From sequence record NC_047979.1: a stretch of 64,000 nt of DNA; one strand, given 5' to 3'. The notes beneath the pieces are model-generated. The model was not told the DNA's origin. It worked only from the letters and a program-made list of their open reading frames with translations, and did no database searches. This document shows, piece after piece, positions 1 through 64,000 of the stretch. Positions within the stretch are counted from its first letter, which is position 1, and each line of letters opens with the position of its first letter. This stretch comes from Escherichia phage Gostya9. Both the position numbers and the translations under genes were made by a program.

Positions 1-215
1 GTATAGATAACACTTGGTCTATTATCCTTTTTAACGGACCAACGTAGAGCTTCTACAATAGCCGTGAGTTCCATCTCATTATTTGTAGTTTTAGGATTAT
101 AACCAGATTTAGAGCCTAAACGATCGTCATTATCATCATAGACAATAAAACCCCAAGCACCCGGGCCAGGGTTGGACTTACAAGCACCATCTGTGTAAAT
201 GTGGAAAACCGACAT
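1..215 (-). CDS. rnh: Ribonuclease H, N-terminal part (gene runs off the window start)
   Basis: Minus-strand translation from ATG at 215 gives [28 protein letters not shown]...[13 protein letters not shown], the RNase HI TDG(A/S)C..NPGPG..MEL signature. Not in the ORF track because it is truncated by the window edge. Confidence 0.6.
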
Positions 216-217
216 TA

Positions 218-727
218 TTATTCCCCTTCGTAGGTATCTTCAGGCCAATGTGATGGTTCACTATCTGCTGGTTTATACATTCTAGGTAGTGCTAATAGTG
301 AGAGAAAAGCTGGCTCACTAAAGTAGTGAGTATATTCTTTAAACTCTGAGAACCACTCAGTTACCTCTTGAATATCCTCTTCACAAGGTGAGAGAGTTTC
401 TATGGAACAGGTTGCACCCCTCTTAGGTTTGGTTTTATAATAGTCATCTAGTACTCTTTGAACCTTCTGTGCTGTTTCCTCAGCAGTTAAAGATTCATCA
501 CACTCTATACTATCTATCTCCTCTGCTAGATAGTCCGGCCATTCCTCTCCCTGACCTACTCCATCATAACGAATGACTGGCTGGCAGTCCTCATCACTAT
601 TTAGTGCATGTAGTTCCATATAATGGAACGTTTGGGCTATTACATCTAGCAGCAACTTTAGTTGCTCTTTTGAGGCTGTCCCTTCTTTGTACTTAATATA
701 GGCATTAGCTACTTTTGGATTAATCAT
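218..727 (-). CDS. Hypothetical early protein (169 aa), acidic
   Basis: Intact ORF with its own upstream promoter-like element and RBS (aaggat); no motif recognised. Confidence 0.5.
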
Positions 728-761
728 ATTCGTATTTATCCTTTGTTTATTAATTGAGTAT

Positions 762-790
762 ATTATATTTAAATTTCACTAAATAAGCAA
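762..790 (-). promoter_or_regulatory. Sigma70-type early promoter, TTGCTT-17-TATAAT on minus strand
   Basis: Reverse complement reads aaatttcatTTGCTTatttagtgaaatttaaaTATAATat; same family as the other early promoters in this window. Confidence 0.45.
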
Positions 791-828
791 ATGAAATTTA
801 AGTATAATAGCCCCGAAGGCTATTTAAA

Positions 829-1602
829 TTATACAAACTCATACGCCGGGAACTTAGGTGAACGAACTCTATTACCTATAGTCGCTGTGGAACACCCCAA
901 TGCTCTAGCTGCTGCACTCATACTAACGTATTCCACACCATCCACACGTACTGCCTTAAAGTGAGTAGGAATGGGTGTCTTTCCCTCTCTAATACTTTCT
1001 TGGTACTGCTTAGAAGCCTGAGACATCTTGCTCAGAGCCTCTTCAGTGTGCTTCTTCCCATAAAAGGAGTTATTCTCACCTGTTCGATCCCTACAACTAT
1101 TACAGTACTCCCCATTAGTGTTATTAAGGGCTAGTAGGGAACCACAATCAATACATGTTTTTGAGCGAGTAGATACTCCTCCCTTCCAGTTATAGTTTAG
1201 CTCGCCTGGTCTACTCCACCGGGCTTTTCTTTCTTCTTTAGATAAGGACGCTATATGCTTTCTAACACTCTCACTAATTCTCTTAATAATCTCCTCTCTT
1301 CGAGGATTATTTGTGAGATTATCCCCGCCACCGTAGCTACCTATGTTGAACTCTGCTCCCAGCTCCTTAGCCCACTCTTCTTCTAGTAAGAACTGCTGAT
1401 CTACTTCTTCAGTAGTATCTAAGATGTCAAATACAAAGTCTTGCTTTCCGGTTTTATCATAAGCTCTCTGTAGAAAAGCGTTATGGTGGTTCCCCTTACT
1501 TAGTGAGTAAAAATGTTTACGCTTTCTAGCCTCAATATCCTTAGTCGATCCAACGTACTGTCTTCCCGTAGATAGCTGAGTTATACTATAGATGTAAATC
1601 AT
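829..1602 (-). CDS. GIY-YIG homing endonuclease (free-standing, Seg/I-TevI-like)
   Basis: N-terminal IYIYSI...YVGST GIY-YIG block; C-terminal Cys cluster CIDCG..CNSC and a helix-turn-helix-like tail typical of phage GIY-YIG endonuclease DNA-binding modules. Start overlaps the thyA stop. Confidence 0.8.
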   Translation of the reverse strand: MIYIYSITQLSTGRQYVGSTKDIEARKRKHFYSLSKGNHHNAFLQRAYDKTGKQDFVFDILDTTEEVDQQFLLEEEWAKELGAEFNIGSYGGGDNLTNNPRREEIIKRISESVRKHIASLSKEERKARWSRPGELNYNWKGGVSTRSKTCIDCGSLLALNNTNGEYCNSCRDRTGENNSFYGKKHTEEALSKMSQASKQYQESIREGKTPIPTHFKAVRVDGVEYVSMSAAARALGCSTATIGNRVRSPKFPAYEFV

Positions 1603-2432
1603 GCTGCCATTTTACCAGTTAATTTAGGGTGATGTTTATATTCTTCCAGGATAAAGTCTTTGGGTGTTAGGGCCAGAAGATCTTCTAAGGAAGAGAAGTT
1701 TGGCAGTACTAGTCTAGGTAGCTCCAGGGGTTCTCTAGTTACTTGCTCCTTTACTTGGTCTAGGTGATTTAAGTAAATATGAGTGTCCACAAGATGTCCT
1801 GTTACTGACCCAGGTTTCTTTCCTGTGAGTGCAGCTAAAATATGACAGAGTAAGGCATAGCTAGCTATATTAAATGGTAATCCTAGAAATACATCACAAC
1901 TAACCTGGTACCATGTTAAGTGTAGGTGTCCATCTCTTTGGTTTACAGAGAACATTACGTGGCAGGGAGAAAGCACAACGTCGTCAAGTTTTGCAGGATT
2001 CCATGCTGAGACTACCATTTTTCTATTATGAAAAATATCGGATTTGATATCCTCGATTAGTTTCATAATCTGGTCTGTACCGAAGAAGTCTCTCCAGTTT
2101 TTCCCATAAATATATCCCAGATAACCTTCAGTGTAGCCTTTTTCGACCCCTTGTTTTTCATAATTAGGATGCCAGATAGTACGCTTCTCTCCTCTAGTCC
2201 CATGAGTATACTCTTCTAGATCATACAAGTTAGTAGATCCTGAGAGGAACCACAACAACTCCCCTACCACGGATTTCCACGCTAGTGCTTTTGTTGTTAC
2301 TGCTGGAAACCCTTTAGTAAGGTCAAAAGAGACAATATTATTTAGGGAAGAGATAGTACCTACACCTGTCCGGTCAGACACGTGGGTTCCCTCAGATAAA
2401 ACTTTATTAATTAAATCAATATACTGTTTCAT
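1599..2432 (-). CDS. thyA: Thymidylate synthase
   Basis: Catalytic LSPCHVMF motif plus GLPFNIASYALL block; length typical of ThyA. Confidence 0.9.
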   Translation of the reverse strand: MKQYIDLINKVLSEGTHVSDRTGVGTISSLNNIVSFDLTKGFPAVTTKALAWKSVVGELLWFLSGSTNLYDLEEYTHGTRGEKRTIWHPNYEKQGVEKGYTEGYLGYIYGKNWRDFFGTDQIMKLIEDIKSDIFHNRKMVVSAWNPAKLDDVVLSPCHVMFSVNQRDGHLHLTWYQVSCDVFLGLPFNIASYALLCHILAALTGKKPGSVTGHLVDTHIYLNHLDQVKEQVTREPLELPRLVLPNFSSLEDLLALTPKDFILEEYKHHPKLTGKMAA

Positions 2433-2965
2433 TAATAAGTAACCAATTCCTGTACAAATCGCAGGCTGTTATCACTGTTTGCGCCAACTGCATAGACTAA
2501 TCTAGTGGATTCATAGTTATAATCCAGTATCATACTATCTAGGTATGTATCTGCCTCTAGCTTCTGTTCGCTAAAGATTGTAGATACAAAAGCACTTTCT
2601 ATATGCCCATGTTGGTACATTTCTAGAAGAAGATTAGCTCCGCCTAGAACTACTGTTTGCTGATCTTTTAGAAAAGTAGGTAATGTATCACCTATCATTG
2701 ATATGGGAGTGTAAATATCATGTGTAATATCGTCTGGCAGTGGACGATCAGCACGAATAAATAGGTCAGAAGTTCCAATCATACGTTCCCTAACGGCGTA
2801 TGGAAGAGCTAAATAAGTACCTGCCCCAATAATAATATTATCAGGATTTAGTACATCTAATTGTGAATAAAAAGCATCTAGTTCTTCTTTAAAAGAACCC
2901 CAGGGAAGCTTACCTCGGAGGCCGAACTCCCCATTCGGCCCAACTGCATACATTGCACTAATCAT
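2432..2965 (-). CDS. frd: Dihydrofolate reductase
   Basis: N-terminus MISAMYAVGPNGEFGLRGKLPW resembles DHFR; 177 aa; sits immediately downstream of thyA as in phage thy-frd modules. Confidence 0.75.
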   Translation of the reverse strand: MISAMYAVGPNGEFGLRGKLPWGSFKEELDAFYSQLDVLNPDNIIIGAGTYLALPYAVRERMIGTSDLFIRADRPLPDDITHDIYTPISMIGDTLPTFLKDQQTVVLGGANLLLEMYQHGHIESAFVSTIFSEQKLEADTYLDSMILDYNYESTRLVYAVGANSDNSLRFVQELVTY

Positions 2966-4107
2966 AGGAAATCTCCAAATTCATTGCCCAGATCTTTTAG
3001 AGTATCAGTAGAAGTCTCAGTTACCTGACCTACACGATAGGCTGCACCAATCTGGATTTCTTGTGGAGCAGGCTGTAGAGAAGTAGTATCCAACCAGTTC
3101 ATGATCCACGGAATAGGGTTTTTAGTGATTACTGGTAAGTGACTAGGCCATTCTACGCCAATGTGCATAAACGCGTTACGTCCCACAAAGTACAGGTACT
3201 CTTCTAGCAGTTCTGCATTCAGACCAATCAGACTGCGACCTTTGAAAATGAAATGACCCCATTCAATTTCAGTTTTCAGAGTTTTCAGGAGCTGTGCTGG
3301 TGCTTTAGCCACTGCCTCATCTACCAGATCTTTGTCAAACTGCTGGAACATAATCTGGATGATTGTTTTAGACATCTGGGTGTGCAGAGCTTCATCTTTA
3401 GCGATCAATTGCAGATTTTTAGCGATACCTTGCAGAATATCGTTCTCTGCTAACGCAAAGGTGCACGCAAAGGATGCGTAGAATTGCATTGCTTCCAGAC
3501 CGTAGATTGCAAAATAAGCATCTAACAGTTTAGCCTGAGTTTCACGCTTAACTTCAGGGAACTCAGTTTCTGGGTACGTATTGTCACCACGATGATCACG
3601 TACTGCGATGAAATACTGACCTAACTGGTACAGTTCATCGAACAGCTCAACAGAATCTGCGATACGTGCAAATGCTTCTTGGTTTTTAGTTACAGAATCA
3701 ATAAATTCTGCCGGATCAGTCAGCACATTACGAATAATGTTACTATAAGCACGGCTATGCAGGTCTTCAAAGTAGCTCCACTGCTTGAGCATACCTTCTA
3801 GTTCTGGACGGCTTACCAGCGGCATAATAGCTGCTTCAGGCGCTCGACTGATAAAGGAATCAGTTTGAGTCTGCCATGCTAAGTTCAGGAGTGTGATTTC
3901 CTGAATTTCACGTGGGAGATTGGGCCATTGTTTCTTATCGGCTTCTAAACTGATTTCTGTCTCAGTCCAAAATTGCGAGCGTTGCAGAAGTGCCAGACGC
4001 TCTAATTCTGGGTGTGCTACGCGTACATAATCTGCGATACCTAGAGAATCGCCCAGGAAAAGATCAGCGTTAGTATGATCCCAATTCAGGTTTAGTAAAG
4101 TAGTCAT
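2962..4107 (-). CDS. nrdB: Ribonucleotide reductase class Ia beta subunit
   Basis: 381-aa ORF with ferritin-like diiron architecture (EALH ligand block); adjacent to nrdA. Confidence 0.85.
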   Translation of the reverse strand: MTTLLNLNWDHTNADLFLGDSLGIADYVRVAHPELERLALLQRSQFWTETEISLEADKKQWPNLPREIQEITLLNLAWQTQTDSFISRAPEAAIMPLVSRPELEGMLKQWSYFEDLHSRAYSNIIRNVLTDPAEFIDSVTKNQEAFARIADSVELFDELYQLGQYFIAVRDHRGDNTYPETEFPEVKRETQAKLLDAYFAIYGLEAMQFYASFACTFALAENDILQGIAKNLQLIAKDEALHTQMSKTIIQIMFQQFDKDLVDEAVAKAPAQLLKTLKTEIEWGHFIFKGRSLIGLNAELLEEYLYFVGRNAFMHIGVEWPSHLPVITKNPIPWIMNWLDTTSLQPAPQEIQIGAAYRVGQVTETSTDTLKDLGNEFGDFL

Positions 4108-4138
4108 TGATTTTCCTCTTTCTCACTATTTCAGGAAT

Positions 4139-4167
4139 ATTATAGCAAATCAGATAGCGATTAGCAA
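4139..4167 (-). promoter_or_regulatory. Early promoter TTGCTA-17-TGcTATAAT on minus strand, upstream of nrdB
   Basis: Reverse complement reads aaattttacTTGCTAatcgctatctgattTGCTATAAT; extended -10 and conserved A/T-rich -35 flank. Confidence 0.5.
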
Positions 4168-4180
4168 GTAAAATTTCAAA

Positions 4181-4212
4181 GAAAAAGGAGACCCGAAGAT
4201 CTCCTTATTTTT
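4181..4212 (-). terminator. Hairpin terminator between nrdA and nrdB
   Basis: aaggaga-cccgaaga-tctcctt stem-loop flanked by A/T runs on both sides. Confidence 0.45.
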
Positions 4213-4213
4213 A

Positions 4214-6544
4214 TTAGATAGTACAACCACCAGAAGCACAGCCCGCTGCTTCTTCACCAGCCCCACCACCATTTGCAGTGTTGAAGTTAGCATAATACCA
4301 AGTCTTCCAACCATATTTAACAGCAGTCATGAAATCACGAACTACTACTGGGCCAGGAATAATTTCATTCTCAAACTTGGTGTAGTCATAGTACATATTC
4401 GTACTGATAGACTGACTGAAGAATTTCTGCATAGTTGCTACCCATTTGATCCATTCAATACGATCCACATCATAAGCCAGTTTATAGCTCATGAGAGTAT
4501 CCCAATCAGTTGCACCTGGAGCGATTGCAATTACTTTATTCACTGCACTACCCTTGATAGATACAATCTTACGAGGTGGTTCAATAGAGTTAGTAACCCC
4601 CAACAGAACGGAAGAACTTTCTCCAGGCATCTGCGCAGTCAGAACAGAGTTACGCATACCGTATTTCAGAATATCTGCACGCAGAGATTCCCAATCCATT
4701 TCTAGACCTACGGATACCAGCTCATCAACAGTTTTCTTATACGTGTCGATTACCAGTGTTCCTTTAGATGGTTTAGTACGATTAAACCATTCACACGCAC
4801 CTTGCTCTTTGGCTAGACGTACAGAGGCTTTATGCAGGAAGTAAGACAGTTTTTCAGCTTCACGATGAATCCAGTTACGTGCTTCAACGCCTTCATAAGC
4901 CAAACCTTCCGCCGCCATTGCACCTGCTGCGTTCATCAGACCAATACCAACGTTACGACGTTTCTTAGCTGTATATTCCATAGTTGGGAACGGGTAATCC
5001 TGAATTTCAATGATGGTATCAACGAATTTCAGAAGAATATAGCAAGTTTTTTCCCACTCAGCCAGAGATTCCATGCGTCCAAGTACAACACCACCTAAGT
5101 TACACAGAGATACTTCCCCAATATCCTCCGGCTTCATTTGATCAAGTTGTTCTTTTGTTTTATACAGCTCTGTAATGTGGTGGAATGGGCGTGTAGGCTG
5201 AGTAATTTCAAGGCATAAGTTACTCATACGGATCGGATCAAGGAAGTTACCGTGACGATTAGATTCCCCGATGTGGTGCGCATACATACGTCCTGTTTCC
5301 ATTCGGATACGTAGCCAAGTATCTAGGATTTCTTTTGCAGAGACTTTAGGAGCTGCTGGAACTGTTTTTCCTTCGTGGTCGATCTTTGTAAGAGATGCCA
5401 CACGTTTCTCCGCTGCCGCATAGATTTCTTCAAATTTAGCCTCGTCATCACTATAAAACGCTTCATGAACTTCTGGAGCATAGAAGTATGACATTAGCGT
5501 AATATCTTCATTTTTCAGATAACGTTTTAACAAAAGATTATTAAAGTTCAGAGAATAATCCATCTTATCGATTTTATTCTCGTCTGTAGCACGTTGTTGC
5601 TTAACCTGCATCAACTGAATGATTTCAGGGTCAAAGTAAGGATAGGATACAGTAGCAGAACCACCACGAGTTTGCTGAGTATTAGCCTTTACTGATCGGT
5701 CAATGTGTCGATAATATGGCAGTTTTCCGGAATGCGGGAATGCCCCGTTTCGCACCGGATCAGCAATTGATCGGCTTTCAAGATGATACCCGATTCCCGC
5801 TCTGGCTGCAACCATTTTGAAGACGATGTGTTCGGCTGTGTCGATTGAATCCAATGTGTCAGTGGAATCAACGAGGCAACAACTAGCAAATCCACGGTCA
5901 CTAGAGCGCAAGCCAACCAATGGCGGCGTAGGAACGTTGATCTTGTGGAGTGACATTGCATTGTAGAGATCGATTGCATCTAGAATTGTCCAGTTAGGTT
6001 GAGATAGCATCGCCATTGCCATGCCCATATAGGCAAACTGCGGGGTTTCGTAAATTTCGCCAGTTGCGATATTACGACGGGAATACTTATCAAAGAATTG
6101 TTTCAGTCCTCCACTAGTGAAAAGACGGTCGCGATCATGGTCGATAACCTGATTCAGAGCCTCAAACTGCTCATCGGTAATCCATGCACTCATGTCTTCC
6201 CATGCACCTACACTAACCATATGATCGTGGAAGAAGCGTAGAGAAGGCGGTTCGAAGGAATCATAAAGGCGTTTACGCATCTGCGCAAGACGTAATTCCT
6301 TTGCTGGCACGTCGTATGCTGGGTTATCTTTGATAAGACTTTCAGCAGCTTTAATTAACGCATCCATCAGAGTATCGGAATCTACAACCCCTTTAGGTAG
6401 AGTTTTTTGAGCAGCCATAGTAATGGCTGACCAACTTACATCAACTGTTTTGCAACCATACTCTGCCCAACCATTGAGTTTTTCAGGAGCAAAGTCTTCT
6501 ACAGTACCGTCACGTTTAATTACTTTTTCAATGCGATGGCTCAT
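4214..6544 (-). CDS. nrdA: Ribonucleotide reductase class Ia alpha subunit
   Basis: ATP-cone N-terminus (MSHRIEKVIKRDGTVEDF), large catalytic body, C-terminal Cys pair (CASGGCTI). Start moved to the ATG at 6544, which has an aaggaaaa RBS; the track ORF extends to 6649. Confidence 0.9.
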   Translation of the reverse strand: MSHRIEKVIKRDGTVEDFAPEKLNGWAEYGCKTVDVSWSAITMAAQKTLPKGVVDSDTLMDALIKAAESLIKDNPAYDVPAKELRLAQMRKRLYDSFEPPSLRFFHDHMVSVGAWEDMSAWITDEQFEALNQVIDHDRDRLFTSGGLKQFFDKYSRRNIATGEIYETPQFAYMGMAMAMLSQPNWTILDAIDLYNAMSLHKINVPTPPLVGLRSSDRGFASCCLVDSTDTLDSIDTAEHIVFKMVAARAGIGYHLESRSIADPVRNGAFPHSGKLPYYRHIDRSVKANTQQTRGGSATVSYPYFDPEIIQLMQVKQQRATDENKIDKMDYSLNFNNLLLKRYLKNEDITLMSYFYAPEVHEAFYSDDEAKFEEIYAAAEKRVASLTKIDHEGKTVPAAPKVSAKEILDTWLRIRMETGRMYAHHIGESNRHGNFLDPIRMSNLCLEITQPTRPFHHITELYKTKEQLDQMKPEDIGEVSLCNLGGVVLGRMESLAEWEKTCYILLKFVDTIIEIQDYPFPTMEYTAKKRRNVGIGLMNAAGAMAAEGLAYEGVEARNWIHREAEKLSYFLHKASVRLAKEQGACEWFNRTKPSKGTLVIDTYKKTVDELVSVGLEMDWESLRADILKYGMRNSVLTAQMPGESSSVLLGVTNSIEPPRKIVSIKGSAVNKVIAIAPGATDWDTLMSYKLAYDVDRIEWIKWVATMQKFFSQSISTNMYYDYTKFENEIIPGPVVVRDFMTAVKYGWKTWYYANFNTANGGGAGEEAAGCASGGCTI

Positions 6545-6625
6545 TTGGTTTTCCTTTTTATGGTTATCAGAATTTAGGAAATAGTTTACTTTATTCTCAG
6601 TCATTTGGCAAATAAAATTTTCTGA

Positions 6626-6660
6626 TAGAAAAGGCCCGGGTATTTTCATACCCAGGCCTT
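6626..6660 (-). terminator. Hairpin terminator upstream of nrdA
   Basis: 12-bp stem aaggcccgggta / tacccaggcctt with a 6-nt loop, followed on the minus strand by a T-run. Confidence 0.5.
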
Positions 6661-6688
6661 CTGTGTTGTCAGTCTAGTTTTTGGCCAC

Positions 6689-6886
6689 TTAAGTTCTCAG
6701 CAGAATATCTATTGAGGTACTTAGTTCATTATAATTGAAGGGCCGATTTGGATTTGAGGTTACAATTTTCCACGCTAGGGTAGTCTTAGGACTATCTTCC
6801 CCTTCCTTACGTGTAATCATATTAGCAGCGCTCAATGAGGTATGATGAATTTTAGTTTTTCGGCGTAGATGTACAACGTTTCCCAT
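6689..6886 (-). CDS. Small basic hypothetical protein (about 65 aa)
   Basis: ATG at 6886 lies 1 nt after the phoH stop with a ggggaagg RBS; followed by a terminator. The track ORF 6689-6955 overlaps phoH and is probably over-extended. Confidence 0.3.
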   Translation of the reverse strand: MGNVVHLRRKTKIHHTSLSAANMITRKEGEDSPKTTLAWKIVTSNPNRPFNYNELSTSIDILLRT

Positions 6887-6887
6887 A

Positions 6888-7649
6888 CTACACCTTCCCC
6901 ATGTCTTTAAAAATATCGTAGAATGCTTTAGACTCAGCAGAACGAACGTTATCAATCAATTCGATCATTGAGAATGGGGCATTTTCATACTTCTCATAAA
7001 CTTCCATAAGAAGTGCTAGACCTGAGTCACCTTTAATGTCTTTTTGGGCTATATCTCCACAGATAATTAAACGGCAGTCTTGTCCTACACGAGTTAGGAG
7101 ACAAACCATTGCCTCAACGGAAATATTCTGAGCTTCATCGACAATTACATAGGAGTTGTTGAAAGTTCTGCCACGAGCATGTTCTATAGCCAAAAATTTA
7201 ATTTTCTGACGTTCGACATATCCCTTATAGGCGTGATCACCGATGGCCCATTTCATACCATCAGCTATTGGCTCCAACCAAGGCTCTAGCTTTTCTGCTA
7301 GATCACCAGGAAGCATACCAAGAGACTTACCTAGAGGTTCATTAGGACGGACGAGAATCACTTGCTCAATATCTGAGTGAGTGTCTACGAGTTCCTGAGC
7401 TGCAAGAACGGACGGGATAAAGGTTTTACCAGTACCTGGCTCACCGATACCCACAGTCACTGTGTTGTTCTTGATCATATTGATATATGATTTTTGCTCG
7501 CGGTTTTTACCTACTAGGGATTTAGCAACTGGGTTGACGTAATCATTAGAAAAATCAGCCTGAATTACGTTACTCTCATATTTGTTGCCACGCTTTCTTG
7601 AACCATTGCGGTTCTCTCTTTTTTGACGTGCTTTTCCCATAAATAACAC
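6888..7649 (-). CDS. phoH: PhoH-like ATPase
   Basis: Walker A GIGEPGTGKTF and Walker B IVDEAQN; typical PhoH length. Confidence 0.9.
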   Translation of the reverse strand: MLFMGKARQKRENRNGSRKRGNKYESNVIQADFSNDYVNPVAKSLVGKNREQKSYINMIKNNTVTVGIGEPGTGKTFIPSVLAAQELVDTHSDIEQVILVRPNEPLGKSLGMLPGDLAEKLEPWLEPIADGMKWAIGDHAYKGYVERQKIKFLAIEHARGRTFNNSYVIVDEAQNISVEAMVCLLTRVGQDCRLIICGDIAQKDIKGDSGLALLMEVYEKYENAPFSMIELIDNVRSAESKAFYDIFKDMGKV

Positions 7650-7716
7650 TCCTATAGTGTACTTCGCTTCTAACAGAGGATCAACAAAAAGATCTTGTTT
7701 ATCAACTTACAAATAT

Positions 7717-7745
7717 ATTATACCAGTATATATAGTAAAAAGCAA
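7717..7745 (-). promoter_or_regulatory. Early promoter with extended -10 on minus strand, upstream of phoH
   Basis: Reverse complement reads aaaattgtagTTGCTTtttactatatatacTGGTATAAT. Confidence 0.5.
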
Positions 7746-7882
7746 CTACAATTTTAAATAAGCCTATGATATTGCATTTAAATAAAAAATTTGCTTGCTT
7801 ATAAAGGTAGAAATATGATACTAGATAATCATTTATTTATACGCGAAATATTACAGTATTAGATGGCGAAAGAAAAATTTAA

Positions 7883-7911
7883 TTGACATAGTGGGTAATA
7901 TTTAGTATAAT
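7883..7911 (+). promoter_or_regulatory. Consensus sigma70 promoter TTGACA-17-TATAAT upstream of nrdD
   Basis: Exact consensus hexamers with 17-bp spacer, followed by a ~130-nt leader before the nrdD ATG at 8045. Confidence 0.6.
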
Positions 7912-8044
7912 AAGTGTAAAAATTCTGAGGAGAAAACTAACCCACAGTAACTACTGTAAAGAGTAGAACTGTCAGTACAGAAGTTTTAACGGGGTATAGA
8001 GGTCCTCGGTACTGTAGCTACAAAATTTATAGAGGAAATAATTA

Positions 8045-9871
8045 ATGACAGAGAATGAATTAATTGAGAATTGCAAAGGTCTGCTCACTCTAACTGCGGA
8101 TAAAGACTTACAACATAATAATGCTAATAAGCCTAGTGAGATGTTCCATACTCAAAGAGACTTATTGGCCGGAGAAATCAACAAGTATTTAGTATCGCAG
8201 GAATTACCCAAACATCTATTAGACGCCCATAATCTAGGTAAGATACACATTCATGATATGGATTACAGAGCGCAGGGGTACACTAACTGTTGCTTAGTAG
8301 ACCTTGGTGGCATGCTGAAGAATGGTACTAAAATTGGTAATGCAAATATTGAAACTCCTAAATCCATAACTACTGCATGTGCAATCACTGCCCAGATTAT
8401 TGCACAAGTATCTGGTGCTCAGTATGGTGGCACCTCTATTGATCGTATCGACGAGGTTCTAGCCCCGTATGTCAGAAAGTCTTACAATAAACATCTGGGT
8501 CGTGGTCTACGTTGGCTCAAGGATGAAAGAAAAGCTGCCGTGTACGCTACTGAGCTTACTGAAAAAGAGTGTTATGATGCATTCCAAGCTCTAGAGTATG
8601 AAACTAATTCATTATTTAACTCTAACGGGCAGACTCCTTTTGTTACGCTTGGCTTTGGGCTAGGACAGGGGTGGGAGGAAAGGATGATTCAGAAAGCCAT
8701 CCTCCAAAATCGTATTAAAGGTTTAGGTGCTGCTGAGTCAACCCCTATCTTCCCTAAACTAGTATTCTCAGTTAAAGAAGGATTAAATAAAAATCCAGGG
8801 GATCCTAACTACGATATAAAACAGCTAGCACTTGAGTGTTCTGCTACTCGTATGTATCCAGACTATTTAAGTTACGAGAAAGTTGTAGCTGTTACTGGTG
8901 ATTTTAAAGCCCCTATGGGTTGTCGTAGTTTTTTATCTGCTATCCCCTCTGGAGAAATTGCAGGGCGTAATAATTTAGGTGTAGTGTCTATCAATCTACC
9001 TATGGTTGCTGCTGAGGCAGATGGAGTTTTTGAAGATTTCTGGGATATTCTAGACAAATATGTGGATGAGGCTTTTGAAGCGCATGACTTCTTCTTAAAC
9101 AGACTGAAGAAAGTTAAGGCTAAACAAGCCCCTATTCTTTATATGCACGGCGGTTTTGGTGTACGTTTAGATGGGGAAGAATATGTATGGCCTATTTTTG
9201 AAGGTAGATCTTCTGTATCTCTTGGGTACATTGGGGTCTATGAGATGTGTCAAATAATGTTTAGTTTACCACAGACTCATAGGGACTGTATTGAGTTTAC
9301 AGAGGAAGTTCTCACTCACCTAAAAAATCGTTGCGAAGTTAAAGCTAACGAGACTAATCTTGGGTTTAGCTTGTATGCAACTCCTAGTGAGTCTCTATGT
9401 AATCGCTTTAATAAACTACTGGAACGTAGATTCCCAGAGTATTCTTGGCTAACAGATAAAGGCTATCTCACTAATAGTCACCATTTGGACGTAAGAGAGA
9501 AGGTAGCTCCGGATACTAAATTTGAGTATGAAGCTCATTTCACCAAAATAGCTAATGGTGGTAATATATCGTTTGTGGAACTACCACAAATGAAAAAGTT
9601 CCATAAAGCTCTTGAATACGTAGTAGATAAGGGATTAGAATGTAGCCATTATATTGGTGTTAATATACCAATTGATGAGTGCTTCAACTGTGGGTATATG
9701 GGTGAATCTGTTGCCTCTGAACGTGGGTTTGTATGTCCGAGTTGTGGATCTGAAGAAATAGAGGTTACACGTAGGGTTTGTGGGTACCTGGGATCCCCGG
9801 GCAGTAGGCCTTTCAATTCTGGGAAACAAAAAGAAGTGCTTGGTAGAGTAAAACACTTAAATCTTAAGTAA
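8045..9871 (+). CDS. nrdD: Anaerobic ribonucleoside-triphosphate reductase
   Basis: C-terminal Zn ribbon (CFNCG...CPSCG) followed by the glycyl-radical motif RVCGYLG. Confidence 0.9.
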   Translation: MTENELIENCKGLLTLTADKDLQHNNANKPSEMFHTQRDLLAGEINKYLVSQELPKHLLDAHNLGKIHIHDMDYRAQGYTNCCLVDLGGMLKNGTKIGNANIETPKSITTACAITAQIIAQVSGAQYGGTSIDRIDEVLAPYVRKSYNKHLGRGLRWLKDERKAAVYATELTEKECYDAFQALEYETNSLFNSNGQTPFVTLGFGLGQGWEERMIQKAILQNRIKGLGAAESTPIFPKLVFSVKEGLNKNPGDPNYDIKQLALECSATRMYPDYLSYEKVVAVTGDFKAPMGCRSFLSAIPSGEIAGRNNLGVVSINLPMVAAEADGVFEDFWDILDKYVDEAFEAHDFFLNRLKKVKAKQAPILYMHGGFGVRLDGEEYVWPIFEGRSSVSLGYIGVYEMCQIMFSLPQTHRDCIEFTEEVLTHLKNRCEVKANETNLGFSLYATPSESLCNRFNKLLERRFPEYSWLTDKGYLTNSHHLDVREKVAPDTKFEYEAHFTKIANGGNISFVELPQMKKFHKALEYVVDKGLECSHYIGVNIPIDECFNCGYMGESVASERGFVCPSCGSEEIEVTRRVCGYLGSPGSRPFNSGKQKEVLGRVKHLNLK

Positions 9872-9878
9872 GCTAATC

Positions 9879-9912
9879 AGCCAGGTTGCTAGTCGACCTG
9901 GCTTTTATTTTA
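9879..9912 (+). terminator. Rho-independent terminator after nrdD
   Basis: agccaggt / acctggct stem followed by tttatttt. Confidence 0.6.
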
Positions 9913-9913
9913 T

Positions 9914-9942
9914 TTGCTTTCAGCTAAAAATATATGTATAAT
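9914..9942 (+). promoter_or_regulatory. Early promoter TTGCTT-17-TATAAT
   Basis: Followed by the conserved ATAGATTTATAAATTTGAGGAGG initial transcribed region and RBS. Confidence 0.55.
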
Positions 9943-9971
9943 AGATTTATAAATTTGAGGAGGTAGGAATT

Positions 9972-10352
9972 ATGGCTTTAAAACCGTATATAGTGGAGTC
10001 TACGTGTGGTGGTTTCCACCTGGGTGTGGATGATATTGCTGAGGCTGTCTTTGCTGCCACAGGTGATTACTCTCATATAGAGGGTGCTGGATACCCCACC
10101 GTTATTGGTGATTGGGTGGAAACAAATCTAGATGTATCGCCTTATAACCCGTATTGCTTGTTTGATGAAGACAGAGATGAAGTAAAATGTAATCTTGAAT
10201 TTGTGTATAATAGAGTGTTAAAAGTATACCAACGTAGTCCCGAGGGATACGAAGATATTACTTGGAGTATTAAACAGTATCTTAAAGATGTATACTCTAG
10301 TTTTTCTGACGAAGGCCTAGAAACAGTTGCAGTGGAGTTTAATAATGACTAA
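9972..10352 (+). CDS. Hypothetical early protein (126 aa)
   Basis: ATG with strong gaggagg RBS immediately downstream of the promoter. Confidence 0.6.
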   Translation: MALKPYIVESTCGGFHLGVDDIAEAVFAATGDYSHIEGAGYPTVIGDWVETNLDVSPYNPYCLFDEDRDEVKCNLEFVYNRVLKVYQRSPEGYEDITWSIKQYLKDVYSSFSDEGLETVAVEFNND

Positions 10353-10578
10353 GAATGTGAAACACCTTAAATATCGTTTAATCTATAACGGACGTATGGA
10401 AACTGAAGAGCTAGCTCAATTAGCTATTAACTCTAATGAGGTTATGGTGCGTGCGCTAGCAATTGAAAAGTTGCGGGCTTCTTATGAAAGTCGTATTATG
10501 GAACTAGAGGAGAAACTTTATGGACTTCTCGAAGCCGAAGCTAGAAGCAATTCAGAGGACAGGCCTACTAAGCAATAG
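10345..10578 (+). CDS. Hypothetical early protein (about 77 aa)
   Basis: ATG at 10345 with a ggag RBS, overlapping the upstream stop; the track start at 10327 lacks an RBS. Confidence 0.4.
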   Translation: MTKNVKHLKYRLIYNGRMETEELAQLAINSNEVMVRALAIEKLRASYESRIMELEEKLYGLLEAEARSNSEDRPTKQ

Positions 10579-10646
10579 AAGGTATGTATATAGGGAGTAA
10601 TTTTACCTCAAAACATTATTGAAGGATTTAAGAGAGGGATTGTACA

Positions 10647-11474
10647 GTGCGTAGATTAATTATTATTAGCGGTGCAGGTTTGAGTGTTGAAAGTGGTGTA
10701 CGAGCCTTCCGTACTGATACTGCTAGTGGTAAAGCATTGTGGGATGATTATGATCTAGAAGAAGTATGTAATATTCATGCCTTTCGTGGTAATTTTTATC
10801 ATAAAACTCATATGTTTTACAACAAGCGTCGTGAAGAGTTAGAAACTGTTGAACCCAATCTTGCACACTTGCGTATTGGTGAATGGCATAAGAAATACCA
10901 GGGTCAAGTAGTAAACTTGACTACCAACGTTGATGACCTTATTGAGCGTGCTGGCGTTCCACATAGTGACATTCTGCACATTCATGGGTATTTAAAAGAG
11001 GTTGTTGTAGCTGATAGCTACAATAGTAGCAATAAACGAGTTATTGATGTTGGGTATAGCTCTATTGACCCAGAGGATTATAAATGGGTTAAACCTAATG
11101 TAGTCTTCTTTGGTGAGCATGCTCCAGCGTACGCAGAAATGTACAATATTTTTGATGGTATTACCAGTCAAGATATGATTATTGTGGTTGGTTGCTCTAA
11201 CCAAGTAATTAACTTCTACTGGGAATTATTCCCTGTTCTTAACCGTACTGCTGCGAAACTTATGGTGGTTAACTACTACGATATTACCCTCGCGGCAGAA
11301 CCAGGCTATCAAGGTATGACTCGTAGTGAGATGTACCAACTGGAAGAACGGGGTATTCCTTACTGGGGTAAAGGTGCGGTAGATGCTTTCAGTGACCCTG
11401 ATTTTATTGCTCGTGTGGAAGCCCATTTAGAGGGTAGACCTTATATGCCGGGGAACAAATATGTCCATAGTTAA
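10647..11474 (+). CDS. Sirtuin (SIR2)-family NAD-dependent protein, no zinc ribbon
   Basis: GAGLSVESGVRAFR (sirtuin GAGIS..SGIP.FR), TTNVDDLIERAGVP..ILHIHG (catalytic His block) and VVFFGE; no CxxC...CxxC zinc module. GTG start with gagaggg RBS. Confidence 0.75.
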   Translation: MRRLIIISGAGLSVESGVRAFRTDTASGKALWDDYDLEEVCNIHAFRGNFYHKTHMFYNKRREELETVEPNLAHLRIGEWHKKYQGQVVNLTTNVDDLIERAGVPHSDILHIHGYLKEVVVADSYNSSNKRVIDVGYSSIDPEDYKWVKPNVVFFGEHAPAYAEMYNIFDGITSQDMIIVVGCSNQVINFYWELFPVLNRTAAKLMVVNYYDITLAAEPGYQGMTRSEMYQLEERGIPYWGKGAVDAFSDPDFIARVEAHLEGRPYMPGNKYVHS

Positions 11475-11643
11475 ATCTGTATGTACACATCCCGATGATA
11501 TATTTGTATGGGCGGATGGTAGTTGGTGTTATCGATGTGAGCTATGGGAAATGGACTATAAATCCGATGACTATGGTGTCATATATGTTGATACGGTTGA
11601 GTATGATACGTTCTTAGAAAGGAACAAAAATGGAAATAAGTAA
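11461..11643 (+). CDS. Hypothetical small Cys-rich protein (60 aa)
   Basis: ORF overlapping the upstream stop; Cys/His/Trp-rich (C..H.....W..C..C). Confidence 0.35.
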   Translation: MSIVKSVCTHPDDIFVWADGSWCYRCELWEMDYKSDDYGVIYVDTVEYDTFLERNKNGNK

Positions 11644-12016
11644 TACTCCAATTATTTTTCTAGACATTGATGGGGTGCTTAATTCGAGCATCTCCCATCA
11701 CCATGCACCTGATGATGAAAAGGTTTTCTTTGGAAGTGACTGGGTTTTTAAACCGCTTCTCAAGGTTTTTCAGGACTTTATTCGTCCTTCTCCAATAATG
11801 ATTGTTGGGGTATCCTCATGGTTCTCTGTCAGGAATGAGATGGAGAACGTTCAGATTATGACCGGATTAGGTCTTATCGATCGTTTTCTTGGTATAACGG
11901 GTTTTACTGGTGGTGGGCTATCTAGAGGTAATTCTGTTCTTCACTTCGTTGAAAAGCATAAGCTCAAACATTGGTGCTATGATGTATCAGTATCCAACGG
12001 TTATAGTCAACGGTAG
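11630..12016 (+). CDS. HAD-superfamily hydrolase-like protein (possible nucleotidase), possibly frameshifted
   Basis: N-terminal IIFLDIDGVLNS matches HAD motif I (DxDGV/T); aaaggaac RBS. Only 128 aa, with a second ORF (11910-12116) continuing in another frame. Confidence 0.4.
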   Translation: MEISNTPIIFLDIDGVLNSSISHHHAPDDEKVFFGSDWVFKPLLKVFQDFIRPSPIMIVGVSSWFSVRNEMENVQIMTGLGLIDRFLGITGFTGGGLSRGNSVLHFVEKHKLKHWCYDVSVSNGYSQR

Positions 12017-12118
12017 AACTGGAATAAATCTTCAAGATTTAAGAGCTGTTAGCTATATGCTAGAATTTAGTCCAGATCTTGAAATGTGTAAAGCTCTACA
12101 ACAATTTAAGGTGTAAAT

Positions 12119-12547
12119 ATGTTCAATAATGTATTCTCTAAAGAAGCTAACCCAATATTGGTTAATTTTTGGCGTACTCTTCCAGCCAACCTGTACAATG
12201 AGGCTATTAATGCTCTGAAAATATGGTGTGAGAATAATGAAATCTCCTTTGCTTTTAAGGATGAGATTGAAGAAGCTCCCTGTATTGGTTTAATTGTGCA
12301 GGTAGAGGATGGCTTTGAAGAGATTGTCGGCTGGAAAGAGTTGGATGAAATGGGATTGGTTTTTGCATTAAACTATAAGCTGTTTATGCCTAATAAACAC
12401 CGTATTGTTGTTAATTATAAAACCAGTGAATCTCCTGGTTTTCAAGTTAATGAACATTACGGTTGGTCTTACTCACCGGAAGAAGTAAATGATGGTATCC
12501 AAAGACTTCGTCGTTTTGGTTATCAAATTCCGGGTTTAACTGCCTAA
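12119..12547 (+). CDS. Hypothetical protein, paralog A of a tandem pair
   Basis: Shares with the next ORF PC(I/V)G...(W)xEL..MGL(V/I)xAL(N/D)..LF.P and a C-terminal G(Y/I)(Q/Y)(I/V)PGL block. Confidence 0.55.
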   Translation: MFNNVFSKEANPILVNFWRTLPANLYNEAINALKIWCENNEISFAFKDEIEEAPCIGLIVQVEDGFEEIVGWKELDEMGLVFALNYKLFMPNKHRIVVNYKTSESPGFQVNEHYGWSYSPEEVNDGIQRLRRFGYQIPGLTA

Positions 12548-12556
12548 GGGGGCACA

Positions 12557-12949
12557 ATGGAACAAGTATATTGGCGTCAGATTGATCCTAGTTTGGTGAA
12601 GAGTGCGGAGAAGCTGCTACAACGTTGGTTGGGGGTAAGACAAGCCTCCTTCACTTTTCCGGAGCAGCAAATAGACGATCCCTGTGTTGGTGTTTTCCTA
12701 TCAGGCTACGCTAGGGAAGTGGAATTGGATTGGAATGAATTGTCTGCTATGGGTTTAATTGTTGCACTAGATTTCTCTTTGTTCCATCCAAGTGGTTTGG
12801 CAATATGTCGTGTGCCTGATGACGGTTGTTCGCCCCATCTTTTACAGGTGGAAGATAATATTTGGGAGTACCCTCCAGATATTCTCAAAGAAGCTAAAGA
12901 ACAATTAAATCGTGTTGGGATTTATGTTCCAGGCCTGAATGATGAATGA
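12557..12949 (+). CDS. Hypothetical protein, paralog B of a tandem pair
   Basis: See paralog A; gggggc RBS before the ATG. Confidence 0.55.
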   Translation: MEQVYWRQIDPSLVKSAEKLLQRWLGVRQASFTFPEQQIDDPCVGVFLSGYAREVELDWNELSAMGLIVALDFSLFHPSGLAICRVPDDGCSPHLLQVEDNIWEYPPDILKEAKEQLNRVGIYVPGLNDE

Positions 12950-12972
12950 TTTTTATTAGCTGAACTCTGATT

Positions 12973-13000
12973 ACCGAGTCATTTTGGCTCGGTTTTCTCT
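12973..13000 (+). terminator. Rho-independent terminator
   Basis: accgag / ctcggt stem followed by tttctct. Confidence 0.45.
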
Positions 13001-13040
13001 ATGCTCAAAGACACTGGTAGCAGCATCCGGAAAATTTTAC

Positions 13041-13069
13041 TTGCATGATGCCCAAAATCTTGATATAAT
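13041..13069 (+). promoter_or_regulatory. Early promoter TTGCAT-17-TGaTATAAT with no ORF behind it for about 600 nt
   Basis: aaaattttacTTGCATgatgcccaaaatctTGATATAATatttatattgaattgagagac; downstream 13070-13666 has no ORF of 60 aa or more on either strand. Confidence 0.5.
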
Positions 13070-13666
13070 ATTTATATTGAATTGAGAGACATTAGTAAAA
13101 ATTGATTTTGCTAATTTTTCTTAGTGAAGCTGACAAGGGATTTACGGCGAGAGGAATCGATGACCCGTAAATAGCTGCATAAGGTACGTTGCTAGAGCTT
13201 TACGAAAAAGTTTTTTCTTGTTTACAATCCGCGATACGGAACAGTTAGGCTGCCCCATTAAGGGTTGTTTTAACTGTTACGTGTTAGTTTTTAAACAACT
13301 AATTAATAGAATACTTAGCGATCTGCGTCCCATAGGAACCCTGGTAAGGCCTCGAAGCAACCTAGTATGAGGTGGTTGTGAAGTGAGATGGGAGGAGTGA
13401 AAAACTACCGAGACGTGATTCTGTAAGTTATATTGCATCTAGTATGAGCTAGTATATGAAGCATTAGGTGAGCAAATCTGGCTTAGCGGCCATCCTCAAG
13501 GATTTGTGCGGTATAATGAGGCAGCAGCGCAGCGTGAAAGTGGAAGTTGCCACCCCACTTCAGTATTTGCAATTAATTTGTTGAGAAATTGACAGTAACA
13601 GTTGTTCTATTCTTTCTGAATAGTCCTAAAGAAAACTTATTTCATTTCCAACACAGGAGTATTGTT

Positions 13667-16456
13667 GTGTTTTCAATCCTACAAGGTCATGCAGGATTTC
13701 ATCGCGATTTAGCCACGGGCAATTGGCGAGAAGTTAAAGCAGAAGATTATCTTTTTGCTAAAAGATTTTCCTCAAAGCATCCTGAAGGTAAACCAGCTTC
13801 AATGCCCTTCAAGTTTGATGTAATTGACGAAGTTGATCCTCAAACCCTAGTAGAAATGCTCCCTCTTATGAGACGTTTAACGTCTGACCCTCATATCGTT
13901 GCGGTACGAGGTCGATGTCTTGCACCTAAAAATAATGTGCGGCGTAAGAAGGGCAACTTTAATGTATCTAATCCTAGTAATATTATTGCTATGGACGTGG
14001 ATGGTATTGTAGATACAGGTGGTTGTAACAAGTTTGATCTTGTTGGCATGGCTCGACATATTATTAGGATGTTAAATAGTATTAGTGAGGATATGTTTCC
14101 TCTTGATGCAGGGTTTATTGCTCATGCATCGTCTTCGGCTGGGCTAAAACCAGGTATCCGAATGCACTTAATACTAGAATCTAATGTTAAAGTAACTCAG
14201 GGTCAAATCAAGTTCTTATTTACATCTATCAACGAAAGTAGTAGACAAAAGTATGGCTTTGATATTGCCGACTTAGCTTATTACTCTTCCGTACAGCTCC
14301 ATTATTTTGCAGATCCTCTATTTATTGATGGTATAGTTGATCCGTTTAAAGCGGAGGGTGCTTCACGTCTGGTATTTGTTAAGGGTTCTAAAGTAAATTT
14401 ACCTAATAATCTAGTTGACTATGAAACAACTAGAGGAGAGTTTAAAGAGGAATTCTACTCTTTACTCGATCAAATTAAAGGTAAAAAAGCTGCCTCTGAT
14501 AAAGTAGAGGAAACTATCAGTGAGCTAGAAGAGGCTGATGATGGGGTATACTTACGTATTATTCCAAAGCTATATCACCGAGCGTTAGAGGATGGGGTAG
14601 ATTTTGGTTGGCTAGAAAAAGAAATCCGCCCAGCTTTATCAGAATATATTGCAACTAAAGATAATAGCCGTAATATTCAAGACTACTTTAACAACGGTCG
14701 AAAACAGGCTCTGAAAGCATTTGTTAATAATTCTAAACGTGATATACCCGATGTTTTAAAAGGTATTCCGCTTAAAAAGCTAGAAACTAATTCACTAGAG
14801 ACCGACAACTTCTTGAAATTAAATACTGTACCACCAGAAGGCTATATGACTTTTGTAAAAGCAAGTCTAGGTACAGGTAAAACCACGGCGGTTGTGCGTT
14901 GGCTGGATTCAGGAGTTATTAAAGGTAATTTCTTAGCAGTTACCAACACTAGAGCACTGGTATCTTCAAATGCTAAGAAATTTAGTGCAGGACAATACGA
15001 TAAGTCTGTAGATATGCTTAATTTTAAGCGTGGTGCTATTGACCGTATGTCCACAACCATTCACTCTTTGCATAAGTTTAAGAGTTTTATTGGTCAAATT
15101 GATGCAATCTTTATAGATGAATGTGATGCAGTAATGAATGACCTATTATTCGCCCCGGTTGTTAAGCAACGTCGTGAGTGTATTCAGGTTCTTCGTGATA
15201 TTCTTGCAACTGCAAAAATCATTATACTATCCGATGGTGATATTAGTGCCGAGACGATTGAAGCATATGGTTCTTTGATTGAGTTCGATAAACCAGTTGC
15301 ATTCTATAATCATCACCGTAAGATGCTGTCAAAAGCTCATGCTTATGAGTTCCCTGATGAGTCCAGTATTTGGGTTGCACTTCAGACTTCTCTAGAGATG
15401 GGTGAGAAATCTATTCTAGTATCTGATTGTGGCCCTGATGAGCTGAATGAGAAGGGTATGGCACTACGTCGTAATACTGGTGCATTAGTTAAAGAAATCC
15501 ATTCAAACTCCACTTCAGATGTGGATATTCGACGTATTCTGGATTATACAACTAATGAGCTAATTGATCAACAAATTGATTGCTTATTATGTAGTCCATC
15601 CGTAACGAGTGGTGTTGACTTTAACTATTTCGATAATGTATTTGTTATTACTAGAACCAGTAATCAGGCGCCAAACATGCGTTTTCAAGCAATCAGGCGC
15701 GACCGTGGTGCTCAGAATATCTATTATTTTATTGATAAATCCACTAGTGGATTCTCTGCGGGTTCTGAACAATATAATATCGATGAAGGTTGGCTGGAGT
15801 TAGCACAGCAATTATATGCACGTCGCAGGGAGCTGGAGTCTAGGAACTATACTAGTACTTTACGTTATTACTTGCTTGATCAGGGTGCAACTATTGATAT
15901 TTTCAGTGAAAGCTGGGGAACTATTGAAGGTGCTGGTAAAGAATACACAGAAGAGCGAATCAAAGCTATTCTACATTCAACTCCTGATTATTGTGCTCCA
16001 CGTCATGCGGATGCGTATGAGGCTAAACTACTTATTGTTCGCTATTATCATCTTGAGTCTATTAAAGATGTAACAGTTGAGCATGTTGAACAATATATCA
16101 AAGATAAGCCGAATGATCGAGCTGCATTCTTCCATAAGATGCACGAGATGTTCTGGGAAGATATTAAGAAGTGTTCAAATGTGACCATTAAACCATTCAT
16201 AGAAGCTCTGAAAGGTAAGAAGAAAGATTTCTTCCTTAAAACAGGTCAGAGTGCTAACCCAAAATATGCTAGAATGTATCTTGGTATGATGGGTATTGGT
16301 AAAGATATGAACACGGAGAATATCGTAGACTGGTATAGAACCTACTGCAAAATCGAATGTATGCCAATTCCTTTCAAATTCATGACAGAAGAAGAGAAAG
16401 CTATGGCAGAAGAAGCAATGTCAGAGCTAGGTGCTAGAAATGACAGTGAAGAATAA
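13667..16456 (+). CDS. Large replication ATPase, origin-binding-helicase-like
   Basis: Walker A KASLGTGKTTAVV and Walker B IFIDECDAV in the middle of a roughly 930-aa protein. Start placed at GTG 13667 (aggag RBS 7 nt upstream); the track begins at TTG 13589, so the start is uncertain. Confidence 0.6.
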   Translation: MFSILQGHAGFHRDLATGNWREVKAEDYLFAKRFSSKHPEGKPASMPFKFDVIDEVDPQTLVEMLPLMRRLTSDPHIVAVRGRCLAPKNNVRRKKGNFNVSNPSNIIAMDVDGIVDTGGCNKFDLVGMARHIIRMLNSISEDMFPLDAGFIAHASSSAGLKPGIRMHLILESNVKVTQGQIKFLFTSINESSRQKYGFDIADLAYYSSVQLHYFADPLFIDGIVDPFKAEGASRLVFVKGSKVNLPNNLVDYETTRGEFKEEFYSLLDQIKGKKAASDKVEETISELEEADDGVYLRIIPKLYHRALEDGVDFGWLEKEIRPALSEYIATKDNSRNIQDYFNNGRKQALKAFVNNSKRDIPDVLKGIPLKKLETNSLETDNFLKLNTVPPEGYMTFVKASLGTGKTTAVVRWLDSGVIKGNFLAVTNTRALVSSNAKKFSAGQYDKSVDMLNFKRGAIDRMSTTIHSLHKFKSFIGQIDAIFIDECDAVMNDLLFAPVVKQRRECIQVLRDILATAKIIILSDGDISAETIEAYGSLIEFDKPVAFYNHHRKMLSKAHAYEFPDESSIWVALQTSLEMGEKSILVSDCGPDELNEKGMALRRNTGALVKEIHSNSTSDVDIRRILDYTTNELIDQQIDCLLCSPSVTSGVDFNYFDNVFVITRTSNQAPNMRFQAIRRDRGAQNIYYFIDKSTSGFSAGSEQYNIDEGWLELAQQLYARRRELESRNYTSTLRYYLLDQGATIDIFSESWGTIEGAGKEYTEERIKAILHSTPDYCAPRHADAYEAKLLIVRYYHLESIKDVTVEHVEQYIKDKPNDRAAFFHKMHEMFWEDIKKCSNVTIKPFIEALKGKKKDFFLKTGQSANPKYARMYLGMMGIGKDMNTENIVDWYRTYCKIECMPIPFKFMTEEEKAMAEEAMSELGARNDSEE

Positions 16457-16673
16457 AAAATGGGAAACAAGGAAGTTTCCAGTAAAAGAACGTAAAGTTC
16501 CCATTTATGATACTTCGGAGAAGCTATGTAGGGTGGTACCGCACAGATTAGCTGGCATCCCTAACATATCCGAGTGGCTACTTAAACAACGGAGGACTAG
16601 CGTATCCCTTCGCATAGGGTTTGAGTTAGATAAAGTATATGCTGAACTTTCTTCTTTGCTCAAAGAATCATAA
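16431..16673 (+). CDS. Hypothetical small protein (80 aa)
   Basis: ORF overlapping the 3' end of the upstream gene; no clear RBS. Confidence 0.25.
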   Translation: MLEMTVKNKKWETRKFPVKERKVPIYDTSEKLCRVVPHRLAGIPNISEWLLKQRRTSVSLRIGFELDKVYAELSSLLKES

Positions 16674-16682
16674 AAAATTTAT

Positions 16683-16711
16683 TTGCATAGTTCAAAAAAT
16701 TTCTGTATAAT
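16683..16711 (+). promoter_or_regulatory. Strong early promoter, T5 PN25-like
   Basis: tcataaaaaatttaTTTGCATagttcaaaaaatttcTGTATAATagattcataaatttgagagaggagtt; from TTTCTGTATAAT onward this matches the T5 PN25 promoter as I recall it. Confidence 0.65.
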
Positions 16712-16742
16712 AGATTCATAAATTTGAGAGAGGAGTTTAAAT

Positions 16743-17447
16743 ATGGCTGGTTCTCGCAGAAAGAAACATATCCATGAAATCCCGGATGAAGTCTTTAAAA
16801 AGGTTATAGAGCATCTGGAGAACGGCGGTACTAAGAAAGCAGCATGTGAAATGCTCGGCGTATCATCCAACCCAACTATGGAAAGGATGATAGAAGAGTG
16901 GCAAGATCGCCAAATTCAAGTTGCCGAGATGAAGAAAAAGAAACGTGGTACACTCATTGAAGGCATCGAGTTAGCTAACGTTATTGAACAGTATTTATCT
17001 GGTGATTCTTTTGAAGAGATTGCCGATCGTAATTACCGCTCTGTAGCAATGGTTAAATCTGTTCTGGAACGATATGGTGCTCTACTTCGTTTGAACGATA
17101 TTGTAGATCCATTGAATCCACCAATTATTCCTGACGATGCTGTAGCAGAAGAATTTGAGGTAGGTGAGCTTGTTTGGGTTCCTGGATACCAGTGTATCGG
17201 TGAAATCAAAAAAGCAATGGATAATCCTGTTGGTTGTTACCGTGTATGGCTTCTATCAGAAGGCAAACAACAGAACGTTCATTATATGAATTACGAGCTG
17301 GCTTCTGTTAAACATCTGGAAAAGCTAGGGGTTGACGTAAAATCTCTGGGGTATAAATGGTCTCGGGAAGAAGTTATCACACTGATTAACGAAGCTGTTA
17401 AGGCCGCCCTGAAACTTGATAAAGAAAAAGGAAAACGCCGTGAGTAA
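16743..17447 (+). CDS. Hypothetical early protein with N-terminal HTH-like segment
   Basis: First gene behind the PN25-like promoter; GGTKKAACEMLGVSSNPTMERM resembles a helix-turn-helix. Confidence 0.55.
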   Translation: MAGSRRKKHIHEIPDEVFKKVIEHLENGGTKKAACEMLGVSSNPTMERMIEEWQDRQIQVAEMKKKKRGTLIEGIELANVIEQYLSGDSFEEIADRNYRSVAMVKSVLERYGALLRLNDIVDPLNPPIIPDDAVAEEFEVGELVWVPGYQCIGEIKKAMDNPVGCYRVWLLSEGKQQNVHYMNYELASVKHLEKLGVDVKSLGYKWSREEVITLINEAVKAALKLDKEKGKRRE

Positions 17448-17691
17448 ACTAACTGATTTACTTAAAGATGGGGAAGTAAAAACACTATATCGTAGAAGCT
17501 GGGGTAACGATAATAACGGCTTAGTGTTACTAACTTTAGATGCTGACTCGGATGTAGCTACTCAACATACCTGGGTAGCGGGCAACTATCCATATAGCGA
17601 GGTTGTTTCATTAACAGTATGCGAAGCTGTTGCAGACGATTGGGAGATTGCCAGCATTGATGATATGCTCGCTGTTGGCCTAGTGGAGTAA
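17440..17691 (+). CDS. Hypothetical small protein
   Basis: GTG at 17440 preceded by an aaaggaaaa RBS; the track start at 17416 is TTG. Confidence 0.35.
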   Translation: MSKLTDLLKDGEVKTLYRRSWGNDNNGLVLLTLDADSDVATQHTWVAGNYPYSEVVSLTVCEAVADDWEIASIDDMLAVGLVE

Positions 17692-17708
17692 CTACTTAAA
17701 AATTTCAG

Positions 17709-17737
17709 TTGCTTAATCCTACAATTCTTGATATAAT
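17709..17737 (+). promoter_or_regulatory. Early promoter TTGCTT-17-TGaTATAAT
   Basis: aatttcagTTGCTTaatcctacaattctTGATATAAT. Confidence 0.5.
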
Positions 17738-17794
17738 ATTCTCATAGTTTGAAAGAACTATTCTGTTTAATTCTTAATTAAGGAAATATAAAAT

Positions 17795-18205
17795 ATGACT
17801 ACTCCAACTCAGTGGACTGATGAACTGTTTGAAAAAATGTCTTCCGAATACGTTGCTCGTATGGAGCAATTCCCAGAGGATGAACGTCCGAGTGTTAGCA
17901 TGGAAATTGTTAGTGAAATTGCCCAGGAAAATGGTGTAACTCCGAACGGTTTTCGTATGAAGCTGACTAAAGCAGGTTTGTATATCAAGAAAGCTGCTGG
18001 CTCCGCTTCTAAATCTAGTGCATCTACTGGAGAAAAAGCTTCCGGTGGTTCTCGTACCTCCAAAGCCCAGGCCCATGCGGATCTTCGTTCAGCATTCTCT
18101 GATGCTGGCTTAGCACCAGATTTTCTGGATGATGCAATTATCGACAAACTGACTGGTAAAGCGGCTGCTCATCTGGCTGAAGCAATCCGAGCTATCACTA
18201 AGTAA
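17795..18205 (+). CDS. Hypothetical early protein (136 aa), optimal-codon rich
   Basis: aaggaaatataaaatATG RBS and start; codon usage resembles highly expressed E. coli genes. Confidence 0.6.
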   Translation: MTTPTQWTDELFEKMSSEYVARMEQFPEDERPSVSMEIVSEIAQENGVTPNGFRMKLTKAGLYIKKAAGSASKSSASTGEKASGGSRTSKAQAHADLRSAFSDAGLAPDFLDDAIIDKLTGKAAAHLAEAIRAITK

Positions 18206-18219
18206 TAGGGAGATTATAC

Positions 18220-18507
18220 ATGAATAAACAAGAAATTATCTCCGCATGTGAAGCCCATAATGAGTTCTACCTTCATTATGAGAAACTACGCCAAAAGGGT
18301 ACTACATACCTTCAGGGTACTATGGATTTTTCTGATAAGTACCTAAGTAAACGTTTTGCTCAGGAGCGTATCCGTCAACCAAAAGATGACGAAATTCTAG
18401 TGTTTAGTCGCACTAATGACAGCTTCCGTTTCATTCCTGTTGCGAAAGTTCGTCGCATTACGAGCCTTCAGTCAGAGTTAGATCGTGCTTCTCCAGTAGG
18501 CCGATAA
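18220..18507 (+). CDS. Hypothetical protein (95 aa)
   Basis: gggagattatacATG start, followed by a terminator. Confidence 0.5.
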   Translation: MNKQEIISACEAHNEFYLHYEKLRQKGTTYLQGTMDFSDKYLSKRFAQERIRQPKDDEILVFSRTNDSFRFIPVAKVRRITSLQSELDRASPVGR

Positions 18508-18517
18508 GATAGCAATT

Positions 18518-18541
18518 AAGCCCCTATATGGGGCTTTTTGT
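18518..18541 (+). terminator. Rho-independent terminator
   Basis: agcccc-tatat-ggggct followed by ttttg. Confidence 0.55.
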
Positions 18542-18558
18542 GTATTTGAGAAACGTAA

Positions 18559-18867
18559 ATGAGCGATCAGGTAAACCAAAACTATGAAGGACACGTTGAT
18601 GATCAGTCAATCCTTCTATGGGAAAAAGAAGGGGAACAAATAAGATTGACAGTATCTGAATTTCGTGGGAATCTATACATGGGAATTAGGTATTGGCTCC
18701 AGGATATTACTGGAGAATGGTTTCCAACGAAATCCGGCTTCTCTTTTCCGTACACTCTAGAAACTACTTCGCAGCTATTCTATGCTTTTACGCAAATCCT
18801 TAGTGAATCTGAGGTTCTTGCCGAAGTACAGAAACGAGCTGAAGAACTCAAAGCCAAGAATGCCTAG
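18559..18867 (+). CDS. Hypothetical protein (102 aa)
   Basis: ORF followed by a terminator hairpin. Confidence 0.45.
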   Translation: MSDQVNQNYEGHVDDQSILLWEKEGEQIRLTVSEFRGNLYMGIRYWLQDITGEWFPTKSGFSFPYTLETTSQLFYAFTQILSESEVLAEVQKRAEELKAKNA

Positions 18868-18883
18868 TTCTTGGCTTTTTCTT
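18853..18883 (+). terminator. Rho-independent terminator
   Basis: gccaagaa-tgcctag-ttcttggc followed by tttttc. Confidence 0.6.
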
Positions 18884-18894
18884 TATAAATGTAT

Positions 18895-18923
18895 TTGCTT
18901 TCAACTCAGTTTTGTTATATAAT
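18895..18923 (+). promoter_or_regulatory. Early promoter TTGCTT-17-TATAAT
   Basis: gtatTTGCTTtcaactcagttttgttaTATAATatttatataaatt. Confidence 0.5.
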
Positions 18924-18954
18924 ATTTATATAAATTAATGAGAGATATAAATAA

Positions 18955-19926
18955 ATGACTAATGTAAAAGAATTTATTAAACGCTGTCAAGAAGCATATT
19001 ATCAGGGCATGTCTTTAATCTCTGATGAGGAGTATGATCGCCTGGTAAAACGCTTCCCGTTAGAGGAAGAGATCGGGCCTAAGGGTGATATTCCACACCT
19101 ATATCGTATGTATTCTTTACAGAAAGTTTATTATAATCGTGGAGATAAACCCCCATTTGACCCGTTAGGTCAAGTAGAAACTGATAAGTTAGATGGTTGT
19201 GCGATTTCCCTGCTATATATTAACGGTGAATTTGTTCAAGCACTAACTCGTGGTAATGGTATTCTGGGAAATGATGTCACAAGCAACGTAAGATTGCTGA
19301 ACATCCCTAAAAAGATTTCCCAAAAAGTACCTACTCAAATCACTGGTGAAGTTCTAATTACAAAAGAAGTAGAAAATAAACGTAACTTTGCCTCTGGTGC
19401 TATTAACCTCAAAGATAGTGATGATTTCATGCAACGTATCGGGGAAGGTGGTTTAATCTTCGTTGCATACGGTATCCAGTGTTCTGCTGAATCTGTAGGT
19501 ATTACAGAAGCGTATTTAAAAGATATGCTTTGGCTAGAGAATGAGAACTTCTTAACAGTTGTTAATGTGCGTTCCTTCTTTAAATGGATTCCGACGGACG
19601 GTAAAGTTGTTCGTATTAATGACAATAACAAATTCTTCCGTGAAGGTTGGACTAATAAATTTCCTCGTGGGGCATTCGCTATTAAAGAGGATGAAGAAGG
19701 CGAGATTACAACTCTTACTAAAGTTGAATGGCAGGTAGGGGCTTCTGGTAAAGTAACTCCAGTCGGTTATTTTGAACCAGTAATTATTGATGATGCTACA
19801 ATTGTTAAAGCGACTCTTAATAATGTTGATTATATTAACTCTCTCGATCTAGAGATCGGTTGCCAGATTCGAGTGATTCGTGCTGGTGGTGTAATCCCGT
19901 GCATAGTAGAGCGAGTTTATGATTAA
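18955..19926 (+). CDS. NAD-dependent DNA ligase, adenylation-domain subunit (LigA-like N-terminal half)
   Basis: Adenylation-site KxDG motif (ETDKLDGCAISL); ends after the OB-like region, with the remaining ligase domains in the next ORF. Confidence 0.75.
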   Translation: MTNVKEFIKRCQEAYYQGMSLISDEEYDRLVKRFPLEEEIGPKGDIPHLYRMYSLQKVYYNRGDKPPFDPLGQVETDKLDGCAISLLYINGEFVQALTRGNGILGNDVTSNVRLLNIPKKISQKVPTQITGEVLITKEVENKRNFASGAINLKDSDDFMQRIGEGGLIFVAYGIQCSAESVGITEAYLKDMLWLENENFLTVVNVRSFFKWIPTDGKVVRINDNNKFFREGWTNKFPRGAFAIKEDEEGEITTLTKVEWQVGASGKVTPVGYFEPVIIDDATIVKATLNNVDYINSLDLEIGCQIRVIRAGGVIPCIVERVYD

Positions 19927-19976
19927 TACATAACCCTTTGCTACCCCTCTACCATATCGGAATTATAAAGTGGTTA

Positions 19977-20005
19977 TTGACATTTTCGCCGCTTAGGTAT
20001 ATACT
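19977..20005 (+). promoter_or_regulatory. Promoter TTGACA-17-TATACT inside the ligase split
   Basis: TTGACAttttcgccgcttaggtaTATACT. Confidence 0.4.
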
Positions 20006-20069
20006 ATTATCATTCAGTTGAGGGATAGAAAGTTATGGCGAGGGTAAGCAAAGTTAGTTAAAATTGTAG

Positions 20070-20098
20070 TTGCTAAATGCTTAAATACTTGCTATAAT
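20070..20098 (+). promoter_or_regulatory. Early promoter TTGCTA-17-TATAAT inside the ligase split
   Basis: aaaattgtagTTGCTAaatgcttaaatacttgcTATAATatttatataaattgataaggaag. Confidence 0.5.
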
Positions 20099-20125
20099 AT
20101 TTATATAAATTGATAAGGAAGAAAT

Positions 20126-20908
20126 TTGATGAAAATCGAAATTCCAACACAATGTCCCTCTTGTGGTTCTAAGCTAGATCTTGTCAACGGACAATTATTC
20201 TGTCGTAATAAGTCCAACTGTCCAGCGCAATCAAGTAAGTTAATTGAGAACTTCTGTACAAAAATGAAGTTAAAGGGCTTTGGCCCGAAAACTATTGAGA
20301 AGCTGGAGCTGACGAAGATTTCAGAACTATTTTACCTAACCGAAGAAGATTTGGTTAGAGCCGTGGGTAGCAAGGTTGCCGCTAAGTTAATTAGCGAATT
20401 AAATACTAAAGTTCGCGGAGACATTGACTTTGGTTCAGTTCTCGGTTCTTTAGGAATCCCTCTAATTGGAGAGGTTGCAGCAAAGAAATTATCCCAAAAT
20501 TGCACTAGCTTCCACGATGTGAAGGCTGACGGCAGGGCTGGAGAAAACTATAAAGCCTGGCTAAATTCCCCACAAGGCAAGGATGTTATCGAATTACCGT
20601 GGAAATTCACAACCGGTATTAAAGGTGCTAAAGCTGAGGTCAGCATTACTGATGGTCTAGTAGCCCAACCAAATGGAATCACGGTGTGTATTACCGGATC
20701 TTTGCAAGATTTTGCAAATAGAACGGATGCAACAAACTATCTAGAAGGTCTAGGGTATACTGTTAAAAAATCAGTTACCAAAGACGTTAAATACCTCATC
20801 TGTGAGGATGAATCTAAGCGTTCTTCCTCATCTTATAAGAAAGCCGAAACGAATGGGATAGAAATCCTGTCGATTAAAGAACTATTGGAGAAAAATAATA
20901 ATGTCTAA
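20126..20908 (+). CDS. NAD-dependent DNA ligase, Zn-finger/HhH/BRCT subunit (LigA-like C-terminal half)
   Basis: Zn finger CPSCGSKLDLVNGQLFCRNKSNC, HhH-like segments, C-terminal BRCT-like region; own aaggaag RBS. Confidence 0.7.
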   Translation: MMKIEIPTQCPSCGSKLDLVNGQLFCRNKSNCPAQSSKLIENFCTKMKLKGFGPKTIEKLELTKISELFYLTEEDLVRAVGSKVAAKLISELNTKVRGDIDFGSVLGSLGIPLIGEVAAKKLSQNCTSFHDVKADGRAGENYKAWLNSPQGKDVIELPWKFTTGIKGAKAEVSITDGLVAQPNGITVCITGSLQDFANRTDATNYLEGLGYTVKKSVTKDVKYLICEDESKRSSSSYKKAETNGIEILSIKELLEKNNNV

Positions 20909-21668
20909 ACTGAACTGGAACGTAGAAGGTGTAACCGAGTCTCTGAAAGCAAAAGCCACTGCTCTGGGTGTTGCTGTAATCTCTCAAGAACAAGTAGCTG
21001 CTATCGCTGCTGAACTGGCTGCTGAAACTGGCAAAGACGTTACCGCTCGCTCTGTTGGCTCTAAGCTGCGTAAAGAAGGTTTCGAAGTACAGAAAGCTAA
21101 CGAAGTACAGAAATCCCCGTGGACTCCTGAGCAGGAAGCTGAACTGGTTGATTTCCTGAACTCTCATGCTGGTCAGTATACTTATGCTGAAATCGCTGCT
21201 GCTGTAGCTGGTGGTCAATTTGGTGCTAAGCAGGTACAGGGTAAGATCCTGAGTCTGGAAATGACCGCTTCTGTTAAACCAACTGAAAAAGCTGCTGCTG
21301 TTCGTTCCTTCACTCCTGATGAAGAAACTGATTTTGTTAATCAGGTTGTTGCTGGTGCTACTATTGAAGCTATTGCTGCTCACTTCGGTCGTAATATCAA
21401 GCAGATCCGTGGTAAAGCTCTGAGTCTGCTTCGTGAAGGTCGTATCGCTGCTATGCCGGTACAGGAAACTTCAAGTGCTAAAACTCGTGAAGATCTGCTA
21501 GAAGGTCTGGATCTGGCTAACATGACTGTTGCTGAGATCGCTGAGAAAACTGGTAAGTCTGAGCGCGGTGTTAAATCTATGCTGTCTCGTCGTGGTCTGG
21601 TTGCTAAGGACTATGATGGTGCCGCTAAGCGTGCTAAACTGGATGCAAAAGCTGCGGCTGCTGAATAA
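20901..21668 (+). CDS. Hypothetical protein with four tandem about 45-aa HTH-like repeats, optimal-codon rich
   Basis: Repeats of T.(A/E)EIA....G.....(V/I).(G/S)K.LSL...G; E. coli-optimal codons (ctg, cgt, gct, ggt); followed by a strong terminator. Confidence 0.6.
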   Translation: MSKLNWNVEGVTESLKAKATALGVAVISQEQVAAIAAELAAETGKDVTARSVGSKLRKEGFEVQKANEVQKSPWTPEQEAELVDFLNSHAGQYTYAEIAAAVAGGQFGAKQVQGKILSLEMTASVKPTEKAAAVRSFTPDEETDFVNQVVAGATIEAIAAHFGRNIKQIRGKALSLLREGRIAAMPVQETSSAKTREDLLEGLDLANMTVAEIAEKTGKSERGVKSMLSRRGLVAKDYDGAAKRAKLDAKAAAAE

Positions 21669-21685
21669 TCTGGTAAATTAAACCT

Positions 21686-21717
21686 AAGGGGTGGGGGCTA
21701 TGCCTCTACCCCTTTTT
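21686..21717 (+). terminator. Rho-independent terminator
   Basis: aaggggtgg / ctacccctt stem followed by ttttt. Confidence 0.55.
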
Positions 21718-21750
21718 GCATTTAGAAGGCACGAAAGCGTGCAAAGGAGA

Positions 21751-23223
21751 ATGACCTTGTTTAACGTGCAAGCTGTAGTGTTGAAGATGCTTCTAGCTTC
21801 CGAACAGAAGCAAATAGCATTGGAAACATTCTCAAAACTGCATAAAGATCATTTTAATGACGCTTTCTCCTCAATTTACCAAGCCGTCCAGAATTATTAT
21901 AAAAAATATAACACAATGCCGTCCATTGACGCACTGATGCTTGAGGCTAATAGGAACGCCCGCCTTTCTCAAGCTCTAGTCGTTTTAGCTAACACTCAAA
22001 TTCCAGAAGTTAGCATGGAACAGGCACTTGAAGTCCTAGAGGCCGAGTATACACAGGATTTATTCCTGAAGCTTCTAGAAACAGACGTGCTTCAAGATTT
22101 AACAATGCTGGATCAGGGAGAAATTCTTAACCGAGTTGCCTCCCTTCACTTAAAATTAGAAGAGAAAGTAACGAATACTGGAAAAGTATTCAACGCAGAT
22201 AACATGCGTATTTTCCAGAGAGAAGAAGATACCAAACTGAACTTAATCGCTCTTGGTATTTGTAATGAGTTCGACGCTCAAATTGGTTTAGCTCGCACAG
22301 AAACGTTACTGCTTGGTGGTTGGCGTGGTACTGGTAAATCCATTATCTGTTCAAACATACAGGTTCAGCAATATTTGAATGGAGATATTGCTCCATACTT
22401 CTCAATTGAGATGAAAGAACATGAAGTATTTAGACGTAATCTAGCTATGTTAGCTGGTGTATCAGCACTAGCAATGCGTAATAATACTCTAGAAGGTGCA
22501 GCTCTGTTGAGATTAGCCAGAACTAGAGCTAGGATGTTTAACGGTGGTGAAGAGCTTTTCGATAACTTCGTTAAACAGTACACAATGGCTAAGATGAGTG
22601 ATTTCTACGATATGGAAAGTAAGCTAATAGAAGGATATGAGCTACATACTCCTATGATTATTGTTTATGATCCTGAGCTGTCTATTACAACAGTTGACGT
22701 AGAATTAAATAAATTAGTTGCTAGATATGGGGATAAAGTTACAGTAGCTTTACTAGACTATATTAACCAAACCCGACTTCCAGACTCTAAAACCATTGAT
22801 ATGTATGACTGGAAAGAACAGATGGTTGTTAGCTCGTCTTTCAAATCTATCTGCCAGAAACATAACGTGGCTGGTGTAGCTCCTTACCAGATCGATCAAG
22901 ATGGTAGAACACGTATGTCGAAGGGGATTCTTGATTCCGCAGACATGGCTGCTAATCTTAATGCTGCAAAAGCTGATAATGGTCAAGGTGCTATTATGTT
23001 TGACTTCGTTAAGACTCGGTCTTCTGATAGCGTGAAGTTTATGCCTAAAATGAACTGGGAAACCCTGCGGATGGATAACACTACCAACCTAGCAATGGAA
23101 GATATATCTCAAATGGAAGCTGAGTTCGTTATCCCTATTGAGAAGGATAAGCCGACTCAATCTAAACGTGCTAAGAAAGACAAAGCTGAAAATTCAACAG
23201 GTGAACAGGCCAGCGATATATGA
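21751..23223 (+). CDS. DnaB-like replicative helicase
   Basis: RecA-like core with Walker A GGWRGTGKS. Start moved to ATG 21751 (aaaggaga RBS) because the track start lies inside the upstream terminator; start uncertain. Confidence 0.6.
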   Translation: MTLFNVQAVVLKMLLASEQKQIALETFSKLHKDHFNDAFSSIYQAVQNYYKKYNTMPSIDALMLEANRNARLSQALVVLANTQIPEVSMEQALEVLEAEYTQDLFLKLLETDVLQDLTMLDQGEILNRVASLHLKLEEKVTNTGKVFNADNMRIFQREEDTKLNLIALGICNEFDAQIGLARTETLLLGGWRGTGKSIICSNIQVQQYLNGDIAPYFSIEMKEHEVFRRNLAMLAGVSALAMRNNTLEGAALLRLARTRARMFNGGEELFDNFVKQYTMAKMSDFYDMESKLIEGYELHTPMIIVYDPELSITTVDVELNKLVARYGDKVTVALLDYINQTRLPDSKTIDMYDWKEQMVVSSSFKSICQKHNVAGVAPYQIDQDGRTRMSKGILDSADMAANLNAAKADNGQGAIMFDFVKTRSSDSVKFMPKMNWETLRMDNTTNLAMEDISQMEAEFVIPIEKDKPTQSKRAKKDKAENSTGEQASDI

Positions 23224-23753
23224 TAACACAGGAAAGGCTAAAAGAGTTATTTGATTACTCCCCAGTTTCTGGGGAGTTTACTAGAAAAGTATCTAGAGGT
23301 AATCAGAAAGCTGGTAGTATAATAACCAGAAAAGACTCTAACGGTTATATAATTATTGGTATAGATGGCAAGGATTACAAAGCCCATCGGATGGCTTTTC
23401 TATTTATGGAAAATACATTGCCGGAAAAAGTAGACCATGTAAACAGAATACCTTTTGATAATAGGTGGTGTAATCTAAGAGACGCCACAGCTCAGGAAAA
23501 TAGTAGAAATAAAACCGCATGTAGTAAGTCTGGATATTTGGGAGTTGCTTGGGATATCGAAAAACAAAGATGGAGAGTTCAAGTAAGAGACTCTAATAGC
23601 ACTCTTAAAAATGGTGGCAGATTTAAGTATGAAGAGCTAGAGCTAGCTGTAAATTCAGCAAATATATTAAGGACTAAGTTACATGGAGAACGTGCTGTTA
23701 TAGAAATTTTTGATACATCTAATTATCCTTCACTGGAGGAGTTAAATTCATGA
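23220..23753 (+). CDS. HNH homing endonuclease with AP2-like DNA-binding domain
   Basis: HNH core VDHVNRIPFDNRWCNLR...ENSRN and AP2-like YLGVAWDIEKQRWRVQV; ATGA start/stop overlap with the helicase. Confidence 0.7.
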   Translation: MITQERLKELFDYSPVSGEFTRKVSRGNQKAGSIITRKDSNGYIIIGIDGKDYKAHRMAFLFMENTLPEKVDHVNRIPFDNRWCNLRDATAQENSRNKTACSKSGYLGVAWDIEKQRWRVQVRDSNSTLKNGGRFKYEELELAVNSANILRTKLHGERAVIEIFDTSNYPSLEELNS

Positions 23754-24640
23754 GTCGAATAACAGAATTACTTGATCTTAAGGGAATTGAGTATAAAGAT
23801 ACTGGTGGAGATATTTTAATCTGTTGTCTAAATCCAGATCATGATGATAAACACCCAAGTTTGCGTATTGACCCTGAAACAGGTATTATGCACTGCTTGA
23901 GTTGTGGCTTCGGTAAAGGTATACCGAGCATTTACCATTATTTTAATGAGACTCAGTACCGACAGTCCCCAAGACTATCCCAAGTACGTAAAAAGATTTC
24001 AGAGATTAGAAATGGATCTACAAATCTTGCAATCCCAGAATCTGCTTTTCTTTTTGAAGGTGATTTCCGAGGTATCAGTTCTAAGACCTTAAAGAAATAT
24101 TTTGCTTTCCAACACCAAGAGGACTGGGAGGGCAGAATTGTATTCCCAATCACAGATGCTGTTGGACGCAATATCCTATTTTTGGGTCGTTCTATAAACA
24201 GTTCTGCCCCTCCTAAATACTTAGTAAAACCAAAACAAGTTTCACCACCAATTTTCCCTGTACGATATAATACTCCAGTTCTTATTCTAGTTGAAGGCAT
24301 CTTTGATATGCTGAAGCTAGAGGATAATGGTATAGACTATGCTTCCTGCTGTTTTGGTACACATCAGTTTACTTCCGATAACATTGCAGATAAGTTCAGT
24401 CCTTATATTATTGCCGGTGTAAAAGTTGTTGTTATCTTACTAGATAATGATGCTTCTGGTAATAAAGCTGCCCAGTCTCTAGCGAAGTTAATTCGTACAA
24501 AAACGCGTTTAACACCTGTAGTTGCTAACTTTCTTCTGCCTGAAGGTAAAGACCCTGGTGACTTAAATAAAGAAGAAGTCGATACGTTAGCAAAACGTAT
24601 TGAAATTTTAGTTGCTGAATCGCTTAAAGATTTGGTATAA
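23750..24640 (+). CDS. DNA primase (DnaG-like, Zn finger plus Toprim)
   Basis: CHC2 zinc finger CLNPDHDDKHPSLRIDPETGIMHCLSCG; Toprim acidic motifs (VEGIFDML, LLDNDASG). Confidence 0.8.
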   Translation: MSRITELLDLKGIEYKDTGGDILICCLNPDHDDKHPSLRIDPETGIMHCLSCGFGKGIPSIYHYFNETQYRQSPRLSQVRKKISEIRNGSTNLAIPESAFLFEGDFRGISSKTLKKYFAFQHQEDWEGRIVFPITDAVGRNILFLGRSINSSAPPKYLVKPKQVSPPIFPVRYNTPVLILVEGIFDMLKLEDNGIDYASCCFGTHQFTSDNIADKFSPYIIAGVKVVVILLDNDASGNKAAQSLAKLIRTKTRLTPVVANFLLPEGKDPGDLNKEEVDTLAKRIEILVAESLKDLV

Positions 24641-24641
24641 T
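24612..24641 (+). promoter_or_regulatory. Early promoter TTGCTG-18-TATAAT inside the 3' end of the primase gene
   Basis: aaattttagTTGCTGaatcgcttaaagatttggTATAATatattgg. Confidence 0.45.
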
Positions 24642-24702
24642 ATATTGGTAAGTTAGAGAAGAAACACTGAAGTTATACTTACTTACCAAGAGGAGATTAA
24701 AT

Positions 24703-27700
24703 TTGAAAATTGCAGTAGTTGATAAAGCTCTAAACAACACTCGTTATGATAAACATTTCCAGCTATACGGCGAGGAAGTTGATGTATTCCATATGTGTAA
24801 CGAGAAGTTATCCGGTCGTTTGCTCAAAAAGCATATTACTATCGGGACCCCGGAAAACCCATTTGACCCGAATGATTATGATTTTGTTATACTGGTAGGT
24901 GCCGAACCTTTCCTGTACTTTGCGGGTAAGAAAGGTATTGGTGATTATACTGGTAAACGTGTAGAGTATAATGGATATGCTAACTGGATTGCTAGTATCA
25001 GCCCAGCCCAGTTACACTTTAAACCTGAAATGAAACCAGTTTTTGATGCAACAGTAGAGAGTATCCACGATATTATCAATGGTCGTGAGAAGATTGCAAA
25101 AGCTGGTGATTACCGTCCTATTACTGACCCTGATGAGGCAGAAGAATATATCAAGATGGTGTATAATATGGTTATCGGACCTGTCGCATTCGACTCCGAA
25201 ACCTCAGCACTATACTGTCGAGATGGTTATCTGCTTGGTGTTTCTATTTCTCACCAAGAGTATCAGGGTGTATATATCGATTCTGATTGTCTCACAGAGG
25301 TTGCAGTATATTATCTCCAGAAAATTCTGGATAGTGAAAACCACATTATTGTTTTTCACAACTTGAAGTTTGATATGCACTTTTATAAGTACCATCTGGG
25401 ACTTACTTTTGATAAAGCACATAAAGAACGCAGGCTCCATGATACCATGTTGCAGCACTATGTTCTAGATGAACGTCGTGGTACTCATGGCTTGAAATCT
25501 CTAGCAATGAAGTATACCGATATGGGTGACTATGACTTCGAACTAGATAAGTTCAAAGATGATTACTGCAAAGCACATAAAATCAAGAAAGAAGATTTCA
25601 CCTATGATCTGATTCCGTTTGATATTATGTGGCCATATGCATGTCTTACTCACGATTCCCAAGTTCGGATGGCTTCAGGGAATTGGAAGACTATTGGGGA
25701 ACTTGTTCGCACCAAATCTACAGAAGCTGTAGTATCATTCAACGAGTCAACTGGGCAATTTGAGAACAAACCGATTACTGGATGGTATAAAAATGAACAT
25801 AAATCCAAGCAATGGAAGAAGTTAATAGTTAAATCTCAGCAAAGAAACTCTAAGGGTACTATTAATGGGCCAGTATTTACACCAGATCATAGGGTATTAA
25901 CTCAGAATGGATACATAGAAGTCCAAGATATTATTCCAGGACAGGATAAAATCCTAACTGAAGAACTTGCTTTACCATCTGATAGTAAGCAAGTATTAAT
26001 GGCATCCCTATTTGGGGATGGTGCTCTGGTATCTAGAAATAATTGGGGCGCGGGTCTACAACTGACACAGTCAGAAGCGCATAAAGAGTATCTAGATTTT
26101 AAGGCAGCCTCTCAAGTAGAAACACCAACTCTTAGTTCCTCTACAAAAGGAGATAAAAAAGCATATACGTATAGTTTCCCCTATACCTCGGAGTATTCTG
26201 ACTTATTCTCTACCTTAGAGGTACGAGATAATACTACAAAATATAAGTTAAAAATTACTAAGAAAAATCTAGAAGGGTTAGATGAAAAAGCACTAGCTAT
26301 TTGGTATCAAGATGATGGTAACCTGCCACAAGGAAACGCACGCATTTGGTCTAGAACAGTTGCTGATTGTAAAGAAGAGCAGCAAAATTTCATAGAATGG
26401 TGTAAAAATCTAGGCATTACAGCACGCTACCATAACGATGGAGAAAATAACCAGTTCTTTGTATTAGATAATGAAGAACTATTCCCTTTGATTGCTCCAT
26501 ATATGCATAGCTCTATGGCTTACAAGGTGCCAGAAAGATTCAAGCACTTAGTAGGAACAGGAACTTGGGATTTTTCAACATCTAAGTACTACTATGCAGA
26601 AGTGTATGGGGTTGAGGATTGGGTAGTTCCAGCCTCTAGAAGAGGTTACTCTACCAGTTGGTGTATAGATGTAAAAGATAACCATAACTTTGTAACTAAA
26701 GTTGGTGTAGTTCACAACTGTAAAGATACAGATGCTACCATACGTTTGCACAACTTCTTCTTACCAAAAATTGAGAAGAATGAAAAACTTTGCAGTCTAT
26801 ATTACGATGTTCTAATGCCTGGTTGTGTATTCCTACAGCGTGTCGAAGATCGTGGTGTACCTATCTCTATTGATCGTTTGAAAGAAGCTCAGTATCAATT
26901 GACTCATAATTTGAATAAAGCCCGTGAGAAACTGTATACTTATCCAGAAGTTAAACAGCTAGAACAAGATCAGAATGAAGCATTTAACCCGAACTCTGTT
27001 AAGCAGCTGCGTGTTCTTCTGTTCGATTATGTTGGTTTGACTCCAACTGGTAAGTTAACGGATACTGGTGCAGATTCTACGGATGCAGAAGCTCTGAATG
27101 AACTGGCTACGCAGCATCCAATTGCTAAAACTCTACTAGAGATTCGTAAGCTGACTAAGCTGATCTCTACTTATGTTGAGAAGATTCTTCTGAGTATTGA
27201 TGCAGATGGTTGCATTCGTACTGGTTTCCATGAACATATGACTACTTCTGGTCGTCTGAGTTCTTCTGGTAAACTGAACCTGCAACAGCTACCTCGTGAT
27301 GAATCTATCATTAAGGGTTGTGTAGTTGCACCACCTGGATACCGTGTAATCGCATGGGACTTAACAACTGCGGAAGTTTATTATGCTGCTGTTCTATCTG
27401 GTGATAGAAATATGCAACAAGTATTTATCAACATGAGAAATGAACCCGATAAATACCCTGACTTCCACTCTAACATCGCCCACATGGTATTTAAATTGCA
27501 ATGTGAACCTCGTGATGTTAAAAAGTTATTCCCAGCTCTGCGTCAAGCAGCTAAGGCAATTACCTTTGGTATTTTGTACGGTTCTGGCCCGGCTAAAGTA
27601 GCACATTCTGTTAACGAAGCATTGCTAGAACAAGCAGCCAAAACTGGGGAACCATTTGTTGAATGTACTGTTGCAGATGCTAAAGAGTACATTGAGACTT

Positions 27701-28347
27701 ACTTTGGTCAATTCCCACAGCTTAAGCGTTGGATTGATAAGTGCCACGATCAAATCAAGAATCATGGGTTTATCTATAGTCACTTTGGTCGTAAACGTCG
27801 TCTACATAATATCCACTCTGAAGACCGTGGCGTTCAGGGTGAAGAAATTCGTTCTGGGTTTAACGCAATCATTCAGTCTGCTTCTTCTGATAGTCTCCTT
27901 TTAGGTGCTGTAGATGCAGATAATGAGATCATTTCTCTTGGCCTAGAACAAGAGATGAAGATTGTTATGCTGGTTCATGACTCCGTAGTTGCTATTGTTC
28001 GTGAAGACTTGATTGATCAATACAATGAAATTCTGATTCGTAATATTCAGAAAGACCGTGGTATCAGTATTCCTGGCTGTCCGATTGGTATTGATTCAGA
28101 TTCTGAAGCTGGAGGTTCTCGTGACTATTCTTGTGGTAAGATGAAGAAACAGCACCCATCAATCGCTTGTATTGATGATGACGAATATACTCGTTACGTT
28201 AAAGAAATGCTTCTTGATTCTGAATTCGAGTATAAGAAATTAGCTGCAATGGATAAAGAGCATCCAGATCATAGCAAATACAAGGATGATAAGTTTATTG
28301 CTGTATGTAAGGATCTGGATAACGTGAAAAGGGTTCTCGGTGCTTAA
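24703..28347 (+). CDS. Family A DNA polymerase with 3'-5' exonuclease domain, interrupted in-frame by an intein
   Basis: Exo I VAFDSETSALY; pol motif B RQAAKAITFGILYGSG; motif C LVHDSVV. 1214 aa in total; 855 aa once the 359-aa intein is removed. TTG start with aagaggaga RBS. Confidence 0.9.
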   Translation: MKIAVVDKALNNTRYDKHFQLYGEEVDVFHMCNEKLSGRLLKKHITIGTPENPFDPNDYDFVILVGAEPFLYFAGKKGIGDYTGKRVEYNGYANWIASISPAQLHFKPEMKPVFDATVESIHDIINGREKIAKAGDYRPITDPDEAEEYIKMVYNMVIGPVAFDSETSALYCRDGYLLGVSISHQEYQGVYIDSDCLTEVAVYYLQKILDSENHIIVFHNLKFDMHFYKYHLGLTFDKAHKERRLHDTMLQHYVLDERRGTHGLKSLAMKYTDMGDYDFELDKFKDDYCKAHKIKKEDFTYDLIPFDIMWPYACLTHDSQVRMASGNWKTIGELVRTKSTEAVVSFNESTGQFENKPITGWYKNEHKSKQWKKLIVKSQQRNSKGTINGPVFTPDHRVLTQNGYIEVQDIIPGQDKILTEELALPSDSKQVLMASLFGDGALVSRNNWGAGLQLTQSEAHKEYLDFKAASQVETPTLSSSTKGDKKAYTYSFPYTSEYSDLFSTLEVRDNTTKYKLKITKKNLEGLDEKALAIWYQDDGNLPQGNARIWSRTVADCKEEQQNFIEWCKNLGITARYHNDGENNQFFVLDNEELFPLIAPYMHSSMAYKVPERFKHLVGTGTWDFSTSKYYYAEVYGVEDWVVPASRRGYSTSWCIDVKDNHNFVTKVGVVHNCKDTDATIRLHNFFLPKIEKNEKLCSLYYDVLMPGCVFLQRVEDRGVPISIDRLKEAQYQLTHNLNKAREKLYTYPEVKQLEQDQNEAFNPNSVKQLRVLLFDYVGLTPTGKLTDTGADSTDAEALNELATQHPIAKTLLEIRKLTKLISTYVEKILLSIDADGCIRTGFHEHMTTSGRLSSSGKLNLQQLPRDESIIKGCVVAPPGYRVIAWDLTTAEVYYAAVLSGDRNMQQVFINMRNEPDKYPDFHSNIAHMVFKLQCEPRDVKKLFPALRQAAKAITFGILYGSGPAKVAHSVNEALLEQAAKTGEPFVECTVADAKEYIETYFGQFPQLKRWIDKCHDQIKNHGFIYSHFGRKRRLHNIHSEDRGVQGEEIRSGFNAIIQSASSDSLLLGAVDADNEIISLGLEQEMKIVMLVHDSVVAIVREDLIDQYNEILIRNIQKDRGISIPGCPIGIDSDSEAGGSRDYSCGKMKKQHPSIACIDDDEYTRYVKEMLLDSEFEYKKLAAMDKEHPDHSKYKDDKFIAVCKDLDNVKRVLGA
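25642..26718 (+). mobile_element. Intein with LAGLIDADG homing endonuclease inside the DNA polymerase
   Basis: Block A CLTHDSQVRMASG begins at Cys; block B FTPDHRVL; two LAGLIDADG motifs (LMASLFGDGAL, LAIWYQDDGNL); blocks F/G VKDNHNFVTKVGVVHN followed by +1 Cys (CKDTDA). Confidence 0.85.
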
Positions 28348-28837
28348 TTTCAAATTGCCCGTCTATGCGTTACGGGCGTTTGTATCAATTGAGCAAGAAG
28401 GTGATTATTCCGTAATTACAACAAGATATAATAAATATGTGCTAGATAACAGGAAGTTGCCTGGCACGTTTTCTCAACGTAGGCTTATTCTATTTGAGAA
28501 ACGGAAAGAATTACCATATAAGCTCTATCCTATTAGAGGTAGAATATCAATGTTGTCTCAATTAGTTGGGTCAAAGCGTAACCAATTTATAGATTCTGAT
28601 GGAAATCTTATTAATTGGAAGAAAACAACGTTCTACGATGTTGTCACCTCTAAAGTTTTGCATTCAGCTAGAATTTACAATGGAAAATACCAATGCTACG
28701 TGGCTAAAGTCCCTTATCCATTTGTATTATCCTATGTTCCAGCTTATATAAGCTATATTCTGGTAAATAATAGCCCTGTTATTTATCAAGTCCATCAAGA
28801 GGAGCCTGAAATTCCTAGACTTAGAATAAAATTATGA
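28340..28837 (+). CDS. Hypothetical protein (about 165 aa), AT-rich
   Basis: GTG start with aaaaggg RBS overlapping the polymerase stop; composition is more AT-rich than the flanking replication genes. Confidence 0.4.
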   Translation: MLNFKLPVYALRAFVSIEQEGDYSVITTRYNKYVLDNRKLPGTFSQRRLILFEKRKELPYKLYPIRGRISMLSQLVGSKRNQFIDSDGNLINWKKTTFYDVVTSKVLHSARIYNGKYQCYVAKVPYPFVLSYVPAYISYILVNNSPVIYQVHQEEPEIPRLRIKL

Positions 28838-30186
28838 AGGTTGTTATATCTAATAAAGCCTATTTCAAGCCCGATGATGAACTTTGGGATTATTGTAGTA
28901 AGCAAACCACTTACCACATAGAGACAATGACTAGTAAATACCCTATTATGTATAAGAATAGTGGTGTTGTTGCCAAAGAGATTAAGTGGATTCCTATTAC
29001 GCGTCTGGATTTACTAGATGCTAAAGGAATAAAATACGAATTAGTTGATAAACGCACGTTAGCTCCGGTAGATATACCAAAACCGTCGTTTAAACTGCGT
29101 GAAGAAGATCAGCTTCCAATATACGAAGAGTGCGATGATACCTGCATTATTAATGGTAAGCCTGGATTTGGTAAAACTATCCTAGCACTTGCACTTGCGT
29201 ATAAATTTGGCCAGAAAACTTTGGTAATCTGTACGAATACATCCATTCGTGAAATGTGGGCGGCGGAAGTTCGTAAATGGTTTGGGTTTGAACCGGGCAT
29301 CATAGGTTCTGGGAAATACAATATCGATCCACCAATTGTAGTCAGTAATATTCAAACAGTGAATAAGCATGCGAATAATCTTTCTAAAGTATTCGGTACT
29401 GTTATAGTTGATGAAGTTCACCATTGTGTAGCTACAACTTTCACTAACTTCCTAGAAATATCATGTGCTCGCTATAAAATTGGACTATCCGGCACACTAA
29501 AACGTAAGGATGGCTTGCAAGTTATGTTCAAAGATTTCTTTGGATATAAAATCTTTAGTCCTCCAGTTAATAATACTGTTGCTCCTACAATCCACAGGTA
29601 CTCCGTACCAGTTGAATTGTCTGGAAACCAAAACGTACCGTGGGCATTACGTGCTAACGATGTGTATAACCATCCTGAATATCGAGGGGCTATTATAAAC
29701 CTAGCACATTTATATGTGAATATGGGGCATAAAGTACTCATTGTAAGTGATAGAACAGAGTTAATCCAAACAGTACTAGAAGCTCTTACGCAGCGGGGTG
29801 TCACAACCTATGAAATTATAGGGGCAACCCACTTAGATGACCGATTAAAAATTCAGGAAGATATAGCAAAAGGTGGGCCTTGTGTACTTGCAGCAGCTCA
29901 AAGTATCTTCTCTGAAGGTATTTCCCTTAATGAGCTATCTTGTTTAATAATGGGAAGCCTCATTAATAATGAATCTCTCATTGAACAGCTTGCAGGCCGT
30001 GTTCAACGTATTGTCGATGGTAAACTCGACCCTATTGTTGTAGATCTAATTATGAAAGGTGGCACTGGACTAAGACAGGCTTCTGGACGTATGGCAGTAT
30101 ACCGTAACAATGGGTGGAAAACTATTACTATGACTCCTGAGAAAGCAGTTCAATTAGCCAAAATTGCATTTGGCAACAGCTCATAA
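28834..30186 (+). CDS. DEAH-box DNA helicase (superfamily 2)
   Basis: Walker A NGKPGFGKTILA; DEAH box VIVDEVHH; helicase C-terminal domain. Confidence 0.8.
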   Translation: MKVVISNKAYFKPDDELWDYCSKQTTYHIETMTSKYPIMYKNSGVVAKEIKWIPITRLDLLDAKGIKYELVDKRTLAPVDIPKPSFKLREEDQLPIYEECDDTCIINGKPGFGKTILALALAYKFGQKTLVICTNTSIREMWAAEVRKWFGFEPGIIGSGKYNIDPPIVVSNIQTVNKHANNLSKVFGTVIVDEVHHCVATTFTNFLEISCARYKIGLSGTLKRKDGLQVMFKDFFGYKIFSPPVNNTVAPTIHRYSVPVELSGNQNVPWALRANDVYNHPEYRGAIINLAHLYVNMGHKVLIVSDRTELIQTVLEALTQRGVTTYEIIGATHLDDRLKIQEDIAKGGPCVLAAAQSIFSEGISLNELSCLIMGSLINNESLIEQLAGRVQRIVDGKLDPIVVDLIMKGGTGLRQASGRMAVYRNNGWKTITMTPEKAVQLAKIAFGNSS

Positions 30187-30198
30187 ATGATGTATAAT
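30170..30198 (+). promoter_or_regulatory. Early promoter TTGGCA-17-TGTATAAT (first copy of a tandem pair)
   Basis: tgTATAATatatacataaatttgagagagaaag, followed by a hairpin (ttcgga...tccgaa). Confidence 0.45.
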
Positions 30199-30269
30199 AT
30201 ATACATAAATTTGAGAGAGAAAGTTTCGGATTGATAAGAAAGTCCGAAGCAGAAAAATAAAAATTTTAG

Positions 30270-30299
30270 TTGCTAAATTCTCTTGAAATCTAGTATAAT
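30270..30299 (+). promoter_or_regulatory. Early promoter TTGCTA-18-TATAAT (second copy)
   Basis: aaaattttagTTGCTAaattctcttgaaatctagTATAATatatacataaattcgaggag. Confidence 0.5.
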
Positions 30300-30406
30300 A
30301 TATACATAAATTCGAGGAGAAAACAAAAATTAAATTCTTCGATTATGAAAGGCTATATTTACTAGCTAGAGGAAATTCCGACCTAATTATTAAGCTATTC
30401 AAAAGA

Positions 30407-30691
30407 ATGCTTACAGAGCCTGATGCTCACCAATTATTGGTCGGTTCCTCATTCATTTTGAATGAATCAACAATAGTTGATAATCCAAATAAATTGTCTA
30501 ATAGACAACTGGCAGAATATCTAGGAATTTTAAGTCTACGAAATTATGCCGAATACAAGTTTACAAACGATCCTAGTTTGGACATACAATATGTTCCAGT
30601 ATGGATACCACGTTTAGTAATCGACACTAACCCACTAATCGCAATTAACAAATCGAAATTAATCTTTAAAGAGGAAATAAAATATGGCTAA
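30407..30691 (+). CDS. Hypothetical protein (94 aa)
   Basis: ORF downstream of the tandem promoters; no RBS or motif recognised. Confidence 0.35.
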   Translation: MLTEPDAHQLLVGSSFILNESTIVDNPNKLSNRQLAEYLGILSLRNYAEYKFTNDPSLDIQYVPVWIPRLVIDTNPLIAINKSKLIFKEEIKYG

Positions 30692-31457
30692 GTCTTGGGG
30701 CGAAACTACTGGCGGTTCTAACGATAAAATCGAATTCCTGAAGTTCAATAACGGTATCACTCGTGTTCGTATCGTTTCTGGTGTTCTTCCACGTTATGTT
30801 TATTGGCTGACTAATAAAGAAGGTGGCGTAGCTCCTTTCGAATGTCTCCGTTTTAACCGTGACAAAGAGAGCTTTGTTCGTGGTAAAGCTGATCCGGTTC
30901 ATGAGATGGGCTTCTTTGAGAAAGAGCTGGATAAAGATGGTAATCGCGTTCCACTGAAACCGAAGAAAAACTATATCGCTTTTGTTATCGACCGTTCTGA
31001 TAACAAACTGAAAGTAATGGAAGTCAAAGCTACTATTCTGAAAGGCATCCAGTCTATCATGAAACAGTTGAATCTGGCAACTCCGTTTGATATTGATATT
31101 TCTATCGAGAAAAAAGGCAAAGGTTTCGATACTGAGTATGATGTACAGCAGATTGCTGCTATGCAGTTCCAGATTAAGCTACAAGATCCTAACAGTGCAG
31201 AATCTAAGCAATATGCTGCAGATGTAGATCTGATTGGTGAAGCTATGTGTGATGAAGATGGCGACATCATTAAGTTCGAGAAAGTTCCTTCTCTGGAACA
31301 AACCTATCCGGTTCCTACCTATGAAGAGCAGAAAGAAGCAATTCAAGCCTTCATGGAAGGTCGTGAGAATAAAGATGATGATGCCAAGTCTGGTAATAGC
31401 AATGCTGGTTCCCAGAAAGGTATTGACCAAGAAGCTGCAAGCGATCTGGACGACTAA
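30684..31457 (+). CDS. Highly expressed early protein with acidic C-terminal tail, possible ssDNA-binding protein
   Basis: gaggaaataaaatATG RBS; optimal-codon bias; C-terminus ...SGNSNAGSQKGIDQEAASDLDD is acidic like SSB tails; followed by a terminator. Confidence 0.4.
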   Translation: MAKSWGETTGGSNDKIEFLKFNNGITRVRIVSGVLPRYVYWLTNKEGGVAPFECLRFNRDKESFVRGKADPVHEMGFFEKELDKDGNRVPLKPKKNYIAFVIDRSDNKLKVMEVKATILKGIQSIMKQLNLATPFDIDISIEKKGKGFDTEYDVQQIAAMQFQIKLQDPNSAESKQYAADVDLIGEAMCDEDGDIIKFEKVPSLEQTYPVPTYEEQKEAIQAFMEGRENKDDDAKSGNSNAGSQKGIDQEAASDLDD

Positions 31458-31463
31458 TAAATA

Positions 31464-31488
31464 GAGGGGCTTCGGCCCCTTTCTTTTT
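31464..31488 (+). terminator. Rho-independent terminator
   Basis: ggggc-ttcg-gcccc followed by tttcttttt. Confidence 0.65.
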
Positions 31489-31493
31489 AACTT

Positions 31494-32471
31494 ATGAGAA
31501 TATTATTTAGTGCTGATCATCATATTAAGCTGGGCCAAGATAAGATACCCAAAGAATGGCAGAAGCGTCGCTTCCTGATGCTAGGGGAACGGTTAAATGA
31601 TATATTCCATAATCATAACTGTGATCTTCATATTATTGGTGGTGATTTATTTGATCATTCCGACCCGTCGTCGGAAGAAGTAGAACTTCTAGAAAAATTT
31701 ATGTCTAGGCTAGATCATATAGGAATGGTATTTACAGGTAATCATGAATTAATAACTAAAACCATTTCATGTCTATACCATTATGCGGGAGTTATTAATA
31801 AAGTAACTAGTGGAAAGTGGGAAGTAATTACCAAACCATATCGTTCCCCTGAATTTGATATTGTTCCGTATGATGAGATTCATAAACCCAAGTGGAAACC
31901 TGCTGAATCAAAACTATGTTTCACGCATGTTCGTGGCGAAATCCCTCCACATGTAAAACCAGAAATTGATCTAACTAAGTACAACTGTTATGATACTGTA
32001 ATTGCTGGCGATCTACATTCTTATACTAATAGCCAGACTATCGGATCTACCAGACTTCTCTACCCAGGGTCTCCATTAACTACATCGTTCCATAGAGAAC
32101 GCACAAAAGGTACGAATGGTTGCTTTATCATTGATACCGACACATTAAAAGTAGAATGGATTGAACTAGGTGATTTACCACAACTGATTCGTAAAACAAT
32201 CGGAGCTGGTGAAGAAATGGAACCTAGTGATTATGATCGTGTAGTCTACGAAGTTACTGGTGACGTTGTTCAATTAAAGTCTATCAAAGACTCTGATTTA
32301 TTAGATAAGAAGATTAACCATCGAGTTACTAAAGACGCTAAGTTAAATCTTGTTGATCTTGATATGTTAGGTGAACTTGAACTTTACTTCCGTGAAGTTG
32401 AGAAGCTACCTCAAGGCGACATTGATAGAATCTTGGCTAGAGCTGCGAAATATGTCAAAGATTACAATTAA
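31494..32471 (+). CDS. SbcD/Mre11-like nuclease (calcineurin-like phosphoesterase)
   Basis: Metallophosphatase motifs ILFSADHH, GGDLFDH, GNHE. Confidence 0.8.
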   Translation: MRILFSADHHIKLGQDKIPKEWQKRRFLMLGERLNDIFHNHNCDLHIIGGDLFDHSDPSSEEVELLEKFMSRLDHIGMVFTGNHELITKTISCLYHYAGVINKVTSGKWEVITKPYRSPEFDIVPYDEIHKPKWKPAESKLCFTHVRGEIPPHVKPEIDLTKYNCYDTVIAGDLHSYTNSQTIGSTRLLYPGSPLTTSFHRERTKGTNGCFIIDTDTLKVEWIELGDLPQLIRKTIGAGEEMEPSDYDRVVYEVTGDVVQLKSIKDSDLLDKKINHRVTKDAKLNLVDLDMLGELELYFREVEKLPQGDIDRILARAAKYVKDYN

Positions 32472-34290
32472 GACACTAAAATTTAGTAACGTTATGTCTT
32501 ACGGTAAGGACATCGTAATTCATTTCGATAAGAATCCAGTTACTCAACTAATTGGCGGCAATGGGCTAGGGAAATCCACTATCGCCACTGTTATAGAAGA
32601 GCTATTCTATAATAAAAATTCTCGCGGTATCAAGAAGGATGCATTGTTCTCTTGGAATGCCCCTAAGAAAGAATACGATATGCACGCTTATTTCTCGAAA
32701 GATGATGATGAGTATGAGCTGCATAAAGTTGTCAAGTCAACTGCTAAGGTTACACTCATTAAGAATGGGGAAGATATTAGTGGACATACGGCAACCCAAA
32801 CATATAAGATGATTGAGGAGATTATGGGTGGTGACTTTCAAACATTCACCAAACTGATTTATCAATCAGTGGGTTCCAACCTAGACTTTCTAAAAGCAAC
32901 GGATGCAACACGTAAAGCGTTTCTTGTTAATTTGTTCAATCAAGAGCAATACAAAGAAATGTCGGAAACTATTAAGGCTGACCGTAAAGAAATAGCAAAT
33001 ACCTTAAATAATTTGCAGGGCCAAATGGCTGTAATTACGAAAATCCTTAATGGAAAAAATAATCTAGGAACTTTGCAGGAACCTGTAGAAGTACCGGAGT
33101 TTAATGAAGAGCCATTAGCACAAGAACTTACTGAATCGAAAATTAAGGCGGCATTAGCCAAGTCTCAAGAGGCTAATATTACTAAGTTGCGTAATTTGGA
33201 CAAAGCTGTACAAGTTGCCGAACAATCTTTCGAACCTTTCAAAAATTTGCCCGCGCCCACCGACCAAAATGAAGAGATCTCAAGTGTTACGCGTGACCTA
33301 ACGATTGTGACCTCACGTGCGAGCGAAGTTAAGAAACGTTATCAGAAGTTCAAGCAAGAGGCTTCAAATACTGAATGCCCTACTTGCGGTACTCATCTGG
33401 ATACAACTGCTGCTCAAAAAGCAATGGATATGGCTAGAACAGAATATGATCCTCTGTTCAAAGAGAAGCAGTCTCTTGAAGCTAAGCTAGAACAGTTGAA
33501 GAAAGAACAACTTGAGTACGTTGCGTATACTAGAGCAAAAGATGCTTTGGATAAAGCAGTGGCAGCTAGAGACGAGTTCAAAAATTCAATGAGTGATGCT
33601 TCTTTTGAAGAACTCAATGTGCAAATCCTACAGGTGCAAATCCGACAATTAGAACAGGAAATCGCTGATGGCCGCTCTAAAGTTGCGATTGCCAAAGAGC
33701 ATAATGCAAATGTCGAATTAGCTAATGCAAAATATAAAGCGAAACTAGAACAGATTGAGAAAGCTGAAGCAGAAATGACTGAGATTACTTCCAAACTTGA
33801 TGGAGTAGCCGAAGCTGTAGCTGATCTTGATATTCTAATTGCTGCTTTGAAAAATCTGGTAGGATATAAACTAGAGCATAGTGTGAAAGTATTTGAAGAA
33901 CTAATTAATAAATACCTTTCCATTATGACTGGTGGTAAATTCGCACTTGGATTTGAGCTTGATGAAACGAAATTACAAGTAGTAATCTTCAATGATGGAA
34001 ACCGTACCAGTATGGAGAACTGCTCTACTGGTCAGCAAAGTCGAATTAATCTAGCAACCCTGCTAGCTATTCGGATGCTGTTAACATCTATTAGTAAAGT
34101 TAATATTAATCTTCTATTCCTTGATGAGGTAATTAGCTTTATTGATACGAAAGGACTTGATACTCTCGTTGAACTATTAAATGAGGAAGAAAGTCTAAAT
34201 TCTATCATTGTTTCTCACGGGCATACGCATCCATTGGCTCATAAGATTACTGTCAAGAAAGATGCAGAAGGATTTTCCTACTTAGAATAA
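32452..34290 (+). CDS. SbcC/Rad50-like ATPase
   Basis: N-terminal Walker A GGNGLGKSTI; long coiled-coil middle with a CPTCG zinc hook-like motif; C-terminal Walker B LLFLDEV. Start taken at ATG 32452; the track start is further upstream. Confidence 0.75.
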   Translation: MSKITIKTLKFSNVMSYGKDIVIHFDKNPVTQLIGGNGLGKSTIATVIEELFYNKNSRGIKKDALFSWNAPKKEYDMHAYFSKDDDEYELHKVVKSTAKVTLIKNGEDISGHTATQTYKMIEEIMGGDFQTFTKLIYQSVGSNLDFLKATDATRKAFLVNLFNQEQYKEMSETIKADRKEIANTLNNLQGQMAVITKILNGKNNLGTLQEPVEVPEFNEEPLAQELTESKIKAALAKSQEANITKLRNLDKAVQVAEQSFEPFKNLPAPTDQNEEISSVTRDLTIVTSRASEVKKRYQKFKQEASNTECPTCGTHLDTTAAQKAMDMARTEYDPLFKEKQSLEAKLEQLKKEQLEYVAYTRAKDALDKAVAARDEFKNSMSDASFEELNVQILQVQIRQLEQEIADGRSKVAIAKEHNANVELANAKYKAKLEQIEKAEAEMTEITSKLDGVAEAVADLDILIAALKNLVGYKLEHSVKVFEELINKYLSIMTGGKFALGFELDETKLQVVIFNDGNRTSMENCSTGQQSRINLATLLAIRMLLTSISKVNINLLFLDEVISFIDTKGLDTLVELLNEEESLNSIIVSHGHTHPLAHKITVKKDAEGFSYLE

Positions 34291-34293
34291 AAC

Positions 34294-34776
34294 ATGGCCG
34301 TAGATAGTAGAGAGAAAGGCAAACGTGGTGAATATCAGGTAAGAGATATTCTACGTGAGCGTACTGGTCTTGAGTGGGAACGTGTTCCAGGCTCTGGTGC
34401 TTTTGGCCAGAGCCACGGACTGAAAGGTGACATTTACCTTCCCCCACAAAGTGGACATATTAGTAAATACTGCTTCGAAGTTAAGTGGTATAAAGACGAC
34501 GCATTATCAAGTAATTTATTTAATGTTGGTGAATCCACTCTAGAGAAGTGGTGGCAGCAGTGCTCACGTGAAGGTGAGCAGATGAACTCCAAACCTGCAT
34601 TAATATTCAAAAAAGACAGAGGACAGTGGTTAATAGCTTTGGATAGCTCAGACCCGATGGTTGACAACTTAATGAGTCGTACCCATATGGTGTTAAATAA
34701 GAAAGATATGGAAATTGTAATAGGGTTGTTTGAACCGTGGCTACATCATGCATCTGTTGAGGACTTAATTAAATAA
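34294..34776 (+). CDS. Putative PD-(D/E)xK-type nuclease (160 aa)
   Basis: GDIYLP...FEVKWYK resembles a D...E.K restriction-fold core; lies between the SbcCD-like genes and the flap endonuclease. Confidence 0.35.
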   Translation: MAVDSREKGKRGEYQVRDILRERTGLEWERVPGSGAFGQSHGLKGDIYLPPQSGHISKYCFEVKWYKDDALSSNLFNVGESTLEKWWQQCSREGEQMNSKPALIFKKDRGQWLIALDSSDPMVDNLMSRTHMVLNKKDMEIVIGLFEPWLHHASVEDLIK

Positions 34777-35651
34777 TGAGTAAATCCTGGGGAAAATTTA
34801 TTGAAGAAGAGGAAGCTGAAATGGCTTCCCGTCGCAACCTAATGATTGTCGATGGAACTAACTTAGGCTTTCGCTTCAAACATAATAATAGTAAGAAACC
34901 ATTTGCCTCAAGTTATGTTTCCACTATTCAGTCTCTGGCAAAGTCTTATTCTGCTAGAACTACAATAGTTTTAGGGGATAAGGGGAAATCTGTATTTCGT
35001 CTAGAACATCTACCAGAGTATAAAGGTAATCGTGATGAAAAGTACGCACAACGTACGGAAGAGGAGAAAGCATTAGATGAGCAGTTCTTTGAGTATTTGA
35101 AAGATGCTTTCGAGTTGTGTGAAACTACATTCCCAACTTTTACCATTCGTGGCGTAGAAGCAGATGATATGGCAGCTTATATTGTTAAACTCATCGGGCA
35201 TTTATATGATCACGTTTGGTTGATTTCTACTGACGGTGACTGGGATACCTTATTAACTGATAAAGTTTCTCGTTTCTCTTTCACAACACGTCGTGAATAC
35301 CACCTTCGTGATATGTATGAGCACCATAATGTTGACGATGTAGAGCAGTTTATCTCTCTAAAAGCAATTATGGGTGATCTAGGGGATAATATTCGTGGTG
35401 TTGAAGGTATTGGGGCAAAACGCGGGTATAACATTATTCGTGAATTCGGTAACGTTCTGGATATTATTGATCAGCTTCCACTGCCTGGAAAACAGAAATA
35501 TATACAGAATTTAAATGCTTCGGAAGAATTGCTCTATCGAAACTTAATTCTGGTTGATTTACCAACCTACTGTGTAGACGCTATTGCTGCTGTAGGTCAA
35601 GACGTATTAGATAAGTTTACAAAAGATATTTTGGAGATTGCAGAACAATGA
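34776..35651 (+). CDS. Flap endonuclease / 5'-3' exonuclease
   Basis: N-terminal MIVDGTNLGFRF and acidic metal-binding clusters of the FEN/5'-nuclease family; 291 aa. Confidence 0.8.
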   Translation: MSKSWGKFIEEEEAEMASRRNLMIVDGTNLGFRFKHNNSKKPFASSYVSTIQSLAKSYSARTTIVLGDKGKSVFRLEHLPEYKGNRDEKYAQRTEEEKALDEQFFEYLKDAFELCETTFPTFTIRGVEADDMAAYIVKLIGHLYDHVWLISTDGDWDTLLTDKVSRFSFTTRREYHLRDMYEHHNVDDVEQFISLKAIMGDLGDNIRGVEGIGAKRGYNIIREFGNVLDIIDQLPLPGKQKYIQNLNASEELLYRNLILVDLPTYCVDAIAAVGQDVLDKFTKDILEIAEQ

Positions 35652-36094
35652 TTAAAATTAAGTTAACTCATCCAGATTGTATGCCTAAGATTGGTTCCGA
35701 AGATGCCGCAGGTATGGATCTGCGAGCATTCTTTGGTACTAACCCTGCAGCGGATTTACGTGCTATTGCACCAGGCAAATCCCTAATGATTGACACCGGT
35801 GTCGCGGTAGAAATTCCGCGAGGTTGGTTCGGTTTGGTGGTTCCGCGTAGTTCTTTAGGAAAGCGCCATTTGATGATCGCAAACACCGCAGGAGTGATCG
35901 ACTCAGACTATCGTGGTACTATTAAGATGAACCTTTATAACTACGGTTCTGAAATTCAAACTCTGGAGAATTTTGAAAGACTTTGCCAACTAGTGGTACT
36001 ACCACATTACTCAACTCATAACTTTAAAATCGTTGACGAACTAGGGGAGACTAATCGTGGGGAAGGCGGATTTGGAAGTTCAGGAAGTAAATAA
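35648..36094 (+). CDS. dut: dUTPase
   Basis: dUTPase motifs AGMDLRA and GVIDSDYRG; 148 aa. Confidence 0.85.
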   Translation: MIKIKLTHPDCMPKIGSEDAAGMDLRAFFGTNPAADLRAIAPGKSLMIDTGVAVEIPRGWFGLVVPRSSLGKRHLMIANTAGVIDSDYRGTIKMNLYNYGSEIQTLENFERLCQLVVLPHYSTHNFKIVDELGETNRGEGGFGSSGSK

Positions 36095-36320
36095 TTTTAC
36101 TGATCCTAATATGGTAGGTATTGATACTAATGTGTCAACTTATCAGACTAAAACTACTGAACCAGAAACATTTATACTAAAAACAGACAAAGAAGGTAAT
36201 GTTACTTTCTGGGATCCTGAAGGTTTTGTAGAGCTTTGTACTAATACAGATAATGAGCAGTTAAAATTACTACTAACTATTTATAATCTTGGTATTATAG
36301 AAGGTTGTAGAAGAGAATAA
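36057..36320 (+). CDS. Hypothetical small protein
   Basis: ORF overlapping the dut 3' end (alternative start); last plus-strand ORF before the convergent terminator. Confidence 0.3.
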   Translation: MGKADLEVQEVNNFTDPNMVGIDTNVSTYQTKTTEPETFILKTDKEGNVTFWDPEGFVELCTNTDNEQLKLLLTIYNLGIIEGCRRE

Positions 36321-36323
36321 TAG

Positions 36324-36358
36324 AAAACCCCAGTGGACAAAATCCACTGGGGTTTTAT
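36324..36358. terminator. Bidirectional terminator where the early (plus) and late (minus) blocks converge
   Basis: 14-bp perfect stem aaaaccccagtgga / tccactggggtttt with loop caaaa; A-run on one side and T-run on the other. Confidence 0.7.
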
Positions 36359-36377
36359 TGTACTTAGCATCATAAAA

Positions 36378-36575
36378 CTATGCTAAGTTCTCTATATTAA
36401 CAAGTTTATTTACAAAGGCTTTAAGTTCTTCAGCGAAGTTACCGCGACCACCCAAACCGTTACCGATCCAGGAACCAATTAAACCACCGATCGCACCACC
36501 GATACCAGCCGCACCAGCTTCACCGCCGAAACCGTCGCCACCGAGATTAGTAGGTAAAAGAGTCGTGTCAGACAT
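36378..36575 (-). CDS. Small glycine-rich protein (about 65 aa)
   Basis: ATG at 36575 with a ggag RBS 8 nt upstream: MSDTTLLPTNLGGDGFGGEAGAAGIGGAIGGLIGSWIGNGLGGRGNFAEELKAFVNKLVNIENLA. The track ORF extends upstream to 36698 without an RBS. Confidence 0.45.
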   Translation of the reverse strand: MSDTTLLPTNLGGDGFGGEAGAAGIGGAIGGLIGSWIGNGLGGRGNFAEELKAFVNKLVNIENLA

Positions 36576-36796
36576 AGGAAAATCTCCATATATGGATTTG
36601 TTAAGCGGATGTAACCAACTGGTTACGCTGGTAAGTATACTCGTTAACATATTATTTACCATGATATGCGTGTAAATAAATTGTAAATAGTTTGGCATTG
36701 GTACTCTTATAATGCAATGGACGTCACGACTTGAACAAAATGAGGAAGCTATGTTTAAACGCGGTGCGGTCGCAGGTAAGGTGAGAAAGTAACAAC

Positions 36797-36820
36797 TAAA
36801 AAAGGAGCCAAACGGCTCCT
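36797..36820 (-). terminator. Rho-independent terminator after the tail-fibre gene
   Basis: On the minus strand: aaggagcc-gttt-ggctcctt followed by ttttttag. Confidence 0.6.
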
Positions 36821-36832
36821 TAATTATTGTGG

Positions 36833-39502
36833 TTATGGCAGATCGTTGTTAACCACATTGCCCTTCAACGCAGCTATCTCCGCTTTCAAACTATCAATTT
36901 CTGCTTTGAGCGCTTGAGTGGCACCCATCAAGTCCATAATAATAGGGTTAGTATCAATTGAAGGTCTGTCTCGGGTCTTCTGTGAAACAATTTTCTTCTC
37001 GACTTCACGACGAATAAATTTATGTTCAATGCGTTGTTCTTTGATTTGTTCTGTAATACCAGTCTCGGGGTCGGTATGATCTACAGTAACCTCTACAGGT
37101 ACATCCTCATATATATCCTTATAAACATCCTCGTATACATCCTCATAAATCTCTTCATTGTGCTTCACATATTGTGGGGTGACTTTCTCCGATTCTTCTG
37201 CAATAATACCAAATCTTATTCTTTCTTGTTCATCGTCCTTATAAATAAAAGTGACCATGCGTTGTGCCATGATGCGGTTTAAAGCATCAATAGGATTACC
37301 GTCATTGATCTCCTTTTTATATGCTAAGCCCGATGTTCCTTGCAGTGCAAGGGTTCCGGCAGCACTCGGAAGTCTAATCCAATGCTCAGGCGAACCTGCT
37401 ACGGTATATGTTTGAAATCCATAGCTCCCTACAGTTTCGCTAAACCCCACACGGTTTCGAATAACTCCATTTGCTGCTAAGTTACAAACATAAGACGCTG
37501 CACCATTGGATTTAAACGTTGCAGCGTCGGTTCCTGCGTCCCCGCCACCCGCTGTAATTCGCCCGGTAATATTGGTAGAGAACGCAATTGCAATCCCAGT
37601 ACCCGCACCCCCAATGGCTAACGGAGTAGAATGATACGAGCCATCCTCATTGTAGTAGTAGAATGCGTAGCCCCCGCTGATAGCAAGCCCTGATCGCCAT
37701 CTTACAGTAGATGGACTGGAAGGTCCGGTATAAGCTGTGTAAGCCGAACCCGGTCCCGTCGCTCTAATTAATACGCTGTCTTGACTATAACCCCCAGTTG
37801 TCCTGAGCTGACCAACTTCCCCAAATGAACTAGTCTTGTGAGCTGGTAGCGTGACTGTTTTAGCTGAAGCGCTGTAGTTAAAGACAACATTAGTGTTACC
37901 AGTATCGTTCTCCTGGAGTCGTATGTTACCGCCATCCATAACCATAACATAGCCAGTTACATCATCTGGGGCGCCAACTTCTTCAAATTTAATTGCTGGG
38001 TTAACACTCTTGATTAAAAGAGGATTACCAGCGTTCGCCCCAAATTCTGCATTAAGGTTAAACTTCTGCTTTTTGGTAAAAGTATTTTCAGCATCAAGTT
38101 TAGCTAGGCTGGAGGGGTCCAGTGAATCCGCATACCCTTTCGCGCGGTTAGCTTCCTCTGTTGCTAGGGTGGCTTTCTGCCCTGCGGTTGCAGCGCTGCC
38201 TGCGGCTGCTGTAGCTTGTTCCACCGCTTCGGTTGCACTAGCACCAGCTTGAGCTGCAGAAGCTGCGGCAGCGTCTTTTAGCGGGGTTATTGTATTAATT
38301 GCTTCCGTCTTAGCGGTGTTGACCGCAGCAACACCCGATGTTTTAACTGTATTAACTTCTTCGACTGCGTCGGCTTTAGCTATTGCGACTTCAGTCAACG
38401 CGGAGTCTTTAATTGCTTGAGTATCTGTTTTTAACTGAGTAACGTCAGCTTTAAGCTGGGTAACTGTAGTTACAGCAGCACTAGCTGTGCTAGCAGATCC
38501 CGCCGCGTCAGCTTGTGCTTGGCTAGCAGCGTCTTCACTAGCTTTTGCGTTAGTTTCTGAAGTTTTTGCAGCAGTTTCTGAGTTTTTTGCTGATTCAGCA
38601 TCAGCAGCAGCTTGTGTAGCGAATATTTCTGCCTCATCCCTAAATCCTTTAGAGTCAGAAGCAGCACTAGCACTATTAGCAGCATTAATCTCAGAAGTTT
38701 TAGCCGCAGAAGCAGATGCAGCAGCATTAGTTTCTGAGATGTTTGCTGCGGAGGCCGCGGCAGCTGCAGTAGTTTCGCTAGCGTTTGCATTAGTTTCTGA
38801 AGTTTTAGCTGCCAGTTCACTAGCCTTTGCATTGGTTTCTGAAGTTTTAGCTGCGGTTTCACTATTAGCAGCCGCAGTAGCAGAAGAAGCAGACTGAGTT
38901 GCAGATTGCTGAGAAGATGCTGCAGAGATTTCCGCTTCATTTTCAGAGTCCTTAGCATTTAGCTCTGACTGCTTAGCATTAGTTTCTGATGTTTTAGCTG
39001 CTGAAGCAGAAGCAGCCGCAGCAGTTTTACTACTATTAGCGTTGGTCTCAGAAGTTCTAGCTGCGGTTTCACTAGCTTTTGCGTTAGTTTCTGAAGTTTT
39101 AGCTGCGGTTTCACTAGCTTTTGCGTTAGTTTCTGAAGTTTTAGCTGCGATTTCACTAGCTTTTGCATTAGTTTCTGAAGTTTTAGCAGCGGTTTTACTA
39201 TTGGCAGAAGCAGTAGCAGAAGAAGCAGACTGAGCTGCGGATTGCTGAGAAGATGCCGCAGAAATTTCTGCGGCATCTTCCGAATCTTTAGCATTTAGCT
39301 CTGACTGTTTTGCATTAATTTCAGATTGCTTAGCTGCTGCAGCAGATGCTCTAGAAGACCCTATTGCAGAGGTTAGCTCTCCTGCAGTAATAGAGCTAAT
39401 TGTGTTTCCCAGAACTACGGTATACTTAGGGTATTTACTTGCAGTTATACTATTCTGGTCCATAGTGACCATTTGTTGTAGAATTATTTTAGTTATAGCC
39501 AT
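36833..39502 (-). CDS. Tail fibre protein with repeat-rich shaft and C-terminal intramolecular-chaperone-like domain
   Basis: N-terminal third made of 14-aa repeats (AAKTSETNAKASE-like); beta-rich Gly/Ser/Thr middle; C-terminal about 150 aa resembles the self-cleaving chaperone domain of phage fibres; final coiled coil ALKAEIDSLKAEIAALK. Confidence 0.75.
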   Translation of the reverse strand: MAITKIILQQMVTMDQNSITASKYPKYTVVLGNTISSITAGELTSAIGSSRASAAAAKQSEINAKQSELNAKDSEDAAEISAASSQQSAAQSASSATASANSKTAAKTSETNAKASEIAAKTSETNAKASETAAKTSETNAKASETAARTSETNANSSKTAAAASASAAKTSETNAKQSELNAKDSENEAEISAASSQQSATQSASSATAAANSETAAKTSETNAKASELAAKTSETNANASETTAAAAASAANISETNAAASASAAKTSEINAANSASAASDSKGFRDEAEIFATQAAADAESAKNSETAAKTSETNAKASEDAASQAQADAAGSASTASAAVTTVTQLKADVTQLKTDTQAIKDSALTEVAIAKADAVEEVNTVKTSGVAAVNTAKTEAINTITPLKDAAAASAAQAGASATEAVEQATAAAGSAATAGQKATLATEEANRAKGYADSLDPSSLAKLDAENTFTKKQKFNLNAEFGANAGNPLLIKSVNPAIKFEEVGAPDDVTGYVMVMDGGNIRLQENDTGNTNVVFNYSASAKTVTLPAHKTSSFGEVGQLRTTGGYSQDSVLIRATGPGSAYTAYTGPSSPSTVRWRSGLAISGGYAFYYYNEDGSYHSTPLAIGGAGTGIAIAFSTNITGRITAGGGDAGTDAATFKSNGAASYVCNLAANGVIRNRVGFSETVGSYGFQTYTVAGSPEHWIRLPSAAGTLALQGTSGLAYKKEINDGNPIDALNRIMAQRMVTFIYKDDEQERIRFGIIAEESEKVTPQYVKHNEEIYEDVYEDVYKDIYEDVPVEVTVDHTDPETGITEQIKEQRIEHKFIRREVEKKIVSQKTRDRPSIDTNPIIMDLMGATQALKAEIDSLKAEIAALKGNVVNNDLP
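39059..39184 (-). repeat. Three tandem 42-nt repeats inside the tail-fibre gene
   Basis: Plus-strand unit agctgcggtttcactagcttttgcgttagtttctgaagtttt repeated 3 times with 1-3 substitutions; a larger degenerate duplication spans about 38470-39350. Confidence 0.85.
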
Positions 39503-39924
39503 TATTGAGTCACCCCATCGCTAATATAAATTTTGCCTTCCATAATACGGAAAGAACTAGCAGCATTACCAACAGCTGTTCTAGTAATAATTACATCATA
39601 GTACCCAGCTAATCTCTGTCTGGGGTTATATCTATCTCTTTCTTTGGATGCTTTGGAAGCAATAGTAGCTACAGCACTAACAGGTAGACTTATAGAGGCT
39701 ACCCCCTGTGCAGCATCAACAATAGATGTAGTAAAAGATGCTAAAGTTTCAGCCCCATCTTCAAAGCTACTTTTAATACTTCCTCTAAGAGAAAAGCCAG
39801 TAAGGTCTACTGGTGTAGATGTAGGGGGATAAACACTATCATCTACATCCATAAATTGCATAAGTAAACCATAAGGTACGTTCTCATCTACTACTAAATC
39901 AATAACTCTATTTTCTGTACTCAT
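39502..39924 (-). CDS. Small tail/collar-associated structural protein (140 aa)
   Basis: Position between the baseplate-protein gene and the tail-fibre gene; stop overlaps the fibre start. Confidence 0.5.
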
Positions 39925-39928
39925 TATT

Positions 39929-42013
39929 TTACCTTATATGGATATACCCGTTTTGCAGGTCTATCTTCATTTTGTAAGATCCCTCTGGGTTAGAGGATAG
40001 TGCTGCTGCACGATCATATATAATATTTACACCTATTTGTGATAAGAAAGCATTATTAGCAACAATTTTACTAGCAGTTACCGTACCATTAACTATCATA
40101 TCACCATGTAAAACCATTGCAGGGCTAGCCCATGCTGAACCATTCCACTGCCTAGTAAACGCTGTTCCAGGTGCATCACTTTTATACTCAGTCAATACAT
40201 CATACTTAACAGGGCCACTACCGAAGTTAGATGTAAAAAACGAATTGGCTTGAGAATCATTCCATGCCGTTAAATTAGTAATAGCAACGGAGTACATACC
40301 GGGACCACGTTGTCCATTAGCACCTGGACTACCATTGGCCCCTGGCCTACCATCAACCCCTTCTGTACCACTCCATTGAACTACATCTGACCAACTGGTT
40401 CCAGATACTAACTGATTAGTAACAGGGTCTAAAGTACCAGTAGAACAATAAATATTCTGAGTATTAGATGTTCTATTCGGTGGAGTTTTAGACCAACCTG
40501 AAGGTGGGTATGCAGGACTTGTTGGTTTAGCAGGCAATGAAGTACCTAGAATATAGATAAATACTGTCTGCTTACCTTGTATACCTGTTGCTATATCGAT
40601 GTCACCGTTAGGTGTACCAATTACAACCCCACTAGAGATTCTTAACGTATCCCCATCATAACGAATGTACTGTGTAGCATTACCAATGTCCAGTTTTGGT
40701 TTAGCAGTAGCGTTATCCATGCCCATCCAAATGCCGGATTTTGTGTCTCCCCAAGTTTTGCCTTGAGTATAGATTGCTGGGTTGTCTTGACCAGTTAAGT
40801 TAGTCATTACAAAGTTCGCAGCATTAATGGTTTTAGTTATTACACTTCCATCAACGTTAACTATCTTTTTAATAGGGTCAAAAGATATTGGTGCTTTTCC
40901 TTCTGCATCTAGAAGACCTATATTAATAGCACCGGTGGCAGCATCTATTAAGAAGGTTTGTTTCCAGGTCGATCCATCTTTAATTTTACCCTTAATGTGC
41001 GCGTAATTTACTTCGATACCAGTTTCATTAACAAAACTATTATCTAGTGGAGTACTCTCATTTAATATAAATGTCTGTACTGCGGAATCAGTAACATCTT
41101 GGGCATCTGGTCCCCAGGCAATAGATGACACTTTAAATTTATGTTCTACTTTCCACGGGAATGAGATAATTGTTGCAGCTTGAGCAGCACCAACGTTAAT
41201 CTTTTGAGCTTTAGTCCAACCACTACGTGCGAACTCTGCTGAGTCTATATAAGAAACAACAAACTCTCTAACGTTAGCACCAGCACCACGTTCCCAGTCC
41301 CATTCTACTCTAACATCATATCGTTCCTTACCATCTGCAATTCGTGCAGCTTTAAACACGATATTAACAGGAGCTGTAGGAGGCACAAAGTTATATTTAA
41401 CTTCAAAGACGGTAGGATACTCAAAATACCCTGAGGAATCAACTGTTACCCCGTCAGGTAGGGTTACTTGTCCTGAGATCCTTACTTTATAGAATCCAAT
41501 AGGTACTCCACCAAACATAATAGTTGGCATCAAAGCACCCACGTAATATTTAATCCAAGGACTATCTGCACTAGAATTATCTTTTAACTCTATAGTACAA
41601 TAATCGGCCTCCCCGGTAGTATCTATATAAACTATTGGAGAACCAACACCAACGTCCACCGGTTCTGACTCGCATCGAGCACCCGTGATTCTAGGTGCTG
41701 ATTTCATTCTAAAAGTTTGTTTGTCAGATAAATTAATACCTATCTGAGCATTAAGTAGTTCAGAGTCTATTATAGAATCATAAAATGCACCCTGAACTTC
41801 ATAAGTTGTCGTAGGTTTTAAGTTATTAATAGTTACAGAGAATGTATCAACACCAGTAAAATCCCTACGAGTGATGTTGTTACCTTCTTTAAGCCAGAAG
41901 GATCTACCAATAACGTCGTAATCCGAGTAAATGGAGTGCTGGATATACGCTAAGGTATATCCAGTCAGTACGCTATTTAAGACCATCTTGGCTGGTGCAT
42001 TATTTGAAATCAT
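39929..42013 (-). CDS. Baseplate/tail-tip structural protein (pb4-like position)
   Basis: 694 aa from ATG 42013 (TAATG overlap with the upstream stop, ggag RBS); beta-rich; position downstream of the pb3-like gene. Confidence 0.6.
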
Positions 42014-44862
42014 TAAATGGATGCCCACTCCACAGACTGTTCTCCATCATCTCCTTCAGCTCTAATACGAAAATACAATTTTCTATTTATACCTAGAGCA
42101 CCGCTGTTCTGGAGAGCAAAGTCTGCCTTATTATATATTAATAAATAGTCATAAGTATACTGATTTTCAATACGTACACTTCTTAACATCCTATTTTGCG
42201 AATCGTGTATTTCAAGTGTATAAAATATACTATCTATTATATCTTCTTCAGGTATTCTATCCCAAGCTAGTTTCACATCTGGGCCAACAAACTCAGTTAC
42301 ATCTCCAGAAGCAGTATTAGTTACCCTAAAATTAGATACTACACTAAGGTTTTTAGCAGAATTAAGTTCTATAGACAGAGTCACCGGGGAACTTCTTCTA
42401 CCATTAATATCTACTGCCCTTATCTCAAATATAGCCAGACCTGCTGGTTCCCCAATTATCTCTTGGATCATACGTTCGTTAGGATTATTCTCTAACTGTT
42501 GTACTATGTAAGGTTCAGCATGACCGGAATGCACGATAGAGTAATAAACTACGTTATTAGTTAAGCTTGGAAGCCAGGATAATTCACCATTTTTTCCTAT
42601 AGAACCAACTAAACCACCAGGTGTAGGAGTATACTTAAAATCTCTAGGTGGAAGGACATTGTTACTAATATCTGGTATATCATTACCACTATTATCTACT
42701 TGATCAGAGTTGATGAATACATCTTCTCCATACTCCTGTAGAGTAACATTTATCTTACCTTCTCTAGAGTTTTCCACTTCGTCTACTAGGAAGTACTTCC
42801 TATCCCACCCATAACGGCCATATGTGAATGCAATAGCATCGTTAGGTTCAATACCAATGAATTGATACGGCAATGAGAAAGAAAGTGTTCTTGAGTATCT
42901 GGATTTCTTAAGTTCTCTATCAGCAAAACTTCTTGCAGTATAGTAATTAGTAATATTAGCAAAAGATAGTTGTAATTTTTTATCTAGGTTCTTGTCCTGT
43001 TCCTTATACTGGGAGTTATAGAATGTAATGGAATTAGTTTTCCAGCTAAGGGCTGGATCTACGATAGATGCTTGAACTGAGTTGAATTTATTTCTACCAG
43101 TAGTATCTGATAGCTCCAAATCACCGTAAGTATCTAGAAAATTAATCTCTAACGGAGTATTAGAGTATTTTTCTACAGTAACCCTGTACTGGCCAGATAA
43201 GTTGTTAATAGCCCCACCAAAGGATTCTAATATACCTTGAACGTTTTTAAATACTGATTCAGAAGTGTCTAGTATGGTGTTTAGTTGAACTATTTGACGA
43301 TGCTCGGAGTAAGAATCTTCCCAACCAACGTAGCGCCAGTAGGGTTGCCAGCCAACTTGGTAAGATTCATCAATTATATCTAGAATCTTAGCTTCGGCGA
43401 TTACCTGCTGCAGCGGGAACTGATCAATGGTGATATTAGCCCCGTAACGTTCGGAAGTCAAATAATCCATTAACTGCCAGATACCGTTTAAGCTAGTTTT
43501 GTTGGCCACTACAGAACCGTCAGAATGGTAGACTTTTACTTTTTTACCTTGAATTTCAGCACTAACTTCAGGAATATCAGTTCTGTTTTCATTAATAGTA
43601 AAACGCACTACGGCATAAGCGGTATCTAGTAGCTTATATCTGGCGTCCCAGTACTCCGGTCCATTGCCATTCATATTCTGAAGGTAGAACCCACGTTCTC
43701 TAGCTATATCTACTAGTACTTCAGAAGCCGTTTGATTAGACTTTCCGTGGTAAGTCCAAATCCTTATATCACCATTTCCATCATTATACCTATACTCTTG
43801 ACCATGAACGGATGGACTACTAGAGGAAATTCCAGATGCTATCCTCTGCATGGTATCTCCTACTATTTTTTTAGTACCGAAGCAGGTTCTAGCGGAGCTA
43901 TCATTATCGTCTACACAAATCATAGGGTTATCACCAAAGGAGAAATCAAGAAAACCATCAATCTCTCCCTCAGCAAAGGCGTATACGACATAAACTATGT
44001 TGGGATTGTGTAGTTCTGTATCAGCAAAAATAGGTATCCCCGGTATTTTCTGTACACCATAAACTACTGGTATATATTTAGCAGCAAGGTTAAAATCTAT
44101 ATCTACTTCCTTAGTAACAGTTTCATAGTATTTTTTAAGGCTGTAGCTTCTAGATAAACCAAATAATTTTTTCTTTGATTTTAGCTTGTATCTTTCTTCC
44201 TGTACTTGGTACTTTGCCAGTATAGATATACTTTTATTAGCATGAAAGAACCCATAGTCTTCTTGGTACTCAGGTCTTTTAGCACCGTTAGATGGTACTA
44301 GCTGTCCAGCTACAACTTCAAGCCCCCTATGAGAAGCATCATCAGTATATCTGCCATTAACCCTATCAAAGTCATAGAATTGGTTAGAACAATTCCAGGT
44401 AATTGTAGAAGTTCCTACTCCAGAGGTACTAATGTTATCTTTAATGCCTCCTCCAGTAATCCTTCCCCTAAAGTACAGTAAAGGACCATTTGTATCTGGG
44501 TCTACTGGCAGAATAGAACCATCTTCAGTAATAATTGCTTGATGAATTGATACGGTTCTATCTAAGAAGGACACGCCATTTTGTACTAGTTTTAGCACTT
44601 CATCCTGTGCTGTGCCAGTAATGGTAAAAGATAGACTTCCAATAGATAAATCTCTGTTTTGTTTGTGTGGGCTAATAGACTTAACTTTACCCGCTTGGTA
44701 TAGGATGCCATTATATATTACATCTCTAAAATAATCAGTTAAATAAATAAAAGCAGTACTAGTACCAGTAGAGCCAGGTAACTCTAGAGAAATTAGACTA
44801 GCAGTTTTTATTCTGCTATTATTTTTTAAGTAGTTTCTAGCACTATCTAGTATTTTTTTCAT
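42013..44862 (-). CDS. Baseplate hub / tail-tip protein (pb3-like)
   Basis: 949-aa structural protein between the Dit-like and pb4-like genes; size and position match the T5 baseplate hub as I recall it. Confidence 0.65.
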   Translation of the reverse strand: MKKILDSARNYLKNNSRIKTASLISLELPGSTGTSTAFIYLTDYFRDVIYNGILYQAGKVKSISPHKQNRDLSIGSLSFTITGTAQDEVLKLVQNGVSFLDRTVSIHQAIITEDGSILPVDPDTNGPLLYFRGRITGGGIKDNISTSGVGTSTITWNCSNQFYDFDRVNGRYTDDASHRGLEVVAGQLVPSNGAKRPEYQEDYGFFHANKSISILAKYQVQEERYKLKSKKKLFGLSRSYSLKKYYETVTKEVDIDFNLAAKYIPVVYGVQKIPGIPIFADTELHNPNIVYVVYAFAEGEIDGFLDFSFGDNPMICVDDNDSSARTCFGTKKIVGDTMQRIASGISSSSPSVHGQEYRYNDGNGDIRIWTYHGKSNQTASEVLVDIARERGFYLQNMNGNGPEYWDARYKLLDTAYAVVRFTINENRTDIPEVSAEIQGKKVKVYHSDGSVVANKTSLNGIWQLMDYLTSERYGANITIDQFPLQQVIAEAKILDIIDESYQVGWQPYWRYVGWEDSYSEHRQIVQLNTILDTSESVFKNVQGILESFGGAINNLSGQYRVTVEKYSNTPLEINFLDTYGDLELSDTTGRNKFNSVQASIVDPALSWKTNSITFYNSQYKEQDKNLDKKLQLSFANITNYYTARSFADRELKKSRYSRTLSFSLPYQFIGIEPNDAIAFTYGRYGWDRKYFLVDEVENSREGKINVTLQEYGEDVFINSDQVDNSGNDIPDISNNVLPPRDFKYTPTPGGLVGSIGKNGELSWLPSLTNNVVYYSIVHSGHAEPYIVQQLENNPNERMIQEIIGEPAGLAIFEIRAVDINGRRSSPVTLSIELNSAKNLSVVSNFRVTNTASGDVTEFVGPDVKLAWDRIPEEDIIDSIFYTLEIHDSQNRMLRSVRIENQYTYDYLLIYNKADFALQNSGALGINRKLYFRIRAEGDDGEQSVEWASI

Positions 44863-45473
44863 AAACTTTCCCGTAAATTTAATGAGATGCCGGAATATGT
44901 TCCGTTATTATTTAATGTAGATCCGAAAGCATCACCATTCATGAGTTTTGTTCTAAACAGTATCCCATTAAATACTGGTTTTTCAGCTCCAGTGGTGGTT
45001 ATAAATAGGTCAGGGTATACGTTAATAGACCATGAATTGCCAGATCTATTAAATGATGTTATTTTATAAACTTTTGGGTGATTGGATAATTTAAATAAAT
45101 CACCTGGTTTAGGGATACCAGTAAGAACACCTCCTGTATTCATAGTAATATTGGAACCTCTTTGTCCTGCTGGTATATTTACTAAGTTAGTATTGCCCCT
45201 AACCCTAAAAGCTTCATACTGAGGTAATATAACATCTATATAGCCACCGGTCCTTTTGTACTCTAGAATAAAAGCATCTAGAACACTATATTCATCTGGA
45301 AATAATTCTGGATAAGAAATATTTATACCCCAGTATTGAGCAGATACCTTAACTTCGTTAACTTTACCATTTGGTAACTCATCACGAATTACTGGGTCAT
45401 TATCAATCAGGTTAACACTTTCGAATCCTAAGCCTGAAAGTTCTGGATTCGTGTATGGGTCTGGTAATCTCAT
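44859..45473 (-). CDS. Distal tail protein (Dit, pb9-like)
   Basis: 204-aa ORF immediately downstream of the tape-measure gene, the canonical Dit position. Confidence 0.65.
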   Translation of the reverse strand: MRLPDPYTNPELSGLGFESVNLIDNDPVIRDELPNGKVNEVKVSAQYWGINISYPELFPDEYSVLDAFILEYKRTGGYIDVILPQYEAFRVRGNTNLVNIPAGQRGSNITMNTGGVLTGIPKPGDLFKLSNHPKVYKITSFNRSGNSWSINVYPDLFITTTGAEKPVFNGILFRTKLMNGDAFGSTLNNNGTYSGISLNLRESL

Positions 45474-45551
45474 AGTTAATTTCTCCTCTTTAATAACAAT
45501 ATTATAATAGTATTAGAAAATTTTATCAAGAAATTTTTATTTTTCCATAAA

Positions 45552-45577
45552 GAAAAGGAGGACTCAAAGTCCTCCTC
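45552..45577 (-). terminator. Hairpin between the tape-measure and Dit genes
   Basis: aggaggact-caa-agtcctcct stem-loop with flanking A/T runs. Confidence 0.4.
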
Positions 45578-45582
45578 CAGTT

Positions 45583-48500
45583 TTAAGAATTTCCTAGTGT
45601 TTTTAGGCTAGCACCATTCTCATTCAGAGCTAATTCTACTGCATCCCTCAGAGCACCGCTATTACTAGAGGCGAACTCTCTAAAACTAGCAGCATCCATA
45701 GCACTAATATTCAGGATGATAGGTCTTCCTGAAGCTGAATTAGAGGAATTTTTTAACTCATCATTAGGTGTAGCTTTCATAGGAACCATAGGAGTAATTA
45801 CTTCTGTACCGTGTTCTCCCATCTGGTAGCTAACCCCTGGGTACATATTACCACCTTCGGCACGCGGCACAAATGAGTTGGCATTACCAATACCTTTCTC
45901 ACCCCGTACATAAGATAGTTCTCCAGCATTAGCAGACATAGATACATCAATGCTCTTCTGACGCTCTCCAAGAGTTAAATAACTAGTGGTATTTGCTCCA
46001 GAATCCACAGAGGGCATAGAGGATGCATTAGAAGCAGCGGCTAAGGATAGTGCGCCTGCAGCAGCCGCAGTGGCCATCATCGTTAACCCTAATGGTAAGA
46101 ACGGTTGGGTAGCTGCAGCGTTCATCATAGCTACGGCTGTAGATATGATTATTTGCTTTTTAGCTTCTCGCTGCTGTATCTTAGTCTTTTCTGCCTCCAA
46201 CTTCTTGATTTTAGCTTTAGATTCCTCAGATTTACCATCACGCTTCTGTTCTGCTGCAATAGCCTGGTCTATTGCACTTATTTGCTGGTTAGCAGAATAT
46301 GCCATCATCTGTCCCACCATCTGCATACCTGCAGATATGGTTGTTATGCTATCCAAGCTATCTTGTGCATTAGCCACCACTGCTAAGGAGAAATTACCTA
46401 TGCTGTTAGCCAATGCTGTAGAAGCAGAATCCACTTCTGACATCTTAGCTATAGCCTGATCATACATAGACATTCTATTCTCAAAATCAGCAAACTCTTT
46501 ATCAGCACCAGATAATCCATTGGTAGGAGTGAATGTACCCCCTAGTGAGGATACGACTGATTTGTACGTTTGATCCTCTCTTTGCTTTTTAAGCTGTTCT
46601 AGGGCCGCTGAAGTTTTATAAATCTCATTACGATACCTGATCTCTTCCTCGGTATTGCCCTTAGATAGTTCCAGCTGTTGCTGCAGAATGGATAGTCTTT
46701 CCGTAAGAATTTGGGATTGGCCAGTAACATTTCTCTGTGTTTGGCTAACCTCTAATGCATCCATGAGGGCTGATACATGTGAGGCAGTTGCCTGATTTTC
46801 TGCTTCCCATAGCTCTCTACTTATTTGTGCCTGAGCGCGCCTTGACTGTTCTACCTTAGCTTGACCATCCGCTTGTTTAGAGTATAATTCCGTTTTTTCC
46901 TGCTCTAACTGCAGCTCTAGTCTTAACTGCTCCAAACGATACTGAGTACTCGTCATAGTGCGGTCATTAAGAAGAGCTATTTCTCTATCAATACCAAGAA
47001 TCTTATCTGTGTAATCCTTGACCTTCTTCTGAGCTTCCATTCCCTGGTTAGTGAGTTTAATTTTCTCCAGCTGAATTTTTTCAATTTCTCTCTCAACAGC
47101 TTTGTTCCCCTGGTTTGTTTGAAGAACACGGCGTAAAGCAGCTTCTTGCTCTTCTAACTGTTGGAGTTCTAAACGCCTACCAGCTTCCTGTGCCTTTTCT
47201 TTATCCTTAGTTTGATTATATACATCAGCTATCTTCTGTTGAACTGCTAACTGATTTTTAGTTTCATTACCAGTTAGTTTAACGTACTCAGATAGAGCCT
47301 GGGATGCAGTTTTCATTTCAGACAGGGTGTTATAACCCAGGTTAAGGTTTTTAACGTACTCATCTGCACTTTTACCAGTACCTTGAGATAGTGATTCTAT
47401 ATTTTTTATAGCATCTGCTAGTGTAGCACTAGTTTTAGCGGCGGTATCTGTACTCTGAGCAACGTTCTGTATATCATTAGCTAGGTCACTAGCAGTTTTC
47501 TTAGTTTGATTATATGCTTTCTGTTGTTCAGTTAGTCCTTTTAGTACTGTAGAGTTAAAGTCATATACAGCACCAGGATCAGTAGTATCCCTATGTAGAT
47601 TAATCTGTTTCTGGAACTCTGGGTTAGCTTTTGCAGCAGCCGCACCCGCAGCTTGATAGGCTGACTTCCAAGCATTAAGGTTTTCAGTAGAATCCTCTAC
47701 TTCCTTATCTAGTCTGGCTACTTGTAGACCCATAGCCGCTGTTTCTTCTACAAACTTTTTATTAGCTTCGGAAGAACCTATGCGCATCCCTCCTACTTCA
47801 AATCCCCCAGCAGCTAACCCAACGGGCATTCCCTCGCCCACCAACCTAATAGCGGCGGCAGTACTAGCGTCTGCTTGCTCCATTCGTTTATCGAACTCAG
47901 ATTTTAGCTTATTACGCTTATCCAGGGATTCCCTATACATATCTAGAGCTTTATTATACCCCTCTTCAGAGGCAGATAGACTTAAAGCAACAGCACCAAC
48001 GTTGGTAGGATCTATCTGTCTATTAGTTTTTTCTTGAGCTCTAGCTGCTTCAGCAGATACAGAAGCCTGAGAAGTATAAAATACTGTGTTGATAGCATCA
48101 ATTACTGGTCCTAAGTACTTAGCAGCAGCTTGTTGTATTGTTCTTAGTGCAGCATCTGCGTTAGCAGCAAACTGCTCCCACGGAGTAGCACGTAAAACTT
48201 CATCTAAGTAACCAAAACGTTTAGTAGACTCTGCTATAACAGCATTAGCATACGCTTGCTGTTTCTGGAAAGTAGTGAGACTATTAATATTATAAGTTAT
48301 ACCCGTGTTAGCAGCATTTAGCTGTTTAACATAGTCAGCATATGCGTCATTAAGACGAATAGTAACACCAAGTTCATCCAGAAGTTCGATTTCCTGTTTT
48401 GATACACCCTTAATTACACGGTTAAGTGCATCAGTCATATCAACACCAAGAACAGCAGCAGCACGACGGGCTACTAGACCAAATTTATTAAGTTGCTCGG

Positions 48501-49290
48501 CATCAAATCCGTATGCAGAAGCAGAGGATGCTTGTCTCATAGCTTCTTCAAAGGAAATAGCGTACCCGGCTGCTTCTTGTAGTGATCTAGCAAGAGACTG
48601 AACAGGAGTACCTGTCTGAGTACCCACTATAACACCAAATTCTTCTAGACGATTTAGCTGGTCACCTAGTTTAAGTTGTTCGAGTGCAGATTGCAGAACG
48701 AAGATGTTAGAAGCAATAGCAGCGTACAGAAGAGGTAAACCACCACCAACTTTAGCCATTGCCGCAAAGTTACGAGTAGCTCCGCGTGCTGAACCAGAAG
48801 TATTACCAATAGCTCTAGAAGCTCTACCAGCGGCACCAGCAGTATCATTAAAACCTCTAGCTGTACCGCCTAAAACTCTATTGGTGTCGTACAATCTATC
48901 TTGAACTTTCTCTGTTGCAGCTGCAACATCATTACCCATTGCTTTAACAGACCTAGATACTCCATCAAATCCAGCCTCTAGTTTGTCTGCTACTTCAATC
49001 ATTGCAATAGATAGATCATCCAGCTTAGCACCTATACTATCAATAGATTTAGTGATACCAGCCATACCCCTACTAGCTTGCATTTTAGTAAGACTTTTCG
49101 CTGCTCTGTCTGCCGCCCTCTCAATGGAGTATAGAGTTTTGGGCATTTTACCTAACTGTTCATTTGTCAGTTCGGAAGCAGCAGCAGCATTTTCTAATGC
49201 ATCAGATACGTTTTCGATAGACTTTGCAGTACGGGTTGCCCCCTTCTGTTTAACGTCTATTAGTAATTCTCGTATTAGCTTATCAGTCAT
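45583..49290 (-). CDS. Tape measure protein (pb2-like)
   Basis: 1235 aa; long Ala/Gln/Glu-rich predicted coiled coil; hydrophobic Ala/Met-rich segment near the C-terminus; canonical position upstream of Dit. Confidence 0.85.
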   Translation of the reverse strand: MTDKLIRELLIDVKQKGATRTAKSIENVSDALENAAAASELTNEQLGKMPKTLYSIERAADRAAKSLTKMQASRGMAGITKSIDSIGAKLDDLSIAMIEVADKLEAGFDGVSRSVKAMGNDVAAATEKVQDRLYDTNRVLGGTARGFNDTAGAAGRASRAIGNTSGSARGATRNFAAMAKVGGGLPLLYAAIASNIFVLQSALEQLKLGDQLNRLEEFGVIVGTQTGTPVQSLARSLQEAAGYAISFEEAMRQASSASAYGFDAEQLNKFGLVARRAAAVLGVDMTDALNRVIKGVSKQEIELLDELGVTIRLNDAYADYVKQLNAANTGITYNINSLTTFQKQQAYANAVIAESTKRFGYLDEVLRATPWEQFAANADAALRTIQQAAAKYLGPVIDAINTVFYTSQASVSAEAARAQEKTNRQIDPTNVGAVALSLSASEEGYNKALDMYRESLDKRNKLKSEFDKRMEQADASTAAAIRLVGEGMPVGLAAGGFEVGGMRIGSSEANKKFVEETAAMGLQVARLDKEVEDSTENLNAWKSAYQAAGAAAAKANPEFQKQINLHRDTTDPGAVYDFNSTVLKGLTEQQKAYNQTKKTASDLANDIQNVAQSTDTAAKTSATLADAIKNIESLSQGTGKSADEYVKNLNLGYNTLSEMKTASQALSEYVKLTGNETKNQLAVQQKIADVYNQTKDKEKAQEAGRRLELQQLEEQEAALRRVLQTNQGNKAVEREIEKIQLEKIKLTNQGMEAQKKVKDYTDKILGIDREIALLNDRTMTSTQYRLEQLRLELQLEQEKTELYSKQADGQAKVEQSRRAQAQISRELWEAENQATASHVSALMDALEVSQTQRNVTGQSQILTERLSILQQQLELSKGNTEEEIRYRNEIYKTSAALEQLKKQREDQTYKSVVSSLGGTFTPTNGLSGADKEFADFENRMSMYDQAIAKMSEVDSASTALANSIGNFSLAVVANAQDSLDSITTISAGMQMVGQMMAYSANQQISAIDQAIAAEQKRDGKSEESKAKIKKLEAEKTKIQQREAKKQIIISTAVAMMNAAATQPFLPLGLTMMATAAAAGALSLAAASNASSMPSVDSGANTTSYLTLGERQKSIDVSMSANAGELSYVRGEKGIGNANSFVPRAEGGNMYPGVSYQMGEHGTEVITPMVPMKATPNDELKNSSNSASGRPIILNISAMDAASFREFASSNSGALRDAVELALNENGASLKTLGNS

Positions 49291-49305
49291 AATTTATTTT
49301 TCCCA

Positions 49306-49338
49306 ATAAAAAAGGCTCTGGGCAAATCACCCAGAGCC
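49306..49338 (-). terminator. Hairpin terminator upstream of the tape-measure gene
   Basis: On the minus strand: ggctctggg-tgatttg-cccagagcc followed by ttttttatt. Confidence 0.5.
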
Positions 49339-49373
49339 AAGCCTCATCGTGGAACGCCCATTGGAGGAAACTT

Positions 49374-49865
49374 TTACCGTGCTCGAGATTTGGCATGTGG
49401 CTTAACGTTAGGTATTCTACCGTTTTGCGGTTTATGCTTCTCAGCACGTTTACGTGCAGCGTCTACAGCTTTAGCATCAAATATATTGATAATGTGTAGA
49501 ACAAATTCTTTTTCTATAGGATCGGTAATCCCATAAATATCGAATAAGACACCTAAAGCAGCTTTGTCTTTGCCTATAAATATAGGAAAGTCACCCGGTA
49601 TGAAACAGTCAACTAGACTGTTATAGATATTCATACTAATAGCTACAATAGGTGGAAAGTCTTCAAGTTCAACAGGCATAGCCTTAGGATCAGGTTCTAT
49701 ACCCATTGACTCACAAAGTATTAAGTATTGTTGTTTAGTCATTTTAGATGCTGAGCTTTTAATACACTTATCTGCAAAATCAGCAACAGCATCTAGTAGT
49801 TCTTTACGCTTTTGAGCTACGAAAAGTGTCGAGGTGGAACACTGTCTGGTTGATCCAAGAATCAA
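49374..49865 (-). CDS. Candidate tail assembly chaperone, downstream frame
   Basis: Overlaps the upstream ORF by 62 nt in another frame; track start is TTG; first ATG (49742) has no clear RBS. Confidence 0.4.
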   Translation of the reverse strand: MILGSTRQCSTSTLFVAQKRKELLDAVADFADKCIKSSASKMTKQQYLILCESMGIEPDPKAMPVELEDFPPIVAISMNIYNSLVDCFIPGDFPIFIGKDKAALGVLFDIYGITDPIEKEFVLHIINIFDAKAVDAARKRAEKHKPQNGRIPNVKPHAKSRAR

Positions 49866-50208
49866 ACGCAGCAGAGTTCTGCATAAGCATTACAGCATTA
49901 TCACGACTAAATGGAACTTCAGTAGTAGGATCAGCATCTGTTTCAATCAGCATCAGCTTTTCAACGTCGCCTACAGTCAAACCAGTCCAACCTTTAATTG
50001 CAGCATCAACGAAAGCTTCAATAAACTTATCGTCATCCTGTACTTGAATTAGGGTACCATTAACCCATTCATCGCGTTTGGCAGAAGAGATAACACGTTT
50101 AGAAGTAGCACGAGACATATAATTAAGCTCTAGCTTAAAGTTTGGCATACCTGGGTATGAAAGAGTAATAGTACGGGTATCAAGAGTAATATCTTTTAAG
50201 TTAATCAT
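49804..50208 (-). CDS. Candidate tail assembly chaperone, upstream frame
   Basis: 134-aa ORF immediately upstream of the tape-measure gene, the usual chaperone position. Confidence 0.45.
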   Translation of the reverse strand: MINLKDITLDTRTITLSYPGMPNFKLELNYMSRATSKRVISSAKRDEWVNGTLIQVQDDDKFIEAFVDAAIKGWTGLTVGDVEKLMLIETDADPTTEVPFSRDNAVMLMQNSAAFDSWINQTVFHLDTFRSSKA

Positions 50209-51104
50209 TATTTTCTTTCTCCAAAGAAGTTTATTTCTACAGGGTCTGAATCAGCAGTAGGGATTACATCATACTCTACCTGATACAAATCTGAGAAGTT
50301 TAGGCGTTTTGAAATACGTGCTAAAGGGAATGTTATAGAAACATATTTATTTTTAATAATTAGTGGAGTTCTTGTTTCAGGATCTAGATTCAAGAACTTA
50401 TCTCCTACCAATCTCTTAACATAATAGAAAGCTAGCGTTGCGGAAGCATTCATCTCATTGACATAAGCTCGTTTATTAGTATAAACTTTGTTTATATCAA
50501 ATATACTTCTATCCTCTCTCCAAGAACATTGTTGCTGGAAGGACATAGATGCTGAAACTAATGCAGGCAATGGTGCGCTATTGGTATACACAGCCGGAGG
50601 ACTATATGGGAGTACCTCACCTTGTGTAATTGTATATCCATCACGGAAAGTAGATACTTCAGAGAATTTTCCAGACTCAATACCAACATTTAGAATCGGT
50701 ATACTCTTATCTAGAGAAAAGTCAACTGTTGATACATAACAGTTTTCAAAATAAATACAGCTATTATTATGATTAATAATATACATATTGAACATAATAG
50801 GTTCAATATTGGGAGTATTTCTTGGCAAAAATAAAGAATTTCCCTCACGCGTGAATCCCATCCAGTCAAAGAAATTAGACTCAATAAGCGTAGTACTGAA
50901 ATTTATTGCCAATGAAATAGATGAAGGATCTTGAGCATTAATAATAGAGTCTGCATAGTTAGTACGATTATGGATAGTACGCCTAAGGGTTTTAAACTCC
51001 TGAAAAGACGTACTAGCATCATAGTTAGAGAGGGCATCGAAATGATACCCTCTACCGTCATACTCAATAACTATTTTAGACTCTCGCATGAGAGAATAAA
51101 ACAT
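50208..51104 (-). CDS. Tail-associated structural protein (298 aa)
   Basis: Position between the tail tube gene and the chaperone pair. Confidence 0.45.
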   Translation of the reverse strand: MFYSLMRESKIVIEYDGRGYHFDALSNYDASTSFQEFKTLRRTIHNRTNYADSIINAQDPSSISLAINFSTTLIESNFFDWMGFTREGNSLFLPRNTPNIEPIMFNMYIINHNNSCIYFENCYVSTVDFSLDKSIPILNVGIESGKFSEVSTFRDGYTITQGEVLPYSPPAVYTNSAPLPALVSASMSFQQQCSWREDRSIFDINKVYTNKRAYVNEMNASATLAFYYVKRLVGDKFLNLDPETRTPLIIKNKYVSITFPLARISKRLNFSDLYQVEYDVIPTADSDPVEINFFGERK

Positions 51105-51108
51105 TTAA

Positions 51109-52503
51109 TTAACCACCTGCTGTTACAGTAATCTGCTTAGTGCCTTTAACTCCAGAACCATCTTTAGCAGTAGCTTCTATGGTTACTACACCAGTTTTAC
51201 TAGCATCTGCTGTTAACAGTCCTGCTGCACTGATAGTAGCTGCGTCACCAGCAGTGATAGCCCAAGTAACTTCCTTATTCTGTGCAGAAGAAGGAGTAAC
51301 TTCAACACTCATTTGGAGAGTAGCCGAGTTGTTTACTGTAGTAACATCACCAGCAGATTTAACAGTAATTGCGGTTACAGCATCAGTAGACCCATCACCA
51401 TTAACAATCAAGTTATTAATAGTTGTTTTAGTATACTTGTTAGAAAATCCAAGATAACCTTCGTCACCAGTATCCAAATCTGTAGGAATAGCCTTAAATT
51501 CCACTGAGGTACCAAGTACATCATCAGTTTCAATAGTAGGAATATTAACGTGCGCCTGTTTAGCTACTAGAATAGCTGCAGGACGTTCTTCGTCATATTC
51601 ACCACCAAGTACCAGAGCGATTTCGAAGCGGTTAACTACTTTCAGAGTTTTGATAAGATCTTTATACAGTTCCATAGAACCAAGAGATTTATCATTCAGA
51701 TAAGCAGTTAATGAACCCGTTAACTCAAACGCACCAGTAAATGAACCGATAGGAATATTTACACGGGACATAATATTTGGGGTTAGATATGTGATGTTGT
51801 TATTAACGGTAAAAGTACCACCAGTAATAGGTATGTCATATGCCTTACCAGAATCCATATCCTTAATTTTCAGGATAGTTAACTTGTTCTTAATGTAAGA
51901 ACTCTGAATAGTCATATAAGTTTCATCATCAATACCTAGCGCATCTGGATCAAATGGTTGCTCATCCAGTGGGATTAGCTGATTACCATTACCAGACCAA
52001 GTTACACGACCAATATCTTCAATATCAACGTTAACTTCTGCCTGGTTGATCTGGCAAGAGTCAATGTAACTCCACGCATTGTCAGTCAGAATGTAAATAT
52101 GCAGCATAGCCAGTTCGTGATATGCGTTATCTTTGAAGTTAACCATGAAGTTAGTAGCATTATTATGTGCTCCAGTATCTCCATCAAGGTCAATAGCTTT
52201 ACCACTAGAAAGTGCATGCCATAACATATAGTCAGGAACAATTTGTTTACCAGTAGTTGTATCCTCGTATGGTAGGATATAGGTGGAAAAGCTCCACTCA
52301 GCCGCGTTCAAGGAATCGTTAAAACGTTTAGAACCACGAGTAGGACGCGGACCAGCTTCGTTAACAGTAATATCTGTTGAGTTACTGTCCTGACCCCAAG
52401 AAATATCATCCTGAACTAGAATCTCTTGCGTGTTGGTCGTATCATGACCAGTCTTAACCGTAGACACGAAGATTCGAGTATTACGTAATAGTTGTAAAGA
52501 CAT
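51109..52503 (-). CDS. Tail tube protein with C-terminal Ig-like domain (pb6-like)
   Basis: 464 aa; optimal-codon rich; C-terminal about 80 aa is Ig-like (TVEVTPSSAQNKEVTWAITAGDAATISAAGLLTA...GVVTIEATAKDGSG). Confidence 0.75.
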   Translation of the reverse strand: MSLQLLRNTRIFVSTVKTGHDTTNTQEILVQDDISWGQDSNSTDITVNEAGPRPTRGSKRFNDSLNAAEWSFSTYILPYEDTTTGKQIVPDYMLWHALSSGKAIDLDGDTGAHNNATNFMVNFKDNAYHELAMLHIYILTDNAWSYIDSCQINQAEVNVDIEDIGRVTWSGNGNQLIPLDEQPFDPDALGIDDETYMTIQSSYIKNKLTILKIKDMDSGKAYDIPITGGTFTVNNNITYLTPNIMSRVNIPIGSFTGAFELTGSLTAYLNDKSLGSMELYKDLIKTLKVVNRFEIALVLGGEYDEERPAAILVAKQAHVNIPTIETDDVLGTSVEFKAIPTDLDTGDEGYLGFSNKYTKTTINNLIVNGDGSTDAVTAITVKSAGDVTTVNNSATLQMSVEVTPSSAQNKEVTWAITAGDAATISAAGLLTADASKTGVVTIEATAKDGSGVKGTKQITVTAGG

Positions 52504-52529
52504 TTAATTATTTTCTCCTAATCTGTAAC

Positions 52530-53015
52530 TTATCTGCGAAGTGACCTACGTGGAGGCTGATACCTCACTGTTACATTTATTTCTGCTAAACCATATGGGG
52601 CCAGTAGACCCTCATCTGTACTAACTGATGTAATGCTCATATCAGTCGCCTCACATGGGACGGTCGATCCATTAGGTTTACTAACAGTATATTCTAAATT
52701 TCCACCTGTGTCAATAACGGTTTTTATATCCGCCACGAGTTTTTCAAGCTGCTCTTGAATGTCTGTTTTCTCTTTATCATAGACCAGAATTGGAAGTTCT
52801 AAAAACATCCACTGTTGACCTGAAGGAAGATACTGCCCAGTTTCAGTTCCGATATGAACTGCAACATAAGGAAACTCTCGTATCTCCTCAAACTTATAAG
52901 TTTGACGTGAGACGTTTCCATACAAGTTATTAAAATATTCATCTGGTTGAGAGCCATCCATTTGTGTAGCTATTCGGTCAACCAGAGCTTGTGCTATACT
53001 TGTTCTGTGATCCAT
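52530..53015 (-). CDS. Head-tail joining / tail completion protein (161 aa)
   Basis: Position between the capsid and tail tube genes. Confidence 0.4.
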   Translation of the reverse strand: MDHRTSIAQALVDRIATQMDGSQPDEYFNNLYGNVSRQTYKFEEIREFPYVAVHIGTETGQYLPSGQQWMFLELPILVYDKEKTDIQEQLEKLVADIKTVIDTGGNLEYTVSKPNGSTVPCEATDMSITSVSTDEGLLAPYGLAEINVTVRYQPPRRSLRR

Positions 53016-53018
53016 TTA

Positions 53019-53786
53019 TTAGGTCCCTTGATTAACCTTAATTTTGTATCTGGAGTGAATTAAGTCTCTTGCAGCTTTAGCTATCGCCTCTCCAATTAGT
53101 CTTTGAGGGTTTCTAGCACCAGGGTAGGGTCGTAATGATAATCTTCGATATGTAGATACTGCAGGATTAAATACTGAATATGGACGTACCATATAATTAT
53201 ATGTAACATTTAATTCAGGAGCACCTTTGCTAGTCCCAGCATCTCTAAGCATAACATCTTTAACTTTTAGAGAATTTGCAAAACGACCTGTTCTAAATTT
53301 AAGTGGAGCTCCTGCTTTTTTCATATCCTTTATTAAGTATTCTTTGGCAACCAACTCCAGAATAACCTTCATATTACTATTTGATACAAAACGACCAGAA
53401 GCCCCTGTTACTGCACCTGAGTATCCATCCTCAACATCACTAGGGTCCCCAAAGTTTACCTCTACTCTACCAGTAGAGCGTTTTTTACCTACAGAAGATT
53501 TCTTACCGGCGGTTGCTTGAATAAGGCTTTCTAAGGCCCCTAGATCTCCAGTTAGGTCTAAGCTAGAAGAAACTGCTTTTAGAATAGAGGCTGTCCTAAC
53601 ACTAAGGAGATCCTGAGATACCGGTTTTGAGAATTTAAAAGATACTTGAGCAACAGTACCATCTCTAGTAGGATCCTTTAATCCTGTTTCAACAGAATAT
53701 ACAACAGTATTCTTATTGTTCTCGGAACGCCCAACATTATCTAGCTGCTCTTTAATAATTCGTGTAGCTAAATCAGAAAGAGACAT
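53019..53786 (-). CDS. Head-tail joining protein (255 aa)
   Basis: Position in the neck module. Confidence 0.4.
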   Translation of the reverse strand: MSLSDLATRIIKEQLDNVGRSENNKNTVVYSVETGLKDPTRDGTVAQVSFKFSKPVSQDLLSVRTASILKAVSSSLDLTGDLGALESLIQATAGKKSSVGKKRSTGRVEVNFGDPSDVEDGYSGAVTGASGRFVSNSNMKVILELVAKEYLIKDMKKAGAPLKFRTGRFANSLKVKDVMLRDAGTSKGAPELNVTYNYMVRPYSVFNPAVSTYRRLSLRPYPGARNPQRLIGEAIAKAARDLIHSRYKIKVNQGT

Positions 53787-54298
53787 TATACTCTCCTGTA
53801 AACTTCAATAATAGTACGAATATGCTCTGGAATACCAGACTTAGTATTATTAAAAGTAACTGTTTCACCCCCAATAGTCTTGGCTTGACGATAATCTTGT
53901 TTATGCCAGTGATCTACTAATAGACATGCTGCAAGTTTGAGATCTTCAGGGATTGGGTTAAATCCACCTTGTGTGTACTCTACATCCATATAACCTTCTG
54001 GGGGATTAAATTTAAGAAGTATAACCCCATCAGAGTATAATCTGTATTGCTCGGGGTCTATCTCCTTATCATTAATAGTCATTTTGGTTACTGAAGTAGC
54101 TGAGGGAGAACTTAAAAAGTATTTTTTACGAGTAGGTTTTGTATTGATTAACTGGTCTACCGCGTCAGCATCATCCATACCTAAAAGGCTAGTAATCAGC
54201 GCATTGGCAGCAGTAATCATCATCTCTACTCCAGATTCTAGTTCAGGTCGTTTTAAACCACCGTATAATCTATAGTCTTCAGCTGTGATGATTTGCAT
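53786..54298 (-). CDS. Head completion / connector protein (170 aa)
   Basis: First gene after the capsid terminator; neck module position. Confidence 0.4.
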   Translation of the reverse strand: MQIITAEDYRLYGGLKRPELESGVEMMITAANALITSLLGMDDADAVDQLINTKPTRKKYFLSSPSATSVTKMTINDKEIDPEQYRLYSDGVILLKFNPPEGYMDVEYTQGGFNPIPEDLKLAACLLVDHWHKQDYRQAKTIGGETVTFNNTKSGIPEHIRTIIEVYRRV

Positions 54299-54312
54299 TT
54301 ATTTTTCCTAAT

Positions 54313-54341
54313 AATAAAAAAGGAGAGCCGAAGCTCTCCTT
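54313..54341 (-). terminator. Rho-independent terminator after the major capsid gene
   Basis: On the minus strand: ggagagc-ttcg-gctctcc followed by ttttttatta. Confidence 0.65.
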
Positions 54342-54360
54342 ATCGGCTGAAAAGCCTGTA

Positions 54361-55737
54361 TTAAGATGCAGCGTAAGCACCGGATACAACGCCGTTCTCG
54401 AAGTAACGTTGCAGGTTAACACGCTGAGTAACGTAGTATGCGTCACGCTGTTTGCCAGCTTGGCGCTCACGTTCAACAGTAACAGCACGCTGACGTGGCA
54501 TCACGAAGTTATCTTTATAAACAATAACCGCGAACTCTTTACCAGCTGCTTTAGCTGGGAAGTACTCAGAAACTACAACCGGCAGACCATAAATACGACC
54601 AACCTGACCCTGCAGTTTAACAGCATCATTACCAACCTGAGCAACATCCTGCCATTCTTCGTCTTCCAGCAGATCGTAGTAAGCATCCATAGATACAATC
54701 AGTACCAGTTTGGACAGTTTCAGACCATGACGGCCCAGCTTACGACGCAGTTTAGAGATAGTTTTAGCAGTTACCAGAACAGAACCATCAGCTTTAGCTT
54801 CGGTAGTAACTTTAGCACTATCTTCACTAGCAAGAGTCAGCAGACCTTTCGGCTTACCGGAACCATCACCAGTCATGAAGGCTTCTTCAATAGAAACAGC
54901 GTGTGCTTCAATTAGACGCTTACGAAGCAGTGGCAGCAGGGAGAAGATTGCATCTTCTTCAGTTTCATCAGTAATGAAGGATTTAGCAGCCAGTTTGTAA
55001 GTACTGAAGTGGATTTCTGTAAGAGCGCCTGTAACTTCGCTACCAGTAGTATTGTCACTACCATAAGCAGAAGCAGCAACCCAAGTAGCTCTACCAGCAT
55101 CCGGTTCAACCAACATAGTAAGAATCTTACTGGACATCGGCAGTTCTTCGAACAGTGCGCCAACTACCAGCTCTTTCTGCAGGTCACGGATAATACGCTG
55201 AGAGAAAATAGTTTCATAGCTTTCACTAGAAACTTCTACAGAAGAGGACTGATTCACTGCTTTCAGGTGTTTTTGACCGTGTTCGGTTTCAAATACGCCT
55301 TTTTCCATTACATAGGACAACAGAACCAGTTTTTCTACTTCGTCTTCAAAGTTTTCCTGAGTACCATACAGTGCTTTAGCAACACTATTACCAACGAAGG
55401 AACGACCTTCACGAGCTGTTAGCAGGGATTTAATTTCGTCCTGAAGACCAACAATAGTTTCCTGTTGTTTTTCTACAGTTTGTGCAAACAGTTCTGCACT
55501 CTTCTTAGATTTTTCATCCAGGGACTTAACCAGTTCCAGAGCTTGTTCCAGTTTCTGACGATCTTCGCCAACTGCTTTAGAAACCAGGGCATTCATACGA
55601 GCCAGTTCTTTTTCTTCCTGCTCTTTACGCATACGTTCAGCTTCCTGAGCTTTCTGAGCAGCGGTCAGACCTTCCAGAGATTTAGCCAGATCACCCAGAC
55701 CAAGTTCTTCTTTCAGCTTATTAATATCAATAGTCAT
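54361..55737 (-). CDS. Major capsid protein (HK97-fold, pb8-like)
   Basis: 458 aa directly downstream of the prohead protease; strong optimal-codon bias; followed by a terminator. Confidence 0.8.
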   Translation of the reverse strand: MTIDINKLKEELGLGDLAKSLEGLTAAQKAQEAERMRKEQEEKELARMNALVSKAVGEDRQKLEQALELVKSLDEKSKKSAELFAQTVEKQQETIVGLQDEIKSLLTAREGRSFVGNSVAKALYGTQENFEDEVEKLVLLSYVMEKGVFETEHGQKHLKAVNQSSSVEVSSESYETIFSQRIIRDLQKELVVGALFEELPMSSKILTMLVEPDAGRATWVAASAYGSDNTTGSEVTGALTEIHFSTYKLAAKSFITDETEEDAIFSLLPLLRKRLIEAHAVSIEEAFMTGDGSGKPKGLLTLASEDSAKVTTEAKADGSVLVTAKTISKLRRKLGRHGLKLSKLVLIVSMDAYYDLLEDEEWQDVAQVGNDAVKLQGQVGRIYGLPVVVSEYFPAKAAGKEFAVIVYKDNFVMPRQRAVTVERERQAGKQRDAYYVTQRVNLQRYFENGVVSGAYAAS

Positions 55738-55754
55738 TTTTAAATAATTCTCCG

Positions 55755-56387
55755 TTATTCTTTAACGTAGCCTAAAGCTATCGCAAGTTTTTCTAGTTCA
55801 GAAAGATTACGTTCTTGAGCTGGGACAGCTTTAGAACTTATTGCAGTAAAAGATTTACGCCATTCAGTATAATCATGACCATTCATACTCTTAGCGAGAT
55901 TGAATGTTGAGTCCTGATTACAAGGTACAGAAACTACCGAAACTTCGTATAGTTCTAAATCTTTAATAATAAATATATCAGTAGCTTCATCCCATTCTGC
56001 ATCTAGGCAGCGGAATCCGATACTAAAAGTTTTCAGTACACCGTTTTTAATTAGTGAAAAGATAGCTGGGTCAGAACTTTCATAGATCTCACATTCAATT
56101 TCGAGACCCATTTCAGTAGGGTTAAGATCAATACACTTACCGATTGGACGACGATGATCGTGTCCGAAAAGAATAATCGGGTTTTTCATGTAGTTAGTAA
56201 GTGCATTAGACGTTTTCCACGCAGAAGCAGGAATTACATCACCAGCGCGATCTTTACTAATTGTATTAGCGAATCCACGGATTTTTACAACGCCCTCTTT
56301 GGATTCGCTATCAATAGATTTAATATAAGCATCTAAATGAACGGGTGCTGATTTTAACTTGTTATAGTCAATAGCAGCTTGTGTCAT
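55755..56387 (-). CDS. Prohead protease (HK97 / S78 family)
   Basis: 210 aa; N-terminal block KIRGFANTISKDRAGDVIPASAWK resembles the S78 signature; sits between portal and capsid genes. Confidence 0.7.
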   Translation of the reverse strand: MTQAAIDYNKLKSAPVHLDAYIKSIDSESKEGVVKIRGFANTISKDRAGDVIPASAWKTSNALTNYMKNPIILFGHDHRRPIGKCIDLNPTEMGLEIECEIYESSDPAIFSLIKNGVLKTFSIGFRCLDAEWDEATDIFIIKDLELYEVSVVSVPCNQDSTFNLAKSMNGHDYTEWRKSFTAISSKAVPAQERNLSELEKLAIALGYVKE

Positions 56388-56390
56388 TTA

Positions 56391-57128
56391 TTAGTCTCCA
56401 GGAACAACAGGATTAACTGTCACAGCACATATAGTAGAGTCCTTGCTTACTTGCTTACTATCTGTTACAGTTACTTTATAAGAGCCGGCATCCTCAGCTG
56501 CTGCTGCAGGCTTAGTATAGGTAGCTTCTGAAGCATCCGGAATAGGAGAACCATCTTTAGTCCATGCATAAGTATATGGACCAGTACCACCAGTTGCAGT
56601 AACAGAAAGTGTTAATGCTGCTCCCTCTTCGACTGACATGCTAGCAGCTAAATCTGTAGAAAGAGTTAATGGTGGAATAACTGTAGTCACACACTCAACA
56701 GACGTTATACTAGCTTGTTTACTATCAGTAACTACTACTTTATAAGTACCAGCGTCTTCCGCAGCTGCTGTAGCTTTAGTAAAGTTAGGTCCTGATGCTT
56801 CTAGAGGAGAACCATCCTTAGTCCAAGCATACGTATATGGAGCTGTACCGCCACTAACTGTTACGCTTAGATTAATTGCCTCTCCAGTATCAACTTCCAA
56901 AGTGCTATCTAGATCCTTAGTAAAAGCCAGAGGAGGAAATGCTTTATCATAAGCCTCTACAAATTTCTTCCATACTTTACGGTTAGTATGCGCAGATGAA
57001 AGTCCTAGTTCTCTACGCAGAAAAGCATAGCTAGGAACATATTCATGCGCAGCGACCGTAGCAAAGAAGATATGAGATTCTGGCAGGTTTTCACCAAAAA
57101 TGGTCTTTAGACCATTATAATCAATCAT
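56391..57128 (-). CDS. Capsid decoration-like protein with two tandem Ig-like domains
   Basis: Two about 55-aa repeats (SVTVSGGTAPYTYAWTKDGSPLE... and SVTATGGTGPYTYAWTKDGSPIP...). Confidence 0.6.
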   Translation of the reverse strand: MIDYNGLKTIFGENLPESHIFFATVAAHEYVPSYAFLRRELGLSSAHTNRKVWKKFVEAYDKAFPPLAFTKDLDSTLEVDTGEAINLSVTVSGGTAPYTYAWTKDGSPLEASGPNFTKATAAAEDAGTYKVVVTDSKQASITSVECVTTVIPPLTLSTDLAASMSVEEGAALTLSVTATGGTGPYTYAWTKDGSPIPDASEATYTKPAAAAEDAGSYKVTVTDSKQVSKDSTICAVTVNPVVPGD

Positions 57129-58342
57129 TCTTTATCTCCCTCGGTGGAACCTTGAGGTCTACCACCTTCTTGACCAGATACACCTGTTGCAGAACCAGCA
57201 ACGTTAGCAGGAATACGAATCCTATTCATCTGCTCATCATCTAAAGGTTCAAGGTTCAGCTCTAAACGAGCTTCGTTACCAGTCATAATACCATTATTAA
57301 CCAATGAGGTTAAATGTTTAGCCTCAGCTTCTTTATCTGGTGTTAATGCAGCTACCTCCTTAGTATTAGGGGTAATCCTATAACCAAAAAAGAAAGTAAG
57401 AGAACTAGTCAGTTTGTTCAGCATAGGAATGATAGTCATATAATAGAACAATTCGATGTTTGGTCGAATATTCGCATTATTACCACCATCAATCAGTACT
57501 TGCGGAACACCAAAGGCTAGACAGATAGATTTATTAAATCCTGCGATGTCTTCCTTAAAGTCTAGATCTTTAAAAGAGGATATTTGGGAGTACGGTTTAG
57601 CTTTCATACCACCATCTAGAATCAGGACAGAAGACTGACCCGTACTAGGATTATAATCGAGTTGTAATTCTTCTTGTTTACGCTCACGCAATTTCTTGTT
57701 CAGGATTTCATCCGTTTCAAGAATAAGACCAATCACGGTTCCGTTATCTAGGAACTTCTCTTTAAAGTTAAGCATTTTAGAACGCTTCTCAAGAGAATCA
57801 ATAACAGTAGCAACACGAGATTGTCCAGAAATTTGAGAATTTGTGCCACACACGTAACTGTTATCCTTTATAAAGATAATCTCATCTACGCGATAGTTTA
57901 TCTGATTATTAAATATAAATTTTTTGATAAACTTATTGGCATCTGCCTCGACCTGCATAAGAGCGGCCGGGACGTGGTAAAGCGATGTGCCATCCCAATA
58001 GATGTATGCACAACCCTCAAAAAGTAGGTCAGTGACTACAAGTCTACGGAATGTGCTTATATCCATGAATGGATTAGGTCGTACATTTAAGAGAGTGTCT
58101 AGAGTCTTTGTTTTGACGCCATTAGCGTACGTAACAATATTATATTTATCTCCGACAGTATAAGAACACTCCGCCGCACTATCTATAACCATATTGGCAG
58201 TTCGATTGAGAATCTCAATCTTGCTATAGGCTTGTCCAGTGGTAAAAGGCTTACGGTTAGTGCGATGACTAACTGGTTCCATGTCTCTTATAATACGTTG
58301 ACCCGGATTTAGCTTTTCAGTAATCCAGCTTTTAAAACCCAT
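57125..58342 (-). CDS. Portal protein
   Basis: 405 aa directly downstream of terminase/HNH and upstream of the protease. Confidence 0.7.
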   Translation of the reverse strand: MGFKSWITEKLNPGQRIIRDMEPVSHRTNRKPFTTGQAYSKIEILNRTANMVIDSAAECSYTVGDKYNIVTYANGVKTKTLDTLLNVRPNPFMDISTFRRLVVTDLLFEGCAYIYWDGTSLYHVPAALMQVEADANKFIKKFIFNNQINYRVDEIIFIKDNSYVCGTNSQISGQSRVATVIDSLEKRSKMLNFKEKFLDNGTVIGLILETDEILNKKLRERKQEELQLDYNPSTGQSSVLILDGGMKAKPYSQISSFKDLDFKEDIAGFNKSICLAFGVPQVLIDGGNNANIRPNIELFYYMTIIPMLNKLTSSLTFFFGYRITPNTKEVAALTPDKEAEAKHLTSLVNNGIMTGNEARLELNLEPLDDEQMNRIRIPANVAGSATGVSGQEGGRPQGSTEGDKE

Positions 58343-58794
58343 TATAAGAACCTTGCGAATCCTGATTTTGTTTCAGTCTTGACTTGTGTCTTTTCTTGAG
58401 GATTCTGTAATTTGTCTTTCTGCTTTTGAACCCATGCTTTCTGTTTATCAGCAGAAAATAATGGAGGTTCTTTCGTGTAAACCTTATGTAGTAATTGGTG
58501 ATGGTGCTGGCACAATGTTACCACGTCCCTAACTAACTCATGCTCATATTTCTTGTAGAATGCTTCCCTATTTGAAAGGACGATATTCTCATCAGTGAAA
58601 TCCAGCTGGAGTTCTTTAGCAAATTTTTTTATTAGCTGAGATATAGTATGATAATGGTGAAGTTCTAGGTCTTCACTACTACCACATATAGCACAGCAAC
58701 CATCCTTACTATACCTAGATTTTATACCATCCCTCATTATAGAAATGGCATCACGTTTGTACTTAGTATTAGTGGCCATAATCCTCCAATCCAA
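58342..58794 (-). CDS. HNH endonuclease, terminase-associated
   Basis: CAICGSSEDLELHHYH...LCQHHHQLLH HNH/Zn motifs; 150 aa; between terminase and portal. Confidence 0.75.
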   Translation of the reverse strand: MDWRIMATNTKYKRDAISIMRDGIKSRYSKDGCCAICGSSEDLELHHYHTISQLIKKFAKELQLDFTDENIVLSNREAFYKKYEHELVRDVVTLCQHHHQLLHKVYTKEPPLFSADKQKAWVQKQKDKLQNPQEKTQVKTETKSGFARFL

Positions 58795-59297
58795 AGCTAC
58801 TTAGAAAGATTACTATATCCTCTAGGGCAACATTGAGATTCCATCTAATGTGGTATAGCATATATGACCCTTATTGTGTTATAGATGTAGTTTTTATTAG
58901 TATAGTTATTTGATAGCACATACCCTATTCTGAGTATTTTGGCTTTAATAGCTACATCTAGTGATATAGTGTAGAGGTGTAATGTGGTGTTGCTTCCCAA
59001 ACGTGTGCTCTCTGGCATTTAAATACTGTTTTTGTACGTTGGTTTACATATTCACCGACAATTTGGATTCCACGATCAGCTAATCTAATATTTATATCTT
59101 TTATTGTTAGCTTTTGTCGACCCGTAGAATCTCCTACACCTCATGTAGAGCATTAATTTTTTCTTGTTTACGTTCTATTATGGGAGAAGTTCTCCCGATC
59201 AATGAATATAGTATACATAATCGTATCGAATTTGTAAAGGGGATTTTAAAATACAGGAATGGGATACCAACTGAGTAGTATCCCATCCTATACTTAT

Positions 59298-60614
59298 TTA
59301 TTTACCACGGGAAATAGAGTAAATTCCATAGCGGAGCGCATCACAAAGGTGAGAGTTAGCATCATGACGTGGCCTTTCACGTGATAATTTCTCTTCACCT
59401 TCTTGGAAGTCCCACTTATAGTTCTGCAATGCATGAATTAAGGAGGAACATGAGGCATCCACAATAATTTTCCCTTGCTGGAATAGTGCTTGCAAGCATG
59501 CTAGGCCATCTAGGACAGATTTTTTAGCCGGAGCCGACGCGATTTCATGCTCATACGCTAAGTCCTGGCGGAACTGAGCTGCTGCAGAGTCAACAAAAAT
59601 ACGATCAACTTTATAACGATCTATACAGTGCTGAATATAAGCAGCATGCTGAGCTGTAGTTTTCTCCGCCTGCTGGTATTCTTCTAACACATAGTAGGTA
59701 TCTGTATCGTAATGATACTTAATAGTAAGAACTGCTGTAGGATCACGATAACCAACGTCAATACCAAGCAACGTTTCGAATGCTTCATCATCTTTAAAGA
59801 AGTGACGCATACCTTTGAGGTCTTTAACATGATCGATAGCATTAAAGGTATCAAATATCTGTCCTTCGAATACAGAGAAGTCAGCCTCGTATTCCTGGCG
59901 GAAATAGTTTTTACTAACTGTACGACGTGCTTCCTCAATGTCATGCAAGTCAGCACGTGGGTTATCACGATATGTACCATGAATAGATACCCAGTTAGGC
60001 AACGTATCATCAAATCCGTAGGCGTAAAACTCTTTAAACCAGTTACCTCCACGAGGAGTGGAAATAAATAGAGCCTTAGAATTAGGTTTATCTAGAGTAG
60101 GACGCAGCTGAACCCTGAAGGCATCACCGCCCACGTCGGAAATTGCAGCCTCGTCAAAGATGATAAAATCATATGAACGTCCAACTGCGGAGTCAGCCTG
60201 AGCCGCGGAAGCTAGTTTAAATAGAGAACCATTAGCTAACTCAATCTCTTTATCTTTGGCGTTTTCACGTTCGGTTTGTAGGCCATACTTCTTAATAAGA
60301 CCACGAATCTGAGACCATCCGATATTAGCTAGTGAATAGTTAGGAGCAACTACTAGTACCTTCACATTAGGTTCCAGCAATTTTAGGAACCCTAGTGTGT
60401 ATGCTATAAAGGACTTGCCCACACGGCGTGATACACACGCCGTTACAAAACGATGTCTAGGGTCTTCTAGCGCATTGATAATCGCTATTTGAGGGCCATT
60501 AGGTGTAATACCCTCTTGTGCTAATATTCCTGAAACAGGTAGACGAAAGAAACGTTTGTCTACCCCGAAATCAATAACATCTACTGTGTTAACGTAGGGT
60601 CTTGATACTTCCAT
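59298..60614 (-). CDS. Terminase large subunit
   Basis: N-terminal ATPase with Walker A-like CVSRRVGKSF and Walker B-like IIFDEAA; C-terminal nuclease region; 438 aa. Confidence 0.85.
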   Translation of the reverse strand: MEVSRPYVNTVDVIDFGVDKRFFRLPVSGILAQEGITPNGPQIAIINALEDPRHRFVTACVSRRVGKSFIAYTLGFLKLLEPNVKVLVVAPNYSLANIGWSQIRGLIKKYGLQTERENAKDKEIELANGSLFKLASAAQADSAVGRSYDFIIFDEAAISDVGGDAFRVQLRPTLDKPNSKALFISTPRGGNWFKEFYAYGFDDTLPNWVSIHGTYRDNPRADLHDIEEARRTVSKNYFRQEYEADFSVFEGQIFDTFNAIDHVKDLKGMRHFFKDDEAFETLLGIDVGYRDPTAVLTIKYHYDTDTYYVLEEYQQAEKTTAQHAAYIQHCIDRYKVDRIFVDSAAAQFRQDLAYEHEIASAPAKKSVLDGLACLQALFQQGKIIVDASCSSLIHALQNYKWDFQEGEEKLSRERPRHDANSHLCDALRYGIYSISRGK

Positions 60615-61096
60615 TACTTCTTACCTCCAGTAGCTAGGGAAGTAATTAAGTCCATGTAGTTTTGATCCCCAGCTCCAGCAATAATGTTATTCTGGATATT
60701 GGTCTGGTTAGCAGGAGCTCGAACGGCGGCTTTAGCTTTCTCTAGCTCTACCATCATCTTCATTTCTTCCATCTTCATTTTGTGTGCCTTCCAGAGAATA
60801 TCCATAATATCCTGGTCAGAGCCCATGCCAGTTTCTTCCAGTTCCTCTAGTTTACGCTTAATAACTTCGTCTAGAACCCCAAACAAACGATCCCTATTAC
60901 GGAATCCACTCTCCATAAAAATATCGTTTAAGTAGTTCTTAACTTCACTACGATTCATAATATCTCGAAAAGCAATTTCAGACATTCCAAGACTACGTGC
61001 GGCAGAAGGCACATCACTGCCGCACTGTAAATAAGCTTCAATCACATCCATCCCTTCAGGGGACATAAGATCTGGTACTAATACATCATTTGCCAT
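60614..61096 (-). CDS. Putative terminase small subunit
   Basis: 160 aa immediately upstream of terminase large with overlapping stop/start; HTH-like [17 protein letters not shown]. Confidence 0.5.
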
Positions 61097-63033
61097 TATG
61101 TTAACCTCTGTATATTTAATCTTAGCTTAGGAAATTGGATGTACGGCGGTTTGCCTGTGGAAACTCCACCAACCGTTAGAGGAGTAGCACGAGAAGTTCC
61201 CCAGAACTCCAGATTACCAGTACTGCCATTCTTCCTTATATAGTATTGGAACCTGCTCTTTGGTTTACCACCACTAGAGCTAGAAGCCCCTGAGTAGCTA
61301 AAAGCATTTTCCACATAGATAGGAACGTAGACGTTAGGGTTTAAAACTATTATTTGGTGAGATACAGCATCACCTTTATCATAGTCAAATTTGGTTAATC
61401 TTTTGCTAACCCCTGCCGGACTGTATATAGAGCTATTTAAACTCCAGAGATAACCCATTGAAGGATCTCCATTAGGGGAGCATAGGTCATTTCCCATCCA
61501 TTCTATGCTCATAAGCACTACTGTAGTACCAGATGCCGGTAATCCCATCCCAACACTACTAATCATTTTTGTACCACCAGTGGCTATCTCGTGTAGCCAC
61601 TCGTTATCTCCTATAATTACATTACTAGCCTTATTACCAGTAAAGAGCTGTAGAGGCCTAACTGTAGGACTCCAAATATCTACATTATTTATAGAGATTT
61701 TAGGACCCGAGCTATTAATAGCAATACTGCTATTGGTGGGGAATTTGTAAAGCCCAATATTCCATTGTGTTGTAGAACCTATGGAAGTTTCAACGTTTGA
61801 AGCTGCCCAGCTACCTGAACCTCCGGATCCGGTAGTACCATAAAACCTGAAAGCGCCCCCATCCGGTAACGCAGTGGCAGAAGATGCCTGAGTATTACTG
61901 CAAAAGTAGGTATTGCTTATACTAGGAGTACCTGTACTAACCGCTGATAACATTTCATAGGATGTGCTGCGCAAATTGACACCTTTTATATTAAAGTCAG
62001 TCCTACTAACTTTTATATCACTACCCGTAAAAAGGTTTTGAGCTGTATATCCACCAGTATTACTGAATGTTACGTTTAGAACTAGGTATTCCATACGTAC
62101 AGGGGTCATCCCAGCGTAGGTAGCTTCAGTAAACCCAGAAATTAATCCATTCCTAACATGGCGTTCAATCCCAGCACGAACAAATTTAGACATAGGTACA
62201 GAAGCATATAAATCTGGAATACTATTAGCGTAATAATCTATATTCCTAACAGATGAGGCTGTAGTACCTGCATATGTATTTTTTATCCCTGTTAGATTTC
62301 TGGCCCCACCTGCCCTAACGAATACAGTATCATAGGTGCTACTAGATGGGCCTAGGGGATACATATAATCTGGGTTTATCAGAAAGTTTTTTTCCATATC
62401 ACGAATATTTCCTGTGTATGGATTACTGCCTCTAGGAAGCCAATTCCTATTAGGTGTCCTTTTATACGGGTATTGAGACCATACACCAGTAATAGTAGCC
62501 CCCGAAGCTATATCAAAAGCATACGCTGGGTCATAATCCTCTCCAGCCTCAACATTAAATATAGTATAGCCACCAGTACCTGCCACACCAATTCTATCTG
62601 CTACAGTAACTCCCGAAGCAGCCGTATAGTACCCCCATTCTAAGTTGAGATCAAAGGATAAAGACCCACCATATAGACAGGACACACCTATTAAATCTAA
62701 GTCATGCCAAAGGTAGCTAGAAGCTCTGGCCATCCCAAACATCTGATGGTAATATTCAGTACCACCGCTGTTCTTACATACTAAAACAGGAATAACAACG
62801 TTGGCTCTATTGGCCAGGATAGTACGTAGTTCGGTTGGAAGTGTACCAATGAAGTAACCATCACCACCAGCACCTAAGTTTACCGTATAACGTGTCTTCA
62901 CGAAAAGATGTGGCATGTCTGAGTGAAATATAGTATTCCCGTTTGGCGTGTTATGTATGTTAACATCTCCCCCAGAAGCCGTATTGAGGGAAAGGACAGT
63001 TTTCGTTCCTATTCTTCCGGCAAAGAAGCTCAT
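61096..63033 (-). CDS. Putative receptor-binding tail protein (pb5-like position)
   Basis: 645-aa Gly/Ser/Thr/Asn-rich beta-type protein at the head of the late block; size and position match the T5 receptor-binding protein as I recall it. No sequence comparison was possible. Confidence 0.5.
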
Positions 63034-63194
63034 AAAACCTCAAAATTTCACTTGTCAACAAGTCTTTATTTTTGTATACTATAAGTATAAATTAAAAAGG
63101 TATCCAAGTAAACTAAATTTTTTATTTCTTGGACGGTATACTGGCAGAAACCACTATGTAAGAAAAGTAGAAGTCCTTCTAGGAGTCCACAATC

Positions 63195-63386
63195 ATGGTC
63201 GGTTATGCACAAATTATAAAATACTTTAAATATCACATTTATAGGAGCATGAAAGATATGTCAAACAAGAGAAAAAGTAGACGCGGAGAAGTGTATGAGA
63301 GTTGGGTTAATAGTTTTGGACTTGGGACTATCCTATTTTTTATTTTCGTAGGTTTTTGGTTGGCAGCTATGGCGGGGTGGATTTAA
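63195..63386 (+). CDS. Small membrane protein (C-terminal transmembrane helix)
   Basis: aggag RBS 9 nt before the ATG; C-terminal GLGTILFFIFVGFWLAAMAGWI; stop overlaps the next start (TAATG). Confidence 0.45.
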   Translation: MVGYAQIIKYFKYHIYRSMKDMSNKRKSRRGEVYESWVNSFGLGTILFFIFVGFWLAAMAGWI

Positions 63387-63487
63387 TGGAATGGGTAATT
63401 GTTACATTGCTAGGGATTGTGATTATTGGGCAATGTATTAATCACTTAGCTAGAATTGAAACTTTATTACTGGAGAAACGTAAATGA
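63386..63487 (+). CDS. Tiny membrane peptide (33 aa)
   Basis: MEWVIVTLLGIVIIGQCINHLARIETLLLEKRK; translationally coupled on both sides (TAATG and ATGA overlaps). Below the track length cut-off. Confidence 0.35.
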   Translation: MEWVIVTLLGIVIIGQCINHLARIETLLLEKRK

Positions 63488-63678
63488 TGGAAGTAGTAGC
63501 TACACTAATAGTAGTACAAGTCTGGGCAACTTTCATTGTTTCTTATAACGCGTATGTTCGCCTAAAAACTCTAGAAGCTCAAGTAAAACAACAACAAGTT
63601 ACTCTAGAAAAGCTAGTACTACTGCAACGTTGTGATAGTACCCGCATTTTGCAAATTGAGAGGGAATTAGATGTTTAG
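63484..63678 (+). CDS. Small membrane protein (N-terminal transmembrane helix)
   Basis: MMEVVATLIVVQVWATFIVSY... then a coiled-coil-like tail; coupled to its neighbours. Confidence 0.4.
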   Translation: MMEVVATLIVVQVWATFIVSYNAYVRLKTLEAQVKQQQVTLEKLVLLQRCDSTRILQIERELDV

Positions 63679-63916
63679 TATTATACTTGCTTTTATTATC
63701 GGGGTGCTTGCTGGAATTTTCGGAATGACTGCGGCTATTAACAAGCATCGCAAATATATTGCGGGAGTATCGCGGGAGATTGCGGAAAGGGAGCGGAAGT
63801 TTGACGAGAAACGTGCGGAGTTTGAGCGGGAGTGGAGTGATGGTTCTCGGGCGTCGCGGAAGAGATTTCGTGAGTTTAAACCTGAACATCGGTTTGATGA
63901 CCATTCTATGCGCTAA
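63671..63916 (+). CDS. Small membrane protein (N-terminal transmembrane helix, charged tail)
   Basis: MFSIILAFIIGVLAGIFGMTAAI... followed by an Arg/Glu-rich tail; 8-nt overlap with the upstream ORF. Confidence 0.4.
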   Translation: MFSIILAFIIGVLAGIFGMTAAINKHRKYIAGVSREIAERERKFDEKRAEFEREWSDGSRASRKRFREFKPEHRFDDHSMR

Positions 63917-64000
63917 TTGGGAAATCTCGAAATTTCATAAGATTACACATGGAGGTGTGCTCACTGCCGGAGGCGAAAATACTTAGTCTGCTAACCGCCA

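Follow-up and report, generated by a model that had tools for sequence, protein, structure and literature searches.

Organization of the lateral tail fibre locus

The window analysed here is a stretch of 64,000 nucleotides from Escherichia phage Gostya9 (NC_047979.1). Its minus strand carries an intact open reading frame (36,833 to 39,502) that starts with ATG and encodes an 889-residue tail fibre protein, for which no exact entry was found in the public gene index. The gene is placed like ltf of T5, with the collar gene on one side and the dut/D15 genes on the other. The collar gene lies directly upstream, in a pb3-pb4-collar-ltf block whose order is common to T5, HK6 and MET_P1. The main features are, in window coordinates:

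39502..39924, minus strand: collar protein p132 / LtfC, 140 aa, the fibre holder (Pfam LtfC, E 2.9e-15; PHROG collar tail protein)
36833..39502, minus strand: lateral (L-shaped-type) tail fibre gene, probably chimeric, 889 aa (ORF and T5 ltf-like position)
39386..39502, minus strand: collar anchor, aa 1-39, of the T5 pb1 / DT57C LtfA type (near residue-for-residue alignment with both)
38066..39385, minus strand: alpha-helical shaft, about aa 40-479, with an unbroken heptad register from aa 57 to about 280 (lag-7 identity, AF2)
37334..38065, minus strand: beta-rich distal tip, about aa 480-723, between shaft and chaperone; presumed receptor-binding domain
36836..37333, minus strand: intramolecular chaperone, aa 724-889 (Pfam PF13884), with predicted self-cleavage between T723 and S724 and K729 as partner
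36992..37126, minus strand: 45-aa insertion relative to DT57C LtfA, aa 793-837, beside a four-fold YEDV repeat (12-nt period, 37101-37149)
36802..36821, minus strand: terminator-like hairpin just 3' of the fibre stop codon, within the imported block described below
36324..36356, no strand assigned: bidirectional terminator of the T5 backbone (T5 annotation), where T5 homology resumes

Residues 1 to about 325, which comprise the collar anchor and a heptad shaft, are of T5 type as judged by sequence. Over aa 1-236 the fibre is 65% identical to T5 pb1 (BLASTP), and beyond about aa 220-350 of the fibre BLASTP detects no similarity to this protein. At the DNA level, nucleotides 1-1032 of the gene are collinear with ltf of phage MET_P1_100_107, with 92% identity over nucleotides 1-960. 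The anchor is unstructured in the AF2 monomer model; in DT57C LtfA, the N-terminal residues add extra strands on the LtfC ring (PMC10713586). By its anchor and position, and not by its tip, the protein is classified from sequence as a T5-family lateral tail fibre.

Shaft repeats and intramolecular chaperone

The AF2 model places helices at aa 40-200, 205-281, 290-386, 392-460 and 463-479. The first of these starts at the same residue as its counterpart in DT57C LtfA, a helix that begins at T40 and takes part in a three-helix coiled coil (PMC10713586). By homology with the latter protein, the AKxSExx heptads from residue 40 onward would form a long helix that assembles into a trimeric coiled-coil shaft. 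Several repeats are superimposed on this region:

39024..39200, minus strand: 42-nt tandem array, 4.2 copies, encoding three 14-aa units (aa 113-154) and flanks (Tandem Repeats Finder; 90% matches, score 268)
38772..38864, minus strand: second 42-nt array, 2.2 copies (Tandem Repeats Finder)
38772..39349, minus strand: span of a 242-nt internal duplication, both copies, 87% identical

The duplicated copies lie at 38772-39013 (aa 169-224) and 39108-39349 (aa 57-112), with an offset of 336 nt, and the duplication also occurs in the T5-like phage MET_P1_100_107. An earlier note on this DNA, made without database searches, had described an 889-residue fibre with 14-aa repeats, encoded in part by three tandem 42-nt repeats, and a larger internal duplication, and all of these are recovered in the ORF, by Tandem Repeats Finder and in the duplicated copies. 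Its emphasis on 14-aa repeats holds in so far as complete units (AKASExAA(K/R)TSETN) are real, with three at aa 113-154 and another at aa 225, but the basic period is shorter. Self-identity of the fibre reaches 0.449 at lag 7 and 0.457 at lag 14, compared to 0.174 +/- 0.021 (maximum 0.24) in shuffled sequences (n = 1000). The primary repeat is the seven-residue coiled-coil heptad and each 14-aa unit is a pair of heptads. The units are arranged as 3+1 in Gostya9, 2+2 in MET_P1_100_107 and 1+3 in HK6, while T5 has none. Such differences in copy number among relatives fit slippage or unequal recombination, in agreement with the length variation that the earlier note had foreseen.

The chaperone-like C-terminus, likewise proposed from the letters alone, was recovered by the profile search as a Peptidase_S74 match (PF13884) at aa 729-780 (E 3.1e-7; 31 bits versus a cut-off of 22 bits). 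Position 1 of the Pfam model aligns to S724 here and to S1264 in T5, and in both proteins the serine is followed five residues on by a lysine (K729 and K1269, respectively). S724 and K729 are nearly invariant among 32 homologues, and we take this pair to be catalytic, as in the work on the K1F endosialidase and T5 pb1. The domain is expected to promote folding of the trimer and to release itself afterwards by cleavage between T723 and S724, so that the mature fibre would count 723 aa. When PDB sequences were searched by phmmer with the chaperone region, DT57C LtfA was the only match. Foldseek returned the endosialidase chaperone 3gw6 as its top match (E 1.3e-3, probability 0.99) with a TM score of 0.13-0.27, the query being a poor AF2 monomer model of aa 441-889 (mean pLDDT 54.6, pTM 0.24). 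Within it, roughly aa 779-849 form a long beta-hairpin with a pLDDT around 88. The chaperone does not set this fibre apart, since T5 pb1 contains it as well.

Origin of the distal module

Downstream of the T5-type part, the following features trace the exchange that probably gave rise to the present gene:

36432..about 38500, minus strand: block of Seuratvirus origin by DNA identity (distal shaft, tip, chaperone, donor terminator and 5' part of the donor downstream gene)
38473..38538, minus strand: left recombination junction, gene nt about 965-1030, within the motif KQAQAxAAxSANTA common to both parental types (three-way alignment)
36378..36431, minus strand: last 17 codons and stop of the ancestral T5-type ltf (EELKAFVNKLVNIENLA, then stop), with the right junction at 36431/36432 (aligned with the 3' end of MET_P1_100_107 ltf)
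36378..36698, minus strand: 106-aa fusion ORF, the presumed recombination scar, in which the 5' part of the donor downstream gene is in frame with the replaced ltf 3' end

Over about 2.05 kb, the DNA of this block (about 2.07 kb in all) shows 96.1% identity to SLUR25 and 95.9% to Skure, and the same side tail fibre is matched in the Seuratvirus phages SLUR25, SLUR63 and Skure (96% DNA). At the protein level, identity to the Seuratvirus side tail fibre is 93% across the distal 540 aa. The backbone flanking the imported block shows merely 86-94% identity to the nearest T5-like phages. With a GC content of 45.4%, the block is one of the most GC-rich parts of the window (39.6% overall); the genome of Skure has 44.6% (PMC7552041). 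Residues from about 345 to 889 therefore appear, by their sequence, to come from a Seuratvirus (Queuovirinae) side tail fibre. Our preferred reading, with a probability of roughly 0.85, is that the Gostya9 gene is a recent cross-family chimera of two parents: the lateral fibre of a Tequintavirus-like (T5-family) phage with a T5-type base and a Seuratvirus distal module, including the presumed host-binding tip. This Seuratvirus-derived module is the main feature of the locus and had been missed by the earlier note.

The two ends of the block differ in character. At the left junction, informative sites change from T5-type to Seuratvirus-type across the stretch in the three-way alignment; the junction is diffuse, with about 65 nt of mixed sites that do not fix the crossover point exactly, and the reading frame continues unbroken. 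The crossover would have taken place within a stretch of coiled coil in which the two parents are about 70% alike. The right end is best described as illegitimate joining at 1-3 nt of microhomology, by which a stub of the donor gene would have been fused to the final 17 codons of the old ltf. This remnant aligns with the 3' end of the MET_P1_100_107 ltf (EELKVLVNKLINTDNLA, then stop) and with its downstream DNA. The donor gene encodes 276 aa, is complete in SLUR25 and has homologues across Seuratvirus, Nonagvirus and other small siphoviruses. Taken together, the swap would have removed nearly the whole distal part of the older T5-type ltf. The exact 25-nt sequence of the right junction is absent from IMG/VR and the JGI metagenomes, which thus add no further carriers.

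A second carrier is nonetheless known. Phage HK6 (PP724615, Tequintavirus) contains, flanked by the collar gene and dut, an ORF of 885 aa that is unannotated in its GenBank record. It resembles Gostya9 in its chimeric architecture, right junction, ltf 3' remnant, tip and chaperone, and its imported block is 94.0% identical in DNA. It differs in the arrangement of its 14-aa units, in having 11 aa fewer in the distal shaft and in a frameshifted scar ORF. The earlier note had expected related phages to carry fibres that are not collinear or differ in length; across T5-like phages, HK6 alone is both collinear and similar in length, and the other records matched the 5' part only.

The reading of the earlier note, an ordinary diverged and shortened T5 fibre that is notable for slippage-prone 14-aa repeats, is very unlikely. 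The repeats are indeed real and variable in copy number, and the N-terminus and chaperone class are shared with T5, yet a period of seven residues is what a coiled coil leads one to expect. As the distal 540 aa are Seuratvirus-like and show no similarity to T5 pb1 that BLASTP or hhalign could detect, what separates this fibre from that of T5 is module replacement rather than divergence or deletion; a shortening of the T5 fibre by deletion was accordingly rejected. The claim that this is a different fibre from that of T5 thus stands for the distal part, whereas its shortness is not special. T5 pb1 indeed counts 1396 aa, close to the value of about 1400 in the earlier note, but T5-like fibres of 767, 885, 979, 1076 and 1396 aa are seen, and the T5-like fibre locus is hypervariable (PMC8594841). 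A chimera could also have been made by the assembler, by joining reads of a T5-like and a Seuratvirus phage from one sample, since both types are common in sewage and both infect E. coli (PMC8594841). This would leave unexplained the intact frame over the left junction, the sensible placement of both junctions and the same architecture with an identical right junction in HK6, isolated independently in China and 6% diverged; we regard an artefact as extremely improbable.

The direction and number of transfers deserve more attention. Sequence identity by itself gives no direction, fibre alleles vary inside Seuratvirus and the tip is found in only three Seuratvirus records, so that a T5-like phage might have given its distal module to a Seuratvirus ancestor. 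This is nevertheless highly unlikely, somewhat more so than an ordinary T5 fibre. What the T5-like genome has is a truncated 5' piece of a gene that SLUR25 carries whole and of which homologues of almost full length (93-95%) exist in SLUR75, SA80RD, SA126VB and Dru_SM1, phages of about 60 kb that are all absent from the tip hits. That truncated piece is fused to the final 17 codons of a T5-type ltf, while the Seuratvirus locus has no T5 backbone sequence on either side. The GC content of the block also fits Seuratvirus and not the T5 backbone, which counts against a transfer in this direction. Less easily dismissed, although still unlikely, is that Gostya9 and HK6 gained the module, or later refreshed it, separately from co-infecting Seuratvirus phages. 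Within the block Gostya9 is nearer to SLUR25 than to HK6, and the site patterns point the same way (76 sites shared by Gostya9 and SLUR25, 41 by SLUR25 and HK6 and 33 by Gostya9 and HK6). A simple model of one transfer and clock-like divergence thereafter does not predict this closeness. The distances would, however, be accounted for if HK6 had evolved faster or if gene conversion had later acted within the block. HK6, an independent isolate, has exactly the right junction and ltf 3' remnant of Gostya9, and independent illegitimate joins at one and the same base are very unlikely. A two-parent chimera with the Seuratvirus phage as donor remains our preferred reading.

The distal tip and comparison with known fibres

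At 80% identity or more, the tip occurs in 4 of 50,697 phage records, three of them the Seuratvirus carriers, and IMG/VR contained no close relative. In the AF2 monomer model of aa 441-889 the tip does show strands, but with low confidence. A classification of its fold was dropped because of the quality of the model, and the non-chaperone Foldseek matches (OspA) were uninformative. A comparison of the tip/chaperone profile with T5 pb1 aa 900-1396 gave a probability of 0.1 in hhalign, a weak test given its single-sequence target. The distal tip of T5 pb1 binds polymannose O-antigen. As in T5-family fibres, the Gostya9 tip would speed up adsorption through reversible binding to a surface glycan, either O-antigen or LPS core, and its polysaccharide specificity may differ from that of T5, as the earlier note had suggested. 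Since E. coli K-12, the host on which Skure was isolated, makes no O-antigen, a target other than O-antigen is possible. In the literature, of which our coverage is incomplete, no account was found of the receptor of the Skure/SLUR25 fibre, the HK6 fibre or the chimera.

Which surface glycans can serve a T5-like phage as a route to its host depends largely on the fibre tip. The presence of a new tip allele on a T5 chassis is therefore a sign of altered host range, a matter of relevance for the typing of phages and the design of therapies. In addition, both scars of an inter-family module swap are preserved at the locus, and the join in the coiled-coil shaft offers a natural in-frame graft point as an engineering template. 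More speculatively, the Ala/Ser-rich heptad shaft may be a recombination adaptor rather than a mere spacer, in which coiled-coil homology allows in-frame grafting of tips across families and the arrays tune fibre length by copy number. On this view, the low-complexity sequence of the coiled coil, which is met again in fibres from unrelated families of phages, would provide enough local homology for grafting. If this doubtful idea were true, the locus would be an exchange caught in the act, with both junctions kept. The notion of a universal linker was set aside, as the left-junction motif was seen among 120 homologues only in the SLUR63/SLUR25 cluster (1/120). The case is a clear but ordinary swap of a host-recognition module that leaves current understanding unchanged, since exchange of receptor-binding modules and hypervariability of fibre loci are both well established (PMC8594841, PMC11990801).

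Among known systems, the side tail fibre of SLUR25, SLUR63 and Skure (725 aa) shares with Gostya9 the distal 540 aa with the tip, the Peptidase_S74 chaperone including the YEDV insertion, and the terminator. The SLUR25 fibre begins with a lambda Stf-type anchor (PF08400, aa 1-134), after which comes a short segment rich in Ala and Ser, whereas Gostya9 has the T5 collar anchor and about 280 aa of heptad shaft instead. A Pfam search found no PF08400 'prophage tail fibre N-terminal' domain in the Gostya9 fibre, which has only the distal module in common with the lambda Stf-type family. The best stand-in for the recipient allele is ltf of Salmonella phage MET_P1_100_107 (979 aa, Tequintavirus). 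Its collinearity with the Gostya9 gene includes the internal duplication, and the remnant at 36378-36431 has its counterpart in the 3' end of this ltf and the DNA downstream of it. The two genes differ entirely in distal shaft, tip and chaperone, and they also differ in the distribution of their 14-aa units.

T5 pb1 and DT57C LtfA (1076 aa; PDB 8HQZ) share the genome position, collar partner, N-terminal anchor and coiled-coil start with Gostya9, as well as the AKxSExx heptads and a C-terminal chaperone with its Ser/Lys pair, predicted to be self-cleaving in Gostya9. The DT57C fibre is a homotrimer on a dodecameric LtfC ring, as resolved by cryo-EM (PMC10713586), and by analogy the Gostya9 fibre would be a trimer on such a ring. 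The mature fibre is predicted to be shorter than that of T5 pb1 (723 versus 1263 aa), T5 pb1 lacks the internal duplication and the 14-aa units, and DT57C has an LtfB branch gene that Gostya9 does not possess. The lateral fibres of Dhillonvirus and Drexlerviridae phages (for example Oekolampad, EE09 and Sodalis phage SO-1), described for the BASEL collection (PMC11990801), follow the same plan of coiled coil, tip and chaperone. With a 449-aa query that spans the end of the distal shaft, the tip and the chaperone, several Dhillonvirus-type fibres (about 600 aa) align over 93-98% of its length at 32-35% identity. These fibres have other N-terminal anchors and a tip that is merely distantly related; at least ten types of N-terminus occur among the 120 homologues.

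The fibre locus and its two parental parts

The fibre is encoded by a single intact ORF, preceded on the same strand by the collar and pb4 genes.

39502 to 36833, minus strand: intact fibre ORF, 889 aa
39502-39924, same strand, upstream of the fibre: collar protein, 140 aa, matched by Pfam LtfC and by the PHROG for the collar protein attaching the L-shaped fibre
39929-42028, same strand, further upstream: straight fibre pb4, 699 aa, with all four T5 pb4 Pfam domains matched

The dUTPase and D15 flap endonuclease genes lie downstream of the fibre ORF on the opposite strand. In T5, the order pb3, pb4, collar, ltf, terminator, T5.132, dut and D15 is exactly that of the window, and the 20 kb around the fibre gene share 88-91% identity with many Tequintavirus genomes, roughly 12-16% being unmatched. 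This gene order and identity indicate that the window is T5-family phage DNA and the 889-aa ORF its lateral tail fibre gene (ltf). In the window, in HK6 (PP724615, a Tequintavirus) and in Salmonella phage MET_P1_100_107 (MET_P1, also a Tequintavirus; window 39502-39924, L004 5577-6001), a single unbroken ORF of 140 aa encodes the collar protein. The T5 RefSeq record has two ORFs in its place, T5.136 and T5.135, a split that the DT57C paper puts down to an erroneous frameshift in the T5 sequence (PMC10713586). Relative to HK6, the collagen-like Gly-X-Y run of pb4 (near aa 554-575) has two triplets fewer (21 vs 27 residues) and, judged from the same phage, the true ATG start of pb4 (MISNNAPAK) is probably five codons downstream of the listed GTG. 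ARAGORN found no tRNA or tmRNA genes in the whole 64-kb window (1-64000).

BLASTP aligned only the N-terminal region of the fibre to T5 pb1 (aa 1-236 at 65%), a second alignment stemming from the internal duplication. Over gene nt 969-2670, Megablast gave 95-96% identity to the side tail fibre of the Seuratvirus phages SLUR25, SLUR63 and Skure. All three are siphoviruses of 59 kb in the subfamily Queuovirinae, unrelated to T5. The similarity to them does not end at the fibre stop codon but runs on into their next gene; the block (36432 to about 38500) matches SLUR25 at 96.1% DNA identity over about 2.05 kb, with 93% protein identity over 540 aa. The SLUR25 fibre differs in its lambda Stf-type N-terminal anchor (PF08400), which the window fibre lacks. 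From sequence comparison, the distal fibre module is best read as a recent cross-family graft with both scars kept. The earlier note proposed a fibre different from that of T5, which applies to the distal part but not to the T5-type N-terminus; its observation was confirmed and its interpretation supported in part only, the main story being the cross-family graft, which that note missed.

Junctions, donor and direction of transfer

about 38538-38473, minus strand: left junction, from a three-way alignment
36378-36698, minus strand: 106-aa fusion ORF (scar), the 5' part of the Seuratvirus downstream gene joined to the old ltf 3' end
36324-36356: bidirectional terminator of the T5 backbone, after the ltf tail
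SLUR25 (L003) 6839-7669: complete 276-aa gene downstream of the Seuratvirus fibre
HK6 (L001) 3497-6154, PP724615.1 about 71352-74009, reverse: 885-aa fibre ORF

Comparison of fibre genes across T5-like phages, as suggested earlier, gave a divided answer: the 885-aa HK6 fibre is collinear, but the 979-aa MET_P1 fibre is collinear only over nt 1-1032, including the internal duplication, and then unrelated. In the three-way alignment, the window gene is MET_P1-like to about nt 965, mixed to about nt 1030 and SLUR25-like thereafter. Since the parental types are about 70% alike in the mixed stretch (motif KQAQAxAAxSANTA), the left junction looks like a crossover between similar coiled-coil sequences. 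At the right junction, SLUR25-like sequence runs up to ...GGTAACTTCGCTG, after which comes the 3' end of a T5-type ltf, its final 17 codons plus stop (window EELKAFVNKLVNIENLA vs MET_P1 EELKVLVNKLINTDNLA, each before the stop). With just 1-3 nt of overlap, the join at this end is illegitimate. A 1-nt deletion in the corresponding stretch of HK6 suggests that the 106-aa fusion ORF is decaying rather than functional.

The 276-aa product of the donor's downstream gene has a Gly-rich N-terminal part, a Cys-rich C-terminus and no Pfam match. Near-full-length homologues of its gene (93-95%) occur in several ~60-kb phages missing from the tip matches, and more distant ones in Nonagvirus and other small siphoviruses. 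By group, homologues come from Seuratvirus, Nonagvirus, 9NA-like phages and several T1-like ~50-kb phages, with distant ones in some T5-like phages of Salmonella. In two BASEL records it is named 'putative sugar-binding protein'. Only a stub of this gene is present in the window, adjoining the stub of the T5-type ltf. The block has a GC content of 45.4%, among the highest values in the window (39.6% overall); that of the Skure genome is 44.6% (PMC7552041). The complete gene in SLUR25, the stubs in the window and the GC content together point to transfer from Seuratvirus to the T5-like phage.

HK6, from China, has an ORF of the same build with an identical right junction, which speaks for a single ancestral event and excludes an artefact of assembly. 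Although HK6 has the same junction, block 36432-38500 is nearer to SLUR25 (96.1%) than to HK6 (94.0%); unequal rates or later exchange or gene conversion could account for these distances. The HK6 GenBank record annotates no gene over the whole fibre locus despite the intact ORF.

Shaft repeats and C-terminal chaperone

Tandem Repeats Finder located a 42-nt unit in 4.2 copies (39024-39200, 90% matches) and a second 42-nt array of 2.2 copies (38772-38864). In the protein, three complete AKASExAA(K/R)TSETN units occupy aa 113-154 and a fourth begins at aa 225, while a larger internal duplication relates aa 57-112 to aa 169-224 (242 nt, 87% identity, 336 nt offset). The tandem repeats and duplication of the earlier note are thereby confirmed. 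The 14-aa units are real, but they are built on a 7-aa period: shuffled sequences gave a residue identity of 0.174 +/- 0.021, compared with 0.449 at lag 7 and 0.457 at lag 14 in the fibre, and AKxSE heptads stay in one register between aa 57 and about aa 280. A single-sequence AF2 model (mean pLDDT 67) gives no structure to aa 1-39 and predicts helix over aa 40-479, briefly interrupted at 201-204, 282-289, 387-391 and 461-462. In DT57C cryo-EM, LtfA residues before T40 contribute strands to the LtfC ring, and from T40 on the chain is helical and packs as a three-helix coiled coil (PMC10713586). The N-termini of LtfA and the window fibre can be aligned, and the repeats are therefore heptads of a coiled-coil shaft.

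Slippage and length variation had also been anticipated. Copy number does vary between relatives (14-aa units in the two arrays: window 3+1, MET_P1 2+2, HK6 1+3, T5 0), a comparison between phages with no bearing on variation inside one population. A second small repeat polymorphism is the 11-aa unit TSGVAAVNTAK of the distal shaft (aa about 372-392; window 38300-38360), part of a VNTxKT repeat, which the window and SLUR25 have and HK6 lacks. The array differences would fit unequal recombination or slippage.

The proposed chaperone-like C-terminus was borne out by a Pfam Peptidase_S74 match at aa 729-780 (31 bits, cut-off 22 bits). By extrapolation, model position 1 falls on S724, with K729 five residues on, as S1264 and K1269 in T5 pb1. 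Among 32 aligned homologues, S724 and K729 are nearly invariant and T723 invariant; self-cleavage is predicted at T723|S724, leaving a mature fibre of 723 aa. The best Foldseek match was the endosialidase chaperone 3gw6, from a poor AF2 query model, of which only a long beta-hairpin (aa ~779-849, pLDDT around 88) is confident. Relative to DT57C LtfA, the chaperone holds a 45-aa insertion (aa 793-837) adjoining a fourfold YEDV repeat.

36992-37149 (aa 786-837): YEDV/YKDI x4 repeat (12-nt period) and 45-aa insertion, chaperone

T5 pb1 carries a chaperone of the same kind, and the domain therefore does not distinguish the two fibres.

Rarity and predicted role of the fibre

A search of 50,697 phage records found the tip (aa 470-725) at >=80% identity in just four, those of SLUR25, SLUR63, Skure and HK6. 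In a collection of 5.8 billion proteins, the only close cluster was SLUR63/SLUR25, the next matches being at 56% and 50%, then Dhillonvirus-type fibres at 32-35%. The exact 889-aa protein was not found in a public gene index, the right-junction sequence not in IMG/VR or JGI metagenomes, and a close relative of the tip not in IMG/VR.

By position, anchor and domain plan, the protein is most plausibly an adsorption fibre. T5-family lateral fibres use O-antigen as reversible primary receptor and are unneeded on rough strains, and their locus is highly variable save for the 5' end (PMC8594841, PMC10713586). Neither BLASTP nor hhalign against pb1 related the tip to that of T5, so a different specificity is likely. 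K-12 makes no O-antigen. Skure was isolated on K-12 (PMC7552041), so the target may be the LPS core or something other than O-antigen. No second fibre gene of the LtfB type is present, so the fibre should be unbranched. It is indeed shorter than that of T5, as noted before, but this is not distinctive, since the T5-like fibres compared span 767-1396 aa and the family normally varies in fibre length. A near-identical allele was already in GenBank, unannotated, in HK6. The grafting event itself is of a well-known kind, horizontal movement of receptor-binding domains between phage groups and morphotypes having been reported (PMC11990801).

Follow-up and report, generated by a model that had tools for sequence, protein, structure and literature searches.

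Frameshifted tail assembly chaperones are a textbook feature of long-tailed phages. In phage lambda, gpG and gpGT are encoded directly ahead of the tape-measure gene by two overlapping ORFs of ~130-150 codons each. The second ORF has no start of its own; a -1 shift on an X_XXY_YYZ heptamer near the end of the first produces much of the short protein and little of the fusion, at a G:GT ratio of ~30:1 (PMC5009743). The frameshift is conserved in long-tailed phages (Xu, Hendrix and Duda 2004; reviewed in PMC5009743). Shifts in the +1 direction have been described in other systems. The PA-X protein of influenza A virus arises by a +1 slip on UCC_UUU_CGU that was proven by protein sequencing; the authors predicted that UUU_C sites form a general class in which the A-site codon is restricted, and proposed a wider UUU_CGN class for amalgaviruses and others (PMC3498833). 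That paper also cites +1 shifts in tail genes of Listeria phage PSA and of SPP1, and in prfB (RF2); in these cases the P-site tRNA slips +1 onto an overlapping cognate or near-cognate codon.

Here we compare with these systems two ORFs, hereafter ORF1 and ORF2, of Escherichia phage Gostya9 (NC_047979.1). Throughout, "the window" is the whole 64,000-nt stretch of DNA that was analysed. The pair shares with lambda G/GT two overlapping ORFs of similar size just upstream of the tape-measure gene, a second ORF that lacks a start, a putative shift near the end of the first ORF, and the expected output of an abundant short protein and a rare fusion. It differs from lambda in that the shift would be +1 on UUU_CGU rather than -1 on an X_XXY_YYZ heptamer, in the lack of a Pfam chaperone sequence match, and in the presence of the p140 gene between the tail tube gene and G. 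We estimate a probability of roughly 0.85 that ORF1 and ORF2 are a gpG/gpGT-type tail assembly chaperone pair joined by a +1 slip on UUU_CGU.

Layout and identity of the gene pair

The window is from a T5-like phage (Tequintavirus) with ~96% nucleotide identity to T5; the 1.2-kb region studied here matched 444 phage records at 80-99% nucleotide identity, T5 among them at ~96%. Every gene in this region is on the minus strand, in the order capsid protein (pb8 homologue), three small head/neck genes, pb6, p140, ORF1, ORF2 and pb2, which places the pair after the tail tube genes and before the tape-measure gene. No tRNA genes were found in the 64-kb window. The features relevant to the analysis are as follows.

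51109-52503, minus strand: gene for the tail tube protein, pb6 homologue
50208-51104, minus strand: gene for the baseplate tube protein p140 (Pfam PF23779, E 2.6e-141; PHROG 3889)
49804-50208, minus strand: ORF1, probable gpG-like tail assembly chaperone, 134 aa, with an ATG start and the stop TAA at 49806-49804
49804-49889, minus strand: stretch open in both frames, 86 nt here and only 26 nt in most T5-like phages
49374-49865, minus strand: ORF2 as given in the ORF track, 163 aa, with a TTG start
49863-49865, minus strand: TTG, the ORF-track start of ORF2, not conserved and without a Shine-Dalgarno (SD) sequence
49819-49827, minus strand: candidate +1 shift site ACT_TTT_CGT, with the Phe codon TTT at 49824-49822 and the zero-frame A-site codon CGT at 49821-49819
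49374-49820, minus strand: putative T-frame coding region after the slip, 148 codons and the stop TAA at 49376-49374
49740-49742, minus strand: internal ATG from which public annotations begin the second gene, giving a 122-aa product, without an SD sequence
45583-49290, minus strand: tape-measure gene, pb2 homologue, 1235 aa (T5 counterpart D18-19, pb2)

The p140 gene is directly upstream of ORF1, and its stop codon overlaps the ORF1 start. The pb2 homologue, presumed to be the client of the chaperone, has its ORF start at 49290, 83 nt downstream of ORF2. A preliminary description of this DNA had listed ORFs of 134 and 163 aa that overlap by 62 nt ahead of the tape-measure gene, and had placed the second frame at +1 (or -2) relative to the first rather than at -1. 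The coordinates (overlap 49804-49865) and lengths are exact. In minus-strand coordinates, codons of ORF1 start at 0 mod 3 and those of ORF2 at 2 mod 3; therefore ORF2 is +1 (equivalently -2) to ORF1, and the same relation is found in all 11 annotated Demerecviridae loci, which represent at least 8 genera.

The ORF2 frame is open from 49889, so that the true overlap is the 86-nt stretch listed above. Its length is peculiar to the lineage of the window: the codon at 49833-49831 (minus strand) is CTC in this lineage and TTA or CTA in most T5-like phages. The change to CTC removed a T-frame TAG, opened both frames over 86 nt instead of 26, and created the spurious TTG "start".

The 83-nt spacer between ORF2 and the tape-measure gene contains a strong intrinsic-terminator-like hairpin (49314-49338, minus strand; 11 bp, 7 of them GC, followed by TTTTTTATTG), and a terminator is annotated at the same spot, between the T ORF and the tape-measure gene, in the T5 and BF23 records. 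Hence, transcription of the tape-measure gene may depend on read-through or on a promoter of its own. In T5 (NC_005859, 2622-3374), a 753-nt endonuclease gene of the homing-endonuclease type, T5.141, lies between the chaperone pair and pb2; this insertion is missing from the window (49291-49373 compared) and from most relatives.

Both ORFs match the PHROG family 313, "tail assembly chaperone": ORF1 covers profile positions 12-141 and ORF2 positions 170-258, indicating that the family profile holds both halves in one chain. The T-frame region also matches PHROG 3914 (E 2.6e-56). An AlphaFold model of ORF1 built from 93 homologues has a pLDDT of 94, and its best structural match is the HK97 chaperone, the nearest to the predicted G fold. 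The model of the T part (pLDDT 87) has no informative structural neighbour, and no chaperone match was found in sequence searches of Pfam, NCBIfam and the PDB. We conclude that ORF1 is probably a gpG-like tail assembly chaperone, and that its 134-aa protein is the normal zero-frame product.

Frames of the two halves in related loci

A set of 128 related loci was drawn from annotated phages and IMG/VR, and tblastn was used to place the G and T halves of each. The T half is +1 to the G half in 68 loci and -1 in 60; in none are the two in frame. Because the halves differ in frame in 128 of 128 loci, the arrangement is far beyond chance. Consistent with this, tblastn matched 908 phage records, and among the matches listed 59 of 60 reach both halves, all 59 in two pieces. 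A search of 1.84 billion cluster representatives gave 424 homologues, and no full-length fusion is present in the best 150 of these; the G-type matches in the same best 150 of 424 end at query positions 123-141, nearly all at or beyond 129. A 94-aa database protein (P0003) does cross the G/T junction (…DTFRSSKRKLLDAVADF…), with unrelated residues at its end; it looks like the product of an assembly with indel errors and not a natural fusion.

The two frame relations separate cleanly by sequence. Below 50% amino acid identity, the +1 loci form 8 clusters and the -1 loci 2, and no cluster is mixed. The +1 clusters comprise Tequintavirus/Epseptimavirus/Sugarlandvirus, Pantoea AAS21, several Vibrio genera, Proteus Novosibvirus and a marine group. 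Across nine genera-level relatives, the alignment runs gap-free through the G/T junction, including the T-frame residues of the window phage after the Phe encoded at the candidate shift site. An alignment of 93 G homologues has only three invariant columns, and this residue, F129, is one of them; beyond it, ORF1 continues for 1 to 34 residues that show no conservation. The residue after the invariant Phe is Arg in 45 of the 93 G-family representatives, and these 45 are probably of the +1 UUU_CGN type, judging by the encoded residue. Other representatives have Thr, Ser, Asn, Gln, Glu and others after the Phe, and some have Ala, Leu or Val before it, suggesting that further slip-site variants may exist in the chaperone family.

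The -1 loci are marine metagenome contigs from IMG/VR (L046-L119). Their G and T halves are homologous to those of the window family (the closest pair is 47% identical) and include the same conserved Phe codon, where they differ in having what reads as a canonical -1 cassette rather than a +1 site. The heptamer A_AAT_TTT is present in 60 of 60 loci at the homologous Glu-Asn-Phe (E-N-F) position; an SD-like GGTGA or GGAGA lies ~10 nt upstream of it in 8 of 10 representatives; and the commonest form carries, 9 nt downstream, a hairpin in which three of seven pairs show compensatory changes. By sequence, heptamer, SD-like element and hairpin together are a textbook -1 cassette. The covarying hairpin of this clade occurs in at least two architectures, CAAGTAGCC...GGCTACTTG and GAGCAAG...CTTGCTC. 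The presence of a -1 cassette at the same Phe codon indicates that the family clearly uses frameshifting there. The overlap in the window contains no canonical X_XXY_YYZ heptamer; with ORF2 in the +1 frame, a fusion here could not come from a -1 heptamer.

Initiation signals of the second ORF

ORF2 overlaps ORF1 in another frame and has no initiation signals of its own. The duplex energy with the anti-SD sequence is +0.2 kcal/mol for the TTG at 49865 and -0.1 kcal/mol for the ATG at 49742, as compared with -4.2 to -7.4 kcal/mol for nine neighbouring structural genes. The TTG occurs only in the window and in two near-identical genomes (L012 and L015). Of 32 unique T5-like sequences, 29 have a T-frame TAG 9 nt ahead of the candidate shift position, and these 29 contain zero ATG, GTG or TTG codons ahead of the internal ATG.

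The annotated ATG nevertheless underlies the most serious alternative, namely that the pair is two independent genes, with ORF2 translated from ATG 49742 as a 122-aa protein and no frameshift. Two separate genes are listed, and no joined CDS, in the 14 annotated records examined; RefSeq T5, ESCO30 and BF23 all use the two-gene annotation, and the BF23 annotators placed a promoter just upstream of the second gene. A 2018 genome note (PMC6256483) says, with reference to an analysis of the T5 morphogenesis genes from 2014, that no frameshift signal is predicted for T5. The ATG itself is kept throughout Tequintavirus and Epseptimavirus. However, its conservation is limited to these close relatives: the alignment column is M/I/V/L/F, with Ile, Val, Leu or Phe in place of Met in the Klebsiella and Pantoea relatives and in three of the four Vibrio relatives aligned. 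Moreover, the 60-nt linker between the ORF1 stop and the annotated ATG evolves as T-frame coding sequence. It varies at 14 of 20 third codon positions, 5 of 20 first positions and 1 of 20 second positions in the T frame, and the peptide that it encodes upstream of the ATG, VAQKRKELLDAVADFADKCIKSSASK, is identical in 27 of 32 sequences. On this substitution pattern, the linker is under purifying selection in the T frame. Coding constraint in a region that lacks its own start implies that the linker is translated in the ORF2 frame, which can be reached only from ORF1. Independent initiation would also leave unexplained the invariant TTT_CG described below and the -1 cassette of the sister clade. 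We therefore regard two independent genes as improbable, although T5-like phages may make some minor T-only product beside GT.

The bases just before ATG 49742 are covered by a predicted hairpin (49745-49795, minus strand; UAGAUGCUG...CAGCAUCUA) that ends 2 nt before the ATG. The 101-nt fold that encloses it has a z-score of -2.0; one relative (L036) has a compensatory U:A to C:G change, and other relatives have an A to G change that preserves pairing as G:U. As modelled, this hairpin could mask internal initiation. We considered it as a classical frameshift stimulator and rejected it: it starts ~27 nt after the slip site, which is too far.

The preliminary description had noted that ORF2 has no credible start, and had taken the layout as the usual one for frameshifted tail chaperone pairs. 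Both views hold: there is no SD sequence at the TTG or the ATG, neither the TTG nor the Met is conserved, and the frames differ in all 128 related loci. The comparison with related phages that it had proposed thus gave a frame split throughout, in the +1 direction in 68 loci and -1 in 60. Its other proposal, a search of 49804-49865 for slippery motifs, yielded TTT_CGT, with TTT_CG present in 68 of 68 +1 loci.

The TTT_CG site and the predicted fusion

All 68 +1 loci contain an in-frame TTT_CG(T/A/C) in the overlap, and the overlap therefore holds a conserved, shift-prone sequence. All +1 relatives have CGT, CGA or CGC in the A site, and none has another C-starting codon. The position of the shift is tightly delimited. 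The shortest overlap, in Vibrio phage D350, is 14 nt (AAC AAC TTT CGT TAA), and in several marine members the T frame opens just 5 nt before the TTT; together, these confine the shift to approximately AAC_TTT_CGN. Among the 11 positions from 5 nt upstream of the TTT to 3 nt downstream, TTTCG are the sole fully invariant ones. All 109 unique sequences have TTT as the shift Phe codon; at two control conserved Phe columns of G, TTT/TTC counts are 57/43 and 92/15. UUU-pyrimidine sites have reportedly been found to be prone to +1 shifts in E. coli (Fu and Parker in 1994; Schwartz and Curran in 1997). In 41 long ORFs of the phage itself, TTT before C was observed 34 times against 64.8 expected, and TTT before T 30 times against 66 expected; TTC-C and TTC-T are enriched. 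This avoidance fits genome-wide selection against UUU_Y slippage, and makes the universally kept TTT_C exceptional.

The site in the window, ACT_TTT_CGT (49827-49819), has UUU followed by C and a CGN codon in the A site. It shares with PA-X the identical UUU_CGN core, a P-site tRNA-Phe that would move from UUU to the better-matched UUC, no known structured stimulator and a low expected efficiency. It differs from PA-X in its bacterial host and in its E-site codon, which is ACU, AAC, AAU or GGG rather than UCC. Furthermore, the A-site codon is common, not rare, in the host: CGT makes up 19.4 per 1000 codons in the window ORFs, and CGU 20.2 per 1000 in E. coli (PMC3498833 table). The putative slip onto an overlapping cognate or near-cognate codon is shared with prfB, PSA and SPP1. 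The site is not of the prfB type, since its A-site codon is the common sense codon CGT and the anti-SD energy upstream of it is +0.4 kcal/mol, i.e. there is no SD sequence. Across the +1 clades, neither an SD-like element upstream nor a hairpin in the 60 nt downstream recurs consistently.

A less probable alternative still is that the frames are joined by a frameshift at another site or by another route: tRNA-Lys could slip +1 on AAA_G (49812-49809), the shift could be -2, or the polymerase could slip on the T run during transcription. Slippage by tRNA-Lys is known, and AAA_G is present in the overlap of T5-like phages; however, it is missing in the Pantoea, Vibrio and Proteus relatives, is replaced by AAA_T or AAA_C in Sugarlandvirus, and has no place in phage D350, where ORF1 ends right after TTT_CGT. 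We therefore dropped AAA_G as a shift site because it is not conserved. A -2 shift would require U-rich bases upstream for re-pairing, but most relatives have AAC_TTT. For transcriptional slippage, ACT_TTT does provide four Ts in the window, but polymerase slippage needs far more than the three or four Ts found here. Least probable of all is termination-reinitiation, in which ribosomes finish ORF1 and restart nearby in the ORF2 frame: the ORFs overlap or abut in every relative, but the T frame has no conserved start codon near the ORF1 stop, the distance from TTT to that stop ranges from 1 to 34 codons, and the T-frame residues right after the Phe codon align gap-free across genera.

For the +1 slip on UUU_CGU, we infer the following course. 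Most ribosomes would terminate at the ORF1 stop, giving the G protein of 134 aa. In a minority, tRNA-Phe (anticodon GAA), bound in the P site to UUU at 49824-49822 by G:U wobble, would slip +1 and re-pair on UUC at 49823-49821, the re-pairing base being the C at 49821; this pairing is Watson-Crick and hence the better match. Decoding would resume at GUA (49820-49818) in the ORF2 frame and end at the stop codon whose last base is 49374. On the minus strand, join(50208..49822, 49820..49374) encodes the predicted GT fusion, a protein of 129 + 148 = 277 aa and about 31 kDa with the sequence M1...DTF129-VAQKRKELLD...R277 and the junction ...HLDTFVAQK. The transframe junction is expected as ...SWINQTVFHLDTF-VAQK, with the tryptic peptide DNAVMLMQNSAAFDSWINQTVFHLDTFVAQK, and the linker peptides expected from the fusion include ELLDAVADFADK. 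If the two parts act as in lambda, pb2, the tape-measure protein, would be coated by the G part, and the T part would serve to recruit pb6, the tail tube protein. A low intrinsic slip efficiency would suit such a pair, given the ~30:1 ratio in lambda, which would lead one to expect a few per cent.

Our analysis supports the view that the pair belongs functionally to the known G/GT system, but with a different recoding signal, UUU_CGN in the +1 direction, that is conserved across Demerecviridae. No description of a chaperone frameshift in the T5 family was found in the literature searched; one may exist elsewhere. We lean, with less confidence than for the slip itself, towards a broader reading: that UUU_CGN is a minimal, host-independent +1 signal that acts on bacterial ribosomes as in influenza A virus and plant amalgaviruses, and needs no rare codon, stop codon, SD sequence or RNA structure; that it is the unrecognised recoding signal of the chaperone of T5 and all Demerecviridae; and that evolution has switched between a -1 cassette and a +1 site at the same Phe codon.

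With UUU_CGU as the signal, hundreds of T5-like genomes, many from therapy candidates, would need a corrected annotation, and models of T5 tail assembly would gain the missing 277-aa GT protein. It would also bring the PA-X +1 motif into an E. coli system, where its tRNA, codon and ribosome determinants would be genetically dissectable. The paired -1 and +1 clades would then represent a natural experiment in which recoding signals were exchanged and the protein output was kept.

What the first reader, a model, noticed from the sequence alone, without database searches (positions are those of the whole stretch)
56391..57128. Tandem duplicated Ig-like domain protein between portal and protease, plus Ig-like tail on the tube protein
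The 245-aa protein carries two about 55-aa Ig-like repeats with near-identical cores (GGT(A/G)PYTYAWTKDGSP). The tail tube protein also ends in an Ig-like domain. Surface Ig-like domains are thought to mediate weak adherence to carbohydrates; the duplication suggests recent domain expansion.
Basis: seen in the sequence. Interest (0 to 1): 0.35.

Follow-up and report, generated by a model that had tools for sequence, protein, structure and literature searches.

The report
Two-Ig capsid decoration protein (pb10)
This gene encodes the head-decoration protein of a T5-like coliphage, with one extra immunoglobulin-like domain compared with phage T5; the architecture is real but already published for the sister phage DT57C, and the two domains are old, diverged modules rather than a recent duplication.

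Summary
ORF 56391..57128 (-) encodes a 245-aa protein with two tandem Ig-like repeats. They are about 87 aa each, not about 55, and share a near-identical 16-aa core. The protein is the pb10-type capsid decoration protein of a T5-like phage. It is 100% identical to the Gostya9 protein and 97.6% identical to the DT57C one. It has a Phage_pb10_N capsid anchor (Pfam E 9e-37) followed by two I-set Ig domains (AlphaFold pLDDT 89; best fold matches are tandem Ig structures). The extra domain was already described in the 2023 DT57C cryo-EM paper, and the tail tube Ig domain is the known pb6 Big_2 domain.

"Recent domain expansion" is not supported. The two domains are 60% identical in protein and 66% in DNA, with dS about 1.25. 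That is as diverged as orthologues from different phage genera. Domain 1 is 82-89% identical to the only Ig domain of other T5-like phages ("A" type). Domain 2 is 92-93% identical to the T5-type domain ("B" type). The A+B tandem occurs in 10 of 386 related phage records. Single-domain chimeras (A head, B tail) with a breakpoint in the conserved core suggest that domain number changes by recombination.

The glycan-adhesion role remains an inference. The finding is already known and of low interest.

The parts
56391..57128 (-). Gene for the pb10-type capsid decoration protein (DCP, 'dec'), 245 aa
   Evidence: ORF list. Pfam Phage_pb10_N plus two Ig stretches. PDB 8zvi T5 decoration protein E 1.4e-85. 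phrog_2973 'Hoc-like head decoration' E 9e-108. 100% identical to the Gostya9 protein AWN08786.1 / YP_009802296.1.
56937..57128 (-). N-terminal alpha-helical capsid-binding domain plus short linker (aa 1-64)
   Evidence: Pfam PF21393 covers aa 2-60, E 8.9e-37. Aa 1-67 align to T5 pb10 aa 1-67 (PDB 8zvi, 5lxl). Helices H4-11, H18-25, H34-40 and H49-62 in the model.
56676..56936 (-). Ig-like domain 1 (aa 65-151), 'A-type' module; this is the domain absent from T5 pb10
   Evidence: Clean 243-nt gap in the T5-type genes in the DNA alignment. 82-89% identical to the sole Ig domain of KenyaK42, VAH1, Stitch and SE3, but 60% to D2. pLDDT about 89-96.
56409..56675 (-). Ig-like domain 2 (aa 152-240), 'B-type' module, equivalent to the T5 pb10 C-terminal Ig domain
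   Evidence: Aligns to PDB 5lxk (NMR Ig domain of T5 pb10), E 2.7e-47. 92-93% identical to the ECOP18 and AKFV33 domain. pLDDT 95-97.
56805..56852 (-). Conserved core GGTAPYTYAWTKDGSP of domain 1 (aa 93-108)
   Evidence: Coordinates. Family-wide conserved motif.
56544..56591 (-). Conserved core GGTGPYTYAWTKDGSP of domain 2 (aa 180-195)
   Evidence: Coordinates. G180, G181, Y185, Y187 and W189 are invariant in 35 homologues.
57125..58342 (-). Portal protein gene; its TGA stop overlaps the decoration gene's ATG (ATGA)
   Evidence: Pfam Phage_portal E 3.6e-50. Overlap read from the sequence.
55755..56387 (-). Prohead protease gene, starting 3 nt after the decoration gene's stop
   Evidence: Pfam Peptidase_S78 E 1e-18. 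Sequence.
51109..52503 (-). Tail tube protein pb6 with C-terminal Big_2 Ig-like domain (aa 375-452)
   Evidence: Big_2 E 2.2e-15. Full-length match to T5 pb6 structures 7qg9 and 5ngj, E about 1e-285. No significant sequence similarity to the pb10 Ig domains (E 0.31).

Best explanation
The ORF encodes the capsid decoration protein of a T5-like siphophage. It is the orthologue of T5 pb10 and is identical to the Gostya9 protein.

How it works. The N-terminal helical domain (aa 1-64) anchors one monomer at the centre of each capsid hexamer. This was shown experimentally for T5 and seen by cryo-EM in DT57C; here it is inferred from 92-98% identity. Two tandem I-set Ig-like domains project from the capsid into the solvent. 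This doubles the reach of the displayed Ig module compared with T5. What the Ig domains bind is not known. The most likely role is weak, multivalent adhesion to surface glycans (host envelope or mucus), which is an inference.

How the architecture arose. It is not a recent in-gene duplication. It combines two long-diverged Ig cassettes. The 'A' module is the one carried alone by Epseptimavirus and some Tequintavirus phages. The 'B' module is the one carried alone by T5. Both share the same junction in every two-domain phage examined. Domain number at this locus appears to change by recombination at the conserved core or linker.
For: Identity of the protein.
- Pfam Phage_pb10_N E 8.9e-37 plus two Ig stretches.
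- PDB 8zvi, 5lxl and 5lxk (T5 decoration protein), E 1e-85 to 1e-36.
- phrog_2973 E 9e-108.
- Synteny portal - dec - protease - major capsid protein, with 99.3% DNA identity to DT57C and DT571/2.
- Exact match to the Gostya9 protein.

Published mechanism.
[quoted passage not shown] Density for the N-terminal domain sits at hexamer centres (PMC10713586).

Fold. The AlphaFold2 model has pLDDT 89.4, and its best PDB matches are tandem Ig structures.

Origin.
- The identity matrix separates A and B types. D1 is 82-89% identical to sole A-type domains, D2 is 92-93% identical to sole B-type domains, and A against B is 48-63%.
- dS between D1 and D2 is 1.25.
- The junction TTV(I/T)PPLTLS is the same in all two-domain forms examined.
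- The junction-spanning DNA is found in 10 of 386 related records.
- P0033 is an A-head/B-tail chimera. Its best breakpoint against the two-domain P0026 lies at nt 312-332 (WTKNGSP), overlapping the longest exact D1/D2 match of P0026 (17 nt).
Against: - No binding partner for either Ig domain has been shown for any pb10. The adhesion role is a hypothesis taken from T4 Hoc.
- In DT57C the Ig domains appear only at a low contour level and were not modelled, so their extended geometry is inferred.
- The order of events is not resolved. Either two alleles fused, or an ancient tandem underwent repeated losses. Synonymous sites are saturated.
- The A/B chimeras could come from ordinary allelic crossover between single-domain genes rather than from collapse of a tandem. 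Only two A-head/B-tail chimeras and no B-head/A-tail chimera were seen, which is too few to decide.
Confidence: 0.9

Rival explanations
1. Recent intragenic tandem duplication of the single T5-type Ig domain. One domain was copied in place and the copies have barely diverged.
For: Two adjacent in-register repeats with a 16-aa core that differs at one residue.
Against: The copies are 60% identical in protein and 66% in DNA. Third codon positions are 50% identical and the longest exact DNA match is 12 nt. dS is 1.25. D1 is closer to the sole domain of other phages (82-89%) than to D2. The core is invariant across the whole family, including homologues only 43-52% identical.
Confidence: 0.03
2. 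The two-domain A-B gene is the ancestral state, from an ancient tandem duplication that predates the Tequintavirus/Epseptimavirus split. Today's single-domain A, B and A/B-chimeric genes are then products of repeated in-register deletions.
For: - D1 against Epseptimavirus A-type domains has dN 0.13, the same as the N-domain between the two genera. D1 against D2 has dN 0.30, so the A/B split looks older than the genus split.
- The A-head/B-tail chimera P0033 matches both halves of the two-domain P0026 at 96% overall, with 96-99% identical flanks.
- The sole domain of KenyaK42 and VAH1 is 98-99% identical to D1 of vB_Sen_H9.
- A shared ACAGTTA sequence at both domain ends would give exactly the A-single C-terminus.
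Against: - Only 10 of 386 records, and 5 of about 32 clusters at 90% identity, have two domains.
- The more distant pb10 homologues with an I-set-like Ig module each have a single such domain (P0009, P0019, P0060).
- Clean A-only and B-only forms need crossovers at the very edges of the repeat, where DNA homology is poor (CCTCCTCTG against CCACCATTA).
- dS is saturated, so the relative dating is weak.
Confidence: 0.3
3. The two-domain gene arose once by illegitimate recombination between two co-infecting T5-like phages that carried different single-domain alleles (A and B). It then spread by homologous exchange of the cassette.
For: - Both A and B circulate as single-domain alleles within the same genus, next to nearly identical N-domains.
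- The pattern is mosaic. Between the window and vB_Sen_H9 the N-domain has dS 0.00, but the Ig modules have dS 0.18-0.24.
- One shared junction points to a single origin.
- Two-domain forms are rare.
- Other cassettes (FN3, Big_2) occupy the same site in relatives, so this locus exchanges modules.
Against: No donor pair is identified. The Tequintavirus A modules are as diverged from Epseptimavirus A (dS 1.2) as the rest of the gene is, so A is not a recent import from that genus.
Confidence: 0.55
4. The protein is a tail fibre, neck whisker or major tail subunit, as many GenBank records name its orthologues.
For: Annotations such as 'tail fiber protein', 'neck whiskers protein', 'fibritin' and 'putative tail protein' sit on orthologues. 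The Ig part also matches Ig domains of tail proteins of other phages (phrog_158, phrog_3995).
Against: Those matches cover only the promiscuous Ig domains. The N-terminal domain is the pb10 capsid anchor. pb10 has been located on T5 capsid hexamers (PMC5292684), and the DT57C orthologue (97.6% identical) was seen there by cryo-EM (PMC10713586).
Confidence: 0.02

Closest known systems
Decoration protein (DCP, gp123, 'dec') of Escherichia phage DT57C / DT571/2, and the identical-length protein of phage Gostya9
   Same: 245 aa with the same architecture: pb10 N-domain, extra Ig domain, then the T5-type Ig domain. 97.6% identical to DT57C and 100% to Gostya9. Same gene order. The extra divergent Ig-like domain is stated explicitly in PMC10713586.
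   Different: Six amino-acid differences from DT57C. Nothing differs structurally.
Phage T5 decoration protein pb10 (PDB 5LXL, 5LXK, 8ZVI)
   Same: [quoted passage not shown] Same locus between portal and protease.
   Different: T5 pb10 is 164 aa with one Ig domain. The window protein has an 81-aa net insertion (domain 1, A-type) and a shorter Pro-rich linker: FPPL instead of PPAPPAPPL.
Hoc of T4-like phages (RB49 Hoc, PDB 3SHS)
   Same: A monomeric decoration protein at hexamer centres that displays tandem Ig-like domains. Sequence match E 1.8e-7, and a fold match.
   Different: The order is reversed. In Hoc the Ig domains are N-terminal and the capsid-binding part is C-terminal (PMC5292684). 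Hoc has three Ig domains plus a fourth domain, and its capsid-binding domain is unrelated. The similarity is confined to the Ig modules.
Ig-like domains appended to phage structural proteins (Fraser, Maxwell and Davidson 2006/2007; lambda gpV C-terminal domain; T5 pb6 Big_2 domain)
   Same: Accessory, surface-exposed Ig-like modules of variable number on capsid and tail proteins. They are proposed to bind carbohydrates weakly (cited).
   Different: The pb6 domain in this window is a Big_2 domain with no detectable sequence similarity to the pb10 I-set domains. No programmed frameshift is involved here; the gene is one continuous ORF.

Membership tests
pb10-type capsid decoration protein (Pfam PF21393 Phage_pb10_N family; phrog_2973) | N-terminal alpha-helical capsid-binding domain of about 60-70 aa | tested here: met
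   PF21393 covers aa 2-60 over the full profile (1-59/59), 125.7 bits against a cutoff of 27. Aligns to PDB 5lxl and 8zvi. Four helices in the model.
pb10-type capsid decoration protein (Pfam PF21393 Phage_pb10_N family; phrog_2973) | C-terminal solvent-exposed Ig-like domain or domains after a Pro-rich linker | tested here: met
   Two I-set/Ig_3/Ig_2 stretches. D2 aligns to the solved Ig domain 5lxk. High-confidence beta-sandwich models match tandem Ig structures.
pb10-type capsid decoration protein (Pfam PF21393 Phage_pb10_N family; phrog_2973) | Gene located between the portal and prohead protease genes of a T5-like head module | tested here: met
   Portal at 57125..58342 and protease at 55755..56387. 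The same order occurs in DT57C, VAH1, Stitch, ECOP18, AKFV33, SE3 and IrisVonRoten.
pb10-type capsid decoration protein (Pfam PF21393 Phage_pb10_N family; phrog_2973) | Binds as a monomer at the centre of major-capsid-protein hexamers of the mature T=13 capsid | not testable with these tools
   Shown for T5 (PMC5292684) and seen in DT57C (PMC10713586). Inferred here from sequence identity.
Immunoglobulin I-set-like fold | Beta-sandwich of about 85-90 aa with the D-x-G-x-Y motif before strand F | tested here: met
   I-set E 2.8e-13. EDAGTYKV and EDAGSYKV are present in D1 and D2. Foldseek probability 1.00 to titin, Sidekick, NCAM and Robo Ig tandems.
Recent tandem duplication | Copies nearly identical at the DNA level, with low synonymous divergence | tested here: not met
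   66% DNA identity, pS 0.61, dS 1.25, longest exact match 12 nt.
T4 Hoc family | N-terminal Ig domains followed by a C-terminal capsid-binding domain homologous to Hoc | tested here: not met
   Domain order is reversed and the anchor is PF21393. The similarity to 3shs covers only aa 68-228, the Ig part.
Glycan- or mucus-adhering phage Ig domain (BAM model) | Demonstrated binding of the Ig domain to glycans or mucin | not testable with these tools
   The pb10 authors offer this only as a proposal. No assay exists for pb10 in the papers read.

The most novel reading that the evidence does not exclude
The pb10 locus of T5-like phages is a recombination-driven cassette site. An old A-B Ig tandem is repeatedly built and collapsed by unequal crossover at the conserved GGTxPYTYAWTKxG core. 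This would generate the A-only, B-only, A+B and A/B-chimeric capsid surfaces seen in nature. It would be a simple way to vary the capsid's display of Ig modules, and the two-domain state might even be ancestral rather than derived.
Probability: 0.3. Interest if true: 0.35.

Novelty: already known. Interest (0 to 1): 0.15.

Why it matters
It matters little as a discovery. The protein, its location on the capsid and its extra Ig domain are already published for DT57C, and the identical Gostya9 protein is already annotated.

There are three modest points of value.
1. The "recent duplication" reading is corrected. The two domains are ancient, separately circulating modules.
2. The locus is a clear example of cassette exchange on a conserved capsid anchor: I-set A, I-set B, the A+B tandem, A/B chimeras, FN3 and Big_2 all occur on the same N-domain. 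T5 pb10 is already used to display antigens on capsid-like particles (PMC10766600, listed). A naturally tolerated two-domain variant shows that the anchor accepts longer cargo.
3. Many GenBank orthologues are misnamed as tail fibre, neck whisker or fibritin.

Tried and rejected
- **Word-indexed homology search with the 69-aa N-domain alone.** It returned only 7 truncated proteins and was uninformative. The exhaustive HMMER search with the same query gave 16 representatives and showed the variety of C-terminal cassettes. One hit, P0015 (2161 aa), is a low-complexity repeat protein and was rejected as spurious.
- **Single-sequence AlphaFold2.** Mean pLDDT was 52.8, so the model was discarded. 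The run with an alignment was used instead.
- **Programmed frameshift adding the Ig domain** (known from other phage Ig domains). Rejected: the gene is one continuous ORF.
- **pb6 tail Ig domain and pb10 Ig domains as copies of each other.** Rejected: BLASTP E 0.31, and they belong to different Pfam families, Big_2 and I-set.
- **Fixed-register breakpoint test on chimera P0027 against P0024 and vB_Sen_H9.** It failed because the C-terminal tails differ in length. P0027's chimeric nature therefore rests on the protein-level head and tail identities: head 96% to A, tail 85% to B.
- **Assembly collapse as the source of the chimeras.** Judged unlikely. D1 and D2 share at most 9-17 nt of exact match, which is shorter than I would expect an assembler's k-mers to be (my own estimate, not a tool result). 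It was not formally excluded.
- **tRNA scan of the window.** None found.

Full report
**What is in the sequence**

ORF 56391..57128 on the minus strand encodes a 245-aa protein. Its start codon overlaps the stop of the upstream gene (ATGA), with a GGAG sequence 8 nt upstream. That upstream gene is the portal gene (57125..58342, Pfam Phage_portal E 3.6e-50). The ORF ends 3 nt before the prohead protease gene (55755..56387, Peptidase_S78 E 1e-18). The major capsid protein gene follows.

D1 (aa 65-151) and D2 (aa 152-240) align over 88 positions. The local score is 267, against 33.7 +/- 6.4 for 1000 shuffles. The quoted core GGT(A/G)PYTYAWTKDGSP lies at aa 93-108 and aa 180-195. The repeat unit is about 87-89 aa, not about 55.

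**What the protein is**

Pfam finds the Phage_pb10_N domain at aa 2-60 (E 8.9e-37, full profile) followed by two Ig stretches: Ig_3 1.3e-17, Ig_2 2e-16 and I-set 2.8e-13. A search of PDB sequences returns the phage T5 decoration protein pb10.
- 8zvi matches at E 1.4e-85.
- The NMR structure of the N-terminal domain, 5lxl, matches at E 1.4e-35.
- The NMR structure of the C-terminal Ig domain, 5lxk, matches at E 2.7e-47.

Window aa 1-67 align to pb10 aa 1-67. Window aa 151-244 align to pb10 aa 70-163. D1 is therefore the inserted segment. PHROGs gives "Hoc-like head decoration" (phrog_2973, E 9e-108).

The surrounding 2.7 kb is 99.3% identical to Escherichia phages DT57C and DT571/2. The protein is 100% identical to the "decorating protein" of phage Gostya9 (AWN08786.1 / YP_009802296.1) and shares a 90% cluster with the DT57C protein. 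Neighbouring genes make up the canonical T5 head and tail module: terminase subunits, nicking endonuclease, portal, protease, major capsid protein, adaptor, tail completion protein, terminator, tube protein pb6 and receptor-binding protein.

**Fold**

It is not met. A single-sequence AlphaFold2 run was poor (pLDDT 52.8). With a 35-sequence alignment the model has mean pLDDT 89.4, with 95-97 over most of both beta domains and 69-85 over the helical N-domain. Foldseek against the PDB returns tandem Ig structures at probability 1.00: titin I67-I69, Sidekick, NCAM, Robo and Dscam. RB49 Hoc is also among the matches.

**Already published**

The cryo-EM paper on DT57C (Ayala et al., Nat Commun 2023, PMC10713586) describes this architecture. 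[quoted passage not shown] Density for the N-domain sits at the centre of each hexamer, and the Ig domains appear at a lower contour level.

For T5, Vernhes et al. (PMC5292684) showed several things.
- The Ig domain is mobile and exposed to solvent.
- pb10 protects against heat-induced DNA release under some conditions.
- Adhesion to bacterial carbohydrates or mucus is only a proposal.

**The tail tube protein**

ORF 51109..52503 (-) matches T5 pb6 over its full length (7qg9 and 5ngj, E about 1e-285). It has a Big_2 domain at aa 375-452. This is the known pb6 decoration domain. It has no significant sequence similarity to the pb10 Ig domains (E 0.31). The two features are therefore independent acquisitions of different Ig families.

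**Is the duplication recent? No**

- D1 and D2 are 60% identical in protein (53/88) and 66% in DNA.
- Identity by codon position is 76%, 73% and 50%. Only 26 of the 53 conserved residues use the same codon. The longest exact DNA match is 12 nt.
- Nei-Gojobori estimates are pS 0.61, dS 1.25 and dN 0.30. This synonymous divergence equals that between this gene and its Epseptimavirus orthologues in Stitch and SE3 (dS 1.07-1.23).
- The near-identical core is a family signature. G180, G181, Y185, Y187 and W189 are invariant in all 35 aligned pb10 homologues, including ones only 43-52% identical overall. The motif also draws Pfam SprB-repeat matches.

**Where each domain belongs**

A tblastn search with D1 alone showed that it is 80-88% identical to the only Ig domain of pb10 in many other T5-like phages. 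I extracted the genes from ten named phages. They fall into two classes.
- The "A" module begins LAFTK. It is the sole domain in KenyaK42 and VAH1 (Tequintavirus) and in Stitch and SE3 (Epseptimavirus).
- The "B" module begins LTLS. It is the sole domain in T5-type phages such as ECOP18, IrisVonRoten and AKFV33.

The window's D1 is 82-89% identical to A modules. Its D2 is 92-93% identical to B modules. A against B is 48-63%.

All two-domain proteins examined are A followed by B, with the same junction TTV(I/T)PPLTLS. These are the window/Gostya9, DT57C, GEC_vB_N5 and vB_Sen_H9 proteins, together with the metagenomic clusters P0024, P0025 and P0026.

A 180-nt probe across the junction is covered in full in only 10 of 386 matching phage records. 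Those records are DT57C, DT571/2, GE_vB_N5/GEC_vB_N5, 3sent1, GE_vB_N8 and vB_Sen_H9. Among clusters at 90% identity, 5 have two domains, against about 27 with one.

More distant members of the family carry other cassettes on the same anchor.
- FN3 occurs in SE8, P0057 and P0059.
- One to several Big_2 domains occur in P0011, P0014, P0018, P0022, P0013 (414 aa) and Sugarland.

**Evidence that domain number changes by recombination**

Two single-domain proteins, P0027 and P0033, have an A-type head (96-100% identical) and a B-type tail (85-92% identical). Both come from phage contigs of 103 kb and 109 kb. No clear B-head/A-tail form was seen among about 27 single-domain clusters.

At the DNA level, P0033 fits a recombinant of the two-domain gene P0026. 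The recombinant model needs 18 mismatches in 483 nt. The breakpoint window is nt 312-332 (WTKNGSP), which overlaps the longest exact D1/D2 match of P0026 (17 nt). The flanks are 96-99% identical. This is what in-register unequal crossover in an A-B tandem would produce. An ordinary crossover between A-only and B-only alleles could give the same product.

The sole domain of KenyaK42 and VAH1 is 98-99% identical to D1 of vB_Sen_H9. So switches between one and two domains have happened on a short time scale, even though A and B themselves are old.

The locus is mosaic. Between the window and vB_Sen_H9 the N-domain has dS 0.00, but the Ig modules have dS 0.18-0.24.

**Which came first is not settled**

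A single fusion of two circulating alleles fits three observations: the two-domain form is rare, the more distant I-set-type homologues (P0009, P0019, P0060) have a single Ig domain, and the junction is unique. An ancient tandem with repeated losses fits a different observation: dN between A and B (0.30) exceeds dN between the genera (0.13), while Tequintavirus A against Epseptimavirus A shows the genus-level value. Saturated synonymous sites prevent a firm choice. I put the fusion scenario at about 0.55 and the ancient tandem at about 0.3.

**Mechanism, with status of each step**

1. The protein is a structural capsid decoration protein. This is shown for the 97.6%-identical DT57C protein and for T5, and inferred here.
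2. The N-domain anchors it at hexamer centres. This is shown in T5 and inferred here from 92-98% identity.
3. Two Ig domains in series project outward on a short linker. The fold is predicted with high confidence. The extended geometry is inferred.
4. The Ig domains mediate weak multivalent adhesion to glycans. This is a hypothesis only.

**Verdict**

The protein is the known pb10-type decoration protein with a known extra Ig domain. "Recent domain expansion" is refuted. The cassette structure of the locus and the A/B chimeras are a small addition of modest interest.

Noticed in passing
L013:1501-1983 (P0033) and L015:1501-1986 (P0027), compared with L014:1501-2247 (P0026): Single-domain pb10 genes that are A-head/B-tail chimeras. 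For P0033 the breakpoint maps to nt 312-332 in the conserved WTKNGSP core, where the two domains of the two-domain relative share a 17-nt exact match. This fits either unequal-crossover collapse of the tandem or an allelic crossover.
   Followed up: partly
L011:601-1089 (Salmonella phage SE8); P0057, P0059, P0010; L012:901-1617 (Klebsiella phage Sugarland); P0013, P0018, P0022: The same pb10 N-terminal anchor carries entirely different display cassettes in relatives: one FN3 domain, or one to about four Big_2 domains (proteins of 158-414 aa). The locus behaves as a module-exchange site.
   Followed up: partly
window 56391-57128 compared with L006 (vB_Sen_H9): Mosaic divergence within one gene. 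The N-domain has dS 0.00, while both Ig modules have dS 0.18-0.24. This implies recombination breakpoints near the linker.
   Followed up: partly
GenBank records under hits H2-H60 and H101-H160; L003 (GEC_vB_N5): Orthologues of this capsid decoration protein are annotated as tail fiber, neck whiskers, fibritin, major tail subunit or putative tail protein. In GEC_vB_N5 the gene is not annotated at all; only small, probably spurious ORFs are called across it.
   Followed up: no
window 58342-58794 (-): A 150-aa HNH-like protein lies between the portal and terminase genes. It is annotated in DT57C as sciA, a nicking site-specific endonuclease, and relatives carry Pfam PF26848 Phage_T5_Nicking_endo. 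This is the enzyme class linked to the single-strand nicks of T5 DNA.
   Followed up: no
window 61096-63033 (-): A 645-aa receptor-binding tail protein (phrog_4815, E 5e-127) lies next to the small terminase gene, as in T5-like phages. Its receptor specificity was not examined.
   Followed up: no
window 56805-56852 and 56544-56591: The conserved GGTxPYTYAWTKDGSP core also draws Pfam SprB-repeat matches (E 2.5e-12). The full protein draws many SprB, PKD and Ig repeat proteins of Bacteroidota in the homology search. The motif therefore belongs to a very wide superfamily of surface-repeat domains.
   Followed up: no
P0015: A 2161-aa highly repetitive protein matched the pb10 N-domain query through a short HxFFSTL-like repeat. 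It was judged a spurious low-complexity hit.
   Followed up: partly
window 1-64000: ARAGORN found no tRNA genes in the 64-kb window, so the window does not include a tRNA cluster such as T5-like phages carry (the latter from my own knowledge, not tested here).
   Followed up: no

Follow-up and report, generated by a model that had tools for sequence, protein, structure and literature searches.

The window analysed here is a stretch of 64,000 nucleotides from Escherichia phage Gostya9, a Tequintavirus whose nearest relative is DT57C (98.6% identity across 57100-60700). The genes at the locus under study are all transcribed from the minus strand; terS and terL come first, then a gap, then a gene for an HNH-like protein (sciA) and the portal gene. 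As originally predicted, both strands of 58795-59297 are free of overlapping ORFs of at least 60 aa, the longest one there having 57 aa, and this is the second-longest such ORF-free stretch within the 64-kb window, after 12950-13588. The neighboring ORF, 58342-58794, is real, although translation almost certainly begins at the ATG at 58779, which gives a protein of 145 aa and matches both the DT57C annotation and the crystallised protein; the non-coding stretch is therefore 58780-59297, or 518 bp. Nothing is annotated between sciA and terL in DT57C. An Rfam scan over 57000-61000 (E up to 1) gave no match, a tRNA and tmRNA scan of the whole window found none, and a repeat search in and around the gap returned only weak inverted repeats, with no direct repeats and no transposon-like ends. 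The gap has two parts, a conserved spacer core (59202-59297) and a pseudogene (59201-58769), and the features of the locus, in the direction of transcription, are as follows.

59298..60614, minus strand: terL, terminase large subunit, 438 aa (Pfam Terminase_6N and Terminase_6C; annotated as terL in DT57C and T5)
59298-59300, minus strand: terL stop codon
59202..59297, minus strand: conserved terL-sciA spacer core, 96 bp, common to cassette-free, cassette-bearing and remnant-bearing phages
59257..59288, minus strand: terminator-like hairpin of 13 pairs with a 6-nt loop, followed by CUGUAUUUUAAAAU (terminator scan; RNA fold)
59202..59238, minus strand: predicted T5-type sigma-70 promoter (promoter scan, score 10/12), with -35 TTTACA at 59238-59233, a 17-nt spacer, -10 TATACT at 59215-59210, discriminator ATATTC and predicted +1 at 59203
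58769..59201, minus strand: pseudogene cassette, former T5orf172/zinc-finger homing endonuclease (alignments to T5, SP01 and GRNsp8; tblastn)
59182..59196: palindrome, GGGAGAACTTCTCCC on the gene strand, at about +8 to +22 of the predicted transcript, within the endonuclease 5' leader
59123..59150, minus strand: translation-start region, with a small hairpin over the Shine-Dalgarno AGGAG (59135-59131) and a dead start, ACG (59125-59123)
58982..59122, minus strand: zinc finger 1 remnant, 47 codons, 98% identity to T5.154 residues 55-101
58835..58980, minus strand: zinc finger 2 remnant, diverged (DNA identity 66-78% to T5 and about 72-83% to GRNsp8-type alleles)
58834..58835, minus strand: junction of a deletion of about 280 bp that removes the end of zinc finger 2 and the entire T5orf172 nuclease domain
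58769..58834, minus strand: retained 3' end of the endonuclease ORF, 21 codons and the stop (tblastn, 18 of 21 residues as in the T5.154 C terminus)
58342..58779, minus strand: sciA, predicted T5-type site-specific nicking endonuclease, 145 aa (HNH-like CxxC...HH...CxxHH motif)
57125..58342, minus strand: portal protein gene, 405 aa, directly downstream of sciA (Pfam Phage_portal, E = 3.6e-50; DT57C annotation)

The spacer core is the most widely shared part of the gap. About 440 INPHARED records, all T5-like, match the gap; 32 of them cover at least 80% of it, and in most the core is the only part retained, at 95-100% identity. It is near-invariant across 28 IMG/VR loci, and only 1 of its 96 columns varies among five remnant alleles. 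The additional hairpins that had been noted in the gap are present, and the strongest of them (59288-59257, minus strand) begins its stem 9 nt past the terL stop codon and folds with an RNA dG of -24.2 kcal/mol (z = -5.84; 0 of 200 shuffles folded as well). The U-tract of its tail is short and interrupted, with four consecutive U at most. In one relative (L022), the loop is changed and the perfect stem is longer; in an Eos-like phage, a hairpin of different sequence stands at the same place (dG -22.1, z = -3.4; tail AAUUUUAAAAAAU), so that the structure is kept and the sequence is not. Vibrio phage AG74 has the promoter but lacks a strong hairpin.

The predicted promoter is the only match to TTTACA-N16-18-TATAMT in the whole window, and in AY692264 a "putative promoter" is marked there. 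Its elements were found in 28 of 28 IMG/VR loci, and corresponding elements occur in the Eos-like L039 (TTTACA-17-TATAAT) and in Vibrio AG74 (TTTACA-17-TATACT); the hexamers, a spacing within 17 ± 1 and the conservation in relatives are those expected of a sigma-70 promoter. It contains TATAATAGATTCAT, the sequence of T5 promoter N25 from -12 to +2, and ATATT is found in the discriminator of T5 early promoters (PMC7472727). Termination at the hairpin and initiation at the sigma-70 element are both activities predicted from sequence. The earlier suggestion of a late promoter in the gap thus finds partial support, in the 96 bp beside terL, where the N25-type element is conserved as far as the Vibrio T5-like phages, but it does not apply to the palindrome.

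The HNH-like protein is, by homology, SciA, the T5 endonuclease that makes site-specific nicks. Over 146 residues it shares 98% identity with PDB entries 9qgv and 9qgx (E = 3e-95), and it can be assigned to family PF26848 (Phage_T5_Nicking_endo) via its database homologues, 74 of 74 of which belong to that family. The gene occupies the terL-portal interval in the window, DT57C, T5, Vibrio AG74 and Eos-like contigs. The motif CxxC...LELHHYH...CxxHHxxLH is conserved among SciA homologues, and the invariant or near-invariant residues C29, C32, H41, H42, C90, H93, H94 and H98 are all present in the window protein; H42 is a residue that the depositors of the SciA structure mutated. An alignment-based model, in which a strand at 38-42 and a strand at 86-90 are each followed by a helix, predicts the same fold as the solved SciA structure; a single-sequence AlphaFold model (pLDDT 63.9, all helical) was discarded. 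The only HNH profile match was to PHROG 8048, "HNH endonuclease" (E = 1.9e-7, residues 29-104); no Pfam HNH family scored above threshold (HNH_2, E = 0.5, 10.7 bits against a cutoff of 21), and an NCBIfam scan gave weak, meaningless matches only. SciA was crystallised on GCGC DNA, nicking at GCGC sites is known for T5 (PDB entry title), and the T5 nick consensus is R/GCGCRGG (PMC3517423). It had been proposed that the HNH protein assists terminase cleavage; this is not supported as stated, since the protein is evidently the SciA nickase and nick-less sci mutants of T5 are viable (PMC3517423).

The remainder of the gap is, on the evidence of alignments, a decayed orthologue of T5.154/T5p150, a free-standing gene that is intact in T5, where records annotate it as an 834-bp gene ("endonuclease") in this interval. 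T5.154 contains T5orf172 (3.6e-8; residues 179-264), MUG113 (1.9e-8), CapR and DUF4379 domains and matches PHROG 681, "endonuclease," at 1.8e-60. The idea that the gap holds the remains of a decayed gene, one of several offered in the original prediction, was correct for approximately 80% of it: the ends are 97-100% identical to the intact gene, and the lesions are inactivating. The translated alignment that had been suggested as a search for frameshifted remnants did recover them: in tblastn, the endonuclease residues are spread over three frames, and a stop interrupts them.

The lesions extend along the whole cassette. The segment 58981-59297 is 98-100% identical to the 5' end and upstream region of the T5 gene, apart from two 1-bp insertions (extra bases at 59141 and 59162). 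At position 59124, the window, DT57C and DT571/2 have a C, whereas SA001, L034, T5, SP01 and GRNsp8 have a T; accordingly, the start codon is ACG in the first three and ATG in SA001, L034 and the intact alleles read. Zinc finger 1 persists in frame +2, with 46 of 47 residues identical and DNA 99% identical to that of T5; in the alignment, it is truncated by a 34-bp deletion that removes its CPHC half. Zinc finger 2 is split over two frames, contains an in-frame stop and has lost its zinc ligands, whereas the CapR and DUF4379 fingers of T5.154 are intact. The 280-bp deletion (alignment columns 545-824) is common to the window, DT57C and SA001, and endonuclease residues 111-203 (numbered as in GRNsp8), the nuclease domain among them, left no trace in tblastn. 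Since that domain is wholly deleted, the window contains a former member of the T5orf172 homing endonucleases and not a member. At the other end, the retained 3' portion contains the sciA ribosome-binding site GGAGGA (58787-58782), and its last 11 nt overlap sciA; 58780-58834 (approximate boundaries) is 88% identical to the T5 gene 3' end over 59 bp in a global alignment, and a 235-bp BLAST block that runs from the gene 3' end into sciA is 97% identical. On balance, the remnant is 316 bp shorter than the T5 cassette (deletions of 34, 280 and 7 bp; insertions of 3, 1 and 1 bp).

Divergence from T5 is uneven along the remnant: identity is 98-100% in the 5' part and falls to 66-78% in the middle. 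Such a pattern is not what uniform neutral decay would give, and it calls for a mosaic or recombinant history; it suggests recombination between alleles rather than simple decay. The zinc finger 2 segment is found at ≥95% identity only in other remnant-bearing records (DT57C, DT571/2, smaug, SA001 and fragments), and no intact gene carries so close a copy of this diverged middle, none matching it better than 72% in a search for its source; the 12 records that do, a count that takes in GenBank/RefSeq duplicates and contig fragments, are all unannotated or "hypothetical" there. Among the remnant alleles, 2-4% of columns vary in the 5' part (leader and zinc finger 1) versus 7-11% in the middle and 3' end. 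The counts are small, and the lower variation in the 5' part could reflect recent recombination or some residual constraint.

Related genomes carry this site in several states. An intact T5orf172 endonuclease gene of 224-277 aa lies at exactly the same position in T5 and about 74 other records, and the nuclease-domain segment deleted from the window is retained in 74 records. Relatives thus hold an intact gene where the window holds its decayed remnant, which is the finding that the original prediction had named as one that would contradict its more exotic readings. By spacer length, the 28 IMG/VR loci fall into 18 of 114-115 bp, 8 of about 835 bp and 2 of 517-518 bp, and a further-deleted allele exists as a 262-bp K38-type variant. 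Cassette-free phages have 18 nt (ACAGTTGAGGAGAACACT) instead of the cassette, which gives the 114-bp spacer, and the left junction is identical, after ATATTCAT, in the spacers of approximately 114, 835 and 518 bp. This is a presence/absence polymorphism at one fixed site in otherwise collinear genomes. The remnant clade is small, comprising the window, DT57C, DT571/2, SA001, smaug and one metagenomic contig. In phage Key, the endonuclease gene between terL and the nicking endonuclease gene is absent (PMC10194208), and T5-like phages are rich in T5orf172 homing endonucleases that have CapR-like zinc-finger repeats, with a clustering next to the terminase genes (Barth et al. 2023; PMC10448857).

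We propose, with a probability of about 87%, that the gap consists of an ancestral terminator-promoter spacer and a dead homing-endonuclease cassette. In the spacer (59297-59202), the stable hairpin and U-rich tail most likely end the terS-terL transcript, and transcription of sciA, the portal gene and the head genes most likely begins near 59203, at the T5 N25-type sigma-70 promoter; what follows in the majority of T5-like phages is a leader of 18 nt that holds a ribosome-binding site, and then the sciA ATG. In the T5 lineage, +2/+3 of the sciA transcript is occupied by a free-standing homing endonuclease gene, its product having two CapR/DUF4379-type zinc fingers and a T5orf172 (GIY-YIG-related) nuclease domain. 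This cassette would borrow the promoter; it carries its own leader (the palindrome and a ribosome-binding-site hairpin) and overlaps the sciA start by 11 nt. In the DT57C-like clade, the gene has died through start loss, frameshifts and the 34-bp and 280-bp deletions, leaving about 420 nt of non-coding leader before sciA, and the window would represent the degeneration stage of a homing-endonuclease cycle. SciA, for its part, makes site-specific nicks at GCGC-containing sites in T5 virion DNA. The gap is a case of ordinary phage genome turnover and not a new packaging signal.

The palindrome was one of the features originally noted in the gap, for which a packaging or nicking site was among the readings offered. 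The sequence GGGAGAAGTTCTCCC is present at 59182-59196, and its description as near-perfect was an understatement, since it is a perfect 7-1-7 palindrome. The window contains 14 palindromes of this size versus 9.6 ± 2.4 expected (about 0.07 per 503 bp); they are not enriched window-wide, and the palindrome in the gap is therefore no evidence when taken alone. It is found in nearly every cassette, remnant and K38-type allele read and is absent from the 114-bp cassette-free spacers; its conservation in relatives, suggested as a check, is limited, and most T5-like phages lack the sequence that holds it. L034 has a changed center base. A cis-acting role for the gap, and above all for the palindrome, as a DNA site of the packaging machinery or the HNH nickase (pac/cos-like or a nick site) is very unlikely. 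Such a site would be well placed between the terminase and nicking endonuclease genes, would make sense of a perfect 15-bp palindrome and would fit its retention in all but one (SA001, with a substitution in one arm) of the cassette-bearing and remnant alleles read. However, the cassette-free phages (18 of the 28 IMG/VR loci and most INPHARED records) have neither the palindrome nor the rest of 59201-58798, yet they are complete sequenced isolates. R/GCGCRGG matches three times in the window versus 2.2 expected, with no match in or near the gap, for which reason the nick-site idea was dropped; the gap also contains no GCGC, whereas SciA was crystallised on GCGC DNA. Furthermore, the annotated terminal repeat region of DT571/2 and BF23 begins only beyond the receptor-binding protein and llp genes, and chance accounts for palindromes of this size across the window. 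With most relatives lacking the sequence, the nick consensus absent and the terminal repeats elsewhere, this part of the original prediction is not supported; the palindrome is instead left over from the 5' leader that belonged to the endonuclease gene. When the leader of intact T5 is folded, the UCUCCC half of the palindrome is paired to the Shine-Dalgarno of the endonuclease (dG -21.8, z = -2.55); this long-range pairing with the ribosome-binding site is not the best fold in GRNsp8 (z = -0.85) or in the window, and translational control is therefore only a suggestion.

It is also unlikely that the remnant has been co-opted, such that the leader of about 420 nt, with its palindromic stem-loop, tunes or stabilises the sciA-portal-head mRNA or blocks re-invasion by an intact endonuclease. 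The same two large deletions are common to E. coli phages, Salmonella phages and one metagenomic contig, so the remnant has persisted for some time; the leader and the zinc finger 1 part are less variable than the rest; and the Eos-like phage has a palindrome, CCTTGAGATATCTCAGG, directly after the same promoter, which implies that a 5' stem-loop arose here more than once. Most relatives nevertheless do without the entire remnant, the leader of the window folds no better than shuffled sequence (z = -0.46), the palindrome carries substitutions in SA001 and L034, and no Rfam family matches. A neutral remnant is also expected to persist, because any deletion has to leave intact both of its flanking elements, the promoter and the sciA ribosome-binding site. 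Under co-option, the DT57C lineage would have retained the leader for its effect on the sciA-portal-head transcript, or because it renders the locus immune to cleavage by an intact T5-type endonuclease during co-infection. Hardly credible is the possibility that at least one small protein is encoded in the gap, for instance by the minus-strand ORFs at 58845-59018 (57 aa) and 59134-59286 (50 aa). Small ORFs do exist there, and SA001 has an annotated 55-aa hypothetical protein in the homologous stretch; however, the 50-aa ORF starts inside the terminator hairpin and equals the over-extended 5' end of the T5.154 annotation, which matches PHROG only from residue 48 onward. In SP01 and GRNsp8, the endonuclease gene is given a start farther downstream, at an ATG preceded by a good Shine-Dalgarno. 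The 57-aa ORF consists of zinc-finger remnants fused with a shift of frame, and the SA001 ORF is a truncated zinc finger 1 that lacks half of its zinc ligands and whose start codon is ACG in the window.

The reading of the gap as a spacer followed by a dead endonuclease cassette has consequences for annotation. The "empty" 518 bp of DT57C-like genomes should be annotated as a homing-endonuclease pseudogene and the HNH gene as sciA, encoding a nicking endonuclease; in the T5 reference records, T5.154 is probably made to begin about 53 codons too early, inside a terminator hairpin. The locus provides a clean natural series (empty, intact, decayed and further deleted) for the life cycle of a T5orf172 homing endonuclease beside the terminase genes. 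In addition, the comparison pins down a predicted terminator-promoter module before sciA, the portal gene and the head genes, with a promoter that is conserved from E. coli to Vibrio T5-like phages. An early-type ATATT promoter driving part of the late head operon would bear on the T5 early-to-late switch, which is an unsolved question.

The predicted promoter resembles the T5 promoters N25, P25 and P26 in its -35 TTTACA, 17-nt spacer and -10 TATACT, followed by ATATTCAT; unlike them, it precedes genes that are classed as late. The predicted nickase differs from T5 SciA by only a few substitutions. With the terminase-associated HNH proteins of cos phages (HK97 gp74 and the GVE2 HNH protein, PDB 5h0o), it shares gene position only; unlike these proteins, SciA has its own family, PF26848, and a documented role in nicking at GCGC-containing sites. 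The cassette is like T5.154/T5p150/ORF143 of phage T5 and the orthologues of that gene ("putative homing endonuclease," "T5orf172 domain-containing protein") in its insertion point, its palindrome-bearing 5' leader and its overlap with sciA, and its ends share 88-100% DNA identity with T5; unlike those genes, the window copy is a pseudogene that lacks a start codon and a nuclease domain. Homing endonucleases pass through a cycle of invasion, fixation, degeneration and loss, which has been described for introns, inteins and phage free-standing endonuclease genes. We found no experimental report of cleavage or homing by a T5.154-type gene in the literature searched; its domain content and the presence/absence polymorphism lead us to infer past homing activity, and the uneven divergence of the remnant suggests that alleles have also recombined. 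As in that cycle, three states occur at one site in close relatives: an empty one of 114 bp, an intact one of about 835 bp and a decayed one of about 518 bp.

By sequence comparison, the gap between the large terminase subunit gene and the HNH-like gene is the wreck of an endonuclease gene of the T5.154 type. A DNA search with 57100-60700 matched 450 records in all, with 98.6% identity to Escherichia phages DT57C and DT571/2. Phage T5 and many further genomes of Tequintavirus and Epseptimavirus align in two pieces at 96% identity. The genes are arranged as follows.

60614-61096, minus strand, terS
59298-60614, minus strand, terL
58795-59297, gap between terL and the HNH-like gene
58342-58794 as listed ORF, minus strand, HNH-like gene
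57125-58342, minus strand, portal

No ORF of at least 60 aa overlaps 58795-59297, where the longest is 57 aa, confirming the ORF-free gap of about 500 bp described in the original prediction. The HNH-like ORF is listed from a TTG at 58794; its true start is most likely the ATG at 58779, giving 145 aa, because DT57C annotates the same start and the crystallized protein uses it, and the noncoding stretch is therefore 518 bp. By the same ORF threshold, the gap ranks second in length in the 64-kb window. The longest such stretch (12950-13588, 639 bp) may be a replication origin region: in related genomes its counterpart adjoins a gene annotated as a replication origin binding protein or repA helicase, and in one relative a repeat_region is marked at this place. 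The third longest is 7650-8044 (395 bp).

T5 records carry an intact 834-bp gene (T5.154/T5p150), annotated exactly between sciA and terL, whose product combines two zinc-finger modules (DUF4379 and CapR) with a C-terminal T5orf172/MUG113 nuclease domain. In the T5 reference record (NC_005859, 3842-4003, minus strand, corresponding to window 59136-59297), the annotated 277-aa reading frame probably includes about 53 codons too many, since its start lies inside a terminator-like hairpin, the match to PHROG 681 ("endonuclease"; 1.8e-60) runs only from residue 48 on, and SP01 and GRNsp8, two phages with intact alleles, annotate a downstream ATG behind AGGAG as the start; the first 53 annotated codons cover the promoter and leader. 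Read in gene orientation from alignments to T5 and GRNsp8-type alleles, the remnant consists of the following segments.

59297-58982, minus strand, 99 to 100% identity to T5 apart from one extra base each at 59162 and 59141
after the 58982 segment, 34-bp deletion relative to T5
58980-58835, minus strand, 66 to 78% identity to T5 and about 72 to 83% to GRNsp8-type alleles, with small indels
between 58980-58835 and 58834-58780, 280-bp deletion relative to T5
58834-58780, minus strand, 88 to 91% identity to the 3' end of the endonuclease gene

The net loss relative to T5 is 316 bp. Translated comparison, which the original prediction had proposed as a search for gene remnants, recovered endonuclease pieces spread over three frames: residues 2 to 48 of the 224-aa endonuclease (98% identity), a diverged piece (TISLDVAIKAKILRIGYVLSNNYTN), a piece containing a stop (KLHL*HNKGHICYTTLDGIS), and the last 21 residues. 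Finger 1 is without its CPHC half and finger 2 without its zinc ligands, and nothing of the nuclease domain remains. The ribosome-binding site of sciA (GGAGGA, 58787-58782) lies within the 3' end of the endonuclease ORF, which also overlaps the start of sciA; this explains why that end was spared. The endonuclease start codon is ACG in the window (59125-59123) and ATG in SA001, a metagenomic contig with the remnant (L034), and the intact alleles read; this difference among remnant alleles therefore indicates stepwise accumulation of lesions within the remnant clade. Of the origins first offered for the gap, the decayed gene was thus the right one: an intact gene stands at the same position in T5 records and a lesioned remnant in the window, the very situation that the original prediction named as its refutation, which tells against the more exotic origins.

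The remnant is a mosaic, most simply explained by recombination between alleles. Its 5' part shows 99 to 100% identity to T5, no intact allele in the collection comes close to its middle, and variable columns within the remnant clade make up 7 to 11% of the middle and 3' end versus 2 to 4% of the leader and finger 1. About 440 INPHARED records match the gap, most keeping only 96 bp (59202-59297). The nuclease-domain segment is kept in 74 records (52 at ≥95% and 22 at 80 to 90%), and the diverged middle occurs at ≥95% in 12 (DT57C, DT571/2, smaug, SA001, and some contig fragments), a count that includes GenBank/RefSeq duplicates as well as those fragments; none of the 12 has an annotated endonuclease at the locus. 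Among 28 IMG/VR loci, the spacer is 114 to 115 bp in 18, about 835 bp in 8, and 517 to 518 bp in 2. Salmonella phage Kenya-K38 represents a fourth state, a 262-bp spacer (1379-1640 of its locus) that keeps the cassette leader and palindrome; from there to the nickase gene the sequence is AT-rich and unrelated. T5-like sequence was also found in records named Listeria phage LM 4-11-1, Listeria phage LM 4-14-1 (95 to 99% DNA identity for the Listeria-labeled contigs), and Corynebacterium phage CPphiVTCCBPA_418, which are probably contaminated or mislabeled entries.

The HNH-like gene is assigned to sciA (PF26848, Phage_T5_Nicking_endo) because its product matches PDB entries 9qgv and 9qgx ("Nicking endonuclease"; E = 3e-95, 98% identity), PF26848 is present in all homologues, and all of these, including those of Vibrio phage AG74 and Eos-like phages, lie between terL and portal. 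The label "HNH-like" reflects a conserved CxxC...HH...CxxHH motif. In T5, sciA and sciB have been mapped to the late region, and mutants lacking the nicks are viable (PMC3517423). The suggestion that this protein assists the terminase was an analogy to HK97-type phages and finds no support here. Across loci L009 to L036, nickase identity to the window protein mostly clusters in two ranges according to cassette state: 95 to 100% where the cassette is intact or decayed and 81 to 88% where it is absent. SP01 (86%) is in the lower range despite an intact cassette. The first codons differ as well (MATNTKYK versus MASNIKYK). This pattern is consistent with flanking sequence co-inherited with the endonuclease.

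The gap is very unlikely to be a packaging or nicking site: its sequence is missing from most relatives, the T5 nick consensus R/GCGCRGG (PMC3517423) and even GCGC are absent from it, and the annotated terminal repeats start beyond the receptor-binding protein and llp genes. It is also unlikely to encode small proteins, and co-option of the remnant as a regulatory leader or in immunity is conceivable but has little to support it.

The proposed late promoter holds, as a conserved predicted promoter, for the 96 bp next to terL and fails for the rest of the gap. The terL stop, a hairpin (59288-59257; -24.2 kcal/mol, z = -5.8), TTTACA-17 nt-TATACT, and ATATTCAT are common to all locus states and almost invariant, and a "putative promoter" is already marked here in AY692264. 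In one IMG/VR locus (UViG_2974674535, ~2386-2500 of L022), the hairpin reads GGGATACCAACTGAGTTGGTATCCC instead of GGGATACTACTCAGTTGGTATCCC, with an apparently flipped loop and a longer, perfect stem, consistent with a real stem-loop undergoing loop inversion. In an Eos-like phage this position holds a hairpin of unrelated sequence (z = -3.4), with UUUUAAAAAA after it. The promoter recurs there as TTTACA-17-TATAAT-AGATTCAT and in Vibrio phage AG74 as TTTACA-17-TATACT-AGATTCAT. We infer a predicted terminator for terS-terL and then a promoter for sciA, portal, and head genes, backed by conservation. Because TATAATAGATTCAT spans -12 to +2 in the N25 promoter of T5 (PMC7472727), the predicted transcript start is 59203. 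The discriminator before these "late" genes (59210-59203) is ATATT, reported as a hallmark of T5 early promoters (PMC7472727); in the Eos-like and Vibrio counterparts it is AGATT. The motif TATAMTRKATTCAT (-10 hexamer plus N25-type start region) occurs 19 times in the window with ≤2 mismatches versus 8.1 ± 3.2 expected, with exact matches at 16706-16719 (plus strand) and the sciA promoter; such sites probably mark the phage's strong sigma-70 promoters.

After ATATTCAT, cassette-free phages continue with ACAGTTGAGGAGAACACT and the sciA ATG and cassette-bearing phages with TGATC-GGGAGAACTTCTCCC, which puts the start of the cassette at +3 of the predicted transcript. The palindrome at 59182-59196, originally called near-perfect, is a perfect 7-1-7. 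The window has 14 palindromes of this size, a number in line with chance expectation (9.6 ± 2.4). The one in the gap lies 5 nt inside the cassette, at about +8 to +22, within the endonuclease 5' leader; the Shine-Dalgarno AGGAG and ATG follow about 60 nt beyond, inside a small hairpin. In the best fold of the intact T5 leader, the UCUCCC half pairs with the Shine-Dalgarno region (z = -2.55), a pairing that RNA folding did not return for the GRNsp8 or window leader. The predicted T5 fold hints at translational control, which is common for phage homing endonucleases. In an Eos-like contig (L039, 3921-3937), another near-perfect palindrome of different sequence, CCTTGAGATATCTCAGG, immediately follows the conserved promoter in the 178-bp, endonuclease-free spacer ahead of the nickase gene; palindromes have therefore arisen more than once at the 5' end of the transcript.

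The head decoration protein (56391-57128, minus strand) has the long two-Ig-repeat form of DT57C, 245 aa versus 164 aa in T5. For the gene of the pb5-type receptor-binding tail protein (61096-63033, minus strand, 645 aa), 50,697 phage records contain no near-identical DNA, and the best-matching proteins, receptor-binding proteins of the H8/Shivani/UTK0009 type, share 53% identity; both flanks are 96 to 99% DT57C-like. This DT57C-like phage appears to have a new receptor-binding allele, whose receptor specificity may also be new.

The intact T5.154 product has the architecture of the T5orf172 homing endonucleases, which reportedly abound in T5-like phages and cluster beside terminase genes (PMC10448857). 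The gap is a degenerate member of this known selfish-gene class, lying beside a known, structurally solved nickase.
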